Below are positions 1 through 64,000 of a DNA stretch of 64,000 nucleotides, one piece after another. Each line of letters begins with the position of its first letter. Positions within the stretch are counted from its first letter, which is position 1. Source of the stretch: Camelus ferus. Lineage: Eukaryota. The DNA lies in the NCBI RefSeq assembly GCF_009834535.1, contig NC_045696.1, positions 81,904,001-81,968,000 of the forward strand, written 5' to 3'. The position numbers and the translations under genes were made by a program. The notes below the pieces were generated by a model that ran no database searches, was not told where the DNA came from, and saw only the letters and a program-made list of their open reading frames with translations.

Positions 1-124
1 CAACATAAAATTCTTCCATTTTATGAGCATGTTCATTCTGCAAAGATTCGAGCTCTTTCTGTAAATTCTGCTGTTCTTCAGTGAGCTCCTTCATAGCTTT
101 TGAACTACTCAACATTTCAACTTC
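1..124 (-). CDS. SKIL: SKIL (SnoN) exon 6, partial (continues beyond window start); coiled-coil region
   Basis: Acceptor ttacag|GAA at 125/124; translates [41 protein letters not shown], matching the SnoN C-terminal coiled coil. Confidence 0.93.
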
Positions 125-419
125 CTGTAATTTAAAGAATCACAATACAATTTTTACTTTACTTCCATCATGTTAAAATTTTCAAGTCAGGAAAGAACAG
201 GACAGAAAAAATCTAAAATTCCACTGTCATATCAATTCTACATAGAAGTAATTATCTAGAAAAATTATTTTCTCTAAAGATTTAAAAGTATATTAATCTT
301 TCTGATGAACGTAAAACTGAATAATCTTAAATACATTTGCAGCATGTTATCATGACTTTTCTTAAGAATACGCAGAAGTATCTTTTCACAATGGACTATT
401 ATTTAGATAACAATTTTAC

Positions 420-662
420 CATCTGAAGTTGTTGCTTCTTCTGTAAAATTGAGTTCAGTTTTTCCTGTTGTTTTACGTAAGTTTTCATTACTTCCTCCAT
501 GATTTTTCCCTTATCATCCTCACAAATGACATCTTTGACAAGAACTGGAGGATGAAGCTACAGCATCATGGTCAGCTCCCACCTTGCTTGTGTCCCTGGT
601 TGAGTTGCAGGTAGTAGACTCAGGTTTCTTTTTACTTGTAGAATTACTCGAAACTGATGGAT
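420..662 (-). CDS. SKIL: SKIL exon 5 (243 nt), with an apparent +1 frameshift near 549-551
   Basis: Acceptor ctcaaag|AT and donor ATG|gtaaaa. The 5' half reads (D)[37 protein letters not shown]; the 3' half [40 protein letters not shown] is in a different frame. Confidence 0.9.
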
Positions 663-723
663 CTTTGAGAGGCAAAAATGAAGTAAGAGTATTAATATCA
701 CTCTGTTAAAAAGTAACTTGAAC

Positions 724-2795
724 AATCCATAAATGAAATTAAGACGATAACCCCACTTACAAATAAAATAAAAGATAATAAAATACTTACGAATGAATTT
801 AACAAAAGAGTATAAAACATGTACAATGAAAACTATAAAACATCATTTAAAGAAATAAAAGACTAAAAAATGGAAAGGCATCCCATGTTTGTGGATTGGA
901 AGACTTAATATTGTTAAGATGCTATCATGATCTGAATGTCAGTGACTTTCAAAATTCACATGTTGAAATCGTAACCCCCAATGTGATGGTTTAGGAGGTG
1001 GGGCCTTTGGGAGGTAATTAGGTCACAAGGGTCATAAGAGCCCCCATCATGGGATTTATGACCTTAAAAAGAGATTTCAGAGAGCTCTACCATTTAACCA
1101 CGCAGAAGACAGTGAAAAGACAGCCATCTATGAACCAGGTAGCAGGTCCTTGCCAGACCAAATCTGTTGGTGCCTTGATCTTGGACTTCCCAGCCTCTAG
1201 ACTGTGAAAAATAAATGTTTGTGGTGTCAGCCACTCAGTCTATGGTATTTTTGTTATAGCAGCCCAAAGGGACAATGATAAATGGTAAAACACCCCCAAA
1301 CTGATCTATGTTTTTAGTGCAATCTCTATCAAAATCCCAACTGGCTTCATGGCAGAAATAGACAAGCTGATTCTAAAACTCATATGGAAATAAAAGGAAG
1401 CCAAAATAGCCAAAACAATCTTGAAAAAGAACAATAAAGTTGGAGGACTCACAATCTCCAATTTGAAAGCTCATTACAAAGCTACAGAAATCAAAACTGT
1501 GTGCAGTACTGGCATAAGGATTGAGTCCAGAAATAAACTCATACTTTTATGGGCAACTGGTTTTCAACAATGGTGCCAAGACAGTTCAATTGGGAAAGAG
1601 AAGTCTTTTCAACAGTGTTGGGACAACTGTACCTATATACAGAGAATGAGGTTCATACCTTACATAAAAATTAACTCAAAATGGATCACAGACTTAAATG
1701 TAAGAGCCAAAACTCTTAACTGTAAATCTTTGTAAGCTTGGACTAGGCAATGGTTTCTTAGACATGACACCTAAAGTAAGCAACCAAAGAAAAACTAAAC
1801 TGGACTCCATCAGAATCTAAAACTTTTGTTCTTCAAAGGACACTAACAAGGAAGTGAAAAGGCAATTGACAGAATGGCATATTATGTAGATAAGGGTCTA
1901 GTACCCAGAATGAATAAAGAACTCCTATAACTCAATAGTAAAGAGACAAATAACCCTACTTAAAAATAGGCACAAGATCTCAATAGGCACTTTTCCAAAG
2001 ATTTGAAATGTTCAATAAAAGCATGAAAAGATACTCATTATCATTAGTCACTGGAGAATTGCAAATCAAAACTATGAGATACCACTTAACAACTACTAGA
2101 ATGGCTATAATCAAAGACAAACAATAACAAGTGTTGGCAAAAATGTGCAGAAATTAGAATCCTGAGAAGCTGCTGGTAGAAATGAAAATGGTGCAACAGC
2201 TTTGGAAAATAGTCTGGCAGTCCCTTAAGACATTAAACATAGAGTTACCATATGATCTAGCAATTCCACTCCTAAATACATACCCAAGAGAAATGAAAAC
2301 CTATGTCCACATTAAACTTGCACATAAGTCTTCAAAACAGCATTAGTCATAACAGCTGAAAAGTGTACATCCAAATGTCCATCAACTGATGAATGGATAA
2401 ACAAAATGTAGTATATCCATCCATACATTAGAATGTTATTAAGCCATAAAAAGGGAAGAATTACTAACACATGCTAAAACATGGACTGAGAAAACACTAT
2501 GTTTAGTGCAAGAAGCTAGACAAAAGGCCACATGTTGTATGATCTCTCTTACAAGAAATGTCCAAAACAGACAAACCCACAAAAACAGAAAATGTATTAG
2601 TGGTTGACAGAGGCTAGTGGAAAAGGGAGAATGGAGAATAACTTCTACTGGATTACAGGTTTTCTTTTGTGGGTGATGAAATGTTCTGAAACCAAACGTT
2701 GTGATCATTGCATACCTCTGTGAATTTACTAAAAACCACTGAATTGTACACTCTAAAAGGGTAAGTTTTATGGTATATGAATTATATCAACAATT
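724..2795 (+). mobile_element. Old LINE-1 (L1M/L1MB-like) ORF2 3' part plus 3' UTR, interrupted by an LTR, in SKIL intron 4
   Basis: Degenerate ORF2 peptides ([34 protein letters not shown]) and a typical L1M 3' end (ccactgaattgtacac...gaattatatc). Confidence 0.88.
920..1280 (+). mobile_element. MaLR solo LTR (MLT1A-like) nested in the L1
   Basis: tgctat start, ggaggtggggcctttgggaggtaattagg, ccttgatcttggacttcccagcct, aataaa, ttgttatagcagccc end. Confidence 0.85.
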
Positions 2796-3287
2796 TTTTT
2801 AAGTCACTAGAATTAGATAATTTGGCAAATATAATGCAAACATGGCATAATGGTACATTACTAATTATTATTTGACATATTTAAATCTAAGGGAAATTAA
2901 GTTTTAGAAAACCTCAAAATTGAAGTACAGAAACCCACTCCCAAGAATCTCAATTATCTACAGAAACAGGTACATGACTGTTCTGAGAAAGCCGTTCCAA
3001 GAAAGCTGAAAGAGCTGTTACACTCGCCCAAGCTATACGCAAGGTTTTGCAGCTACGCAGAGGGTAGCACAGGCAGCATGTGGGCAGACGTGTCTTGCTT
3101 GGTCCACGGTATTTTAAAAGGCACTGTGAATACACAGTTTTTTGTTTTTGTTTTTTGATGTCCAGCAGGCATTCTGCATTTATGCCGAATAGCCTGGCTC
3201 CCATGGCTGTGAGTTTTCAATCCTTACTTATTCCATAACCAAGTTTCCCTGAGTCCTATACCTAACTGCTCTTACATACCCTTCTCT

Positions 3288-3372
3288 CTTTTTTAAATTG
3301 AAGGATAATTTACAATATTACATTAGTTTCAGATGTATAACATACTGATTCAGTATTTTTATAGATTGTCAT
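3288..3372 (-). mobile_element. Short L1 3' end fragment
   Basis: T-run followed by tacaatattacattagtttcagatgtataacatactgattcagtattttt, the reverse complement of the L1 tail seen at about 59730-59790. Confidence 0.6.
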
Positions 3373-3743
3373 ATACTTCTTATATTATCAGTTAAATGGG
3401 TTCTCAGTTCATAGCAAATCGGAAAGACAATAAGGACCTTCTGAAGAAATCTGACAGCAAAGAAAAGGCTGGAAGAATCAAAAATAATCAGACAGAAGCC
3501 ACTTGCAGTATGCAGCCATCTAGCCTGTGTATCTATCTCATTAGCCTCTATAGCTATCACCATGCTAGTAGAGCAGCTGAGCTTCCAAAGAGTCACTCAA
3601 GAGTTCTGAAACATGGTATTTTTTTAAAGACAAAATCTTTAATTACCTGGAAAATTCTCCTAAACAGAAATGCTCTTTGAAAGTGCTGAAAAAATGTGTC
3701 TATTAAGATATTTGATTTTAAAAGGTAAATTCTGAATACTTAC

Positions 3744-3976
3744 CTAAGTGACTATATGATTCTCTATTTGTTTTTAAATCCATTTTCTCCTGTTCCTCCA
3801 GTGAGACATCTGGATACGACACTGTTTTTTGATGTTTCCCACTACTGTGTGGCTTCTCTGACTGTCTTGGTATGGATCTGCTTGCCTCTGTCTTTGCAAC
3901 CTCTTTAGGCTGGGATGCAGCAGAAGTAAGCGACACATTTGGGGCGACCACTTTATCACACATGTATAAGTAGTAG
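3744..3976 (-). CDS. SKIL: SKIL exon 4 (233 nt)
   Basis: Acceptor ttttcag|C, donor TTAG|gtaagt; translates [26 protein letters not shown]...[17 protein letters not shown]; phases fit exons 3 and 5. Confidence 0.95.
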
Positions 3977-5494
3977 CTGAAAACAAAGAATGGCAAAGTA
4001 AGATACATATTACATTTAGGTAAAAAGCAAAATATATTACATCTATTTCTACGGTTAAACTTTTTTTTTTTACCAAAAGAGACAACATAACAACCCAGAA
4101 AATAAGGGTCACAGAAAAGAATTCTTGAAAAAGTTAGTAGTTGAGGCAGAAAGAACACAAGTTATTAGGATATTTTTGTTGTTTTACAAAAAGTAATTTC
4201 TGAGCACTAAGAAGATACTCTCTGGAAAAGAAAATCAGTCTCTTCTCTTTCCCTCAAAACCATATGAGAACGAAAACCATGAAGTATCTTTACAGAGTGA
4301 TTCAACAGCCCTGAGTAGGTAAGGTTTATGCCAAAAAGAAAACAGACCATATACTACTTTGGAGGACTATTTCCTCGTCCGCCCCCCTCCAAAGCAAGGC
4401 AGTCCTGTTCTTTGTGATGGTGAGGCTGATTCAGTCCCACACTGCATGGCTATGGCCTGATTCACCGCAGCCCCAGTGAGGAGCTCCCAGGGCCCTTCTT
4501 AGATAGCTTAGGGAAAGAACTAGCATTCTGAATGCTGTCCAGCTACTGGGCAGTCCTCCGTGGATCAAACCCCACAGAGCAATCTTCTGAAAACACTGTG
4601 GTATTGCCTACTTACTTGATAAAACAGCAATAATAAGTTGTGCAAAACTAAGATCAAAGGGTAACTACCCATTTTGCTCACAGCTCACATAAAATTGTTC
4701 AGGAAATTATGTGAGAGACTCATGGAACAAATTTGAGCTAGACATGTAAATACCATTTTACTAACTATAATCTGCTTATCCTTTAGCCAAAAGACGCAAT
4801 CATTTAACTGACCTAACACTTCATTCTCTGAACTCTAAATAATCTCCTCTTATATCACATTTTCTTTGTACAGGACATCTGTATTTTTCCTCTCTACTAA
4901 TCACATGAATTCTGAGGATGAAAACTCAGTATTCTGCTAAGAAAACTGACAAGCTTAATACTGCCCAAAGACTTACTTCAAACACAACAGGACTAGAAGG
5001 AACTGTAAGACTGAGATTCATCATCACTGTGCTTGGGGAGAATATACATGTACAGCAGCAGATTAAAAATTTAGGTTCAATAAATTAAAAGTTTATAATC
5101 CATGGTATATTTTTATTGAAAATATGAAAATTTATTTTGAGGGGTATTGTTACTATGAAAACTTCTAAGTTTCAAAAAAGTTTCTTTTTAAAATATCAAA
5201 GTTGTACACCACACTCTTGAAGAGTTGGTTTATCTCTTGAAGGGAAGTAAGGAAATTAAAAGAAAACTTTCATTTTTTTCACTTTGGGGCAAAAAGGAAA
5301 TGATCCATTTTTTAGAAAAACATAGAAACACACAGAAAAGGTTATTTCAAATATGCAACACAATTTATAATTCATTTCATTGATTAGAAAGAAAGCCTAA
5401 AAATATATAATAAATTCCCAGGACCTAGAATAGTACCTGATGTATAGAGGTTGAACGAACGAATGAATGAATGAATGAGCCAATACCCACTCAC

Positions 5495-5592
5495 CTGGGG
5501 TGTAAAAATGAATGTGTCTGAGAAACATGGTCACCTTCCTGCTTTATAACAGGATACCAAGAGTGTAATTCCATTCCTGGTGGTGTATCTAT
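5495..5592 (-). CDS. SKIL: SKIL exon 3 (98 nt)
   Basis: Acceptor ctacag|ATA, donor CCCAG|gtgagt; translates [32 protein letters not shown], including the IKQE SUMO consensus. Confidence 0.95.
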
Positions 5593-6159
5593 CTGTAGAA
5601 AAATGCAGAAGGGGAAAAGTTTACTAAAGGAAGATATGATGGTTAATTTTGAGTCAATCTGATAGAGCCATAGGCTGCCTCTGGAGGACATTGATGAGTA
5701 AAGAATTATGCTATTTAAGAATCATCTTCCTATTAAAATAGTAAGAATTCTCGCTAGAAAAATAATAAGACAGTCTTTCCTTAAACTACCATGTTTAGTC
5801 ACTTAAAACTCAAGGAGACTGCTACATGAACTGTCCCGTCACAAGAAGGGCTTGAGTCAGCATGAATGTTAACATGGAACACCAGAAATGATTTCATCAA
5901 ATACCATACTTAGAGAATCTATTTTAAAAATCCATTTTAAATAATAGTACTCTGCAAATGTACAGCATTTGTAAGCCCTGATTCTTCTTCTTATTGCTAC
6001 AATCAGCTAGAATATACCACCGTTCCTACAGTGTTTATTAGCATATTCTACTGAATAACATTCTACAGCAATAAATACTTTGCGAAACTTTGAAACCACC
6101 TTGTCTGCTAACGCTTATCAGGATACTACATTTCCTCGTAACTATGAAAAGCTCTTTCT

Positions 6160-6380
6160 CAGGGGGACGGAGGGTGGGAAGAGATAGACTGGGATTTCAA
6201 AATTGTAGAATAGATAAACAAGATTATACTGTATAGCACAGGGAATCACAGAGGAAAAAATGTGACAATGAGTGTGTATATGTCCATGTATGACTGAAAA
6301 ATTGTGCTGAACGCTAGAATTTGACACAACATTGTAAAATGATTATAAATCAATAAAAAATGTTTTAAAAAAAAAAAAAA
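6160..6380 (+). mobile_element. Young 5'-truncated L1 3' end with poly(A) and 14-bp TSD
   Basis: TSD gaaaagctctttct at 6146-6159 and 6381-6394; aataaa then A14. Confidence 0.88.
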
Positions 6381-6449
6381 GAAAAGCTCTTTCTAGTCCT
6401 AAAGGATGAACTGTACCTGTAAATAAAGGAAAAAAAGAAAGCAGCTGAC

Positions 6450-6575
6450 TACTTAATGAGCATCTACCTCAAAGTTCATGATAAGAACTTTATACATCCT
6501 GCTTAATTCTAACAAATATTTCAAGTAGGTATAATTATCTCCATTTTACAGATCAGAAAACTAAGGTTCAGAAAC
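6450..6575 (-). mobile_element. MIR SINE
   Basis: Core attatctccattttacagatcagaaaactaaggttcaga. Confidence 0.7.
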
Positions 6576-9385
6576 TAAAAAAAGGATAAATAACCTGTGT
6601 TAACTAACTTCCTCATTTCATTTGTTTTGTATTTTGTCTCCCCTCCCCCCAAAACACATATTGGTAGGAGATAAACATTTTTATTAAGAATTACTGGGCA
6701 AGGAATTTGAAAGACTAACAAGACTACAAAATTATAGAGAAAAGAGTAATATTTTGAAAGGATCTGAGAGCTGAGTATTCTGTGAGGGCCTCTAGACTGT
6801 ATGAGTAGAATTTGTTTTACAACCTCACAATCCTGATCAAGTATTCTAAAGAAGTTCAGAATCTGGGGCAAAATCAACTGCTTTTTTATAAAATAAAGCA
6901 ATCACTTGTTTACATTGTTTGTCAGCCTATAGCTTAGTTCTACCATAAATCAGAAATGGAACTGACTGCTGGCAACAGAAATACTAAATGATAGATGCCA
7001 GGTGCCAGCTGACAGCCTAAGGAGAGAAGAGAATTACAAGACATTAACACAAAAACTGATCCAAAAAGCAAGACAATCTGAGGGTTTTATCATAGGCCAG
7101 GGCAAAAATTTAATACATCTCAATTTTTCCCTATACTTATCACAACAGAGTAATTAATGTTTCAGAAGTCTTGGGTCAATATGACACAGTTAAATTACAA
7201 TCTATATTTATAGACTGTATTTTATATTTACTTATACCACATAAGTAGTATACCACATACATATATATACCATACGCATATACTTAGAAAGACTGAAAAC
7301 TATTTAAGACATTTTAGAATTCATAAAAAAAGGTTTTAAAGCTTTAGTTTTAAAAACAGTGCTGAAAAGAGTAGTTTCATTATCTAGAAAACTCACTTAG
7401 GCATAACATTTTTCACACCAACACGGGGACAAAGAGGTGCGAATGAGCATGGGTAAGCTCACTCTAATAAATCAATAAAATGTAAGATCGGCTTAAATTA
7501 AATGAGAATTTTCTTTTTTCGAAGGTATTTTTAAACTCATTATTTAGAAAATAAAGAAAGTTCCACTTTAAATCAGTTTTATATCTGAAATAATTCTGGA
7601 TGTGCTGCCCAAGAAATAAACTGGTTCCAAATTTTTAAAATTAAAATTGCTAAAATTGATTTATATATTTAAAAGTTCTTCCTACTATGAATATCTGGAA
7701 TCTCAAACTTCAGAATAACAAATTCTAAACTTCTTCAGCCAAAGATCTTGACTTGAAATCTGATTCAATTTTTATCAAGTTCATTTCAAAACTCTACAGC
7801 TTGATTTGTTTTACTTTTATTCATGATCCAAACTCAGTGTATCTTTGTTTCTATGATGTCTCTAAACTTCAAATGCCGCCTTAAATAATTGCTAGCACAT
7901 TTGTTCATTTTTAAACATCCATCCCTTTCTAGTTTCTGTCCTTTATTTCGTTTCCTATTCTTGCACACACCCACTAAGGCAGTCAGAGGAGGGGTTCTAA
8001 AGAAACCCTCCTTAAAGACCACTTGGTGCAGTCCTCTAGCTAATGTCTGAATTCCCTATACAAAATCCCCGACAATTGGCTATCTGGACTCTGTCTGAAC
8101 AGCAGCTTGAGGTCAAGGGCTGTCTTAATTACTTTTGTATTTTCACTACCTAGCACTATGCCTGGCATGTAGTAGGAACTCAATAAATATTTGCTGAATG
8201 AATTCTGACTGACAGTGTAGCTCATTAATTTCTAGGGTGGCCTCTTTTAAGGTTACTGTGCTACCACAAAACTCGCAAGATAGTCTCTTTCACATTTAAT
8301 ACCCTTCTGTTCCATGAAGTACTATGAAGTGCCAAAGAATCCCAACAGTCTCTGGGATGTATTTTTAGAGATCAGATCTACAAAGTAAATGACATAAATG
8401 ATGGGGAAATGCACAACACTAACCATGATAAAATGCTGGGAGTTAATTTTACTTAATATGCTGTGGTAAACCATAAACACATTTATAACAAATTATCCTA
8501 ACTGCATGTTAAAAACAATTAAGAAAAGCATATATTATACAACAGAATATTCACAGGCATGCCAGATTTTCTCATCTACTCTGCATTTGTGGCAACATAC
8601 AAATTAGATCTTCAAAAACATAACAATATAATTAAATGGCACAGCAGTAATGCTACTACTGATCAGGAATAAAAATTAGACACCAAGATACAAGCATCTA
8701 CTGCCTTTTATCTTACCTTTCAATAAAAGACTAATTTATTCTCTTTATGTATTTAAACGTTAAAATAGAATACACTACATTACTTGGCAAAGAAGAGAGG
8801 CAGATCACTTAGTAACTTAAGTTAGAGTCTTAACATTTTAAAATACTATTGTCCAACGTCCCCACCATTATCTACCACAAAATGAACAGATGGCATCCTC
8901 ATCTGAAACACATAAGAAAAACTTCAGACATATGATTTCATTCCAAAACCTCAAAACAACAAATAATGTCTATGAAAGCAAAATTTAAACAATCCCAAAT
9001 TGTATAGTAGAAGAGTAAATTTTAAATAAGTAGAAATTAGAAGATGTTTTATTCAAATTTCTCTAAATTTCAACTTACTATGTTATGTATACAGAACCCT
9101 TTAATAATCAGATTTCCTAATAAAGAACCATTGTATTTTGGTACAATGCTTATTAGTCTCACAATGACAAATAATTTAGAGAACTTGATTTCATTTATAA
9201 AAAAGACCAATCAGCAATTTTATTACCACTTTCTAGTTATAAAAGCAATTCCACCCACTCAGCACTACTCATATACAAACTTTCCAATTTGCACTTAAAA
9301 AAACCAAAACCAAAAATAAAAATAACACAAAAATCAAAACCCTCTAAAATTTCCAGACTTATCTTCAATAATAAACTTGGCTTTT

Positions 9386-9768
9386 CGTAAAAAATAAAAT
9401 TTTTGCAGCAACATGGATGGACCTGAAGATTGTCATTCTAAGTGAAGTAAGAAAGAAAAAGAAAAATGCCACATGATATTGCTTATATGTGGAATCTAAA
9501 AAAAGGACACAAATGAACTTATCTACAAAACAGAAACAGATTCAGACATAGAAAACAAACTATGGTTACCAGCGGGTAAAGGGGGTGGGAAGGGATAAAT
9601 TGGGAATTCGAAAATTGCACCTTTTAGGGAGTGATGGAAATGTTATTAACTATCTTAATCGTGGTGGTGGTTTCATGGTACACATCTTTCAAAATTCACC
9701 AAATTGTACATCTGAAACATTTATAGTTTACTGTACAGGACTCATACCACAATAAAGGTGTTAAAAAA
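9386..9768 (+). mobile_element. L1 3' fragment, apparently chimeric, with an approximately 20-bp TSD
   Basis: tttgcagcaacatggatggacct...ggaatctaaaa L1 motifs; flanking direct repeats at 9366-9385 and 9769-9788 (18/20 identical). Confidence 0.8.
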
Positions 9769-12700
9769 CAATAACAACCTTGGCTTTTAAGTGGTATTCC
9801 AGTTTGTAATTATGATATCAGATTAGTATTATGATCTTTAATTAAATCTTAATGACAAACATTGACTAACTAAAGAAATCCAGACAATGCCTTAAAGTAT
9901 GAATGGGATTTCAAACCCTTCCCCCTCCAAAAAAAATAATTAAATTTTTTTAAAATATGTGGGAAATTATTTTTAAAAACAAAATTTAGAAAAACAATGA
10001 TTTTTACATTTTGATATTTATATACCAGTAAGCATACAAAGCACTAGTAGATTGGTAAATTTCAGTCTATCCTTCTATAATGGTGTGATTACACAAAAAA
10101 TAAAATATAATGCATATCAAATACACATTACTTTGTATGAGCCAAACATAAATCGTTAACCTCACTAAATACATGAACGAACACATAGTTAGGCAACAAC
10201 TCCTTGGGTATAAAGCAAATATACTTCCCAGGCTCCTTTTACTGTGTGTAATACTAAGACACTCAAGTGGTCCATAAATGATTTCAGAAGGACACAAAAG
10301 ATGCCCTACCAGACAGCTGCCAGCGACTCCTACTGAAAGAAACTGAATCTCTTAGAATAGGATCAGCTTTCCTCAATACTTTCAACGTGTTGTGAATGAG
10401 TGTTTCAACTACTGAAACAGGAATAGTGTTGCAAGGTAGCAAATAGCTACTTAAGAGATTTTAAGGCTTAGTTTTAGTGCCTGGCTTCATTGTAATTATT
10501 AGAATTAATCAACCTAATGCAAAACTGGAACAATATGATCCAAGCACCTCCACTAACTTACCAAAGATGGATCTGCAGGAGTCATAACAATGTCTGCTGC
10601 TCCTCCACGCTGCAAGATCATACCACCTACCTCACAAAGCCAGTTTTGGGGTTAAAAGTGATTAAAAATGCTCACAGGAAAAGCAAAGGCCCATGTTCCT
10701 ACAATGTGCAACTATCATTTTAAATCCTTCATGGAAACAAGGCCATGTAAAGGCAGTAGCATGGTATCACTTACTCCCTTTAAAACTTGAAGGAAAAGGA
10801 ACAAACTGACAAAAATCCTGTTAATTCCTGGGGCTTTATAATTTTTTTTTTATACTGGAGTTCTATAGTGTCCAGTCTATTTTATATTGCAATTACTCGG
10901 AAATTTCCATGTCATATATATCTTTTCATTAAAATATTTGTTGTCAAAAGTTTTACTCTATATAAGTCTAGGGTTTTGCTTTTCTAGTCCATTTCAGTAA
11001 TATACACTTTAAAAAAATTTATCTCAGTTTCTGGCCTTCAACTAATGTAAACTGACAGTATCAAAAGGTAAATTAATTTTACTATATGCAATGAACTGCA
11101 TTTTTCATTTTACTCTATTTCATATATTTTTTAAATGCTGGTGACCCACTAAATTGACTTCTTTAATGCCCCCTTCCTCCTTCTCAGCTGGGCTTCTCAA
11201 GAGAATTAAGCCCAACTGCTCCAAAGCTTCCATTGTATGCAATGAATTAACTTCTCTCCAAAGCATTTAGAACGGTACTATATACCACCCCTTCTGTAAG
11301 GCTTAATTCTCCTCTCATAGATGCCTAGATGAGAAAGGCTGCATGGGTGACACACTGCAACTGGTCTATTGCTCTAAATTTGTAATCTGACACTATTCTA
11401 AGTGCGCTGTGCTAAAATTTGCCCCAAAGTATTATTTCAACAATTAATCTTAAATTAATAACATGAGTGCTCTACAGATGCTTTTTGCACAGATTTACAA
11501 AGTATCACATATGTAAAGGAATAAATTCCAATGGTGGTTATCACTCCATGGTGAAATTACAAGAAAACTCTGTTGTTTTCTTTGTACTTTTTAAGGATTT
11601 ACTATAATGGGCCTGTATTGCTTTCTTAATCACATCAAAAAACTTTCTCAAAATGGAATAAAAGTGGTCTTTAATTAAAGTCTTTTTTTTTTTAACTTTT
11701 GTATTCCTTGTCCCTATAAGATAAACAAAACATAGACTTTTAAGGTTATTTGACATCTCAAAATAAATTCATTACCAAAAATGAAAATAAAATGCTACTT
11801 CAGTTTAAAACTAACCCTGTTTTTCTCCTTGAAAATCACTGGTAGCTTTCTAGGGCTACTAAGGGTTTTCATTCACTTTCATAAAAACCTTTATTAAGCA
11901 TCTACCACGTTCTACATTCAGAAACTAGAAGAGGATTTCCCGCCCTAGGGAGCCTCCACCTAGTCTTTACATACGTGTTTCTGTCACCCATCTCTAAGTC
12001 TGGAAATTAAAATGAGTTTTAAACTAATTTTGTATCTTTCCTTTTCATTCCTCTTTCTGCCTAACATGGCGGTAATACTTTATTGAGGGATGGAAGCAAA
12101 CCACACCTTTACAAAAGAGAATGGCTTAATTAATTATATTCTTTATGCGTTTTGTAGTCTAACAAAATCCTTACATTATTTTAATGTATATATATAACGT
12201 ACATGAAACCTCAACAGAACAAAATGCTATGTGTGGACAAAATCAGGTTCAAGCCATTACTAACACACTATTCCCAAACTAGTTCTACCTCTTTACCTGA
12301 ACAAATTGAGTTCTGGTTCCACACTTTCTACTTCGAGAATTCTAAAGGGATTCAAATTAACCCAATTCTTGAGTTCTTCCTTGTTCTCCTAGTGGCATAA
12401 ATTATAAGTACGCAGGGCTGTGAGAACACTACTAGCTGGCTGCACGTTGATTCAAGTCCATCCTTTTTCTTTTCTTCCTTTAAGTTTCTTAATTTTTTTC
12501 CCATTTCTAACATCAAAAGGATACATTTCTAAGTTTTTTATCATAAGCCTTTTTCAAAATGTTAACATTTTTAAATGTTTTACCATTTTTTAATGGTAAA
12601 AATGATTAAAGGCTCCCTATTTCCTAAACCATGAGAGGGCACTATTTCCAAAGTCATTCTGAAGATTTCACTGAAATGTCCTTCTTCAATATATTTTATA

Positions 12701-14439
12701 ACAAACCTGTTCTGCATACTTTCTTCTTGCATACTTCATTTTAGTAAGTAAACAAAACATCCAACTAGTATAACTGTTGTGTACAAACAACTAAAAGGTA
12801 CATCTGAGCCCAACACTTAGTTACCTCACTTACCTTAGAAATATTTTCAGATAATTCTAGATAAACCAAGAAAATGTTTGGGGAGAGGAAAAATCCCCAA
12901 AAACATATTAGTAAATATTTCAATCACAGTTTGAAGTACTAGCCTATATTTCTAGACTCTTAACTTACAAAATTCTTTTACATCCATTCTCTCATTTGAT
13001 CTGTTGTCTTACTCAACAGTTTATTTGCTAATTACTATGTTTACCAAGGGTTAAAACCATCTTTTTTTTTTTTAATTCCTTAACTCATTTAAATTTGCAC
13101 TAAGAAATACACTTACAAGAAACAGCTTACAAGAGGGGAGAATTTTTTGTACTTTTATCTTTATTCAAATGACCTCTGCAGAAATGATGAACTGTAAGGA
13201 AAATGCAAAACTAAAAAAAGTGAAATGTTTAATAGGCTTTAAGAGGAAAATTTTTAAGTTGATATCTTAGATCATCTATTTGCATCACAGATAACCCATA
13301 GGGTTTTTTCCCTAAGCAGAGTAAAAACTGTTATTTTACTTACCTAAGAGCAGTCAAGTCTAAATGTTAGACATCTAAATTTTAACTTCTAAAAAAAATA
13401 AGGGCATAAGCCATCTTTATCTAGTGGAGATTGTCAGCCACATGGTGTTAACAGTAAAGAATCACCTACACTGATCTTATCAATTGACTACAAATGTGCT
13501 TTTCTAATGTGCTTGAAAATAATCTTAAGTAAACATCAACCTTCAAATTTTATTTACAAATGATCAGTTTGCTTAGTAACCTTTTTTCCATAGATAGAAA
13601 TGTAAGATTCAACAAAATCAGAATTAGATCAAATATATAATACCCACTGAAGATTTGGGGAAAAAAATCAAGAATATAATATTCTTGTATATATTTGTGC
13701 ACTGTAACATACAGTCATTTTTCTAATAAAAAACATGAAACACTCAAAAGATCTGAAGAGACAGTTTAATAACAACATTTTACAAAAAAACCTAGGCAGA
13801 TCTAAAATCAAGACCTGTGGTGACCTGAGTAAGAAAAAGTTCAAAATACTATACCTCTGGTGTCTACAAAACACAGTCAGTTCTTCACTTAGAGCACTGA
13901 CCTTATACCACTTATTTCCCCATCTAAATATAGCTCCTAACTATGCAAAGTAAATATAGTTTTTAGCTAAGCAAATAGTTGATGATCATTACTAATATAA
14001 TTTCCATCCTTAGAAATAATTTAACAGTTCCTGTATTTCAAACAACTGCCTACTGAGTTTGAGGGTTTTTTTAATTTGAAAAAAATATTCTAACTACCTT
14101 AAACATATCAAATTACATTCATGTTCACACTAAACATCAGGTCCTTTAGATTAGAGATTAATATATTTAGTATATTCTTTAATTTTTTTTTTAAGTGCCT
14201 GCTTTTACTTTTTAAAGTGAGTTCCTCTGGATCTGTTTGGTTTGTTTGGCAATCAACTCAGTGACTCACAGAAGGTAAAATGTTCCTCAGTCTAGGACTC
14301 TCTCCTTGCCCCCTTCCCAGTAAAAGACACTAGTCTACACCCAAGTGAATAGAGTCTAAGAACCATTACAGTAAGGTAAGTTGATAAGAAAAGTTGTTTC
14401 TCAAACTTCAGTTTCTTCTACTGAGTTTGCTTTCAGCAA

Positions 14440-14585
14440 AAGTAGTGATAATTACTAGGCTTCAAGTCAGAAGACCTCCATTCAACTCCTGATTCTACCT
14501 CCTACTAGATACACCACTAGGAGCATATGACCCATCTGGGACTGGTTTCTCATCTGAGAAACCTTGTTCACAGATTGTCAAAAAA
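14440..14585 (+). mobile_element. MIR SINE fragment
   Basis: ggcttcaagtcagaagacct...gtttctcatctgagaaa. Confidence 0.55.
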
Positions 14586-16289
14586 GAAATTTTGAGGAAT
14601 AATTTTCAAAATGTGAAGTGGCAAGCACAGTGAAACAATCACACAAGTATGTACTACATGTGAACCCCCCCCAAAAAATCTTTCTTAACGGTTTGATTAC
14701 TGGTAATTTTCTTAAATTTCCTTAAATTGCTTAAAATTCAAATAAAATTGGAAAAAAAAAATACCAAAAGTACACCAGAAACATCGTAGCAAACACTGTA
14801 AAAAATAACATAGTAAAAAGATGGGAAAAAACCTCACACCTTCCCCAAAAAACTGAGTAGAAATTAATAAATTCTGAGACAATAAAGGACTACATACAGA
14901 TGAAGAATGGTTTCAATTTTAACCAAACCCTAGCACATTCAGTTTCAGTTAAGTAAATTCATCACCTTTTTTTTTTAACCTTTATCATGGTTCTCAGATA
15001 TTTTTTCTCACAAATAGAGCAGGAATAATAGGCAAAGTAATTTATCTCCAAAATGTTTATGTCAGAGCAATCAAGACTGGACCAAGATTATCTGGCAAAT
15101 AATGTGGCCACCTGTGGACATGCAAGAGTACAGCTCCTCATCAGGTTGGGGCAAGATATTAAAAATATCAAAATGGGCATTTCACATTTTGAGAATATAG
15201 GTAATTCTAAGCACAACCTTCAGCATCAGACCAGGCCAGCTGTTAAGTCCAGCAATGTGAGAACTGGCTTGAAGTCAATCCTGCTTTAAAATCAGTTAAT
15301 AACTGCGCCTGAACAATATAAACTTACCTAGTAGCCACAGGAAAAGAATTTCGAAAAAGTACAGACCCTTGGGAATCAGCAAGTAGCAAACTACTCTGAA
15401 TTCACATCTGAAATTACCGCCATTAAGCTTCAGAAGCAAATCACTGTCTTAAAATGACACTGTAACTAAATTTCCCTCAAAACATGAAAGGCACCCTATT
15501 ACAGCACAGAACACCAAAACTTAGGTTCTTGCCCAAGCTCTTATCTTGCTATAAATAGCCTTCAGTCATTTAATACACTTCATTCATTTCTTCTGCGAAG
15601 TAGAAAGGGCGAGATTATGTCAAGAAATAAAAGCTAATAGAGAAAAAATTAGATTCTTCAGATGAAACGCGGCCAACTTTCTGTGGTACCAATCAAATAA
15701 AATCATGTGTGAAACTGCTCAAGAACAGTGCTTGCCACATTTTAAACACTTAGTGTTAGCTACTGATCTTACTCTAGTGGGAAAATATTTAAAAACCAGA
15801 TCAACAAACTGAGTATTTAATAGCCTAAACTTTGTCTATTAGCTAGGCATTCAAACTCTTAAAATGAAGTTTTGAGTTTAAGCCTATTAGATAATGCAGT
15901 GGGCAAGTAAGTTTAAAATCTCTCTGCTGATATTAATATTTATTTACTCTAAAGTAATCTTTTCTTTATTCTACCTGTCATAATTTTTTAAATTATTTTA
16001 TTCTTTAAAAATTCTTGGTGACTAGAATCATAAATTCTTCAGATAAATCTGTCTTTTCCATTTGTTTCCAATACTGATCAAGTCTGAATATCCAATTACA
16101 GAAACAATGTCAGAAATCCTAAACGTACCTTTGAAAAACGCTGTTTGGAACCCACCACCAGAACTGTTTTGGCTAGCTACTATACCATTTGCAAATGGAG
16201 ATAGCACTAAAGTGTAAATTGTCTTGAGTCCTAGGAAAACAACAGATTTAGTCATCAAAAAGCAGGATGTGTGAAAAAGAAAAAGGACA

Positions 16290-16435
16290 TGGCTTGAGAA
16301 GGAAGTCCCAAATCCTCCACTCCCTGGCTATATAATCTTGGGAAAGCCACTTGATCTCTCTGAGCCTCATTCTCTTTATCTGTAAAATGGGAATAATCCC
16401 ACTTCTCTCAGTAGGGTATTTAGAAGATCAAACAC
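16290..16435 (+). mobile_element. MIR SINE
   Basis: cttgggaaagccacttgatctctctgagcctcattctctttatctgtaaaatgggaataat. Confidence 0.75.
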
Positions 16436-16621
16436 ACACAGGAAAGCATTTTATACCCTAAAATGTATAACACAAACATATTACATATATCAATATTTTT
16501 GTTGTTGCATGAGCAGCAAGATTCTTAACACACAGCTTAAGTTGCATTCTAACAGACTTGATTTCAAGGTAAACCATAACCATTATTCAAAATTACTATT
16601 AAAAAATAAAATAAAACTTGC

Positions 16622-17719
16622 CTTGGACTGAGTTCTCTTCCCATTTCTCATGCTAAACTTCTCCTTCATTTCTTCTAAAATTATCTTCAGTTTCTTTTCT
16701 TCAGGTGTCCCTAAGTATTTTTGGTTCACATGAAGATAGCAATGCCATTTGGCTGATTCAAAGCCCCAGTGGCAAGTCCTTTTGTCGGGTGATCTGTGAG
16801 AATGCATCACAAATGTCTGGGGTGCAAACATTCCACAGCACTCCAGACACTGAATACATGGAGAATCAGGCTGAACATAAAACTGGGGTGCAAATAAACC
16901 CTGACATTTGCCCAAGCATTCATGTTCCACTTCAAAGGCACTGCCAGTTTCCTTTAACTGGGCCAATGAGTTTTTAGCAGGAAGTATACTACCGTTTTGA
17001 GGGAAAGTGCGTGGCCGCAATAAAGCATTACATAGTCTTTGTGCATCAGTTAATGTGATCAGCCCACAGGATGGGGCATTGAATGGAAGTATTCCCAGGA
17101 CCTTTAAGATATGAAGCTGGTCTGATGTACACCTTGAACAATAGATGTACAATTCATCACACACTGTATTTATTTGCTGGAGTGAAAATTCTCGGAGAAC
17201 AGAATTTAAGACTTGGGGCAAACAGAGTCTCTTTTCTCCTCCAACCTGAAAACAGGAAATAGACTCCCCTTCCAACACAGTCTGGGTGAGTTCTGTGGAG
17301 CTATCAGAAGGGATGAGCAGTGGACCAGGAAGAACCTGAGGAGATGGAAGAGGCAGAAATACAGTAGGTGACATGCTTTCTTGGGAATACCGAGCAGAAA
17401 ATGCGGCTGGTCCACCCAGAGAACTCTGACTACTTAAATGGAACTGTGCCAAAGTGTGTTTCAAACTGGGATTTAAATGTAAAGGTTCAGGCACAGAGGC
17501 ACAGGTTCGCTTGACATGCTCTTCATCAGTTTCCATTGGCGCTTCATAGTCATCCAAGTGTTCCTTCTTTACTGTTGGCATCTTGTTTATCATCATTTTT
17601 CCATTTGCATGAATGTCCGTCATCATTTTTTTCACTGGAGGGCTGCCATCATCTCCCATTCCATTCAGTTTTTTATTTGAGCCCTGAACCAAGGGAAAAT
17701 TTGTTTGTAGGTTTTCCAT
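16622..17719 (-). CDS. SKIL: SKIL exon 2 coding part (366 codons): Ski/Sno homology and Smad4-binding SAND-like domains
   Basis: [11 protein letters not shown]...GKRTQSK is recognisably SnoN: VKKE SUMO motif, HTLAQFHL R-Smad-binding region, D-box RLCLPQVLN, Cys/His zinc-binding region. ATG in good Kozak context (gcaATGG). Ends at non-canonical donor AAG|gcaagt. Confidence 0.98.
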
Positions 17720-18378
17720 TGCTAAAAAAACTACTGGTTTAAATAAGGAAGTCTGAGATTTGCATTGTTATTTAGTTGCTTATCTGAAGAGAGAAAAGCA
17801 ATGTATACCAATACTTATGGTAACTTACTCTCACAGAAAATTTAAGTTTCCAGAGAGATTGCCCTAAACTACTCAATAGATTTTGCAACTTTGTTTTGGT
17901 TCTGCTTATACTGTAGTGTAATTTCACTGCAGGTACTATAAAATTTCTTACTTTATGTTTAATAATAAAGAAAATAATTTTAAAAGGCACACCTCCAAGG
18001 AAGCCTTTATTTCTAATTCTTCAGATATATGTATTAAAATAAAGTTACCAATTCTCTCAATTCAAGACGTCCAGGTTCAACGCAATGGTTTGGTTTGGTT
18101 TTAAGCACAACACGCAAAAAGTCTATGCAATTACTTGTGTCAAAATAATGCACTCAAATTTAATTTTTGGCACCAAGGACACCAAAGGTGGGGGGGGGTA
18201 TCTTCTCCAAAAATGATGATCTGTTGGTCTGTGTGGACAAACTGAAGACTTGTATAAATCTTCACACCAGCAAGAAGAGCCTCTGACTCTACTTGAACGT
18301 CTACAATTAAAAATGAAATCTAAAGAAAAATTGTCCAGTTATCTTCAAGGATTACTGTTAATTCTTCTTTTAATTAAT
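17720..18378 (-). other. SKIL: SKIL exon 2 5' UTR portion (659 nt)
   Basis: Strong acceptor with long pyrimidine tract (ctctccccccaacccctcttctcttccag|ATTAATT) at 18379/18378; the region is almost devoid of ATG. Confidence 0.75.
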
Positions 18379-19988
18379 CTGGAAGAGAAGAGGGGTTGGG
18401 GGGAGAGTTACATTTGAATTTGCTCCAGAGGCCAAAGGGTCAGTTTGAAACTAGTTTCTTAATCTTAAACTGAGTTCACTTCACCAAAGGTGACACTTGA
18501 GTGATTTCTTTAAATCTAACAGTTAACTAGAAGAATCTTCATTTAAATACGAAAGCAATTTGAAATGGGTAAAGGGAACAATAATATCCCTCAAAAGGGT
18601 GAGGACTATTCCAACTCGGAACAGGAAGAACCTCAAGCAGAACATCTCACCCAAAATTCAGTACTACAGGCTTTCTCAGTTATGGCTTTTTAACTAAAAC
18701 AATCTATTACTTCATCTCTTAATTAAAAAAAACACCAGTTTCTTCCAAAAAAAAGAGATACTAGTTAACATATCTACCATATGTAACTAAATTACAATCT
18801 TAAGTGTATAATTCCTCTAGTCAGAGTATGCTATTTTTCCGGAATGACTGTAGGCAAAAATTAACCTTCCCTTTAAAAGGTTAGAGAATTTGCTTAATGG
18901 AAGCCAAAAGCTATAGACTCCACTCCTGGGAATCTCCATCCTTGAACAAGACTAATCCGGGACAAAAACCACAAGGCAGACAGACCTCACAAAGAATGCA
19001 AATGGAGGAAAAGGGAAAAAGAAAAGATTCTTCTTCCACTTCCTTCTACAGAGAAAATCCAAAAGAAATTCAATAAATAGAAACGTATGCCTCCCAAACT
19101 CCGAGAAATTTACCTTAAAACAGACAAAAAGGGTTAAGGGCCAAGGCCACTAGCCAACGTACTGACTTTCGCCCACCACAGGAACACCTCAGCCAACGCA
19201 GGCCAAGGAAGAGGGCAGAAGGCATGACCTAGAATGGGGGAGCCCCCAAACCGTGAAATCCTCGGCCCACACAAAGCCACTCACCCATTTCATACTCCAG
19301 GGGGAGGCGGAGAGTGGAGGGCAAGGGAACAGTCCCGCCTTGGGGTATGCAAGGTGGCAGTGGGAAGTGGAGGAAGAGGAGTCCCCCAACCCCCACCTGC
19401 GGTCTCGGAACACCCCAGTGCCCTCCCAACATCGCCCCACTGAGGGGGCCGCGAGGAGGACTGTGGAAATCCCCCGCGCACCCTCTCCCCGGGAAGTTTC
19501 GGGTGTTACCCCAGCACCCCTAAGTCTGCGCCTCCCCTCGCCTGCCCAGGGCCAGAGGCAGAGGGGTCAGCGCGCGGGTGGGGCGCGGAGCCGGGATCCC
19601 CGCGCCGCCGGGCGCCGGCCGACCCGATCCAGCCCGGGGCATCCCTGCGGAGCGCAGACGGGCGGCGGGGGGAGGGGGGCGGTGACCGGCGTCCGGGTCT
19701 CCGGGGTCCCGACGGCTCTGGTCAAGTGCAGCGCCCTGCCCCTGCCCGCGTCCACCGTCCGGGATGGGCGAAGCATTATCTGCCGTGGGACACCCGCCCC
19801 GCGCCACCCCATGGCCCCGACCCCACCCGGGACCCGCGCATCCGGACCCCCGACTCCGGCCTCCAAGCCCGAGGAAGCCCGAGGAGCTTTGTTAACTCCC
19901 CACTACCCTCCGACGCCGCCGTCGGGCACCCCAGGGGCCGCGCGCCCCTTGCCTCCCGCCGCGTCACCCCCGCGAGCCGGGGCCGCAC

Positions 19989-20260
19989 CTGTGCCCGCCG
20001 CCGCCGCCGCCGCTCGCTCGCTCCCCTCGGCTGTGCCGGCGCCGCTCCGAACCCCACACACATCGCTACACACAGCCCTCTGACGTCACCGAGCCCTCGG
20101 CCCGCCCACGTCACTGCGGAGACACACGGCTTCCCGCAGACGCCGCCGCCGTCTCCGGCCGCCCGGGGGAGAGCGAGGGCGGCGGGGGGGAGGGGAGGGG
20201 AACCGAGCCAGCAGAGACACCGTGCGCGCGCCCTCGCCGCCGCCGCCGCCGCCGCCTCGC
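19989..20260 (-). other. SKIL: Putative SKIL non-coding exon 1 (5' end approximate)
   Basis: Donor GGCACAG|gtgcgg at 19989/19988 inside the CpG island; GGC-repeat-rich leader. TSS cannot be fixed from sequence. Confidence 0.55.
20236..20256 (+). repeat. (GCC)7 trinucleotide repeat; a second (GCC)5 lies at 19997-20011
   Basis: Read directly from the sequence. Confidence 0.9.
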
Positions 20261-22722
20261 GGCTTCTTGCCCCTCGAGGACGCGTGTGCCGTCTGGCCTA
20301 TTGTGGCTCCGGAGGGCACCCCCGGCCAGTCGTCTGGCGCGCGCGCGCCCCTCCCCCCAGGCGCGCGCCCGGCGCTCCTGGCCCCGCGCGCCGTCTGGGC
20401 GGCTGGCGCGCGGCGCTGTCTGCGGTGCGCCCGGCGCAGACAGGATGTTCCCTCCCCGCCCCACCCCCACCGCCGCCCTCCCTCCTTCCTTCCTCGAGTC
20501 GCCCAGCCGGCTGTCTGGGGCCGCCACCGCCCCGCCCCCGTCCCACCCGCTGCTCGGTGGTGACGGGCCAGACCCGGGGGCGCCCTGGTCTCTCGGCTGC
20601 CGCGCGACACGGAGAGAGGGGGCAGGGCGGCCGCACGGTGCACTGTGCACGACCCCAGCAGCCGGCAGGGCGGAGGCAGGGCCCGCCTGGCGGAGCGCCG
20701 CCGCCCGAGGTCAGGCACGGGCGACCCTCCCCCAGCGCGGCCGCAGCTGGGCCGCCCCGCCCCGGAGGCAGCAGGGTGGCGGCCGCCCAGCCGCGCCCCC
20801 CCGTGTGGGCTCTGCGCGCGGGGGCTGCCCCCCGCCCCCGCGAGGCCTCCTGCGGAAGGGCCGCCCCGCCAGCTGCCTGCGCTGCGCTCCGCCCCACCCC
20901 GGCGGCCCCCGCCTGTCCTGGGTGGCCTCCGCCCAGACGCCTTCGCCAGGCTGACCTCCTTCTCCATCGGGCCGGGCCAAAGGACTGACCAAAGTTCCGG
21001 CAAAACCGAGAGACAACATTTTTGTCTCTACTTCTCAGCCTCCCTTCACCCCCACCCCCTCACCAGACTGCTCTCTCGGTTCCAAAAGGGACCTAGAAAT
21101 TACATGTTTCTACAGTGTTTACTGAAGGGTTTGGGGTTTTGTTTTGGAGGAGAACACGAGATGAGACTAGAAAAGCAACGACTTCAGAGCTTTGGGCTGT
21201 GACCCTGAGGGCCGAACAGAGTGGTGTCCTGGTCCGTGTTCCCAGGCTAGCCAATTAGCATATTGAACTCTGCCGAGCTGCTCCGTCATATTTCGAAACA
21301 CCAAGAAAAACCCCTTTTTTGCACCCCACCGCAAGATCAGGAACTGAAACAGTCCCCCAGGTCTCGGTGAACCGAATTCAGAAGACTCGAGCTTTGTCTC
21401 CTACCTTTTTTAATTTTTTTCTTTTTGCTCATTGTCGTCCAATTTCTCCTGGTTTTACTGCTTCAAGGTCACTCATGTGGGGTCCACATTTTGAGGCGGC
21501 CAACTGGGAATGCTCCTGTGCTCATAGGTTTCCCCACCCCCCCCGTTTTCCTCCCAACGGGCCTACCAGAAGATCAGAAGCCTCTTATTCCCTCCACTCC
21601 CAAGTTCCGTGCCTCACACCCCCATCGCCTTGCTCCCAGGTCGTGCCCCCTCTCCCACCCCCCACCACCTTCCCCTCCTTCTTGACTGCCTCCTTTCCAG
21701 AACATGAATAATTCCGCAGCACTTCCCATCTGTTATTGCCATAGAGACAGAAGCTCAGCAAAGATAATGATGTTCTGTGCAGAGCCAGTGGGGGGAGAAC
21801 AGCATCTGCGAGTCTGGGGAATAGATTTTCTAACCTCGAGGATATTCAGAAGGCCCGGCTGAAGGTCTGATGTGGAAGACGGGACAGTCCTGAGACTTGG
21901 CATCTGGTCAGCTCTCAGCACTTGGCTCCTGTCTAGCGAGAAAAAAAAAAGCAAACAATTTTTAGAAACCAAAATGACAGATTTTTTAAAAAGTGATTTC
22001 AAACTGCAGTTAATGGTACACGTTCAGTACTCATTTTATCAGCCATAAAAATTAATTACTTGCTAGCACATCCAAGGACCAAAAATCAATTGGACAGTAA
22101 ATAGACTTTTGAGAAATCAAACACATTTTCCCCTCCCCTGTTCTTTTGATTTGCTTTCTCCAGGAATCTGTTTTTTGAGGCGAGGATCTTTTGTGCTGGT
22201 GATTTTATGTACAATGGTTTGAGAAATAGCGACAGGCAAATGTGACTAGAACCAGTCAAGCTTTGAGGGTTTCTTTTTTTTTTTTTTTTTTTCTTTTTCT
22301 TTTTTCATTATTCATCAAAGTACAAAATGTACCAAATTAAAATTCACTTTGCCCTTGAATTCCCAAGGTCTTGGCCTCAAAGATACAGGTTTGAACTCAA
22401 GCGAAACTAAGCAGGGTACATTTACATAGATCTGATGTAGATGGGGAGGTGCACATTAACCCACATTTTTGCAGGTCTACTTAAGGATTTTTGGAAATTA
22501 TCAGTAAAATTGATTGTATAATATCAAACAAAAGCACTGAAAGAAATGATAATGGCTCTTTATCTCAGAAACAGAATTGAATGGACACAGAGAATACAGG
22601 CCTTAGAAAAAATAAACATGATGAGGTAATGAATATTGTAATCCCCACCTACTGATGGTCTTCATCAATGTTTAAAAGTCAGTGTGAAGTCAGTTTATGT
22701 ATTGGTTAGTAAATATTCTTAT

Positions 22723-22796
22723 TCTTTTTTTGTTTTTTTAATGGAGGTACTGGGAACTGAACTCCATGCGCCCTACCACTGAGCTACACACCCCCA
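22723..22796 (-). mobile_element. Internally deleted Vic-1-like tRNA-derived SINE
   Basis: Minus strand ggtgtgtagctcagtggtagggcgcatggagttcagttcccagtacctccatt plus A-rich tail; homologous to the copy at about 31 kb. Confidence 0.65.
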
Positions 22797-24064
22797 ACCC
22801 CTCCTCCCCCCAGGAAATAGCTATTAGATAGGTTTTGCATGGCCTCCTACCTCACCATCTCGGCTGCCAGCAGGAGTGAGAGTGTGTGCCTGTGTGCATG
22901 TAAAAATTCCAAATGACTGGGGGTGGGGGTAGGGGACCCTACCCATTGTCTCAACTTAAAGCAGACAGAGAAGATACAACCAACTGGTACTAGGTGGTCT
23001 AGAATTTCTTCAGTAGTTATGGACGTCTGGTAGTAATACAAGCAAGAATTTAGAGATTATAAATTTGAAGACCAGTTCTGCCATGTGGCCTGATAAATGG
23101 TTTGCGGCAAATGTTTTCCTCTTGTCTCTATTTACTAATCTATTGATAATGACTTGCTAATATCAGTTATTAAGAATACGGAAGCAAAAAGGATAGGGTA
23201 AAATGCAAACATTCAATGTAAATTCATTTTATTTTTATGCAGGAGTGGTAAGAAAAGTCAAATAAATGTTAATCGAGCATACCAACAGGCTTATGATTTC
23301 CTTTGCACCTTCTGCTCTTTTCCAAGAAAGAGAAACTAGTTGTAGGTTGATGGTTCCAAAGCCTGCTCTTACCCCTTCCTTGATTCTCAACAACAACAAC
23401 AAAAACTTGTTTGAAATATTTTTAAGCAGCAAGTCAAATGCTACAAGATCCTTCAGTTTCACAAAAGACTCTCAACTGTTTCCTTTTCCATCCCATTTTT
23501 CTCTGTAGCTTTTCATTTATTTCTGCTTGTGAGAATTACGACCATAATGATGCTCTTTAACTTTCTCAGAGCACTTTTATCTTTTTCCTATCTATCCTCT
23601 TCCCCATGCACTTTACTTCCCATATTAGCTTAATGCTACTGTCCCTGCCAGTACAAAGTTACTTCCCCTCATTGACTAGACTTTCTCCTTGGGGCTCCAT
23701 TCTCCTCTTACCTGCCAAATCAATACTGATCTACAAGATTCCAATTCCTATTTTCATGCTTTAAATAAGATGAGAACCAGATGCTTAAAAACTACTCACC
23801 TCCTTTTCCTGAATAGTGTCACATAGCACTTCTTTTCTTCAAGTTTTAACTTATGTTCTGTGGAATTGGAATGGAAGTAAGAGGAAGAAAGCAAAAAGGA
23901 ATAGCCAGAAAAGATAAAATAGGAAAGGCTGATGTTAGGAATGTTTGAATTTTCAGGCTTAAATTGCAATAAACTCTAAAGTGAATGTAACAGACATATT
24001 AAGTGTATTTCGTTGTCAATGCATTTTAACCTACAGTTTAAGAAACAATGTATTAAAGAATAAT

Positions 24065-24240
24065 AATCAATGTTAACATTTATATAGTATTTACTATTGC
24101 TAGGCTTTGTTCTATTATATTTTACAGATAATAACTCATTTAATCCTCACAACCCTATGAGGTAGTGTCTATTATTATCCCATTTTATAGATGAAGAAAC
24201 TGGCACAGTGCTGTGCTCAAAATCACATAGCTAGGTAAAT
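24065..24240 (-). mobile_element. MIR SINE
   Basis: aactcatttaatcctcacaaccctatgaggtag...attatcccattttatagatgaagaaact. Confidence 0.8.
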
Positions 24241-24739
24241 CTTTCCCTTCAGATTATAAAAAAAAAATTATAAAAGATTATGCATATACTCAACTGATTT
24301 CTATGTAGGATCAATCTGAATGTAAAAAAATGGGATTAAAGTTTTACGTTATGTGATCTCAGGGTCACTAAAGTTTCTATCTCCCCCATTGCCTTTCTGA
24401 CACAGTATTTGAAATTCCCATAAAATATTTTATTTCCATTAATATTCAAGTTAAACTGAAAATGTATTTAGAAGGGAGTAGAATTATTATTGTTATTACT
24501 ATTATTACTCTCTAAACCTCAAAACAATACCCCAAGCTAATTAGACAATATCCCCATTTATCAAATGAGAAAATGGATATTCTGGGTATCAGTTATCTGA
24601 AATCTTTGCTACAGTTTGCTGTCTATCAGAATAATTGGTCATCTAGCAGAATTCTATTATAATGGTACACAAGATTAAAAAAAACATTGCTCAGAGGAGG
24701 ATGTAGAAGTAGAATATACTCATGGTATAATTCAGCGAT

Positions 24740-25326
24740 GGAAAGATCAGGTAAATAACTAAAGAGGGGAGCCCTGAGCCACCAAATGGTAGACTGAGAA
24801 TTTCAGTGGCCTCTTGTAGGGTTGGCTACCAAGCTCTGTGTCTGTTCCTGGCTCCTGTCCCACCCTGTGAACCATGTGGCCATAGCAGCAGGGCTTCATG
24901 CCGCGATGGTTGACCTTGCCCCCAGTCATAGCCAGTTGGACCAAGAATGGATACCCGAGCCAAGCTAGGCCAATGAACACCTTCCCAGAGATGACTGGAA
25001 TGTACACTGAAAGAGTCTAGCCTCAGCTGGCCTGGCATATTGAATGGAAGAAATATAATCTTGGGAGCTATTGGTGGTCGTACTTGCTCTATCATGGAGA
25101 AGAAAAGCACTGTAAGCTGCTCTGTAGAGAGAAACCAAAATGAGGCAGATGCAAAGAGAGGAGCAGATAGAGTGCTGATAAGACCGAAGTCTTAGGTTCC
25201 AGTTTGGTTCCAGGCTGAGCTGCACAACTGTCCTTGGAGGATCCTGCAACTTTGAACTATATCCTCTTTTTTAGGCTTGAGCTTGTCCAAGTGGGTTTCT
25301 GTTACTTTCAACCAAATGAGTCTGAG
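24740..25326 (+). mobile_element. Old MaLR LTR (MLT1J/K-like)
   Basis: caagctaggccaatga internal motif; terminal gtgggtttctgttactttcaaccaaa. Confidence 0.65.
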
Positions 25327-25545
25327 AAAGAGGTGTAAGGATGGGGTAATGGCGGAAAGACCCACACACTTCAACTTTATGTACCCTTGGACTTAGTTAT
25401 AACTGCCAAATCTCACTAGCAATACAGTCCTCAACAACAACAACAACAACAAATCAACTAGTTAAAATACTCTTTTTTTTTTTTAACTTTGGCATATGAA
25501 ATATTCAAGGATCTTCTCACTTCTTTTAAATGTAGGAGTCTGTGG

Positions 25546-25740
25546 ACTAGTGCTGTACAGTAAAACTTTCTGCAGTGATGAATATGTTCTATATCTGTAT
25601 TGTCCAAGAGAGAACTCTTAGTTAAATGTTGAGCTCTTGAAATGTGGCTGGTGCAACCAGGAAACTGAATTTTTAAAAATATATCTAAATAGCCACTGTG
25701 TGTAACCAGTGGCTGCCATGTTGGACAGCACAGCTCTCTA
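25546..25740. mobile_element. hAT-Charlie MITE (MER3-like)
   Basis: Inverted termini gtgctgtac...ggacagcac; internal ttgaaatgtggct and tagccac motifs. Confidence 0.7.
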
Positions 25741-26647
25741 ATTATTGAAAAGAGATTTTCTTCTGTAACAAGATACAAATAGTAAAAGTTGGTTTGCAGT
25801 GTTAAGATGAGAATTAAAGAAAGTAGGGAATCAAAAGAGAGTAGGGCAGCAACACTAGTGAACAACTCTGAAGGATCTGACCCAGTGATTGTAAACTACA
25901 TCCCTACCTCCCACTCCAGGCAGTAACTTGGGAAAAGGATATTAAGATGGATAAAGGGTAATAAGAATTACCTGTAAAATAAACAAAAAGGAAGAAAGGA
26001 ACAAAGAAAGGAAAGAGGGAAGCAAAGAGAGGCAAAGTCACTTTGAAGAGAAAAAATTAGTTCTCTGGTCTAAAATTTAACTGATAGCATTAACAAATCT
26101 TTGAAATAAATGTATCCCTCAGAAGGCTATCTGGTCAGCAAGACTAGCAAAGCTGTCGCACTTGTGGCAATGAATGCACCAGCGTCAAGATACCCAGAAA
26201 GCAAATCTTGTATTGAACTCCCCTTATTCTGACCTTCTGATCTTACCCAGGAAGCAAACTTCTGACTGTAATTGCACTTGCCAAAGCACTGGCATGCGGA
26301 GAGTTCCTTGCAATGCAAATATTCCAGTTTCTTTCTAACTATAAACAAATGTGTGGCAGGTTGGTCATGTGCACCAAGTGCTGTGAGTTTGGTTAAAGTG
26401 AACCTGCTTACAGACTAGATCCAGCCCTGTTTGTTGACAAAATCAAGTATCTGAACCTTCAAGGCAAAGAGCCAGGTTCTACTTAACCCAGATAACATCA
26501 GCCTGACCCTTTTCTGGTAGACAGCCAAATGACCTCCCCGCATACTCCCTGACCTGTCCCAGGGGCTTGTCTTCAAAATACTAATTTCTAAAGTAGGATC
26601 AGGAGAAACTCTAGAGCTCCTCAATGGATTCTGGCACAGTAAGAGCT

Positions 26648-27041
26648 GGTGTACAGCATAACGTTTCAGTCATACGTATGCACGCGTATATTCATTTTCA
26701 TATACTTTTTCATTATAGGTTACTACAAGATAGTGCTATACAGAAGAAACTTGTTATATGTCTATTTTATATATAGTTGTTAGTATCCGTAAATCTCGAA
26801 CTCCCAATTTATCCCTTCCCACCCACTTTCCCCATTGGCAACCATAAGTTTGTTTTCTATGTTTGTGAGTCTGTTTCTGTTTTGTAAAAAGTTCATTTGT
26901 GCCTTTTTTTTTTTTTTTTTCAGATTCCACATATGAATGACATGGTATTTTTCTTTCTCTTTCTGGCTTAGTTCACTTAGAATGACCATCTCCAGGTCCA
27001 TCCATGTTGCTGCAAATGGCATTATTTTATTCTTTTTTATG
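26648..27041 (-). mobile_element. L1 3' fragment (ORF2 end plus 3' UTR), lineage-specific family
   Basis: MPFAATWMDLEMVILSE is the L1 ORF2 C-terminus; homologous to the copies at 9400 and 60840. Confidence 0.88.
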
Positions 27042-27099
27042 GGAAAAAAAACCTTTTAATTTTCATTTCCTCCCACCCAAAAAATCCCCATTAAGTCCT

Positions 27100-27290
27100 C
27101 AGAGCCATTTTTCTCCAAGTGCAGTTTATCAAGCACCTGTGCCAGAGTTACCTGAAGAACTTGTTAAACATATGGATTCTTGGGCCCCAGAACTACCAAC
27201 TTAGAATCTCAGGGGTTGGAGCATAGGACTCTGTACTTTGAGTAAACTCCCAGGGGCCTCTCTGCCCTCTCAGTTTGAGAAGCTCTACAC
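27100..27290. mobile_element. MER5-like hAT DNA transposon fragment
   Basis: ttgttaaacatatggattcttgggcccc...agaatctcagggg...agtttgagaagctct. Confidence 0.6.
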
Positions 27291-30200
27291 CAAGGGAAGT
27301 ATAAAGAAAATCACAGGGAAGATTTCTTCTCTCTGAAGTGTGACTAGGGACATCCCTCAGACCAGCCCTCGGGCAGGCAGGACAGAGTACAAATGCAGAC
27401 TTCCCTGAGAGAATGGCTGAGAACAGCCAGGCCTGGCTTTCCAAACTTCGTCAGCTGTTCCACCACCCTGAGAGCAGTTTGGGTTTCTTGGGTTTTTTTT
27501 AAGTCTTTTACAAAATTTGCAAAATTTTGTGAAAAACAGCACCTGGAATTTTATCTTTCTCTTTTTCTTGGATTGTGGCCTCTCTAGCAGCAGTCAAGCT
27601 GCCCTAATCTTTTCTTGAAGTAAAAAACATTCTAGAGATATGAATATTTCCCAAAACAACATCAAAATTCTTCCATAAACAGTTTCACAGAAAATCAAGA
27701 AAAAGAATAAGATTGTAAGGCTCAACCTCTTTTGTGAGCTGATTACAGAAATGAAACTTTTATGTCTTATAAGTTTACACACATGGAGAGAGGAAGTTAG
27801 TATTATATTCTTGGTGTTCAGTAAGTAAAATATTAAGAGATCAAGAGAAATATAATGGTAAAAATATGGCAGGATAGGTAGAAAAATTAAAAATTTGTAT
27901 ACCCTTTGAGTCAACAGTTACTCTTCTGAAAATTTATCCTAACAAAGTTAGTGGACAAATGCAGAAAGATGTATAACAAGGATTTGTATCAGTGTAGCTT
28001 ACAATACAGAAAGATTGGAAACCTCTAACATGAAACACATCAATCATAATGCATGCACCTCCTCTATCCTTCCATATCAGAATCCATCCTGCTCACAGTC
28101 CCTTGCTGTGTGGCTTCAGATTTTTCTAGCAAAGGGTGATCACTGAATGGATCAGGAGTGGGGATCTGAACCATAGGCTGGCCAACAACCTAGACTTAGC
28201 CTGACCCAAAAAGCCCCGCCCAGAGGCCTAATTAATTAGGCCAATTAGATATTTTCCTTTTACAATTCAACAGAAAAAATATAGAATTAGCCAATTAGAA
28301 TGGACATATACATTTTTCTTTATACATAAATTATAAACTTATATATTAAAACCTCAGGCAGTAAAATGGGTATTTGCAAATATGCCTAATATAAGTATAA
28401 AAGTTATTTTCCTGAGAAAAATATTAACAACCCTGTTGTTTTATCCATTAATATTTCAATCATTTACTAGTTAAATTAGTTACAGTAGTTACTATTATTA
28501 GTTACAGTTACAATATGGTTGACATATTCTTCTAACTGACAGCATGGGAAATAAGTGTTGATTATAAAGTCTTATAATCATAAAGTTAAATATCTTGGAT
28601 TTTAAAGCTCACTAGAATTGGCCTCTGTGGGCTCTGAATATTGGCTCTGTTACCAAAATCAGAGACTGGATTGCCAATGAATAGGTTTTCTTTATACAGG
28701 TAATACAGATTTTAAAGAAACCACATGGGCTCATTAAAAGTTAATACAAATGTGAAATTACTGCCCTAAAGTTCCATTAGCCACTTTGTTGATTTTTAAA
28801 ATAAATCAGATTGTGAAAAAAGCTCTATATAATATTTTCCTCATGTGCTTTAGTCTCTTTCTCCTGGATGGACAAGTGCCAGGCATTCGGTATGTTTTAC
28901 GCATTTGAAAATAGATAAATACTGAATTAGCATAATTTTAGGAAAATGAAGAACAACTTGCCAATAAATGTTACAGAATTATTTATTTGTAAACAATTCA
29001 TCCACAATGATGTAGCCTAGCCTCAGGCCCTCCATAAAGTATACACCACAGAGATCACAGTAGGACAAAATAAATAGGAAATGAGTCCAGTCTCCCACAG
29101 GCCTCTATGACCCCAGCAGTAGCCCCACATCTCCTCAGTGTGTGTCCTCAATGTGTGACATTCAGTGAGTCCTCTACCTAAACTGGGAGATCTTCTAGTA
29201 TCTCCTCTCCAGGTTTGCCTCTTGCTTCCAGAAAACAATGCCAACTCTAACACCTGCTCTGTTGATTGTTGACATATCAAAATATTAGAAATATGCATCT
29301 GCTGTTATCAGCTGTATCCAATTTCTACCCTTCAAGATGTAACCTCTCTGCCCTTTAATTCTTATCAAAACACACCAAACTCTACCTAGTGGAGTGAAAG
29401 GCCATCCACTCTTCTTAAGCTTGTTATGTTTTCTCCCCCTTAGATTTTTTTTTCCCTTGGATCAAATCAGCCAACCAAAATGTTCATACTTAAAACCAGG
29501 AGCGTTCCCCTCCTTAGTAGGATTTTGGTATTATGTTCTCCATTTGCATAATGAATTTTCTAAGAAAGAGCCACCTGTCATTTGTTGGTTGAGGATAATG
29601 TGGCTTTCTCTTTACGAGGACCCGTGAGAGAAATTTCTGTTGGGCTTTAACTGTTTCGCTTCTGTCTCACAAAATACTAAAAAGGTCATTATTAACCATG
29701 TTTCTACCCAGCTCTTTGGAAGGTCAGAAGCAAATCTGTAGGCTATATCCAGCTAGTTGTGTGTTGACTGTACACCTAGTTTGATTTTATCTCCCACCTT
29801 TACTTTCTCATTGCTCTCATTTCATCCATGACACAAGGAAGGAGGGCGGGTGAGAAAGAAGTTGGAGGTAAAACAAAGAGAAACTGGAAGTTCTGGCTAA
29901 CTTATGCCATTTGTTGATTCCTGTCACATACAAATGTCGGGCAACATCCACCTTACAACTACAATTCAAGGCATTTGTACCAAGAGAGTCTCGGAGCTAA
30001 AAGAGAAAAAAACCGAGTTCCTATGTCCATTCATCTTGTCCATATAATTTAATCAATGATTTGGTTAAAGAAGAGTTGTCCATTCCACTTACTTCAAGTC
30101 ACTTAGAGGTAGAGGATTATAAAGGGGACCTTTTACTGGAACCAGAGAGTCCTCAGACTCCTAGGAAGCCTGGTACCACCTTCTCTCCTTCATAACTTTG

Positions 30201-30947
30201 ACTTACACATGGCATCATTTCACTTGAGCTCTTTCATGTGCTTACATTTAAATTATCAAGAAGAAGACTTTCATGGGCTCAGAATGTCTTTCTAAGCCAG
30301 GCTGTGCTAGTCAGGCCACACCTGGGAGTGACAGTCCTGGGTCAGGTAACCTCCTCTTACCTAACCTGGAATAGGGGGTCGTGGGTGTTAAAACATGACT
30401 GCCTGCAAGAGCCTTTGGACAAGGCGGCTTCTTTGTAAGGAATGTAGACACGCAGGCCCTGGCAACATCTAGTATACCATGGTGGTATTAGCTAGGAGAA
30501 AGGCTCTCTCTCCCTTTAACACCTGCTGAAATTCGGGCCACCCTTCAAAGCTAGACTCAGTCCTCAGATCCTTTGTGAAGCTGTGCCTGCCCATCTCAGC
30601 CTTCTCTAATTTCACAGTCATATACATTTACCACATTATGCTTACAATGTAACTTTATGAGCTCTGATTTTTCACCTATATTGTAAAATCTGGCAGGTCA
30701 GGAACCTCATCTTACTCATGTCTGTATCCCCCACAGGGCTTGGTTTGGTTCCTTTACATGGTACTCTCAAGAAGCCTTTGTTCTTGACTGTGCAGAAGTT
30801 GATACAGTCAGCCTTCCTGCTAACCCATTAAATAAATTAAGATTTTCAGCAAGATCCTGAAATACATAAAAAATCCTGTTGTTTTTTTTTTAAGAGTCTC
30901 TACCACATTCTGATATTTTTCTAGTATTTAGGAAGAATCTCAGACTT

Positions 30948-31071
30948 TGTTGTTTTTTGAGGAGGGTGATAATTCTGTTTATTTATTTATTTTTAACAGA
31001 AGTACTGGGGATTGAACCCAGGACCTTGTGCATGCGAAGCACATGTTCTACCACTGAGCTATACCCTCCCC
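30948..31071 (-). mobile_element. Vic-1-like tRNA(Ala)-derived SINE (camelid-type)
   Basis: Minus strand GGGGAGGGTATAGCTCAGTGGTAGAAC...GGTTCAATCCCCAGTAC with A and B boxes, (TAAA)n and an A-rich tail; short flanking repeat cagactt. Confidence 0.85.
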
Positions 31072-31984
31072 TACAGACTTATTTTTAAATTGAATAAAAA
31101 TCAACTGATCACAGGGAGAAAAGGAGTAGGTTTTCTGCCCCTTAGGCCCTTAGTCCCCGTCCCTTTACTTTCTTTCAGTGCCCAGGAAAGTCTCTGGTGA
31201 CTGCAAAGTGAGATATGCCCTTTGCCTGTGTATGTAAGGATGCCCTTTGGAACCAGTGTGGCCACAGCCTGTCATTCCAACTGGGGCACTTCTGACTCTC
31301 CATCAGGGTGGATTTCCTGTCTGGCTGACACCCTTGGTGTACAGATGCTTATCATTAAATCAACACAGACAGGCTCCCCAAGGGACTGCCTTTTCCTGGT
31401 AGTGCATTTCCTACCAATCCTTGCTTTGTCAGTTTGATAAGCATAATAGTCTTTAATCCACTATGACTAGGTGCAGGATTTCTCTACTGATTGTCAAAGA
31501 GGTGGATGTGGCCAAAAGTTGTATTTCCAAAAAAAAAGTCTATATTCATTTCAAGCATAGTTTAGGTCTGTTGCAGGACTCATGAATTTAGCTGAAGGAT
31601 ATAGAGCCAAGACCTATGCTCTTTGGCCTCCTGTGTTGATTCATTCTCTCTCTCTCCCCACCTATTATTGAACTTGAATGCCTTCAGATAGCACCTGTGC
31701 TCCCTGATTTACCATGGCCCTGGCACTCTCTGCTGCTGGCCCTGGCACACACATTTTCACACTCAGCAACTACTACGACTCACGGTGGCGGGCTCCCCTA
31801 GACCTTCCTTGGCTCTGACTCCAAGGGCCCACGGAGGGCAGGCTCTGCGGCAAGCCAGAGGGGGCCTGGGCGCCTACACTAGCTTTCTGACTCTGTTGTA
31901 AAGGGAACCAACCCTATGGAATAACAGTTTGTGGGAGAAGGCAGGCAGGCAATAGGAGATTCTCTTTGCTTTGGTTGTGTATCT

Positions 31985-33960
31985 CTAAACAAGAAGTCCT
32001 TTTCAAACAATCACAATACCAGAGTTGTACCTTAAACAATTAACAGCAATCCCTTAATATCATCAAATATCTACTCAGTGTTCACAGGTCCCTGATTGTT
32101 TCATAAAGTTTTGTTTGCTTTGTTTTTATAGTTGGTATGTTTAAATCAAGAGCCACATACTATACTTGGGCATGTTTCTTGAGTCTCTGAATTATATAGG
32201 TGCTCCTTTTCCCCTTGCCATTTATTTGTGGAAGAAACTGTGCCATTTATCCTATAGAAATATCCTATATTCTGATTTTTGATGATTTTGTTAACTGCAT
32301 CCCTGTAACGTCAATTTAACATGTTCTTGCTCCCTCTGTTTTCTGTTACAGTGGGAGTAAAATCTAGCAGCTTAATCACATTGTCTTTAATTTGTTGGCA
32401 AGAATATCTTATTGGCAGTGTTGTGCACTTCCTGTTTATATCACGTGAGGCACATAATGTCTGTTGCCTCTCTTTTTTGTAGCATTAAGGTTGATCAGTG
32501 TTTCCAGATGCTGTCAGCCTGATCCATCTATTATAAAGTTCCCCGTCAGTTTTCAGCAAATGGTTTCAGCAACCACTGATGATCATTGCCTGGATCCATT
32601 ATTTCATTAGGGGTTACACTTATTTATTAATGAGGAATATTTTTTAAGAAGAAGAACTCTCTTGTATTTATTGGTCAACCTGAAGTGTGGTTTTGTTTTG
32701 TTTTTTCAGGAAAGGCAGGCTGTTTGAGTCTTTCCTTTTATTTATTTTATTTATTTATTTATTAGTTTTCAGAATAAGAAGCATCTTCCAAAGATGGCCA
32801 AGGAGTTTTCTTGATTTTAATTTTTTGTGTCCATAGGAACGCATCAGTTTTTAGCCTGTTTTATGTTTTGCTCAAAGTGTTTCACTTTTGGCCATACGAG
32901 CTGCTTGGTTCTGAGAGATGAGTGACCCATGATCATACAAACCTTTTCTTTCCCATATGACTAAGAGCTACTTTCCAGAACTTACAAAGTGGTTTGTTAT
33001 GAGTTATATAATGTGGTATTTATAGCCCCAAATTGGTGTGTTACTAGAGTTTCAGAGGACGTTACATGCTGCTGTGAAGTCCGACTGTCAGGCAGATGGT
33101 GGGAGGCAGCTCCAGTTGTGAGGAGGAACTTCTCAATGTGTTGTTGGTGTTGCACTGGTCGGGGTTTTCAGATTCTGCTATTCCTGTGGGGCTGCCATGA
33201 CTTTTACTCTACAGGACTGAAGTTGGGAAATGTCACATTCCTACCACCTGATAAGCGGCACTCTTGAAAAAAATAACATCTGCATCTTCCTGAACCCTCA
33301 TTAAAAGTGAGGTAAATGAATAAAGTAAGCACAAACCCACAAGAACACAAAAATTCAAGAAATGAGGGCGAAGGGAAATGTGAGACTGACGGTGAAAGGA
33401 AGCCCCACGATGACAAGCACGTTCCGGCCCAGATTAACGCAGGAGGATGAGGACGGTCGGAAAAATGACACACTTCCTAATGTCTGAACACAGTGAGAGC
33501 GCCTTACTGTGTGGAGAGAAAGTCCGAGGATGAATGAGTGATGGATAGGTAAATAGAAAACTAAGCCAAGTTTTTCTAAGGTACATATTAACTTTAGAAA
33601 AAACAAAAAGTTATTCAAGAAAGGAAATTATATTACCTGACTCTTGTGAATAATATTGTCATTGTTACACTAATGTAAATATACTTTATTAATAGCCAAA
33701 ATTATGAAATTGTGATATAATTGTATTGAGAGGAGAGAGGGGAGGTAGTGTGTGTGTGTGTGTGTAAAAGAGTTGAATTTTCATCCTCCATGGTAAGAAA
33801 TCCCTAGACAATGTATAAAACTCAAAAACTCCAGAAATGCCTTCTTTAGAATTACGGAGGGAAGAGTGAGAAAAAACAGCTAAAAAGGTTGAAGGTGGTT
33901 ATTCCTGGGAAGTGGGAATCTGGAGTGCGGAGGTGGGACAAGGGACTTTTATCTGACATT
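31985..33960. mobile_element. Ancient L1M (L1MC/ME-like) fragments, probably in both orientations
   Basis: cttaatatcatcaaatatct...cagtgttca and aaacagctaaaaaggttgaaggtggtt...ctggg resemble old L1 3' UTRs; boundaries uncertain. Confidence 0.45.
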
Positions 33961-34679
33961 TTAAATTATGGAACTATGCACATTTACTAATTATGACTTT
34001 TTTCATTAACAACTTGTCATATTTCTATGTACCTCTAATTCATATAATTCTGCAGCCAGGAAGTTAATTTCAGTCATTATTTGGGGTTCTCCCCACCCCG
34101 AAGGTCATCCAGGAGTCTGAGATGTTCCCCTGTATTCTAGGATACATGGGGCAGGTCCTCTGGTCTCCAGCACACATAGGTCCCAATGCCTCTCTCAAGT
34201 CCATAATCTCTTTGGATCTTGGGCCAAACTCCAGCAGAAGAGTCTTTCACTGCTGCCCTCAAATCTTAGCATCTCCCAACACTCCTCATCAGAGAGGCCT
34301 TGTTGCCTTGTGGGGCCCTACATGGAGTGGAACTCCACGCCTCTGCTCAGAGAACCTGAAAACATAAGCACCAGCTCCTTCTCCACTCCCCTCCTTCCCA
34401 GCACTTCCCTTTCCCTCCTCTCAGTGACCTTTTAGAAATCCAGGGTCTGCTTCTCTTTCCTGTAGGGGGGAAATGAGAAGAGAAGTTACTAAGCAACACC
34501 TAGGGCACCCCGTCTCACCTCCATTATCTTCCATTCAGACAATTAACATCTTCCCATTCTTCTGTAAAGGTCTACTCGGAGAGAGCTTCTGGCTAGATCT
34601 CATCGCCTCTCACTTGGCCCCTCCTCATTTGCCGCCCCGCCCCAAAAGAATTCTGCAGCTGCAACTGAGGGGAGCCTAC

Positions 34680-34724
34680 CGTTGGCATTTTTTTCTTACT
34701 CGTTGGCATTTTTTTCTTACTCGT
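34680..34724 (+). repeat. Perfect 21-bp tandem duplication
   Basis: cgttggcatttttttcttact twice, followed by cgt. Confidence 0.92.
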
Positions 34725-35124
34725 GTTGTTACATTTGTAATATTTTATTTTGGTTGTACTTGTGCAATCTGTGTATTGTTACAATTTTATCATAATTTTG
34801 TTTCTCTCTAATTTATAATCACCCAGTTCCCCTACTCCCCAAAGGAGTGTGACAAATGGGTCCTTTGCCTCATTAAGAGCCAGTTCTAAAGTAGCCATTT
34901 CCAAAGGGCCTGTGCACAACCTAGAGGCACACATGTGAGCATCAGGGTGTGGGAAGAAGATACCAGGACTTCTGTTCACTTGTTTGCTTTCTACTTTTGT
35001 ATGTCTCTAATGTATATAAAGCATAATTGCAAGTTAGAAATTCATATATTTGAAGGATGCATTCTCAAACTTTTTTTTTTCATTGATGAAGTGTGTAATC
35101 TAAGATATTTGAGAGCTATGTTCT

Positions 35125-35420
35125 AGGGCAACCCTGTCCAATAGAAGCATAGCGTGAACCACAAAGGTGAGCTGCATATGTAATTTTGTCTTCCATAGCC
35201 ACAATCTGAAGAAATAAAAAGAGGTAGAATTAATTTTAATGTATTTTATTTAACCCAGTATATCCAAAATATTCTCATTTCAACATTTAATAAATATTAA
35301 AAGTATTAATAAAGTATTCTACACTCTTCTTCTTTTACTAAGTCTTCAAAATCTGGCATGTAGTCTAGAGGGACAGCTCATCACTCCGACTAGCCACACT
35401 GCAAGTGGTCCCTAATACAC
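35125..35420. mobile_element. hAT-Charlie MITE (MER33-like)
   Basis: ctgtccaataga start; tattttatttaacccagtatatccaaaatatt; ctaagtcttcaaaatctgg; gactagccaca. Confidence 0.72.
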
Positions 35421-38400
35421 ATAGCTCACATCTGCAACTCAGGGGTCTTAGAGGGCATCTGATATGCGTCCTGACTCTGGAACTGCTCTACTGATGGTGG
35501 AGAAGACCTCCCGAGGTTAAGACAGGACCATACCTGCCTCATAGCTGCTGCACACCCCAGGAAGTAGGAGAAGAGAAGATATAGTTCACTGAGCACCTAC
35601 TCTGCACTTAACCACTTTTACATCTATTTCACTTCATTTTCCAGCATCTCTTTGAGATAGAAATTATTAAACCATGTAAAGACGAAGAAATACAGGCTTG
35701 GGTTACAGAACTAGTTAGAATCCCAGTCTTCTTATCCAAAGCCCTAAATGCAGATTCTTCTGAAGGACACTCTGTTCCTTCCTTTGAAAGCTACTGAAAT
35801 GTTTCCACTCACTATTGTGTAATGCTGTTACCTGTTGAGACCACTTTCATAGCACAGGTGAAGAAAGCCTAAAGTCAGACCCTGGGGCAGTCACAATGCC
35901 CTCCCCCTGAAAGAACGAAAAATACGGATTATATCCCAGGCCACTCTACTGCCTTCTTAGACTCTCCAGCTGTGTGCTGTCAGATTTCCCAGCATGATAC
36001 TTTCCTCGTTGGGACTCCTTTATGTGAAGTCAATCTGCAGTGGATTAATTAAATACTGTACTGATTTTCGATTCTCTGGGGTACTTCTAAAAGGATTGTA
36101 TTCTTGAAGCCCCTTTCCCTTCTCTAAGCTAGTAGAACATTCCCCTTTGTAAATGTGATACTTAGAACTTTATCACAGTCCCCCCACCCAGAATCACCCT
36201 CCTCCATGCTACCCCCCACCCTCATCACTTGGCATAAAGTAACTTCTTGCCTTTCCCCAAAGACTGTAATGGAAAGAAAGGGGGAGGGAGTCCTGCTGGT
36301 TTTCAGGTCATGTTGATTTAACACCATGATTTATGCATCCTGGCTGTCTTGCTTGTATTTTCATTTTTGCATCCTGCTAAATACCTTGCAGGAGTGTTGT
36401 TCCTCTTAATTAGCTAATGTTTGTAAGGCATGCTAAAGATGAAAGTGCTGTGTCAGTGCTAAATATGAACACTCGGGTATCCTCGAGCTGTCCTTTGCAC
36501 AGGGTTTTCCGGTGTAATGCAAATCATGAGAGATCTGCCTTTGAGAAAAGGCTTGGATATTCTTCCCTGAACTGTAGATTATTAAAGTATACATACTTGG
36601 AAATTAAGAGTGGCAATAAACACAGCACATTTTGCATTCACACGGTTTTCTGATCCTGATGTAACAGTGCTTTCCCCACTTAGTCAAAACGCTATGATGA
36701 TGCGGAGTGAGAACAGAACCTTCCCTGTGAATTGTGCTGCCTTGGTGGCAGACCCTTCACCTTCCTGATATGTAGCAAGTAATAAGTCATTTTTTTTTTT
36801 GTTCAGTGAGTGGGCGACTGAAACAATTTAAGCTGCATTTCCAACCGTTGTCTGAGTAGAAAAAAAGATTCATTTAAAATTACAGCATATTAAATTAAGT
36901 GTTGAGTAACGTTTCACTAAGAAAAAATTTTAAATACCAGTTTCATTTACTTTTGTTATATTCACTAAACTTGAGTTTATCAAATTTCTAAATGTGTAAA
37001 GAATCATGTTAAGCATTTTTATCAGGGTATTGGTTTCAATGGCTCGTCTTTGAACACAAACAAAATACGTTTTCTTTTAGAAGACTGAGTGGCTTACCAT
37101 TCTTGATTGGTTTCTAATCCTCAGCTTTTAAGCTAGGTATATATTTTAGAATGAGAAAACTGCTTGAAATGGAGCAGAGAAAGTTGCAGTCTTTTCTTTT
37201 AACAGCGAGGGTTTATGAAAACCATGAATATGTGGGGGTAACTTTCATTATTACTTAAAAAACAAAAAATAAAAATATAAACTCGCAGCCTAAAACACAC
37301 TTTATACTTCTTTCCAAATTCACAAAATGGCTGTTACCAGCAAGTAATTTACAGTAATAAGTGATAAACATGCAATGACATGTAATTATATGTAATATAA
37401 TGAATAAACTAAGAAATAAAAAATATGTTAATAAATGTTGTTTTGGCTGATCCAGACTTCATTCCAAGATGGTAGCAAATTATCCTTCATCTTTTAGTTA
37501 CTTTTCTATGTAAGAAAATCCTAGGTTTATTTTTATTAATCAAAATTCCTAATGGCTCCAACAGGATCTTCAGTCAATGTAAATTTACATAATTCATTTT
37601 CTACTCAACTTGTTTTTCTATAATTAGTGCAGCTGTCACCAGGGAGCCACATTCTGGTGGGCAGGTAGCTATGGGTACAGCAGGCAGGCTTCAGTCAAAC
37701 ATTGCCTTTTAAACCAGCCATCAGTCTTCTCCCTCATTTCAAATGACTTGGATTCTATAAAGAAGAATTTGTTTCCAACCTAGCAGACCTCCCTCTTCAA
37801 ATATGGACTGTTGGTCCATATTCTACAATTCCGTCTCCAGGTCCACTTAGCCAAAAGCTATAAATGAATCTCTGATGAATTTCTTGGTCAAGCCAACTTT
37901 AGGCTGCATACATAATATTTCTCTTTATAGTTTCCATATTTTTATCAAGACAGATCCTCATTTCCAAATGTAGTTATAATACTGTTAAAAACACAGCCAG
38001 ACCACATTATAAGTACAATGACAAAGCAAGCTTCAGAATGGTATAGTAAATGTTTACCTTTACCCCTTTCTAGTGCTTATAGTCTTTAAATGGCCTTACT
38101 CTTTAGAATTTTATATAATCTTTGTCAGTAGTGCTATATGTTCAGCCATTTCTATCATTGCTTCACTTGTAATATTCATTTTGAGGACTGAGTAGTCAAT
38201 GTTTTAAATCATTTAAATCTTCACTATAGAAAGAGTTTCCCTTAAAATAATAAATGGATAAGAAAGAAACTAGTATTAATAGTATTTAGTGAGTGCTTCG
38301 CCTGTGTTAGGTGCAGTGGTGTAAACAAAGAAGTACATACGAGCCACAATGCTTAGGACTTAACAAGATACTCATTAAATATAGACCAAGGGTTTCCAAC

Positions 38401-39249
38401 TTAGATGGGGAAGGAAGTGGTAGATCGCCTATGTAAAAAAAACTCCACCATGATTAAGCTGTTGACACAATAAATGACAAGTGAAGGATTCTTCCTGAGT
38501 GTAGTTGATGTCCCTATGTCCCTGAACTGCCTAGGCCACAGATGGTTTCTAGCTATGGAGCACCTCACGGACAGAAGAAGTCCCCTAACACAGTCTGGAG
38601 TTTGAGGGAGCAAAAAGCTGAGTGTCTTCAAGTGTGAAAGGGATAGCTTCAAGAAGGCCAACCCCACAGTCAGTCAGGGGGGTCACGCAGAGGTGAGAGA
38701 AACAAAAGAGGAACCCAAAGTGTCAAAGCCAGGGGGAAGCCATAAAAGGCAGTGGCAGAGGATGGGGCATCTGGACACGGGTTCAGAACCCTGGTGCCAT
38801 TGTTTACATTAGGGGGAACAGAAGGGGACTTCCAGGACATGTGAGCCCAAAGACAAGCTGTCCAGTGGGCCGCTGAACAAGGGACCAGGAAACTCAGTCG
38901 GTGGATCCCGGTAGCAAGGAGTGACCATGAGCCTGAGGCCACACTGACTGGAAGCAGGAGGCAGGAGGTGAGCAAAGGAAGGGGCTGAAGTCCAGCTGAT
39001 CCAAGGACTGAAGAGGGAAGTCAAAGCGGGACGCAGCCGATGCAGCCACCAGGGACCAAAAGGGGCTGTGCCAGTGCTGGTGACCCCCTGAGTAACAGTT
39101 CACGACTCCCTACTTGATCCTTCTCCATCTGAAACCTATGCCGATGCCTGTCCAAGAGTCAGTTCAGGGCTACTCATCTGATGCAACTCAGCCTGAAAGA
39201 AACCCCGCCTCAGCGTGGTGGAGGCGGCTGGCAGCCCATGTAGATCTAC

Positions 39250-39575
39250 TCCCCGCACCTTCCTGGTGCTTTAGGAAAGGCCATCGGACTGAGTTCTGGC
39301 CAAAGCAACAGGAGCCTATGTGAGACAAGTCACCTGCAGGCCTGGGCCCTAATGACCCCTCCAAATGTGCCCTTCAGCTTTTCCCCTTCCTATGGTTTGA
39401 AGATGGCAGGGCCCCCATTAGCCTGGTGCCTTGAATATCAATGGGAAACAGAGCCCCATCCTCCCAGCTCCAGACCCAGAGCATCTGTCCTGAACTATTA
39501 GGATAGGAAGAAATAAACTTCCATTTCCATATGGGTCTGCCTGTTAGAGCAGCGTAGCTTACCCTAAGTAATACT
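39250..39575 (+). mobile_element. Probable old MaLR/ERVL LTR fragment
   Basis: ttggccaa-like motif, gaaataaactt, terminal gttagagcagcgtagcttaccctaagtaatac. Confidence 0.45.
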
Positions 39576-41459
39576 CAGTGAGGCCAGGGATTCCCCGAGG
39601 CCCCAAAAGGATTTCCATAGAGAGAATGTCTCAGGGCACCACCTTTATGTGTCTTATGTGTGTGACCACTCGTGCATACACATAGGGTCTGTTTCCATGG
39701 TAACGCTAGGTCCACTGGTGGGCTTGCCGTTCTTTATTTGGAACATTGAGGATCTTTCCCTACATAGATAGCGTTAGAAATGGCAGTTAGATTCTTACAC
39801 CTACACCTGCTTAATCTGTAATACCAGAAGCAATAGTTCAGTACAGTCCATCATTGTTTATAATGTCTTTTTGCCTGATGTCAGAGGGTGAAAGAAACAG
39901 GAAAATGGTTTCCGTGAAGTCAACATTAATAGAAGGGGACTTCATAAGGCTTCTCCAGGTTTTAAAAGGAGACGGATGCTCTCTTAAGTCCCAGAGGCCC
40001 AAGAAACCTGCTAGCCGGGAAAGTACGAATCTAAACATGGACCTAGAGATATAACCATAGAATATTAATTCTCACAATGCAAACGGTCTGATTTTTTTAA
40101 AAAGAAATATAGAAGTGAGTGATCAAATTAAAAGCAAACAAAAACAGAAAGTAAAACCAAGGCAACTGCAGTTCTTTCCTTCCCTCCTCCCACCCCAAAA
40201 CCAACGCCTATGTTTTCCTACCGGTCTTAGCAGCAGGGATGGGTGTAGGGCAAGAACAGCAGTTACTCTTGTGGTAGAGGAGGTGGGGGGGGGGGAGGAG
40301 CGGGGCGAGGACACAGATTCTGGGTGGGGCGTGCTCAGCTATTTTTAGAGAGCACCCATGTGAGGACTCCCAAGGCCTGAGGGTGAGACCTTGCAGTTGT
40401 GTGAGCTTCTAGGGATAGGATTCTTAATCAGAGGTGTGAAGTCTCTCTTTTCATCCCCACCCAACCCCAACCGCATGAAATCCCATCACAAAGAGCCAGG
40501 AACGAAGTGAATACTCTTCTGGGTCTGTGAACACAGGCTTGGGAGAGCTTCTGAACTAGACTCTCCCCAGCCCTGCTCCAGAGCAAGCCCCTGTGATACC
40601 TCCAGGGGGCTCCACACAGAGACAAAGGGCACAGTTTGGGGGGATCATTGTGCTGTAAAAAAAAGAATTCTCTTCAGTTCTCTGAAATTCTTCTCATCAG
40701 TTCTCTGAAAAGAACCGGAGTTCCTCTGTGGGCCAGAGAGAAGGGGGAATGTGTCCTTTCACCTCTGGAAGCCGTCTCAAGACGTCATCCCATCAGAGGC
40801 TCCTCTGCCGGGGGTTGGGGGAGGTGGGGTTGAGGTCCACATTTCCAGGACAATATTTCCCAGATTTGCCATTCGTATCAAATTTGACTCCAGTGGCTTT
40901 TGAGTATTTCTGAGAACTAAATCCATCTTCAGGGTATGAAATGAGTGGCCACTGAGGATTTTCAATAGGACTTTTTGCCTGGTTAAGGTGGAAGAGGCAA
41001 TCTATACACTGACATTCTCCACTCCCAAATTCTTCCAACAAAATAGAAAACTAATAACCAACTAAATTACTCTATGCTTTTCAGTCTCTACAGTCTTTCA
41101 GGAGTCCCCTTTCCCTTGATTTCCATTTATTACCTGAGCAATTGTGGGCCTTCTCTAAATGCTTCCTTTGACATCAGTGATGGGGAATCCCACAAAACCC
41201 CAGAATGATTCACCTTCCCGACTACAGCAAAAATTCTCTAGCCTAGGTCAGCATTTAGGGTGTGTGGGTGAAGGCCTTTCCCTGGTTCTGTTTTCCAAAC
41301 CTTATTAAAGCATAAAATTTAACTGCATGACCTATAAAAAAAACACCAGCCCCTTAGTTCCAGTTCTGCTGAAGCAAATGAGAGTTTCCCTGCCAACCTC
41401 TACTCATGATGAAACCACAAGCCAGCAGGAGCACTCTCTCTCCAAAGTACACAGCTAAC

Positions 41460-41760
41460 GTTTGTTCATTCACTCATGTATTTATTCATTTGGTAAATCT
41501 TTCTAGAGGGCCCATGCACCAAGCATTGCTCTAGGTGCTGGGACTGCAATAGTAAATTAAATTTGCATGACCCCTGTCCTCATGGAACACAGATTGGTGG
41601 AGGTGACAGATGATGGCAAAAGAAATCAGCAAACATATACTTGCACATCATGAGAGATGCTGTGAAGAAGACAAAGTGAGATGACAGAGAAGAGTGGAGC
41701 AGGCTAGGTAAGGTGGCCCTAGGTTGTCCTCTTTGGGGAAAAGACATACATGCCTGAAGG
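41460..41760 (-). mobile_element. L2 LINE 3' fragment
   Basis: ttcattcactca...ttcattt, ctaggtgctgggactgca, ccctgtcctcatggaac. Confidence 0.6.
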
Positions 41761-43396
41761 GTCTAACTGCCCACCTGAGAAAAGGAGAGAGGGGAGAAGA
41801 GTATCACAGGCAGAGGGATGGCGTATGGTAAGATCTTAGGTGGAAACGCGTGTGGCAGGAAGAAGGGATGGGGTTTGGTGTTTGGGTGTCGGATTCCTGA
41901 TCCCTGAGACACTGGTTGTCACAGATGGCAGGCCTCAGAGTCGAGCAGTGAGCCAGGTGCCACGTCTTCCCCAAATGAAATGGAATCGGCAGGATGATGT
42001 TCCATGACAAAGAGGCAGAGCCACACAGCACAAGCCCAAAAAAACTGGTCTTTTGCACGTGGGTGGAGGAGTAACAGTTTGCAGTGGCACTGAGGAACCA
42101 GGAGGATGCTCAACCCTGGGAACCATTAGAATGAGCCGCCTCCACTTGAGAGGGCGGCAGGGAAACACATCCTCGGGGGACAGTCAGGGGAGGAAGGAGA
42201 ATGCAGTGAGTAGGCTGAAAGCACTGATGCTCATGTCTCCAGGAAGAAGTGTCCCAGCAGGCACAGAGAACCATTAGGAGGGAAAGGAAGAAGTTTGCGA
42301 AGGGTGAAAACAGAGAAGAATGAGAATGAGAGTACAAGGCAGGCTGCCTCCCTGGGGTCACATCTTGGAGGGTCACCATAAACAAGATACAGGCATAGCC
42401 AACCCCAAGATGTCTAAAAGAACTAACGCCCACACAGAGGTGTGTGTATGTGTTGCAGGGGGCACCCTGGTTTCCCAGCAGTCAGCAGCATCCTGGACTT
42501 CTTGATCTGAGGAAGTCGTGGTTAGATGAGGCCAGTCACAGGGTTATCTCACTGGGCAGGCTCACACCAAATACTGGACCTAGGAAAAGTTTCTGGTGCA
42601 CTACCATGCAGTTCTGAGTGCTTGAAAGAAAGAAGTCCTGGGCTGTTCAAGACAATGTATTTCATGCCTATGAAGCGGGAGGCTCAAATCATGGCAAGAC
42701 GGAGTACAACATCATGGGAAAAGGCTGGCAGGGTTGAACCAACACAGATGGTTGCAGAGAAGGGACTAAGGCCTTAAGCAGACCCACAAAGATGGCCATC
42801 AATGAGTTAGCAAGACAGCATTTAAAGAACAGTTCATTAATTAGTTGTGTGTAACTTCTCAGGAGACAGAATTTAGAGCAAACTTTACATAAACTGTCTT
42901 GAGAGGCAATAGGCACTGGGAGTCATGTGGACCTAAAGTAAGTTATTAACCTCCCTAAATCTGTATTTTTCCCCCATCTGCTGAATGATGATAATAGTAC
43001 ATGTTAATACAAGTTTGTGGTTCTCCGAATTTAACTTGAGACCACCTGAGATCCTGCCTACACAGATTTCAGTTCAGTAGCTCTGAGATGGGAAACAGAG
43101 GATTGATTGAGACGTGCAAAATGTTTAGCACATGCCTGCCCATGTCAGCTATTAAAATCCATAAATAGTATTTCTATTTGGGTGGACCCAACAGCAAGGA
43201 GTAACTTTCTTTGGGAAAATTAACTTCCTTTGGCATCACTGAAAATCAAACAGAAGTAAAAGTTGTCAGGTCTCATCATAAGGTACAAGCTTTCTCTCTA
43301 TTTCGAAATACAAAAAGGAATTTTTTTCTTTCCTTTTTTTCTATTACTACAGAAATTTGTAAAAATGTATTTAACTATTCCCCAGTTTTTGTAAAA

Positions 43397-43705
43397 TTTT
43401 TTTTAATCTTTACTGACATATAGTTGTACAATATAAGTTATAGGTGTACAATATAGTGATTCACAATTTAAAAAGGTTCTAGTCCACTTATAGTTATTAT
43501 AAAATATTGGCTATACCCCCCATGTTGTACAATATATCCTTGTGGCTTATTTTATATCTCATAGTTTGTACTTGTTAATCCTCCACCCCTATGTCCCCCT
43601 CCCCACCCCCCACTGGTAACCACAAGGTTGTCCTCTGTGATATCACTTATATTTGGAATCTAAAAAGTACAACACATTAGTGAATATAACAAAAAGGCAG
43701 ACTCA
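43397..43705 (-). mobile_element. 5'-truncated, 5'-inverted L1
   Basis: 43397-43637 is an L1 3' end on the minus strand; 43638-43705 is the adjacent upstream L1 segment on the plus strand. Confidence 0.78.
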
Positions 43706-45218
43706 TCACAAGGAAGTCTTATACTTTAAAGAATCCTCTCTAAGTGGACAGATTTCATTCTTCCTAGTTACCCGTACCTCCAACTAACAATGTGCAGATT
43801 ATAAAGTGGTGTCAACAACACAATGAATCTAAAAAGTTGTTGATGAAAAAACCTGTGAAGAAGAAGGTGTGAGGTTGTTTAATGCAACTCACGACACATT
43901 GTATGATCAGTTATTTTGGGCAATGAAGTAAATAACCGCCTGGAACTGAAGTATGCTGGGAATTCATTTTCAACGGGATTAGTAGGAAAATGGCTTTCCT
44001 TGGCAGACTGCTGCTTTCAGCTATTTACTTCCAACACAAGTGTTCAGTGTTTGTGAACAAATAGCAGCATAGTGAAAACTCTCCTGAAATCATGTTTTTA
44101 ATGGATTATCTGAATGTCTACAAACTTCAAGGGGTTAAATCTGATGCCATGCAATAGTAGACGTAGGAAGTTCCACAAGTAAAGAATGTGGACTATTTCT
44201 TGCATTTGTTTTAACTGAACTCCACTATATTTAAATGACTAAAATCAGCTGTGGCTCTTTATTTTCAGCTAAAGGTATCCTTCATAGATGGAAAAATACC
44301 CAGACAGCATGAAATATGACGTAACTAGACTCTTGCTTGATATATCTCCAGTGCCCAGCACCCAGTGAGTCTTCATTTGTCTTGAACAAATATGGGAGGT
44401 CTAACACCCAGAACAGATAAGAAGGCAAAGCAGTTCTATGAAAACTTGCCAGACTGCCAGGTAAGTATGTGAGATTTCCTTCAAAAGAGCAATTCAAATG
44501 TTGAACTTTAATAGTTCTGTAAAATCAAAATACACATGATGAGCACTGATGAAATCCTAGACCCTCTCGGTAACTGTCCTGGAGTGCATACAAGGGATCC
44601 TCCAAAGGGCGAGCGCTGGTGATTCTGACCTTCATTACAGCAAGACACTGGCCCCTGGTGGTGAAGCGGATGGAATCACCCTTCTGAGATGCAACCAGAG
44701 ATGCTGCTGTCTCACATCCACATTTTTCAGACCTCACTACTCGGGGGCAGAATGTTAATTTTTATTTTAACTATTGGAAATCTCCCCTATCTAAAGGGGT
44801 AACAGACACATTGACTTTTTTTTTCTTTTAAACTTAAGCCAACTTTTCAGGAATGAATTTATTCCTTGTATCACACACACATACAAAATTCCTTACAATA
44901 AAACTTTTTAAAATCCAGTAGAATAAGCATAGCGCTGAATTACAAGTCTTCAATAAATACATGAATTAAAACTTTAAAGAAGGTAATAATTTAGCAAAAT
45001 ATCAAGTCTTATTAGACTGATTCACTGATTCAGATTTCTTCATTAAAATATTTCAAACTGAGTAAACTTCCAAAAGGCTCACAAATGCACATACTTTCAT
45101 GACCTTTAAATTTAAAAATCTGGCTTTTTAGTAAAAATCGAGTGTGGAGAAAAACATTTCACTTAGGAAAAGTTGTTTCTGGAAAAGACCATAAAATGTG
45201 AGTTAGAATTAGGTTTCT

Positions 45219-45307
45219 CGAATATATGTATGCATGTGCATGACTGGGACTCTGCTGTACATCAGAAATTGACACATTGTAACTAACTGTACTTCAATGT
45301 AAAAAAA
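45219..45307 (+). mobile_element. Very short L1 3' end with 14-bp TSD
   Basis: TSD agaattaggtttct at 45205-45218 and 45308-45321; body matches the tail of the copy at 61005-61090. Confidence 0.88.
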
Positions 45308-47134
45308 AGAATTAGGTTTCTGTATTTAACTATCTTTACATGATTCTTTTCCCTAAATATATTATGAATAACAAAAAGTCACTAAGTATAAACCCCCACA
45401 TTGCAGAGTTTACATCATGGAAGGTTTAAATCTAGGTACCCAGTACTACCTCTCAAAACACAGCACTTCCCTTTTATGGAAAAAAACAAAGCACCTAATT
45501 TTTCAAGGATTTTGCTAGAGACTTTCAACGGGCTCCTTTTCCCCCCAAGGGGTTCTTTCTTACACAATTAGAATTTGCTTCTGACCAGCTAAACTGTCAA
45601 TGAGCTAAAGCTCTCTCTAGTGAATCCATCTGGTATGGGGCTTAACTGTCAGACAGCCTATTAAAGATCACACTAAACAGCCACTTAATTCTTAGAAAAC
45701 TTGTAATTCCATTTTTTTCAATAAAAACATTAAAAAGTCATTGGAATAAAAATACAGTGTTAATGTCAGTAAGGCACAAATTGCTACACAAAGGTGAATT
45801 GCACTGCCAGATTTCAAGCCAAAAATCACTCCAAGTTCTGAACTGGATTCATCTTAATTATAAATTTCAGAGATGAGCTGTACAAATGCTAATCTAAGCT
45901 GAAGCATCTGACAATTTTCTCTCCCAATTCCAATTCATATTTTTGAGCACAAAAGCCAAAAATGATCTTATATATAGAAATACTATGTGTATGTGCGTGT
46001 GCGTGTATGTATGTATATACAGAGGGGGGAATCTCTCTAGATCTAAGATTTTATTCTTATTATGTATAATAAATTTGAAAACTTTAGAGCAAGGATCAAT
46101 TTTATATGAAAATCAAGTAAAATTCATACAAGTTTCACTGGTGAAGGTGATAACCTTTCATGACCACATAATGTATATTTTATGACATTTTTCTGGCTTT
46201 TATCACTGGACTATTTGTTGTGGAAACAACCATCTTTCTCAGTGTGTCTGTGCTCTCTCTTGAATGTCAAGGGCAAACATTCTCTTTTTTAAGCCTTATT
46301 TAGCACCAGGCATTGGAAATTCCAGTACCTGCTAGAACAATATACTTTGGATACAAACTACTCAGACTATCTGGGTTTTAACTGATTCCTGAAGTCCTAG
46401 AGGAGACGAGGGTAAACCTATGAAGGGAGGCCATCAAATACGCCAAATGACTTGCTGTTGGGTGTTGACAAGAAACCAAGCTGTTGGATTTTAAAGACTG
46501 GAGATTGACTTTACTTTTCAGGGAGAAACTGGTTGCCCTACTATTTGCCTGAATACAAAATTTCCCTGAAGCTTCAAACCCCATTTTGGGAATTTACTAA
46601 CTCAAAGAAAACAACCAAATTTATGATTTGGTACAGGGGATATTAGGATAAAATAATAGAGAAGACACAGGAGATCATCTTTGGTGGTTTTAATATACAG
46701 GCTCTAGCTATCTGACAAGTCAATTTAAAAAGCTCTTAAGATTTCACTCTTCTTGTAAAGGGAAAGTTATGGTGAAGAGGATCCTAAGTGTGGGACACTG
46801 AGCTCATGCTTGTTTATGTATGGGCACTAGGCTACAACTGCGAAAGGAGAAGTTGTGGAACTCCAGAACAGATCACTGTAGAACACACTGTTCTGAATCT
46901 GTCTAAATTTGGTTCAGTTTTAAAACTAGTTAAAACGCTTTATGTTCACTTGATTTTTCACTAATTTGTTTTTCAAGATAAGAGATTCATAGAAGGGTTA
47001 GTTTAAAAATACACGGACTAATATTTTATGAGCAAATGTCTATAATATGGCATCAGAACTACCAGAATGCTGCTCTAAGTACAGTGAAATTCCAAACACA
47101 ACACTCTGATATGCTACATATTAAAAATGTTCCA

Positions 47135-49676
47135 ATCTTGATGAGTATTAAACATTTTATTTAAAGATTTTAAAGTAAAAAAAAAAAAGGTACACAAATA
47201 CAGATTACATTATACGAAGACAAAAATCAAAATTAAAAAAATTTAAAAGTAAATGTATAGGTACTAAACAAGCACGATACCTGATATCCATTTCAGGCTG
47301 CACACACATAAAATGACCTGACCACACACATGCTTCTGCAAAAGAGATTTTTTCTTAGAACACCAAAATTCCAACCATTCTGACTCTCAACTGCCTTAGT
47401 CCCCTGGTGAGTAATTTGAGAAAACATCTATGTAATAGAAAAAGAATTGGCAATGGCACATAAAGACTACAAAAAACAGAATACAATTAAAAACATATTT
47501 GTAATGCAATTCTGTATAAAATATACACAGTAAATTTTATTAGTTTAAAAAAAAGATTTAAAAACAAAAGGCCACCCTGAATAATGGTTAAAACCTCATC
47601 ACAGAAAAATGCTCATCATTTGTAACATTACTGATAGAAAACTGATGGATTTTTTTTTTGAGAAGATATCTAAGTTGAAGATGTCTTTCATTCAAAATTT
47701 ATTTAAAATTGTAGATAAGATAGTAACTCACTGTCTACCCTTTGCAAAATATTTTATCATGAATACTCTAATGCTCTAAGGACAAAATAAAAAAATAACT
47801 CGGAGAATTTAAAGTGTTTTTCAAAATGAGGTCCAAAGACCCAACAGAATTCTAAGGTGGGCCCAGTAATGTGCATTTTAAACAAACTTACTAGGTGATT
47901 ATTCCACATTCTAACATCTGAGATACTAATGCCCGAAGGGAAACAGTACCACTTAAAAGCAAGATCACAAGCATATTTCTGACATAAGATGCCAGAATTT
48001 TCTAAAAGTTTATGATTTGAAGTGAATACTGCTTTTTGTTTTAAAACAAGTTTCAGGTATTAAGAGAAACACATATACCAGTTAAATAAATGTATGAAAG
48101 TGTTTCCTTTGAGGTGTTCACTGCTTTCTGACTTAGTTATTAGAAGAAAAGAGAGTATATGGCCAGAAACTTTGGAAAAATTACATTTCAAATGAAATGC
48201 AGCATCTAAAAAAAGAGATAATTTATTAAATGCCTATATATTTTAAATCATTCTAAATTTAAGACTAGATAGCTCTTCTAAAAATTACATTTTACTAAGG
48301 TTGGACAATTGTAAGTAATTTAAATGATCATGGTTATTTTTAAAATCCCTTTTAATAAAAAAAATATTTAAAAATAAACAGAAGGATGCTATCACTGGCA
48401 TCACTTTAAATAATAAATTGTTAAACACTAATATTAATAAAATATAATCTGAAGAACTCTGCCTCTGAAATGTATTCTATTCTGATTACATGTGTTACCC
48501 ACTTAACAAAAACTCATTGAAGGAGCTGGAACTGTGATGAATATGAATATATGTGCATATCCTGAACATTTATTAATTTTATTATTTTTCTTGGATTTCA
48601 TTGATGACTCCATAAACAGGGTCCAAAAGTATGGATAATGTGGTTTGGGAGAAGAAACAAGCAAGGTTAAGACACCATTTGGAAGATAAATTATTTTCCT
48701 GTATACTAAATTACAAGGAAAAAATCGTATACATTCTGTGTCCACTGGATAACGGAATGCTTTTACAAGTTTGGTAACAAGTGAGTGCTTCCTTATTATT
48801 TAAATAAAATCACAAAAAGCAACCACGGGATTTACCCTCCAATAAGAAATAAATATTACAGTTTAATTTTCTGTGTCTGTTTTAAGTTTCTAATTTTTTC
48901 CTTTTAATATACAAGAAATGTTCCATTTAACTGCATCCTGGGTCCTTGGAACTACATTTATTAATATTCCAGTTAAAGTTCTGGTTAAAGGGACAAGCCA
49001 AGAAGCTACAGAATACAACCCTCTAATATACTACAGAAATAACTTGAATCAGTTCTTCAAAAACAGCTAATGATTTGGAATCTGATTCTTAGTAAAATGT
49101 GCCTATTTTTTTCCTCAAGGAGAATCTATATTCCCCAATTCTAAGCAAGCGACATCTTTTATTACCAATTTAATAACTATTGCCTTAAAAATCAATAATT
49201 TAATTTTCCAAGGCAATGATAAAATTTACAGCTGAATTTTAAACCACCAAAAAGTCAGAAAGTAATAGGTAATAAAGCAAGTTGTTCTGAATTGCTCTTT
49301 TATTCCAAAATTTAAACACTTAAATTACTTAATAGTGTCACAACAATCATGGGAGGCTCATGATGTAATCCCACCATGTGTCTTAATGCAATAGATACTC
49401 TTTTTAGGTAAGTATTTCCTTTAAACAAAAAAGACAACTTTATTATTCATCAGTAGGTTGCTGGATTACCAGTGTAACCAACTTTTGACACGATTGTCTG
49501 GAAACTAATTTTTTTCACAGTTAAACTGAGATTTAATAATTGACTCTTACAGTCAACAACTATTGAATGCTCTGTTTTGTAGGTGAAAAATATAAAATGG
49601 TTCATTGCATCCAGGCTGGTAACAAGTGTACCCATGCATTAAATGGCAACACAAGCAAAATGCATAGTTGAGAAGT
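47135..49676 (-). other. PRKCI: PRKCI 3' UTR (distal end approximate)
   Basis: Follows the stop codon; AU-rich; AATAAA at 47156-47161 followed by a GU-rich tract (gtgttgtgttt) at about 47094-47104. Confidence 0.6.
47156..47161 (-). terminator. Candidate distal polyadenylation signal of PRKCI
   Basis: AATAAA on the minus strand with a downstream GU-rich element. Confidence 0.5.
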
Positions 49677-49764
49677 TCAGACACATTCTTCTGCAGACAT
49701 CAAAAGAGGATTAATGTACTCAAAACCTTCAAATTCAGACTGATCAATCTTCTTTACAATGTCA
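49677..49764 (-). CDS. PRKCI: PRKCI last coding exon (exon 18)
   Basis: Acceptor caacag|T; translates [28 protein letters not shown], with the aPKC hydrophobic motif FEGFEY; TGA at 49677-49679. Confidence 0.96.
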
Positions 49765-50849
49765 CTGTTGAAAGAAGAATAAATTAATTTTCATAATCAA
49801 AATTTCTTTGATTTTTTTATTTAAATGGTAAAATAAGATTAAAAAATTAAAAATAAAGCTAATTTATATAAATTATGGCAGGAAAAAAACCTATAAGTTT
49901 TTAGATTAATTCCAAAACATTTTCTAGAAGAATCACCATGAGTGCTGAAAACCAGAAAAGACTAAGAATCCCACAGGCAAGTTTAGGACCAAAAAGTAGC
50001 GCAAACCTGAAGACTGGGAATAAATAAGGCACAAATTATCACAGTCCTGGTGATTTTAACTTTTGACCTGAAGAACGTTCATAATTACAGGTGAACATCC
50101 AGGTCTGAATTAGCATTCAATTTAGCAGTCGCCCCAACAGCCAGATGGAAGATGGTGAAAAGAATGCCCAGAAGGAGTTAACCAAAATGAAAAGGCAACA
50201 GGAGCAAGTACACCGATAGACCTGGAGTGAAGAGACCCCCACAGGGAGGCAGTGAGTGGGTCACAGGCAACAGAGAGGCTGGCATTCTGTGACACTGTGC
50301 TTCTAGTTTAATATAAAAGAGTGTGTACCGCCACCAAGTATTTTAGTACTTAAATGTACATGCCATACTGCAGAGCACAAAGTTACACGGGCTACAGTCC
50401 CTAGCTTCAAGAAGGGGAGGTAGTTCATATAACAGAAAGCAGTACACCTGCTAAGTTTCATACAGGACAAGCGAAGTCCTGCTCTAACCACAGTTCTAAA
50501 GAAAAGGGTGACTTCTACTTGGAGAAATTAAGAAGGGTAGCATCATTCCACAAACACTTACTAAATGGAATTATGAAAGATTATGGTAGGTCTGCAGAAA
50601 CACAAGTAATTTACTAGAGTTGGAGCACAGAAACAGTGGGGTGTTAAGTGGCAGATGATGGCCAGCTCAAAGAAGCCAGCCAAGTTTACACTAAGGAGTT
50701 CCCCCTCGATGGAGTCCCATCATGGATCTGGGTACAAGTGAGGTAGCTCTGAGAGATGGGGAAGATTTTAAGAGGTAAAAAGGATGGAGGACTAGAGGGG
50801 AAATGGTATGAGCACAGTATTAACAGCAGACTATCAGGGAACGGTGAGT

Positions 50850-52740
50850 AACAGCCTGATTGGAACACAGCATTTGTGTTGAGTATAGTGAGAGAGATGG
50901 CTACAAAGTCAGGCTGCAGCAGATGGTGGGAGGCCTTAATTGCTTACTAAGGATAGATTTTTATCTGTTAGGCAATGTAGCAGTTACTGAAGGTTTCTGA
51001 GCAGAAGAGTTAAAGAACTGGAGTGGTGCTTCATGAGGTGTATCAAATGGGTTGCAAAGTAGAGAAGGAGCCCAATTTGGATGGCACAATATTCTAGGTA
51101 TGATTTGAAAGAGATCTGAACTGGGCTTAACGGCAGAGGGAACGGAAAGGAAGGATCTAACACAAGTGATGACGTAAAGGAAGAAGAGACAAGGACTCGG
51201 CAGGGGAAGGTATTACATGGTTTGTTAAGGAAAAGGAACATCTTGAATCTAAATGCAGGAATACATGTTGGTACGATGAGCAGAAAGGGGTAAATAAAAA
51301 CAAAGAACTGATTGAGAAAAATTTAGACTTCGTATGCTACAGGTGCTTGTCTGACAAACCAGGAGAGACGTTTAAACAAGCAGATGGAAATGCATCTCGG
51401 AAGAGGTATCTGGGCAGGGGTGAGGTGCCTCAGAAACCACCGCTCATTTACTCTTCACAGCAAGCCTGGGAGCTAGGCGGTACAAGAAGAAACAGGCTCA
51501 GAGGAGTCACGCCATTCACACGAGGGAAACCAGCTGGCAAGAGGTGGAGTCGGGATTTAAATTCCCACCTTCTGATTAAAGCCAGTGCTCTTTCTTATAC
51601 ACAATGCTGCCAGAAACAATGCTTTTGGTACATTTCTCTCTCCTCTAGCAGATAGTAAGATTTCTGAGAGACCGGCCTATGCCTTGATCACCTCTGAAAG
51701 TTTAGTACTCAGCACAGTGCCTTTTGCTCAACAATTGTTTGCCAATTACACTGGGAGTCACTCAATAGCTGGTATTCATGCTATGGGGCTGGCTGAAATC
51801 TCCAAGGTACAAACTGCAGGTGGCACAGAGAAGGCTGTCACAAACACAACCACAGAGCATCCTAGTCTCAAGGGGAAAGGGGAAAAAGGACAACAAGTGG
51901 TCAGAGGTGACACAGAACCAGGATGGGCAGTGCCAACTGAAGCAGGCCATGGGTGCCCAATGCTTTACAGACATCAGGGGAGATGGGAACAGATCAAAAA
52001 ATGCTTTAAAATGTAGAAATTAGGAAGTCAGTTCAAACTTCAAAAGCTGAAGGAGCAGGTTAAACTGTAAGAGGTTAAAGTGTTTGCAGCAAGAGTGCAA
52101 GACAAGCAATGCTGGCTACTCTGAACGAGTTAATGGCGATACTGCTTATTTTTCTTTTCCCATTAGCAACTATTACCTATTTTTGAAAAAGCTTGAAGAT
52201 GAAAAGAAAATGAGAAAAAAAATGCAGTGGTTCCAAGAAGTGGAAAAATTAGGATATTTGAGCATGTTTATAAGCAGAGGGAAAGAAGCTGGAAAAGAGG
52301 AGTTAAGGAGGCGGGCTAATGGAGGTAACTGACAAAACGAATCCTGGAGAAAATGAAGGAAATGGGTTTAGAAAAAGAGGAGGGTACTCCTTGCACAAGA
52401 GAGACAGCCTTCTAACAACAGGGAAGAAGAAAAAGTTTGGGAAGAGTCAGAAAGCAATTCTGAGATGTAAGGTGGTCTGGTGACAGCTGGAGAGGGTGCA
52501 AGCTCACACGAGGGAGGTCTCCATCCTTGCAGACAAGTTAAGGCAGGGTTAATATGTTAAGAGTGATGGAGGCAGGGGTGGGGTTGAAGGCTTCTAAAAT
52601 GCAGAGATAGTCAGGAACAGCTGTGGTGAGAAAAATGATAAGAACTAACAAGATGTAAAAGTAAAATGACTGCCAAGCAGTAAGGGCCTCCATGAGATGA
52701 GAGAAGGAATCTGTAACGACAGGTGAATGATCAGATATTC
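50850..52740. mobile_element. Degenerate L2/MIR fragments in PRKCI intron 17
   Basis: Purine-rich L2-like text (gattttatctg...actgaaggtttctgagcag) and MIR-like pieces; boundaries approximate. Confidence 0.45.
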
Positions 52741-52949
52741 CCAAGTTATTCTAAAAGATACAACATACACACAAAACATATGTCAGATCACTGCTGGCTG
52801 GACTTGATACGTTGATGTAATCTTTTAAAAAAGCAATTTGGCAATATATATCAAGAGCTTTACAAAGCTCATACCCTTTGACCTAATTCCCCCTCTAGGA
52901 ATCTTATCTTTGTAATACTCAGGAACTGACAAAGAAGGTCATCATCACA

Positions 52950-53180
52950 ATGGGAAACAGTGCAGTGCAGTGGAAAGAGGACAGGCCTTAGTCAGACTTG
53001 GGTATGAATCCTGGCTCTGCCACCTCACAGCTGTGTAACTTTGCTTAACCTCTCTGAGCCTCGGTTCCCTTATCTGAAAAACGAAGGTGACACAGACTAG
53101 GTTTACAAGGTTGTTGTGAGAATCAGAGATAATACATGTAAAGCAAAGTAGAAAATGGCAGTTACTGTTTTTATTATTGT
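52950..53180 (+). mobile_element. MIR SINE
   Basis: gaatcctggctctgccacctcacagctgtgtaactttgcttaacctctctgagcctcggttcccttatctg. Confidence 0.82.
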
Positions 53181-53305
53181 ATAAATCAAATATCCTGTAA
53201 CCGAATGATTAAATTATAGTGTAATCTGATAATGAAATATTGTAGCCATTAAAAATGGAATTTTCAAAGAACTTTAAAAACATTACAGTTTATGGAATTA
53301 CTTAC

Positions 53306-53421
53306 TCATCGTCTGGAGTGAGCTGGACAGGTTCATTCGTAAACTGAGAATCAAAGTTGTCCAAACCAAATTCCCCAGAAATATTTGGTTTAAAGGGAGG
53401 TACCACCTGCTTTTGCTCCAT
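53306..53421 (-). CDS. PRKCI: PRKCI exon 17 (116 nt), AGC C-terminal tail with turn motif
   Basis: ttctag|ATG ... GA|gtaagt; translates [38 protein letters not shown]. Confidence 0.96.
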
Positions 53422-53804
53422 CTAGAAAGACACACTGGATGACAGCTCAAGCCTGCATTCTTAGGAAAATTCCACCTTTATATTTCTCCTCTGCCCTCAG
53501 ATGCTTCCCGGTCTTATTACAGTGAGTCCCTAGGCATGGTTCTACAATATTCACAATGATGGAAATAATTTACTAATCTGAACATTGATGCAGGTCTCCA
53601 TAATACTACATCATTTTAATATTCCATTAAATTAGCACTCTAAGCTTTTACTGTTTTGAAAACTTTTTAAAAAGCACTTGCAAGAGTGGTTTTAAGTTAT
53701 TTAAGCTGTGATATACTATTTTTTCCAATGTTCTTCTAAGTTAATAAACTTTGGCCAACCAAAATAATGAAACCTAATACATAACACAATCAAAATTTAC
53801 ATAC

Positions 53805-53894
53805 CATATCCCAATCAACATTTCGGAAGAACGGGTGTCCTTGAATATCAGCAAATCCTGTTTGAGGATGACAACCCAATCGTTCCTTTGGGTC
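53805..53894 (-). CDS. PRKCI: PRKCI exon 16 (90 nt)
   Basis: ccatag|GAC ... ATG|gtatgt; translates [30 protein letters not shown]. Confidence 0.96.
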
Positions 53895-55239
53895 CTATGG
53901 TGCAAAGAAATGTTTCAAGAACTGCGTGAATATCCTGCTTTAGAATCAATCACCTTTGTGACCTATGTTTTGTGTCTAATATGTGTCTATATGTCTGAAA
54001 TCAGAATGGTCTACCTTTCATTTCTAGAAAGCATAACACTGGATATCAAATGAGTATCTGAGGCTTGTAACAAGTAGGATTTCCTCAAGGCTCTCTCTAG
54101 AGCTATCTTGTAATTCAAGTGGAGACCTGTCACAACACCTTGCTAAAGAAAAGTGGGAGGGAAAAGAGAGCAGCAGAATCACTTGGGCAGCATCCAGCTC
54201 TTCTGTTGACATGGGTTAGAGTGACAGTCAAAATATGCAAACTCCTAAACTTTACAAGTTTATTCTTAGCTCCATTTAAAAGCCTTATGCCCAATTATAG
54301 CAGCAAACCAAAATCTGTGTACTATGATGATACAATCATTATCTGAATCACTGGACTGAGAAGGGGCCAGCAACTTACAAAATTATCATGAATGAGAACG
54401 TGTTCCCCCTTTCCTTTCCAATAAAAGGCATTTTGTTTTTTTGCACATTAACACTTCTCACCTTCATTTTTCAATGTATTGAAGCTTAGGTATCAGTTTA
54501 AATTTTTCCTCATATAAAGTACTCATTTAAAACAAGCTTGAATTTCTTATTTTATTAAAATTGGTCATTACCTATGTATCTTAGAAAGTAAACTGCAAAT
54601 CAGCCTACTTTCTAACATATCATTTATTTAAAATATGATTTTAAAGTAAGAGTTGGTTGTTGGTATGGGAAAAACCTACATGTTTGGTGTCAGAAGTGAT
54701 GAGTAAAAACAGTTAAGAACTGCAACCTTAGATTCTAAAACTCTTCTAGCCTACCAACTGCAACAAACAATGGAATGTGTTCAGATTTTTTTTAACGTGC
54801 CAATGATAGCATTTTTTCTGAGTATTATCTAATTATAGGACTTTGACGTGAGAATTTGTAAGCAACACGACTGCCACAAGTGCTCAATAAGTAAAGACAT
54901 TCTATGAGTAATAATCCAAAGAAAATTGAAAAATAGAGCAACAGTACAATTGAGACTATCCTCAAAGATGTAATTTTCCCCTGAGTACATGGTATATATC
55001 ATTTACATTGAAAATGTAACATATAGCTGGGGGCAAATTATATTGGCAAAATGGAAAGGACAATTGATCTCAGGATCTAATGCTGCCAACTTACTCTACG
55101 GTGAAGAGACAAATTCCAGATCTAACTGAAAAGTTACATACCCTGATGTTTTACAATCTTACGTTGCCTGCGCCTCTACTTACCGGTTTCGTTTGTACAG
55201 AGAGATTAAATCACTAAAGGTTTTACACACAATTTATAC

Positions 55240-55319
55240 CTTGTTGAGGAAACTCTTCAGGACACTTGCTGCTTTTACAGACAGAGAACGTGGTATGCGA
55301 ATCTGTTTTTCCAAAATAA
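55240..55319 (-). CDS. PRKCI: PRKCI exon 15 (80 nt)
   Basis: ttctag|TT ... AAG|gtataa; translates (V)[26 protein letters not shown]. Confidence 0.95.
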
Positions 55320-55544
55320 CTAGAAAGATAAAATTGACAGCATTTAACTTTTACAGGGCTTTAATCTTAAACTTTATTATTATGAGATATTTAAGGCAAC
55401 CTAGCAGAAAGAAACAAGATGTCACATATACCACCTCAGCGTCCTGTGTCCTTTCCCAGTCCCACTTCGCTCCTTCCTTCTGAGACAGCCTCTCATCTAA
55501 ACACTGTTTTTACCAGTTATATGCATATATTTTACTCTTTGACT

Positions 55545-55930
55545 ACCTTATTGTGCCTTAGTTTCCTCATCTGTAAAACTGGAATAAAAATAACACCTGC
55601 TTCATAGGGGTGTTGTCAGGTTTAAAGGTGTTAGTACCTGTGAAATGTGTGGCACATACTACCATATTCGATTTTACTGGACACTGCCAAATTATTCTCC
55701 AAAGCTGTTGTGTCAATTTTTCACTCCCGCCACCAGTCTATGAGAGTTCCAATCGCTCCATATCCTCACCAGCATTGGTAGTATCAGACTTGGAAATTTT
55801 TACCAAATGTGGGAGTATAAAAAGTAGCTCAATGTTTTAACATGCACACCCCTAACTAGTAGTGAGGTCGAACGTCTTTCCACATATTCCACAGCCACCT
55901 GGACTTCCCATTATATGAAATATCTATCCA
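55545..55930. mobile_element. MIR fragment (+) followed by old L1M fragment (-)
   Basis: agtttcctcatctgtaaaa (MIR core), then tgccaaatt...ctccaaag...tatgagagttcca...tcctcaccagca (antisense L1 ORF2 end). Confidence 0.65.
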
Positions 55931-56393
55931 TTTCCTGTGATGGCCTTAATCATTAAATGCAGAATTTAATGGCACTTCTGTTCAATTCTTTGTATTTCCA
56001 ATTGTGGGGCTTTTTTCTTCACCTTTTGAACCCTCTTATCTTCTTGGTATGCTACTTTCCCCTCAATATGGTTCTTGGACTTCTGCACTCAGCATTGTGG
56101 TCTAAATAAAATGTCACACAATTCCTTCCTCCAATCTCTGTGATGTACAATCTGAAGGAACCTCTCTGTCATGATTTTGAGTATGAGGTTACTGGCGAAA
56201 GGGACTGAAGACTACAGAGGTAGGAAGGAGATATCAAAACAAAACAAAACCAAACTCAAAGCCTCACATGTGAAGCTGTATATTGTCTAGATTATTCTCC
56301 TCTTTCTTACTCAAAGTACTAACTTGAGTTGTCTTCATTCATGCTCTAGAATAGGTTATTCACAGAGAATCTTGATAAAATACTGCAAATTAC

Positions 56394-56519
56394 CTTGAAA
56401 AAGATAATCCTCTGTGTTTTGATCAGGGTTATCTGAGCTCCCGACAATATCAAATGGAGACCTTCCTGCCATCATCTCAAACATCAGCACTCCAAGAGCC
56501 CACCAGTCGACACTGAAAC
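56394..56519 (-). CDS. PRKCI: PRKCI exon 14 (126 nt)
   Basis: ttgaag|GT ... CAAG|gtaatt; translates (G)[41 protein letters not shown] (kinase subdomain IX). Confidence 0.96.
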
Positions 56520-57094
56520 CTTCAAAAAAGAAATTTTAAAGCAATAAATTATCCATTCTGCATTCTTCAGAGCCAGTAATTTGAGATTCATTTTATTACA
56601 TAATAAAGAAGATAAACATAATGAAAACGTAAACTATACACTATAACTACCATAGTAGACATTGGGGATTATAGGAATATTTCACTAATCAAAAAGGGGA
56701 GGTGTCTAAAAGATAACTTTAAAAATCAAATATAGAAAGTGAAACATGAATTTCTCTTCCCAAATACATCTGTAATTTCAGACTAATGGCCTCTATCTAG
56801 TATTTTGTTATGAGGATATAAATTGTATTTGAGAATAACCTTCCTTGGTGTGAAACTTGATCTTCTGCTAGCTGATTAAAGATCTTTGAAGGATGCTGGA
56901 ATCAGATTATGAGCCACTATAAGAAGTACTCATCCTCCTTTACAACTGCTGAAATCAGAGGGCCAGAACCCAAAGGGTCAAATGTTTCCTTAAGATAAAC
57001 ATATCTTCTGGTTCCTGACAAGCACTCAATCTTTCCTCCATCTTTCAAATTCCTAGCGGTAAATACCACAGGAATTCTGAACAATCTTTCAGAG

Positions 57095-57320
57095 GTTTAT
57101 GACTCTGGAGTCACATGACTAAAGTTTAAATCCCAGCTCTGCCACTTTTTAGCTACATGACCTTGGGCAAGCTATTTAAACTTTCTGTGCATCAGTTTCC
57201 TTGTTTGTAAAATGGGAATTAACAGTGCTGACCTCACAGGATTATTAAGATTAACTTAGTTAATATATGCAAACTGCTTAGAACAGTGCCTAGTACTCAT
57301 AAGTGCCTGCCACTAATAAA
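57095..57320 (+). mobile_element. MIR SINE
   Basis: aaatcccagctctgccact...tgaccttgggcaag...cagtttcct...gtaaaatggg...cttagaacagtgcct. Confidence 0.85.
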
Positions 57321-57506
57321 ATATTATTAAAATCTGCACCTTCAAATACTGCCAAGGTCCCACTGTCTCTGATTTCAGAGTTTGGGGTTTTCATGTGAGA
57401 TTGAAAGGGATCAAGTAAATTGATATTAATAAGATCAGTAATGAAATACTATAGCATACTATAATGCAATTGGTATCGTGTTTAACAACCCCCTAGTACA
57501 TAGCTA

Positions 57507-57617
<111 letters not shown>

Positions 57618-58212
57618 TTATTAAAAAAGAGAAACAATAATAACAAAATGCAAAATGTTTTAAATTCACCTCTTTTATTTCATCTATCATATAAGTTTAG
57701 CATCTGTAGGTAATATATTAAGCTCACATATCGCTAGCACAGTTGCCTTTATTATTGAAATCACACGTTGCTGCTAAATAACTTCAAGAAAACCTATCCT
57801 CATTACAGTCAGTTCAATTGAGATAAAAATTGCATTGAAAATAATTTATATTCAAGTCAAAATTTAACACAAAAATATAAATTACATGAGTAGAGGAATC
57901 ATATTTTATGAAGAAAAGAAGCACCTTAAATCCCACCTCCCAACACAACCACTGCTGGCATTATGGTGATTCCCTTCTGGTTGTTCTTCCTAAGGCACAT
58001 GTTTTTTGGTTTTGTATTTAATAGCTACAGGATGGATAAAATTAAGGTAAAACACACTAATATGTATGAATAGATACATTTATACAATATGTATAAATAA
58101 CAAATGGAACAATCACCAAGAAGCTAAAAGAAACTTGTATGTAGCTAACAACACAGCCTCAAAATACAAATAGTGAAAATGGACAAAATTATTAAGAGAA
58201 TTTCACAGTCAC

Positions 58213-58474
58213 TGCCATGTACTGAATGTTTGTGTGCACCCAAAATTTATATGCTGAAGCCCCAGTGGTATAGCACTGGGAGGTGGGGGCTTTGAGGAGG
58301 TAATCAGGCCATGAGGTTGAAGCTCACATGATGGGATTCATGTTCTTATAAAGCCCCCCTGTCTCCTTGCTCCGTGAGGATACGAGGAGAAGAGAGCCAT
58401 GCGCCTTCACCCACATGCAAACTAGGAAGGGTGCCTTCAGACGCTGATTCTGCCTTGATCTTGGACTCTTCACT
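58213..58474 (+). mobile_element. Truncated MLT1A-like LTR
   Basis: tgccatgtactgaatgtttgtgt...gggaggtggggg...ccttgatcttggact; homologous to the LTR at 920-1280 but stops abruptly. Confidence 0.75.
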
Positions 58475-59810
58475 AAGGGGTGCTGGGTAAACTAGACGGC
58501 TACTTGTAAAAGAATAATTAGAACATTTTCTTACATCATATACAAAAATAAACTCCAAATGGATTAAAGACCTAAATATAAGACTGGAAACCATAAACTC
58601 CTACAAGGAGACATAGGCAGAACACTCTGACATATATCATAGCAATATATATTTATTTATCTGTCTCCTAAGGCAAAGGAAACAAAAGCAAAAATAAACT
58701 AATGGGACCTAATTAAAATTAAAAGCTTCTGCACAGCAAAGGAAATCGACAAAATGAACAGACAACCTACTCAATGGGAGAAAATATTTGCAAATGATAT
58801 GAGATACACAGGTTAATATCTAAAATATATGAACAATTCCAAAAACCCAAATAACTCAGTTAAAAAATGGGCAGAAGGACTGAACAGGTATTTTTCCAAA
58901 GAAGACATAGAGATGGCCAACAGGCACTAAACAAGATGTTCAACATCACTAATCATTAGAGAAATGCAAATCAAAACTACAATGAGCCTCTACCTCACAA
59001 CTGTCCCACCTATTCTCAAAAGGACCACAAACAACAAATGTTGGTGAGGATGTGGAGAAAAGGGAACCTTTGCATACTATGGGTGGGAATGTAAATTGGT
59101 GCAGCCACTGTGAAAAGCAGTATGGAGATTCCTCAAAAAAAATGAAAATAGAACTACCATGTGATATAGCAATTCCACTCTTGGATACATACATGTCTGA
59201 AGAAAACGAAAACATTAATTTGAAAAGATACTTGCACCCTAATGTTCATAGCAGCGTTATTTACAATAGCCAAGATATGGAAGCAAACTAAGTGTTCACT
59301 GATAGACAAACGGATAAAGAAGATATGGTATACACACACACACACACACACACAATGGAATACTGTGAGTCACAAAAAAGAATGAGACTTTGCCATTTAC
59401 AACAACATGGATGGACTTGGGAGGGTATTATGCCTTGTGAAATAAATCAGAGAAAAAGAAATCCTGTATGCTATCACTTATATGTGGAATCTAAGGAATA
59501 CAACAAAGTAGTGAATGTGACAATTACAACAACCCCCGCACCCAGACTCCCAGATACAGAGAACAGACTAGTGGCTACCAGTGTGGAGAGAGAGGGGGAA
59601 AAGAAAAATAGAGATAAGGGATTAAGAGGTACAAACTACTATATAAAATAAATAAGCTACAAAGATATATTGTGCAGCATGGGGAATATAACCCATATTT
59701 TAATAACTATAACAGGAGTATAATCTTTAAAAACTGTGAATCACTATGTTGTACACCTGAAACTTATATAATATTGTATATCAACCATACCTGAACTTAA
59801 AACACTAAAA
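58475..59810 (+). mobile_element. LINE-1 3' 1.3 kb (ORF2 end plus 3' UTR), containing a (CA)n repeat at about 59332-59353
   Basis: aaaataaactccaaatggattaaagacc; EKREPLHTMGGNVNWCSHCEK (ORF2 C-terminus); typical 3' tail. Confidence 0.9.
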
Positions 59811-60273
59811 AGATCATCTAAAAATAAGCTGAATAATAGTAAATATACAATTAAGTATGTTTTTTTTTACTTTATAAGCATGTAATTTCCCATGTGATTA
59901 CAGACTTATTATTAATGACTATAAAATTCAATTGAACATATGTACCTATTAACCATTTCCCTATTGTTAAATTATATGGTACAAAATTCCAAACAGAAAA
60001 AGGCAGGGAGATAGTCTCTAAAAACCAAGCCTTTCTCCCATTCTTGTCCCTGACACATCCAGTTCCAGCTCCCTAGAGGTAACCACTGGTATGAGGTTCT
60101 TATGTGTTCCCGCAGAGATATTCTGGGCTTGGGGTACATATTTTTCTTCAATTTTTTTACTACTATATATAACACTAATATAACCACTTAGAAGAAACAT
60201 ATAGTAATACATGTTGTGACTCCAAGGATCTTTTTAAGATCCCTAATAGGGATATGTATGTTATCTTTGTATA

Positions 60274-60590
60274 TTAGCACATTGTGGAGATATCATGGTT
60301 TGGTTCCAGAATTCCGCGAAAAAGCAGATCACAATAAAACAAGTCACATGAATATTTTTGGTTTCCCAGTGCATGTAAAAATTATGTTTACACTATACTG
60401 TAATCTAATAAGTGCGCAACAGCATTATGTCTAAAAAACAAAGTGCATACCTTAATTTTAAAATGTTTTATTGTTAAAAATAAAAGCTAACCATCATCTG
60501 ACAACACAGGGTCACCACAAACCTGTGTTCAAAAAACACAGTACCTGTGAAGCACAGTAAAGCGAAGTACAATAGCACGAGGTGTGCCTA
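60274..60590 (-). mobile_element. Internally deleted Tigger1-derived MITE (Tigger1a-like)
   Basis: Both Tigger1-like ends (ggagatat...ggttccaga and aagcgaag...cgaggtgtgcct|ta) joined over only about 320 bp; TA at 60591-60592. Confidence 0.75.
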
Positions 60591-60830
60591 TACAAGGAAC
60601 TATGAATGTGATTTAAGTTGTTCTGTATTATTGGCAATGGTTTGACATATAGTCTCATGGTAAATGACACGCATTTTCAAGGCAAGAGTCAGAGGCAAGG
60701 GATGCAGTTTGTTAACCTGTAAAAGAGCTATGCTATAACCTTGTGACTGGCTATCTGAATGTAGGCTCATCAGCTGAACTATCTACAGTATATCATAGAT
60801 ATGATTATAAAACCCCCTGCTGGACACAGT

Positions 60831-61093
60831 CAACAATCTTATAGTTACCAGGGAAAGGGGGTGGGAAGGGATAAATTTGGGAGTTTGAGATTTGCAAATG
60901 TTAGACACCATATATAAAAATAGATTTTAAAAAGTTTCTTCTGTACAGCACAGGGAACTATATTCAATATCTTATAATAACCTTTTATGAAAAAGAATAA
61001 AAATGAATATATGTATATGTATGCATGACTGGGACATTGTGCTGTACACCAGAAATTGACACAATGTAACTGACTGCACTTCATTAAAAAAAA
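60831..61093 (+). mobile_element. 5'-truncated lineage-specific L1 3' end with poly(A)
   Basis: gggggtgggaagggataaatttgggagtttgag...gcacagggaactatattcaatatctt...ccagaaattgacaca; A8 tail. Confidence 0.85.
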
Positions 61094-62448
61094 GTCACCT
61101 GCTGAGGAAAAAACAAAATTAAAGGCACATCAACTGATAAAACAGCTAAAGTTTTTCAGACAACAAAAAATCAATGTTCATAAAATATTTCAAACATAAG
61201 TCTGACGATATTAACTGCAGTCTTCATATGCCTACAGTCAGCACCATTCTCTGCATTCTTTATATAAAAGCACCTAGTGAGAAACTGAAGAAATTAATGA
61301 AATCTAAAGTATTTGCGGAGAAACTATGAAAAAAACCTGTGTCTTAGATTTCTCAAAGAACTACTGTAAGGAAAAGAAATTCACCCAATATTTGCCCAAG
61401 GTCAGACTTCAGGTAAGTTTAAATACTAACTCTAAGTCACAAAATAAGAACATTCAAAATTCAGGGGATTTATTTCCCATAAGCTTTAATATTGGATGTA
61501 AATGTTAGTTGGAAAAGAGACAAAGTTCTGTTAGTAAAGTCTCTGAACAAGACTTCCAACCCTGGTATCTTTTCCTACTAATAATTAGAAACAGCTCCTG
61601 GAGAAGGAGGAAAGACAGAAAGGGAGACAAGCAAGACAATCAATTTCAAGAACTACTAAATAAAACCTTTAAGATTTATCAAAGATCCTGATTAACTTGA
61701 TCAAGGATCTCTGGGAAGAGGAGAATATATTACAAACCAATATAATTTTTCAATAAGAGTAACAAAAGTTCAAGTAATTTTTTTCTAATAGTATTTTCCA
61801 GGCAAAAGAGGATTCCCAAATTTCTCTGAATAGAGGAGAGAGGCTGTGAAGGCACTTCCCTCAGGTGAGTGGGGACAGGCGATCAGCAGATTTACACACT
61901 TGCTGCCGTATTTACTGTGTGAAGATCATTCCACCCCAGCTCTTTTAATGAGGAAAGTAGCTCCCTACACGTTTTGTCAAAGAAGACTGGACCCTTACAT
62001 GGAATGTTGTTACAAAAAAGAATAAAATATCAAGAAATAAAGGATATGTCCTGAGAGTAATGAAAATTATTTGGTTCTATTATACTTGATGTCAGATGTT
62101 TAAATTTAAATATAAAAAAAAGTTAGATTTCCTAGGAAAATCTTGAATGCATTATTAAGCATCACAATTAAATGGCAAAAACTGGAAGGAGATTCACAAG
62201 CAGTTGCGTTAAAGTTGTGGGTTTGCAGACAGCTTTTACCACCACATTTTCTTCAATAGTGTCACAACTTTCAAGACAAAAACTTATGGACAATAAAAAT
62301 AAATTAACTCTTTATTATAGAACATAACACAGAAAATATGGAATTTCGTAAATGGCTAGGAAGTAAGTACATTTGCCTTTGTGCTAGAATTCCAAAAAGT
62401 ATCCTAAACAAAGTAGCAATTATTTCCCCATCTTTAAATATGAAGTTA

Positions 62449-62715
<267 letters not shown>

Positions 62716-62919
62716 TTAAATCCTACTCCCATCTGCAAACCAGAACATCAAAATCATGTCAAAAGATTTTTTTCTTCCAGTGTTTTTAGGAACAACACCA
62801 AAACACAAATTGGAGTACCACTTTAAAATAGCTGAGCCCCAAATATAACTACAAAAGTTCCAGTCTAAATTAAACTCATACTTTTTGTAAAGTTTAATGT
62901 TTAATTTGAACGTCTCAAG

Positions 62920-63080
62920 CAGGGGTTCTTAATCTGGGTCCTTGGATAGACTTCAGAAAGTCCATATTCCTACAACTGGATGCAAAGTTGTATGTACGTG
63001 TACTTCTCCAATTGTTTTCACAGCTTACATCACTTCTCTAAGGGACAAATGATCTCCCCAAATGCTAAGAATCATTGGCT
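62920..63080. mobile_element. Probable hAT-Charlie MITE
   Basis: Imperfect inverted ends caggggttcttaa ... ctaagaatcattg. Confidence 0.45.
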
Positions 63081-64000
63081 GGTCTAAAATAAAAGAGTAT
63101 GGAGAGTTGACCCCTCAAACCATAAAATCTATACTAAACTTCTAGAAAAGGAATAGGAAGAAATTATTCTACAATAGTAACATTTAATATTAAAGAACTT
63201 TTCAAAACTGCCACCAACTCGTTGGTGATAAGCAGAACTTCTGACCTGAACAATGAAAATGAAACACCCAAGCTGATTTATAGCTGCTTTGGTGAATACT
63301 ATCACGATCATGCTTGGAGGTATGTAATACACACCTTCTAGCTACTTAATTCTATGAAGAGGGAATTTGAGCCCTTATCCCGCACTTTGGTTCCTAGAAA
63401 AGTGAAAATGGTATAAAACCAGAATGGGCACTTTAATACAGTAAAAACTAGGTTACTTCCCCCAAGTCCAACTGAACAAACAAGGAAGAAATACTGGCTA
63501 TATTCACAATTTAAAATATCATCTGTGGCTTTGCTATGAAGGGTAACCATTTGATAAAGCCTAAATAAATAATGAACATACAGTAAAAAACAAATAAAGA
63601 GTTTGGCCTTGAGATTAGATTAATACACTTTATATCTTCTTATGAAGTTGAAGGATATTTTCTCTTTTTGACAAGAAATATCAATGAATAGCAAGATTTC
63701 CACTAAATAAGTTATTTTTTAAAATCAATATCTAACCTTTGTTACATACCTATACAAACTCCTATGCTTCTTTTTGGCATTACTCTTGTAAAGGGCAAAA
63801 GGGTAGAATTACTGCTAATTATGAGTGAAAAACAGCAAAGCATGGCACTGATGGATTAAACTTCATAACCAAGACCATGGTGCCTAGCCACCTAACTCCT
63901 CCAACATTTATATAAACAATATACAATCTTGCATAATATCTTAAGAGCACTAAACAAACAAATGATATTTAACACACTTTTCTCTTATTAATCAGCACAT

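Follow-up and report, generated by a model that had tools for sequence, protein, structure and literature searches.

A single surplus base breaks the SKIL (SnoN) reading frame in a camelid assembly and is probably a consensus error

The window analyzed here, a stretch of 64,000 nucleotides, holds on its minus strand the 5' five-sixths of the growth-control gene SKIL (SnoN). The orthologue seen here comes from a camelid-like artiodactyl and is intact save for a single surplus base, which lies in exon 5. The resulting frame break most probably reflects an error of assembly, or else a variant private to the animal sequenced, and not a species-wide loss of the gene; as a feature, it is most likely not biological. 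Between an error of the consensus and a real allele, the evidence leans to error.

The identity of the gene is apparent from an open frame at 16583-17767 (394 aa), which, out of 2471 candidates, matched 1156 proteins at E <= 0.001. The 120 matches listed, all mammalian, share 94-100% identity with the query; their sources mostly call them ski-like protein or SKI-like proto-oncogene, some have only the label 'hypothetical' or no name, and not one of the 120 bears another family name. A spliced model was fitted exactly to the 684-aa protein P0127, in window coordinates on the minus strand, with values of 0 or less falling in the locus just below the window (L002). The first coding exon (17719-16622, 1098 nt) opens with the ATG at 17719 and is followed by exon 3 (5592-5495, 98 nt), exon 4 (3976-3744, 233 nt), exon 5, which is the fourth coding exon (662-420, 243 nt) and carries the break, exon 6 (124 to -100, 225 nt, the first 124 nt inside the window and the rest below it) and exon 7 (-757 to -915, 159 nt), which ends in TAA. 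Exon 4 ends in phase 1, one base into a codon (CACTTAG followed by gtaagt), exon 5 lies between an AG at 664-663 and a GT at 419-418, and exon 6 starts in phase 0.

The first coding exon encodes residues 1-366, which are 100% identical to P0127 and hold both conserved domains of the family: the Ski/Sno/Dac Dachshund homology domain or DHD (PF02437; P0127 residues 127-234, E 4.5e-47) and the c-SKI SMAD4-binding domain (PF08782; residues 261-355, E 9.2e-40), as assigned with Pfam. The C-terminal dimerization region is likewise perfect in sequence but lies one base out of frame with the N-terminus. SKIL occurs in its own genome as one copy only, and neither a haplotig nor a retrocopy of it was found there for comparison.

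Some further features of the locus may be recorded here. The first coding intron has a GC donor (TCCAAG followed by gcaagt, at 16620-16621 on the minus strand) instead of GT and thus falls in the rare GC-AG class. A G+C-rich block at about 19000-21200 (G+C of 0.51 at 18-20 kb and 0.64 at 20-22 kb) has long spurious open frames on each strand and probably comprises the CpG-island promoter of SKIL together with its non-coding first exon. Within intron 4, the plus strand at 1394-1735 contains a 113-aa open frame (KEAKIAKTILKKNNKVGGLTISNLKAHYKATEIKTV...), which we take to resemble a fragment of L1 ORF2.

Between the phase 1 end of exon 4 and the phase 0 start of exon 6, only a length of 3n+2 nucleotides keeps exon 5 in frame. 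The original prediction held that its 243 nt violate this demand, and the spliced model bears this out. The entry frame runs as had been read, ...GCT TCA TCC TCC AGT TCT TGT CAA AGA TGT CAT TTG TGA, and meets the premature TGA at 522-520 (minus strand) after 514 normal and nine out-of-frame residues (SSSCQRCHL). In tblastn alignments with P0001 and P0127 as queries, the frame switch lies between 550 and 548, and identity is 100% on both sides, with 38/38 residues before the switch and 43/43 after it, up to the exon end. Within TCA TCC TCC AG on the minus strand, T549, C550 and C551 are the three candidates for the surplus base. As had been proposed, taking one base out at 549-551 restores the frame into exon 6: removal of any one of the three, singly, gives 684 aa in which every residue equals that of P0127. 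Removal of 546, 547, 548, 552 or 553 also restores the frame but alters one residue. The original codons were either TCT CCA or TCC CCA. Because the 170 codons after the break are open in the shifted frame and identical to those of the relative, the pattern is not a product of chance.

Read literally, the spliced coding sequence specifies 523 aa, with the stop at codon 524 and the C-terminal region lost, in agreement with the earlier count. From the TGA at 522-520 it is 100 nt to the exon 5/6 junction (exon end at 420), and a second junction follows further down. Nonsense-mediated decay is generally provoked by a stop that precedes an exon-exon junction by more than about 50-55 nt. By the position of its stop, the literal SKIL mRNA is a predicted target of this pathway, and the suggestion that the stop is sited for such decay thus stands.

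P0127 and P0001 are intact 684-aa SKIL proteins annotated on assemblies other than this one, and P0127 is the translation of this gene throughout, apart from the break. P0001 differs from the gene at four residues (P/A, P/T, A/T and K/R), all of them in exons 3-4 (3744-5592). An intact SKIL frame is thus present in, or was given to, other assemblies from this species or a sister species; the models of P0127 and P0001 could themselves have been frame-corrected by annotators. When residues 470-560 of P0127 were compared with proteins of length 30-375, there were 47 matches among 64 candidates, none of them at 100%; the best with at least 69% query cover reached 88-89%, and P0181 reached 93% over 33% of the query. 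With no 100% match among these short proteins, the camelid exon, intact or broken, is absent from that set. Neither a 523-aa nor a 645-aa member appears among the 15 listed of 114 cluster members, metagenome contigs scanned with two exact stretches adjoining the break gave 0 matches for each, and a search of the literature at hand for SKIL disruption in camelids found nothing.

A separate difference from other mammals concerns an isoform of 661 aa, common to many of them, that lacks 23 residues at the start of exon 5 (in P0163 the join runs ...YSRL to ARDTSK). The corresponding exon start at 593 (minus strand, 593-597) is preceded here by GG and not AG, while the AG at 597-596 leads into a frame with a stop. 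Judging from these nucleotides, this genome probably cannot make the 661-aa isoform.

The broken frame could in itself suggest that SKIL is an old unitary pseudogene decaying in this lineage, and beyond the break nothing speaks for such a history. An old pseudogene would be expected to show several disabling changes or relaxed constraint; one lesion was found in 2,056 coding bases. The remaining exons, among them the two that reach below the window, are intact, the splice sites of all five introns are usable, the natural stop TAA is kept, and every other residue equals that of the intact relative. With one lesion and no further decay, old pseudogenization is rejected and can be given next to no credence. 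The spliced model upholds the original prediction on both counts, namely that all remaining exons are intact and that the break is a very recent allele or a consensus error and not an old pseudogene.

Of these two, a small-indel error of the assembly consensus is the probable explanation. The extra base, its place and the perfect rest of the gene are observed; the error itself could, for example, have consisted in writing a C twice, turning TCT CCA into TCC TCC A. The base would then be absent from the DNA of the animal, which would make a normal 684-aa SnoN. This explanation is favored because the lesion is single and the product is identical to P0127 once the base is taken out, including 170 codons and the natural TAA, and because P0127 and P0001 from other assemblies are intact. 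When a conserved gene in a draft vertebrate assembly shows a single-base frameshift, the cause is far more often an error than a real variant, and truncating alleles of a conserved regulator are rare. The 84 kb examined contain zero N bases, which fits long-read contigs, and small indels are the usual residual error of such contigs. Two features of the site count against an error: residual consensus errors concentrate in long homopolymers, which this site is not, and the exon is unique, so that polishing with short reads should have put it right.

Public sequencing runs bear on the site indirectly. Sampling 47 words from window positions 300-800 and looking them up gave 24 listed runs, none of which (0/24) holds all 47. 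The best DNA-type run (organism A) holds 0.92 of the words; the share is 0.89 in eleven DNA-type runs from several studies on organisms B and C, and 0.87 and 0.85 in two more. By arithmetic, one single-base difference costs about 3 of the 47 words. Every run therefore appears to depart from the window in one or two spots, be it at the break or elsewhere, which argues against a fixed or common allele. An assembly error and a private allele of the assembled animal fit these shares equally well. Three RNA runs hold 0.36-0.38 of the words. The arithmetical expectation, with a noise of about 3 words, is about 0.45 for the full exon with the words spanning the break, about 0.39 for the full exon without them and about 0.20 for an exon of 125 nt. 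The RNA shares thus weakly favor a full exon without the extra base. Both the want of a listed run with all 47 words and RNA values of 0.36-0.38, as against about 0.45 for a fully matched exon, contribute to the preference for a consensus error.

Alternatively, the base may be a real 1-bp insertion that arose recently in the germline and is carried by the sequenced animal in heterozygous or homozygous state, which is possible though rather unlikely. The mRNA of such an allele would be a target of nonsense-mediated decay, and any protein made would be a 523-aa SnoN with the DHD and SMAD4-binding domain and without the C-terminal dimerization region. The base is, after all, present in the assembly, and the duplication of a single base beside an identical one is a common kind of real insertion. 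The freedom from other decay is as expected of a very young allele, and the fact that the whole stretch is in none of the listed public runs is as expected of a private one. Both domains (residues 127-234 and 261-355) precede the break, and naturally truncated isoforms that lack the C-terminus, SnoI and SnoA, exist (PMC5992185). Set against this, the base is seen in no independent data set, be it the public runs listed, the short proteins or the metagenome contigs, and SKIL is strongly conserved, at 94-100% identity among the 120 mammalian matches listed. In addition, one Skil knockout mouse line is embryonic lethal, and the knockout phenotypes reported range from embryonic lethality to viability with T-cell defects (PMC5992185). 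Strong conservation and a lethal knockout line together make it unlikely beforehand that a reference animal should carry a truncating allele.

The literature also indicates what a truncation at this point would remove: the C-terminus of SnoN is the domain for SnoN homodimers and Ski/SnoN heterodimers, which the natural isoforms SnoI (399 aa) and SnoA (415 aa) lack (PMC5992185). It is doubtful that the window presents a real camelid germline truncation of SKIL that removes this region and is perhaps partly rescued by an internal acceptor at 546-545, giving an in-frame protein 39 residues shorter.

Rescue of this kind belongs to a wider proposal, in which the base is real and tolerated through a bypass, either by splicing to an internal acceptor at 546-545 (or 534-533) or by a +1 ribosomal shift at TTG TGA G. 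The former would yield an in-frame SnoN short of about 39-43 residues and the latter would re-enter the normal frame at EDDKGK. Of the 13 AG dinucleotides between 664 and 534, two (546-545 and 534-533) give a stop-free exon of 3n+2 length. The hypothetical acceptor at 545..546 on the minus strand (cttcatcctccAG, followed by TT) would open a 125-nt exon that reads VLVKDV... in frame; 14 of the 20 bases before it are pyrimidines, compared with 15 of 20 at the normal acceptor, and its AG is formed by a camelid-specific Val codon, GTT, where other mammals have Leu, Phe or Ile. The RNA runs, however, stand at 0.36-0.38, near the value for the full exon and about twice that for an exon of 125 nt, and no 645-aa isoform occurs among the 120 matches listed. 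As for the +1 shift, it can be seen directly in the sequence that skipping the T of the TGA, at 522, leads back into the normal frame. The 86 nt from the stop onward, however, fold no better than shuffled sequences (z of -0.47; 52 of 200 shuffles equalled or exceeded their stability), so that no stimulatory RNA structure was found there, and other mammals read the exon in one frame, which means that there is no conserved recoding site. In other mammals, the genomic open frames that continue from this exon into the intron (P0138, P0141 and P0167) are indeed in a single frame, and the two-frame layout is hence not conserved; on this ground and that of the fold, programmed +1 frameshifting was rejected. 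Taken as a whole, a bypass of the break is very improbable.

Two other routes around the stop were dismissed. Skipping of exon 5 would put phase 1 directly against phase 0. Rescue from the donor side fails by reasoning, since the donor comes only after the TGA, which is inside the exon, and a change of donor would be useless.

What the break means depends on its origin. If it is the error that the evidence favors, the matter is one of annotation only: the gene model should be read through, and this species should not be credited with a 523-aa SnoN. A real break would amount to a truncating allele, naturally present in a livestock species, of a gene that regulates TGF-beta/SMAD signaling, and would be of modest interest for the biology of SnoN. 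As the position of the stop predicts nonsense-mediated decay, the main effect would be loss of the mRNA from that allele. A real and common allele would be of interest to breeders, and a real one with partial rescue by the internal acceptor would provide a natural large-animal model of SnoN hypomorphy. In either case, no open question is answered.

Among known systems, a close parallel is offered by the single-base frameshift artefacts of draft vertebrate assemblies, which annotation pipelines correct and flag as low-quality proteins. These share with the present case a single indel in an otherwise perfect, conserved, multi-exon coding sequence for which the proteins of relatives are intact; the SKIL site differs in not being a long homopolymer. 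The programmed +1 frameshift of the antizyme type also takes a +1 step at an in-frame TGA to re-enter the normal frame, but SKIL has neither the stimulatory structure nor the conserved two-frame layout, and nine conserved residues would be replaced. Human SnoI and SnoA, as described in PMC5992185, resemble the literal 523-aa product in keeping the N-terminal DHD and SMAD-binding regions and losing the C-terminal dimerization domain. They are made by alternative splicing and end earlier, whereas the product here would arise from a 1-nt insertion, carry nine foreign residues and stop where decay of the mRNA is expected.
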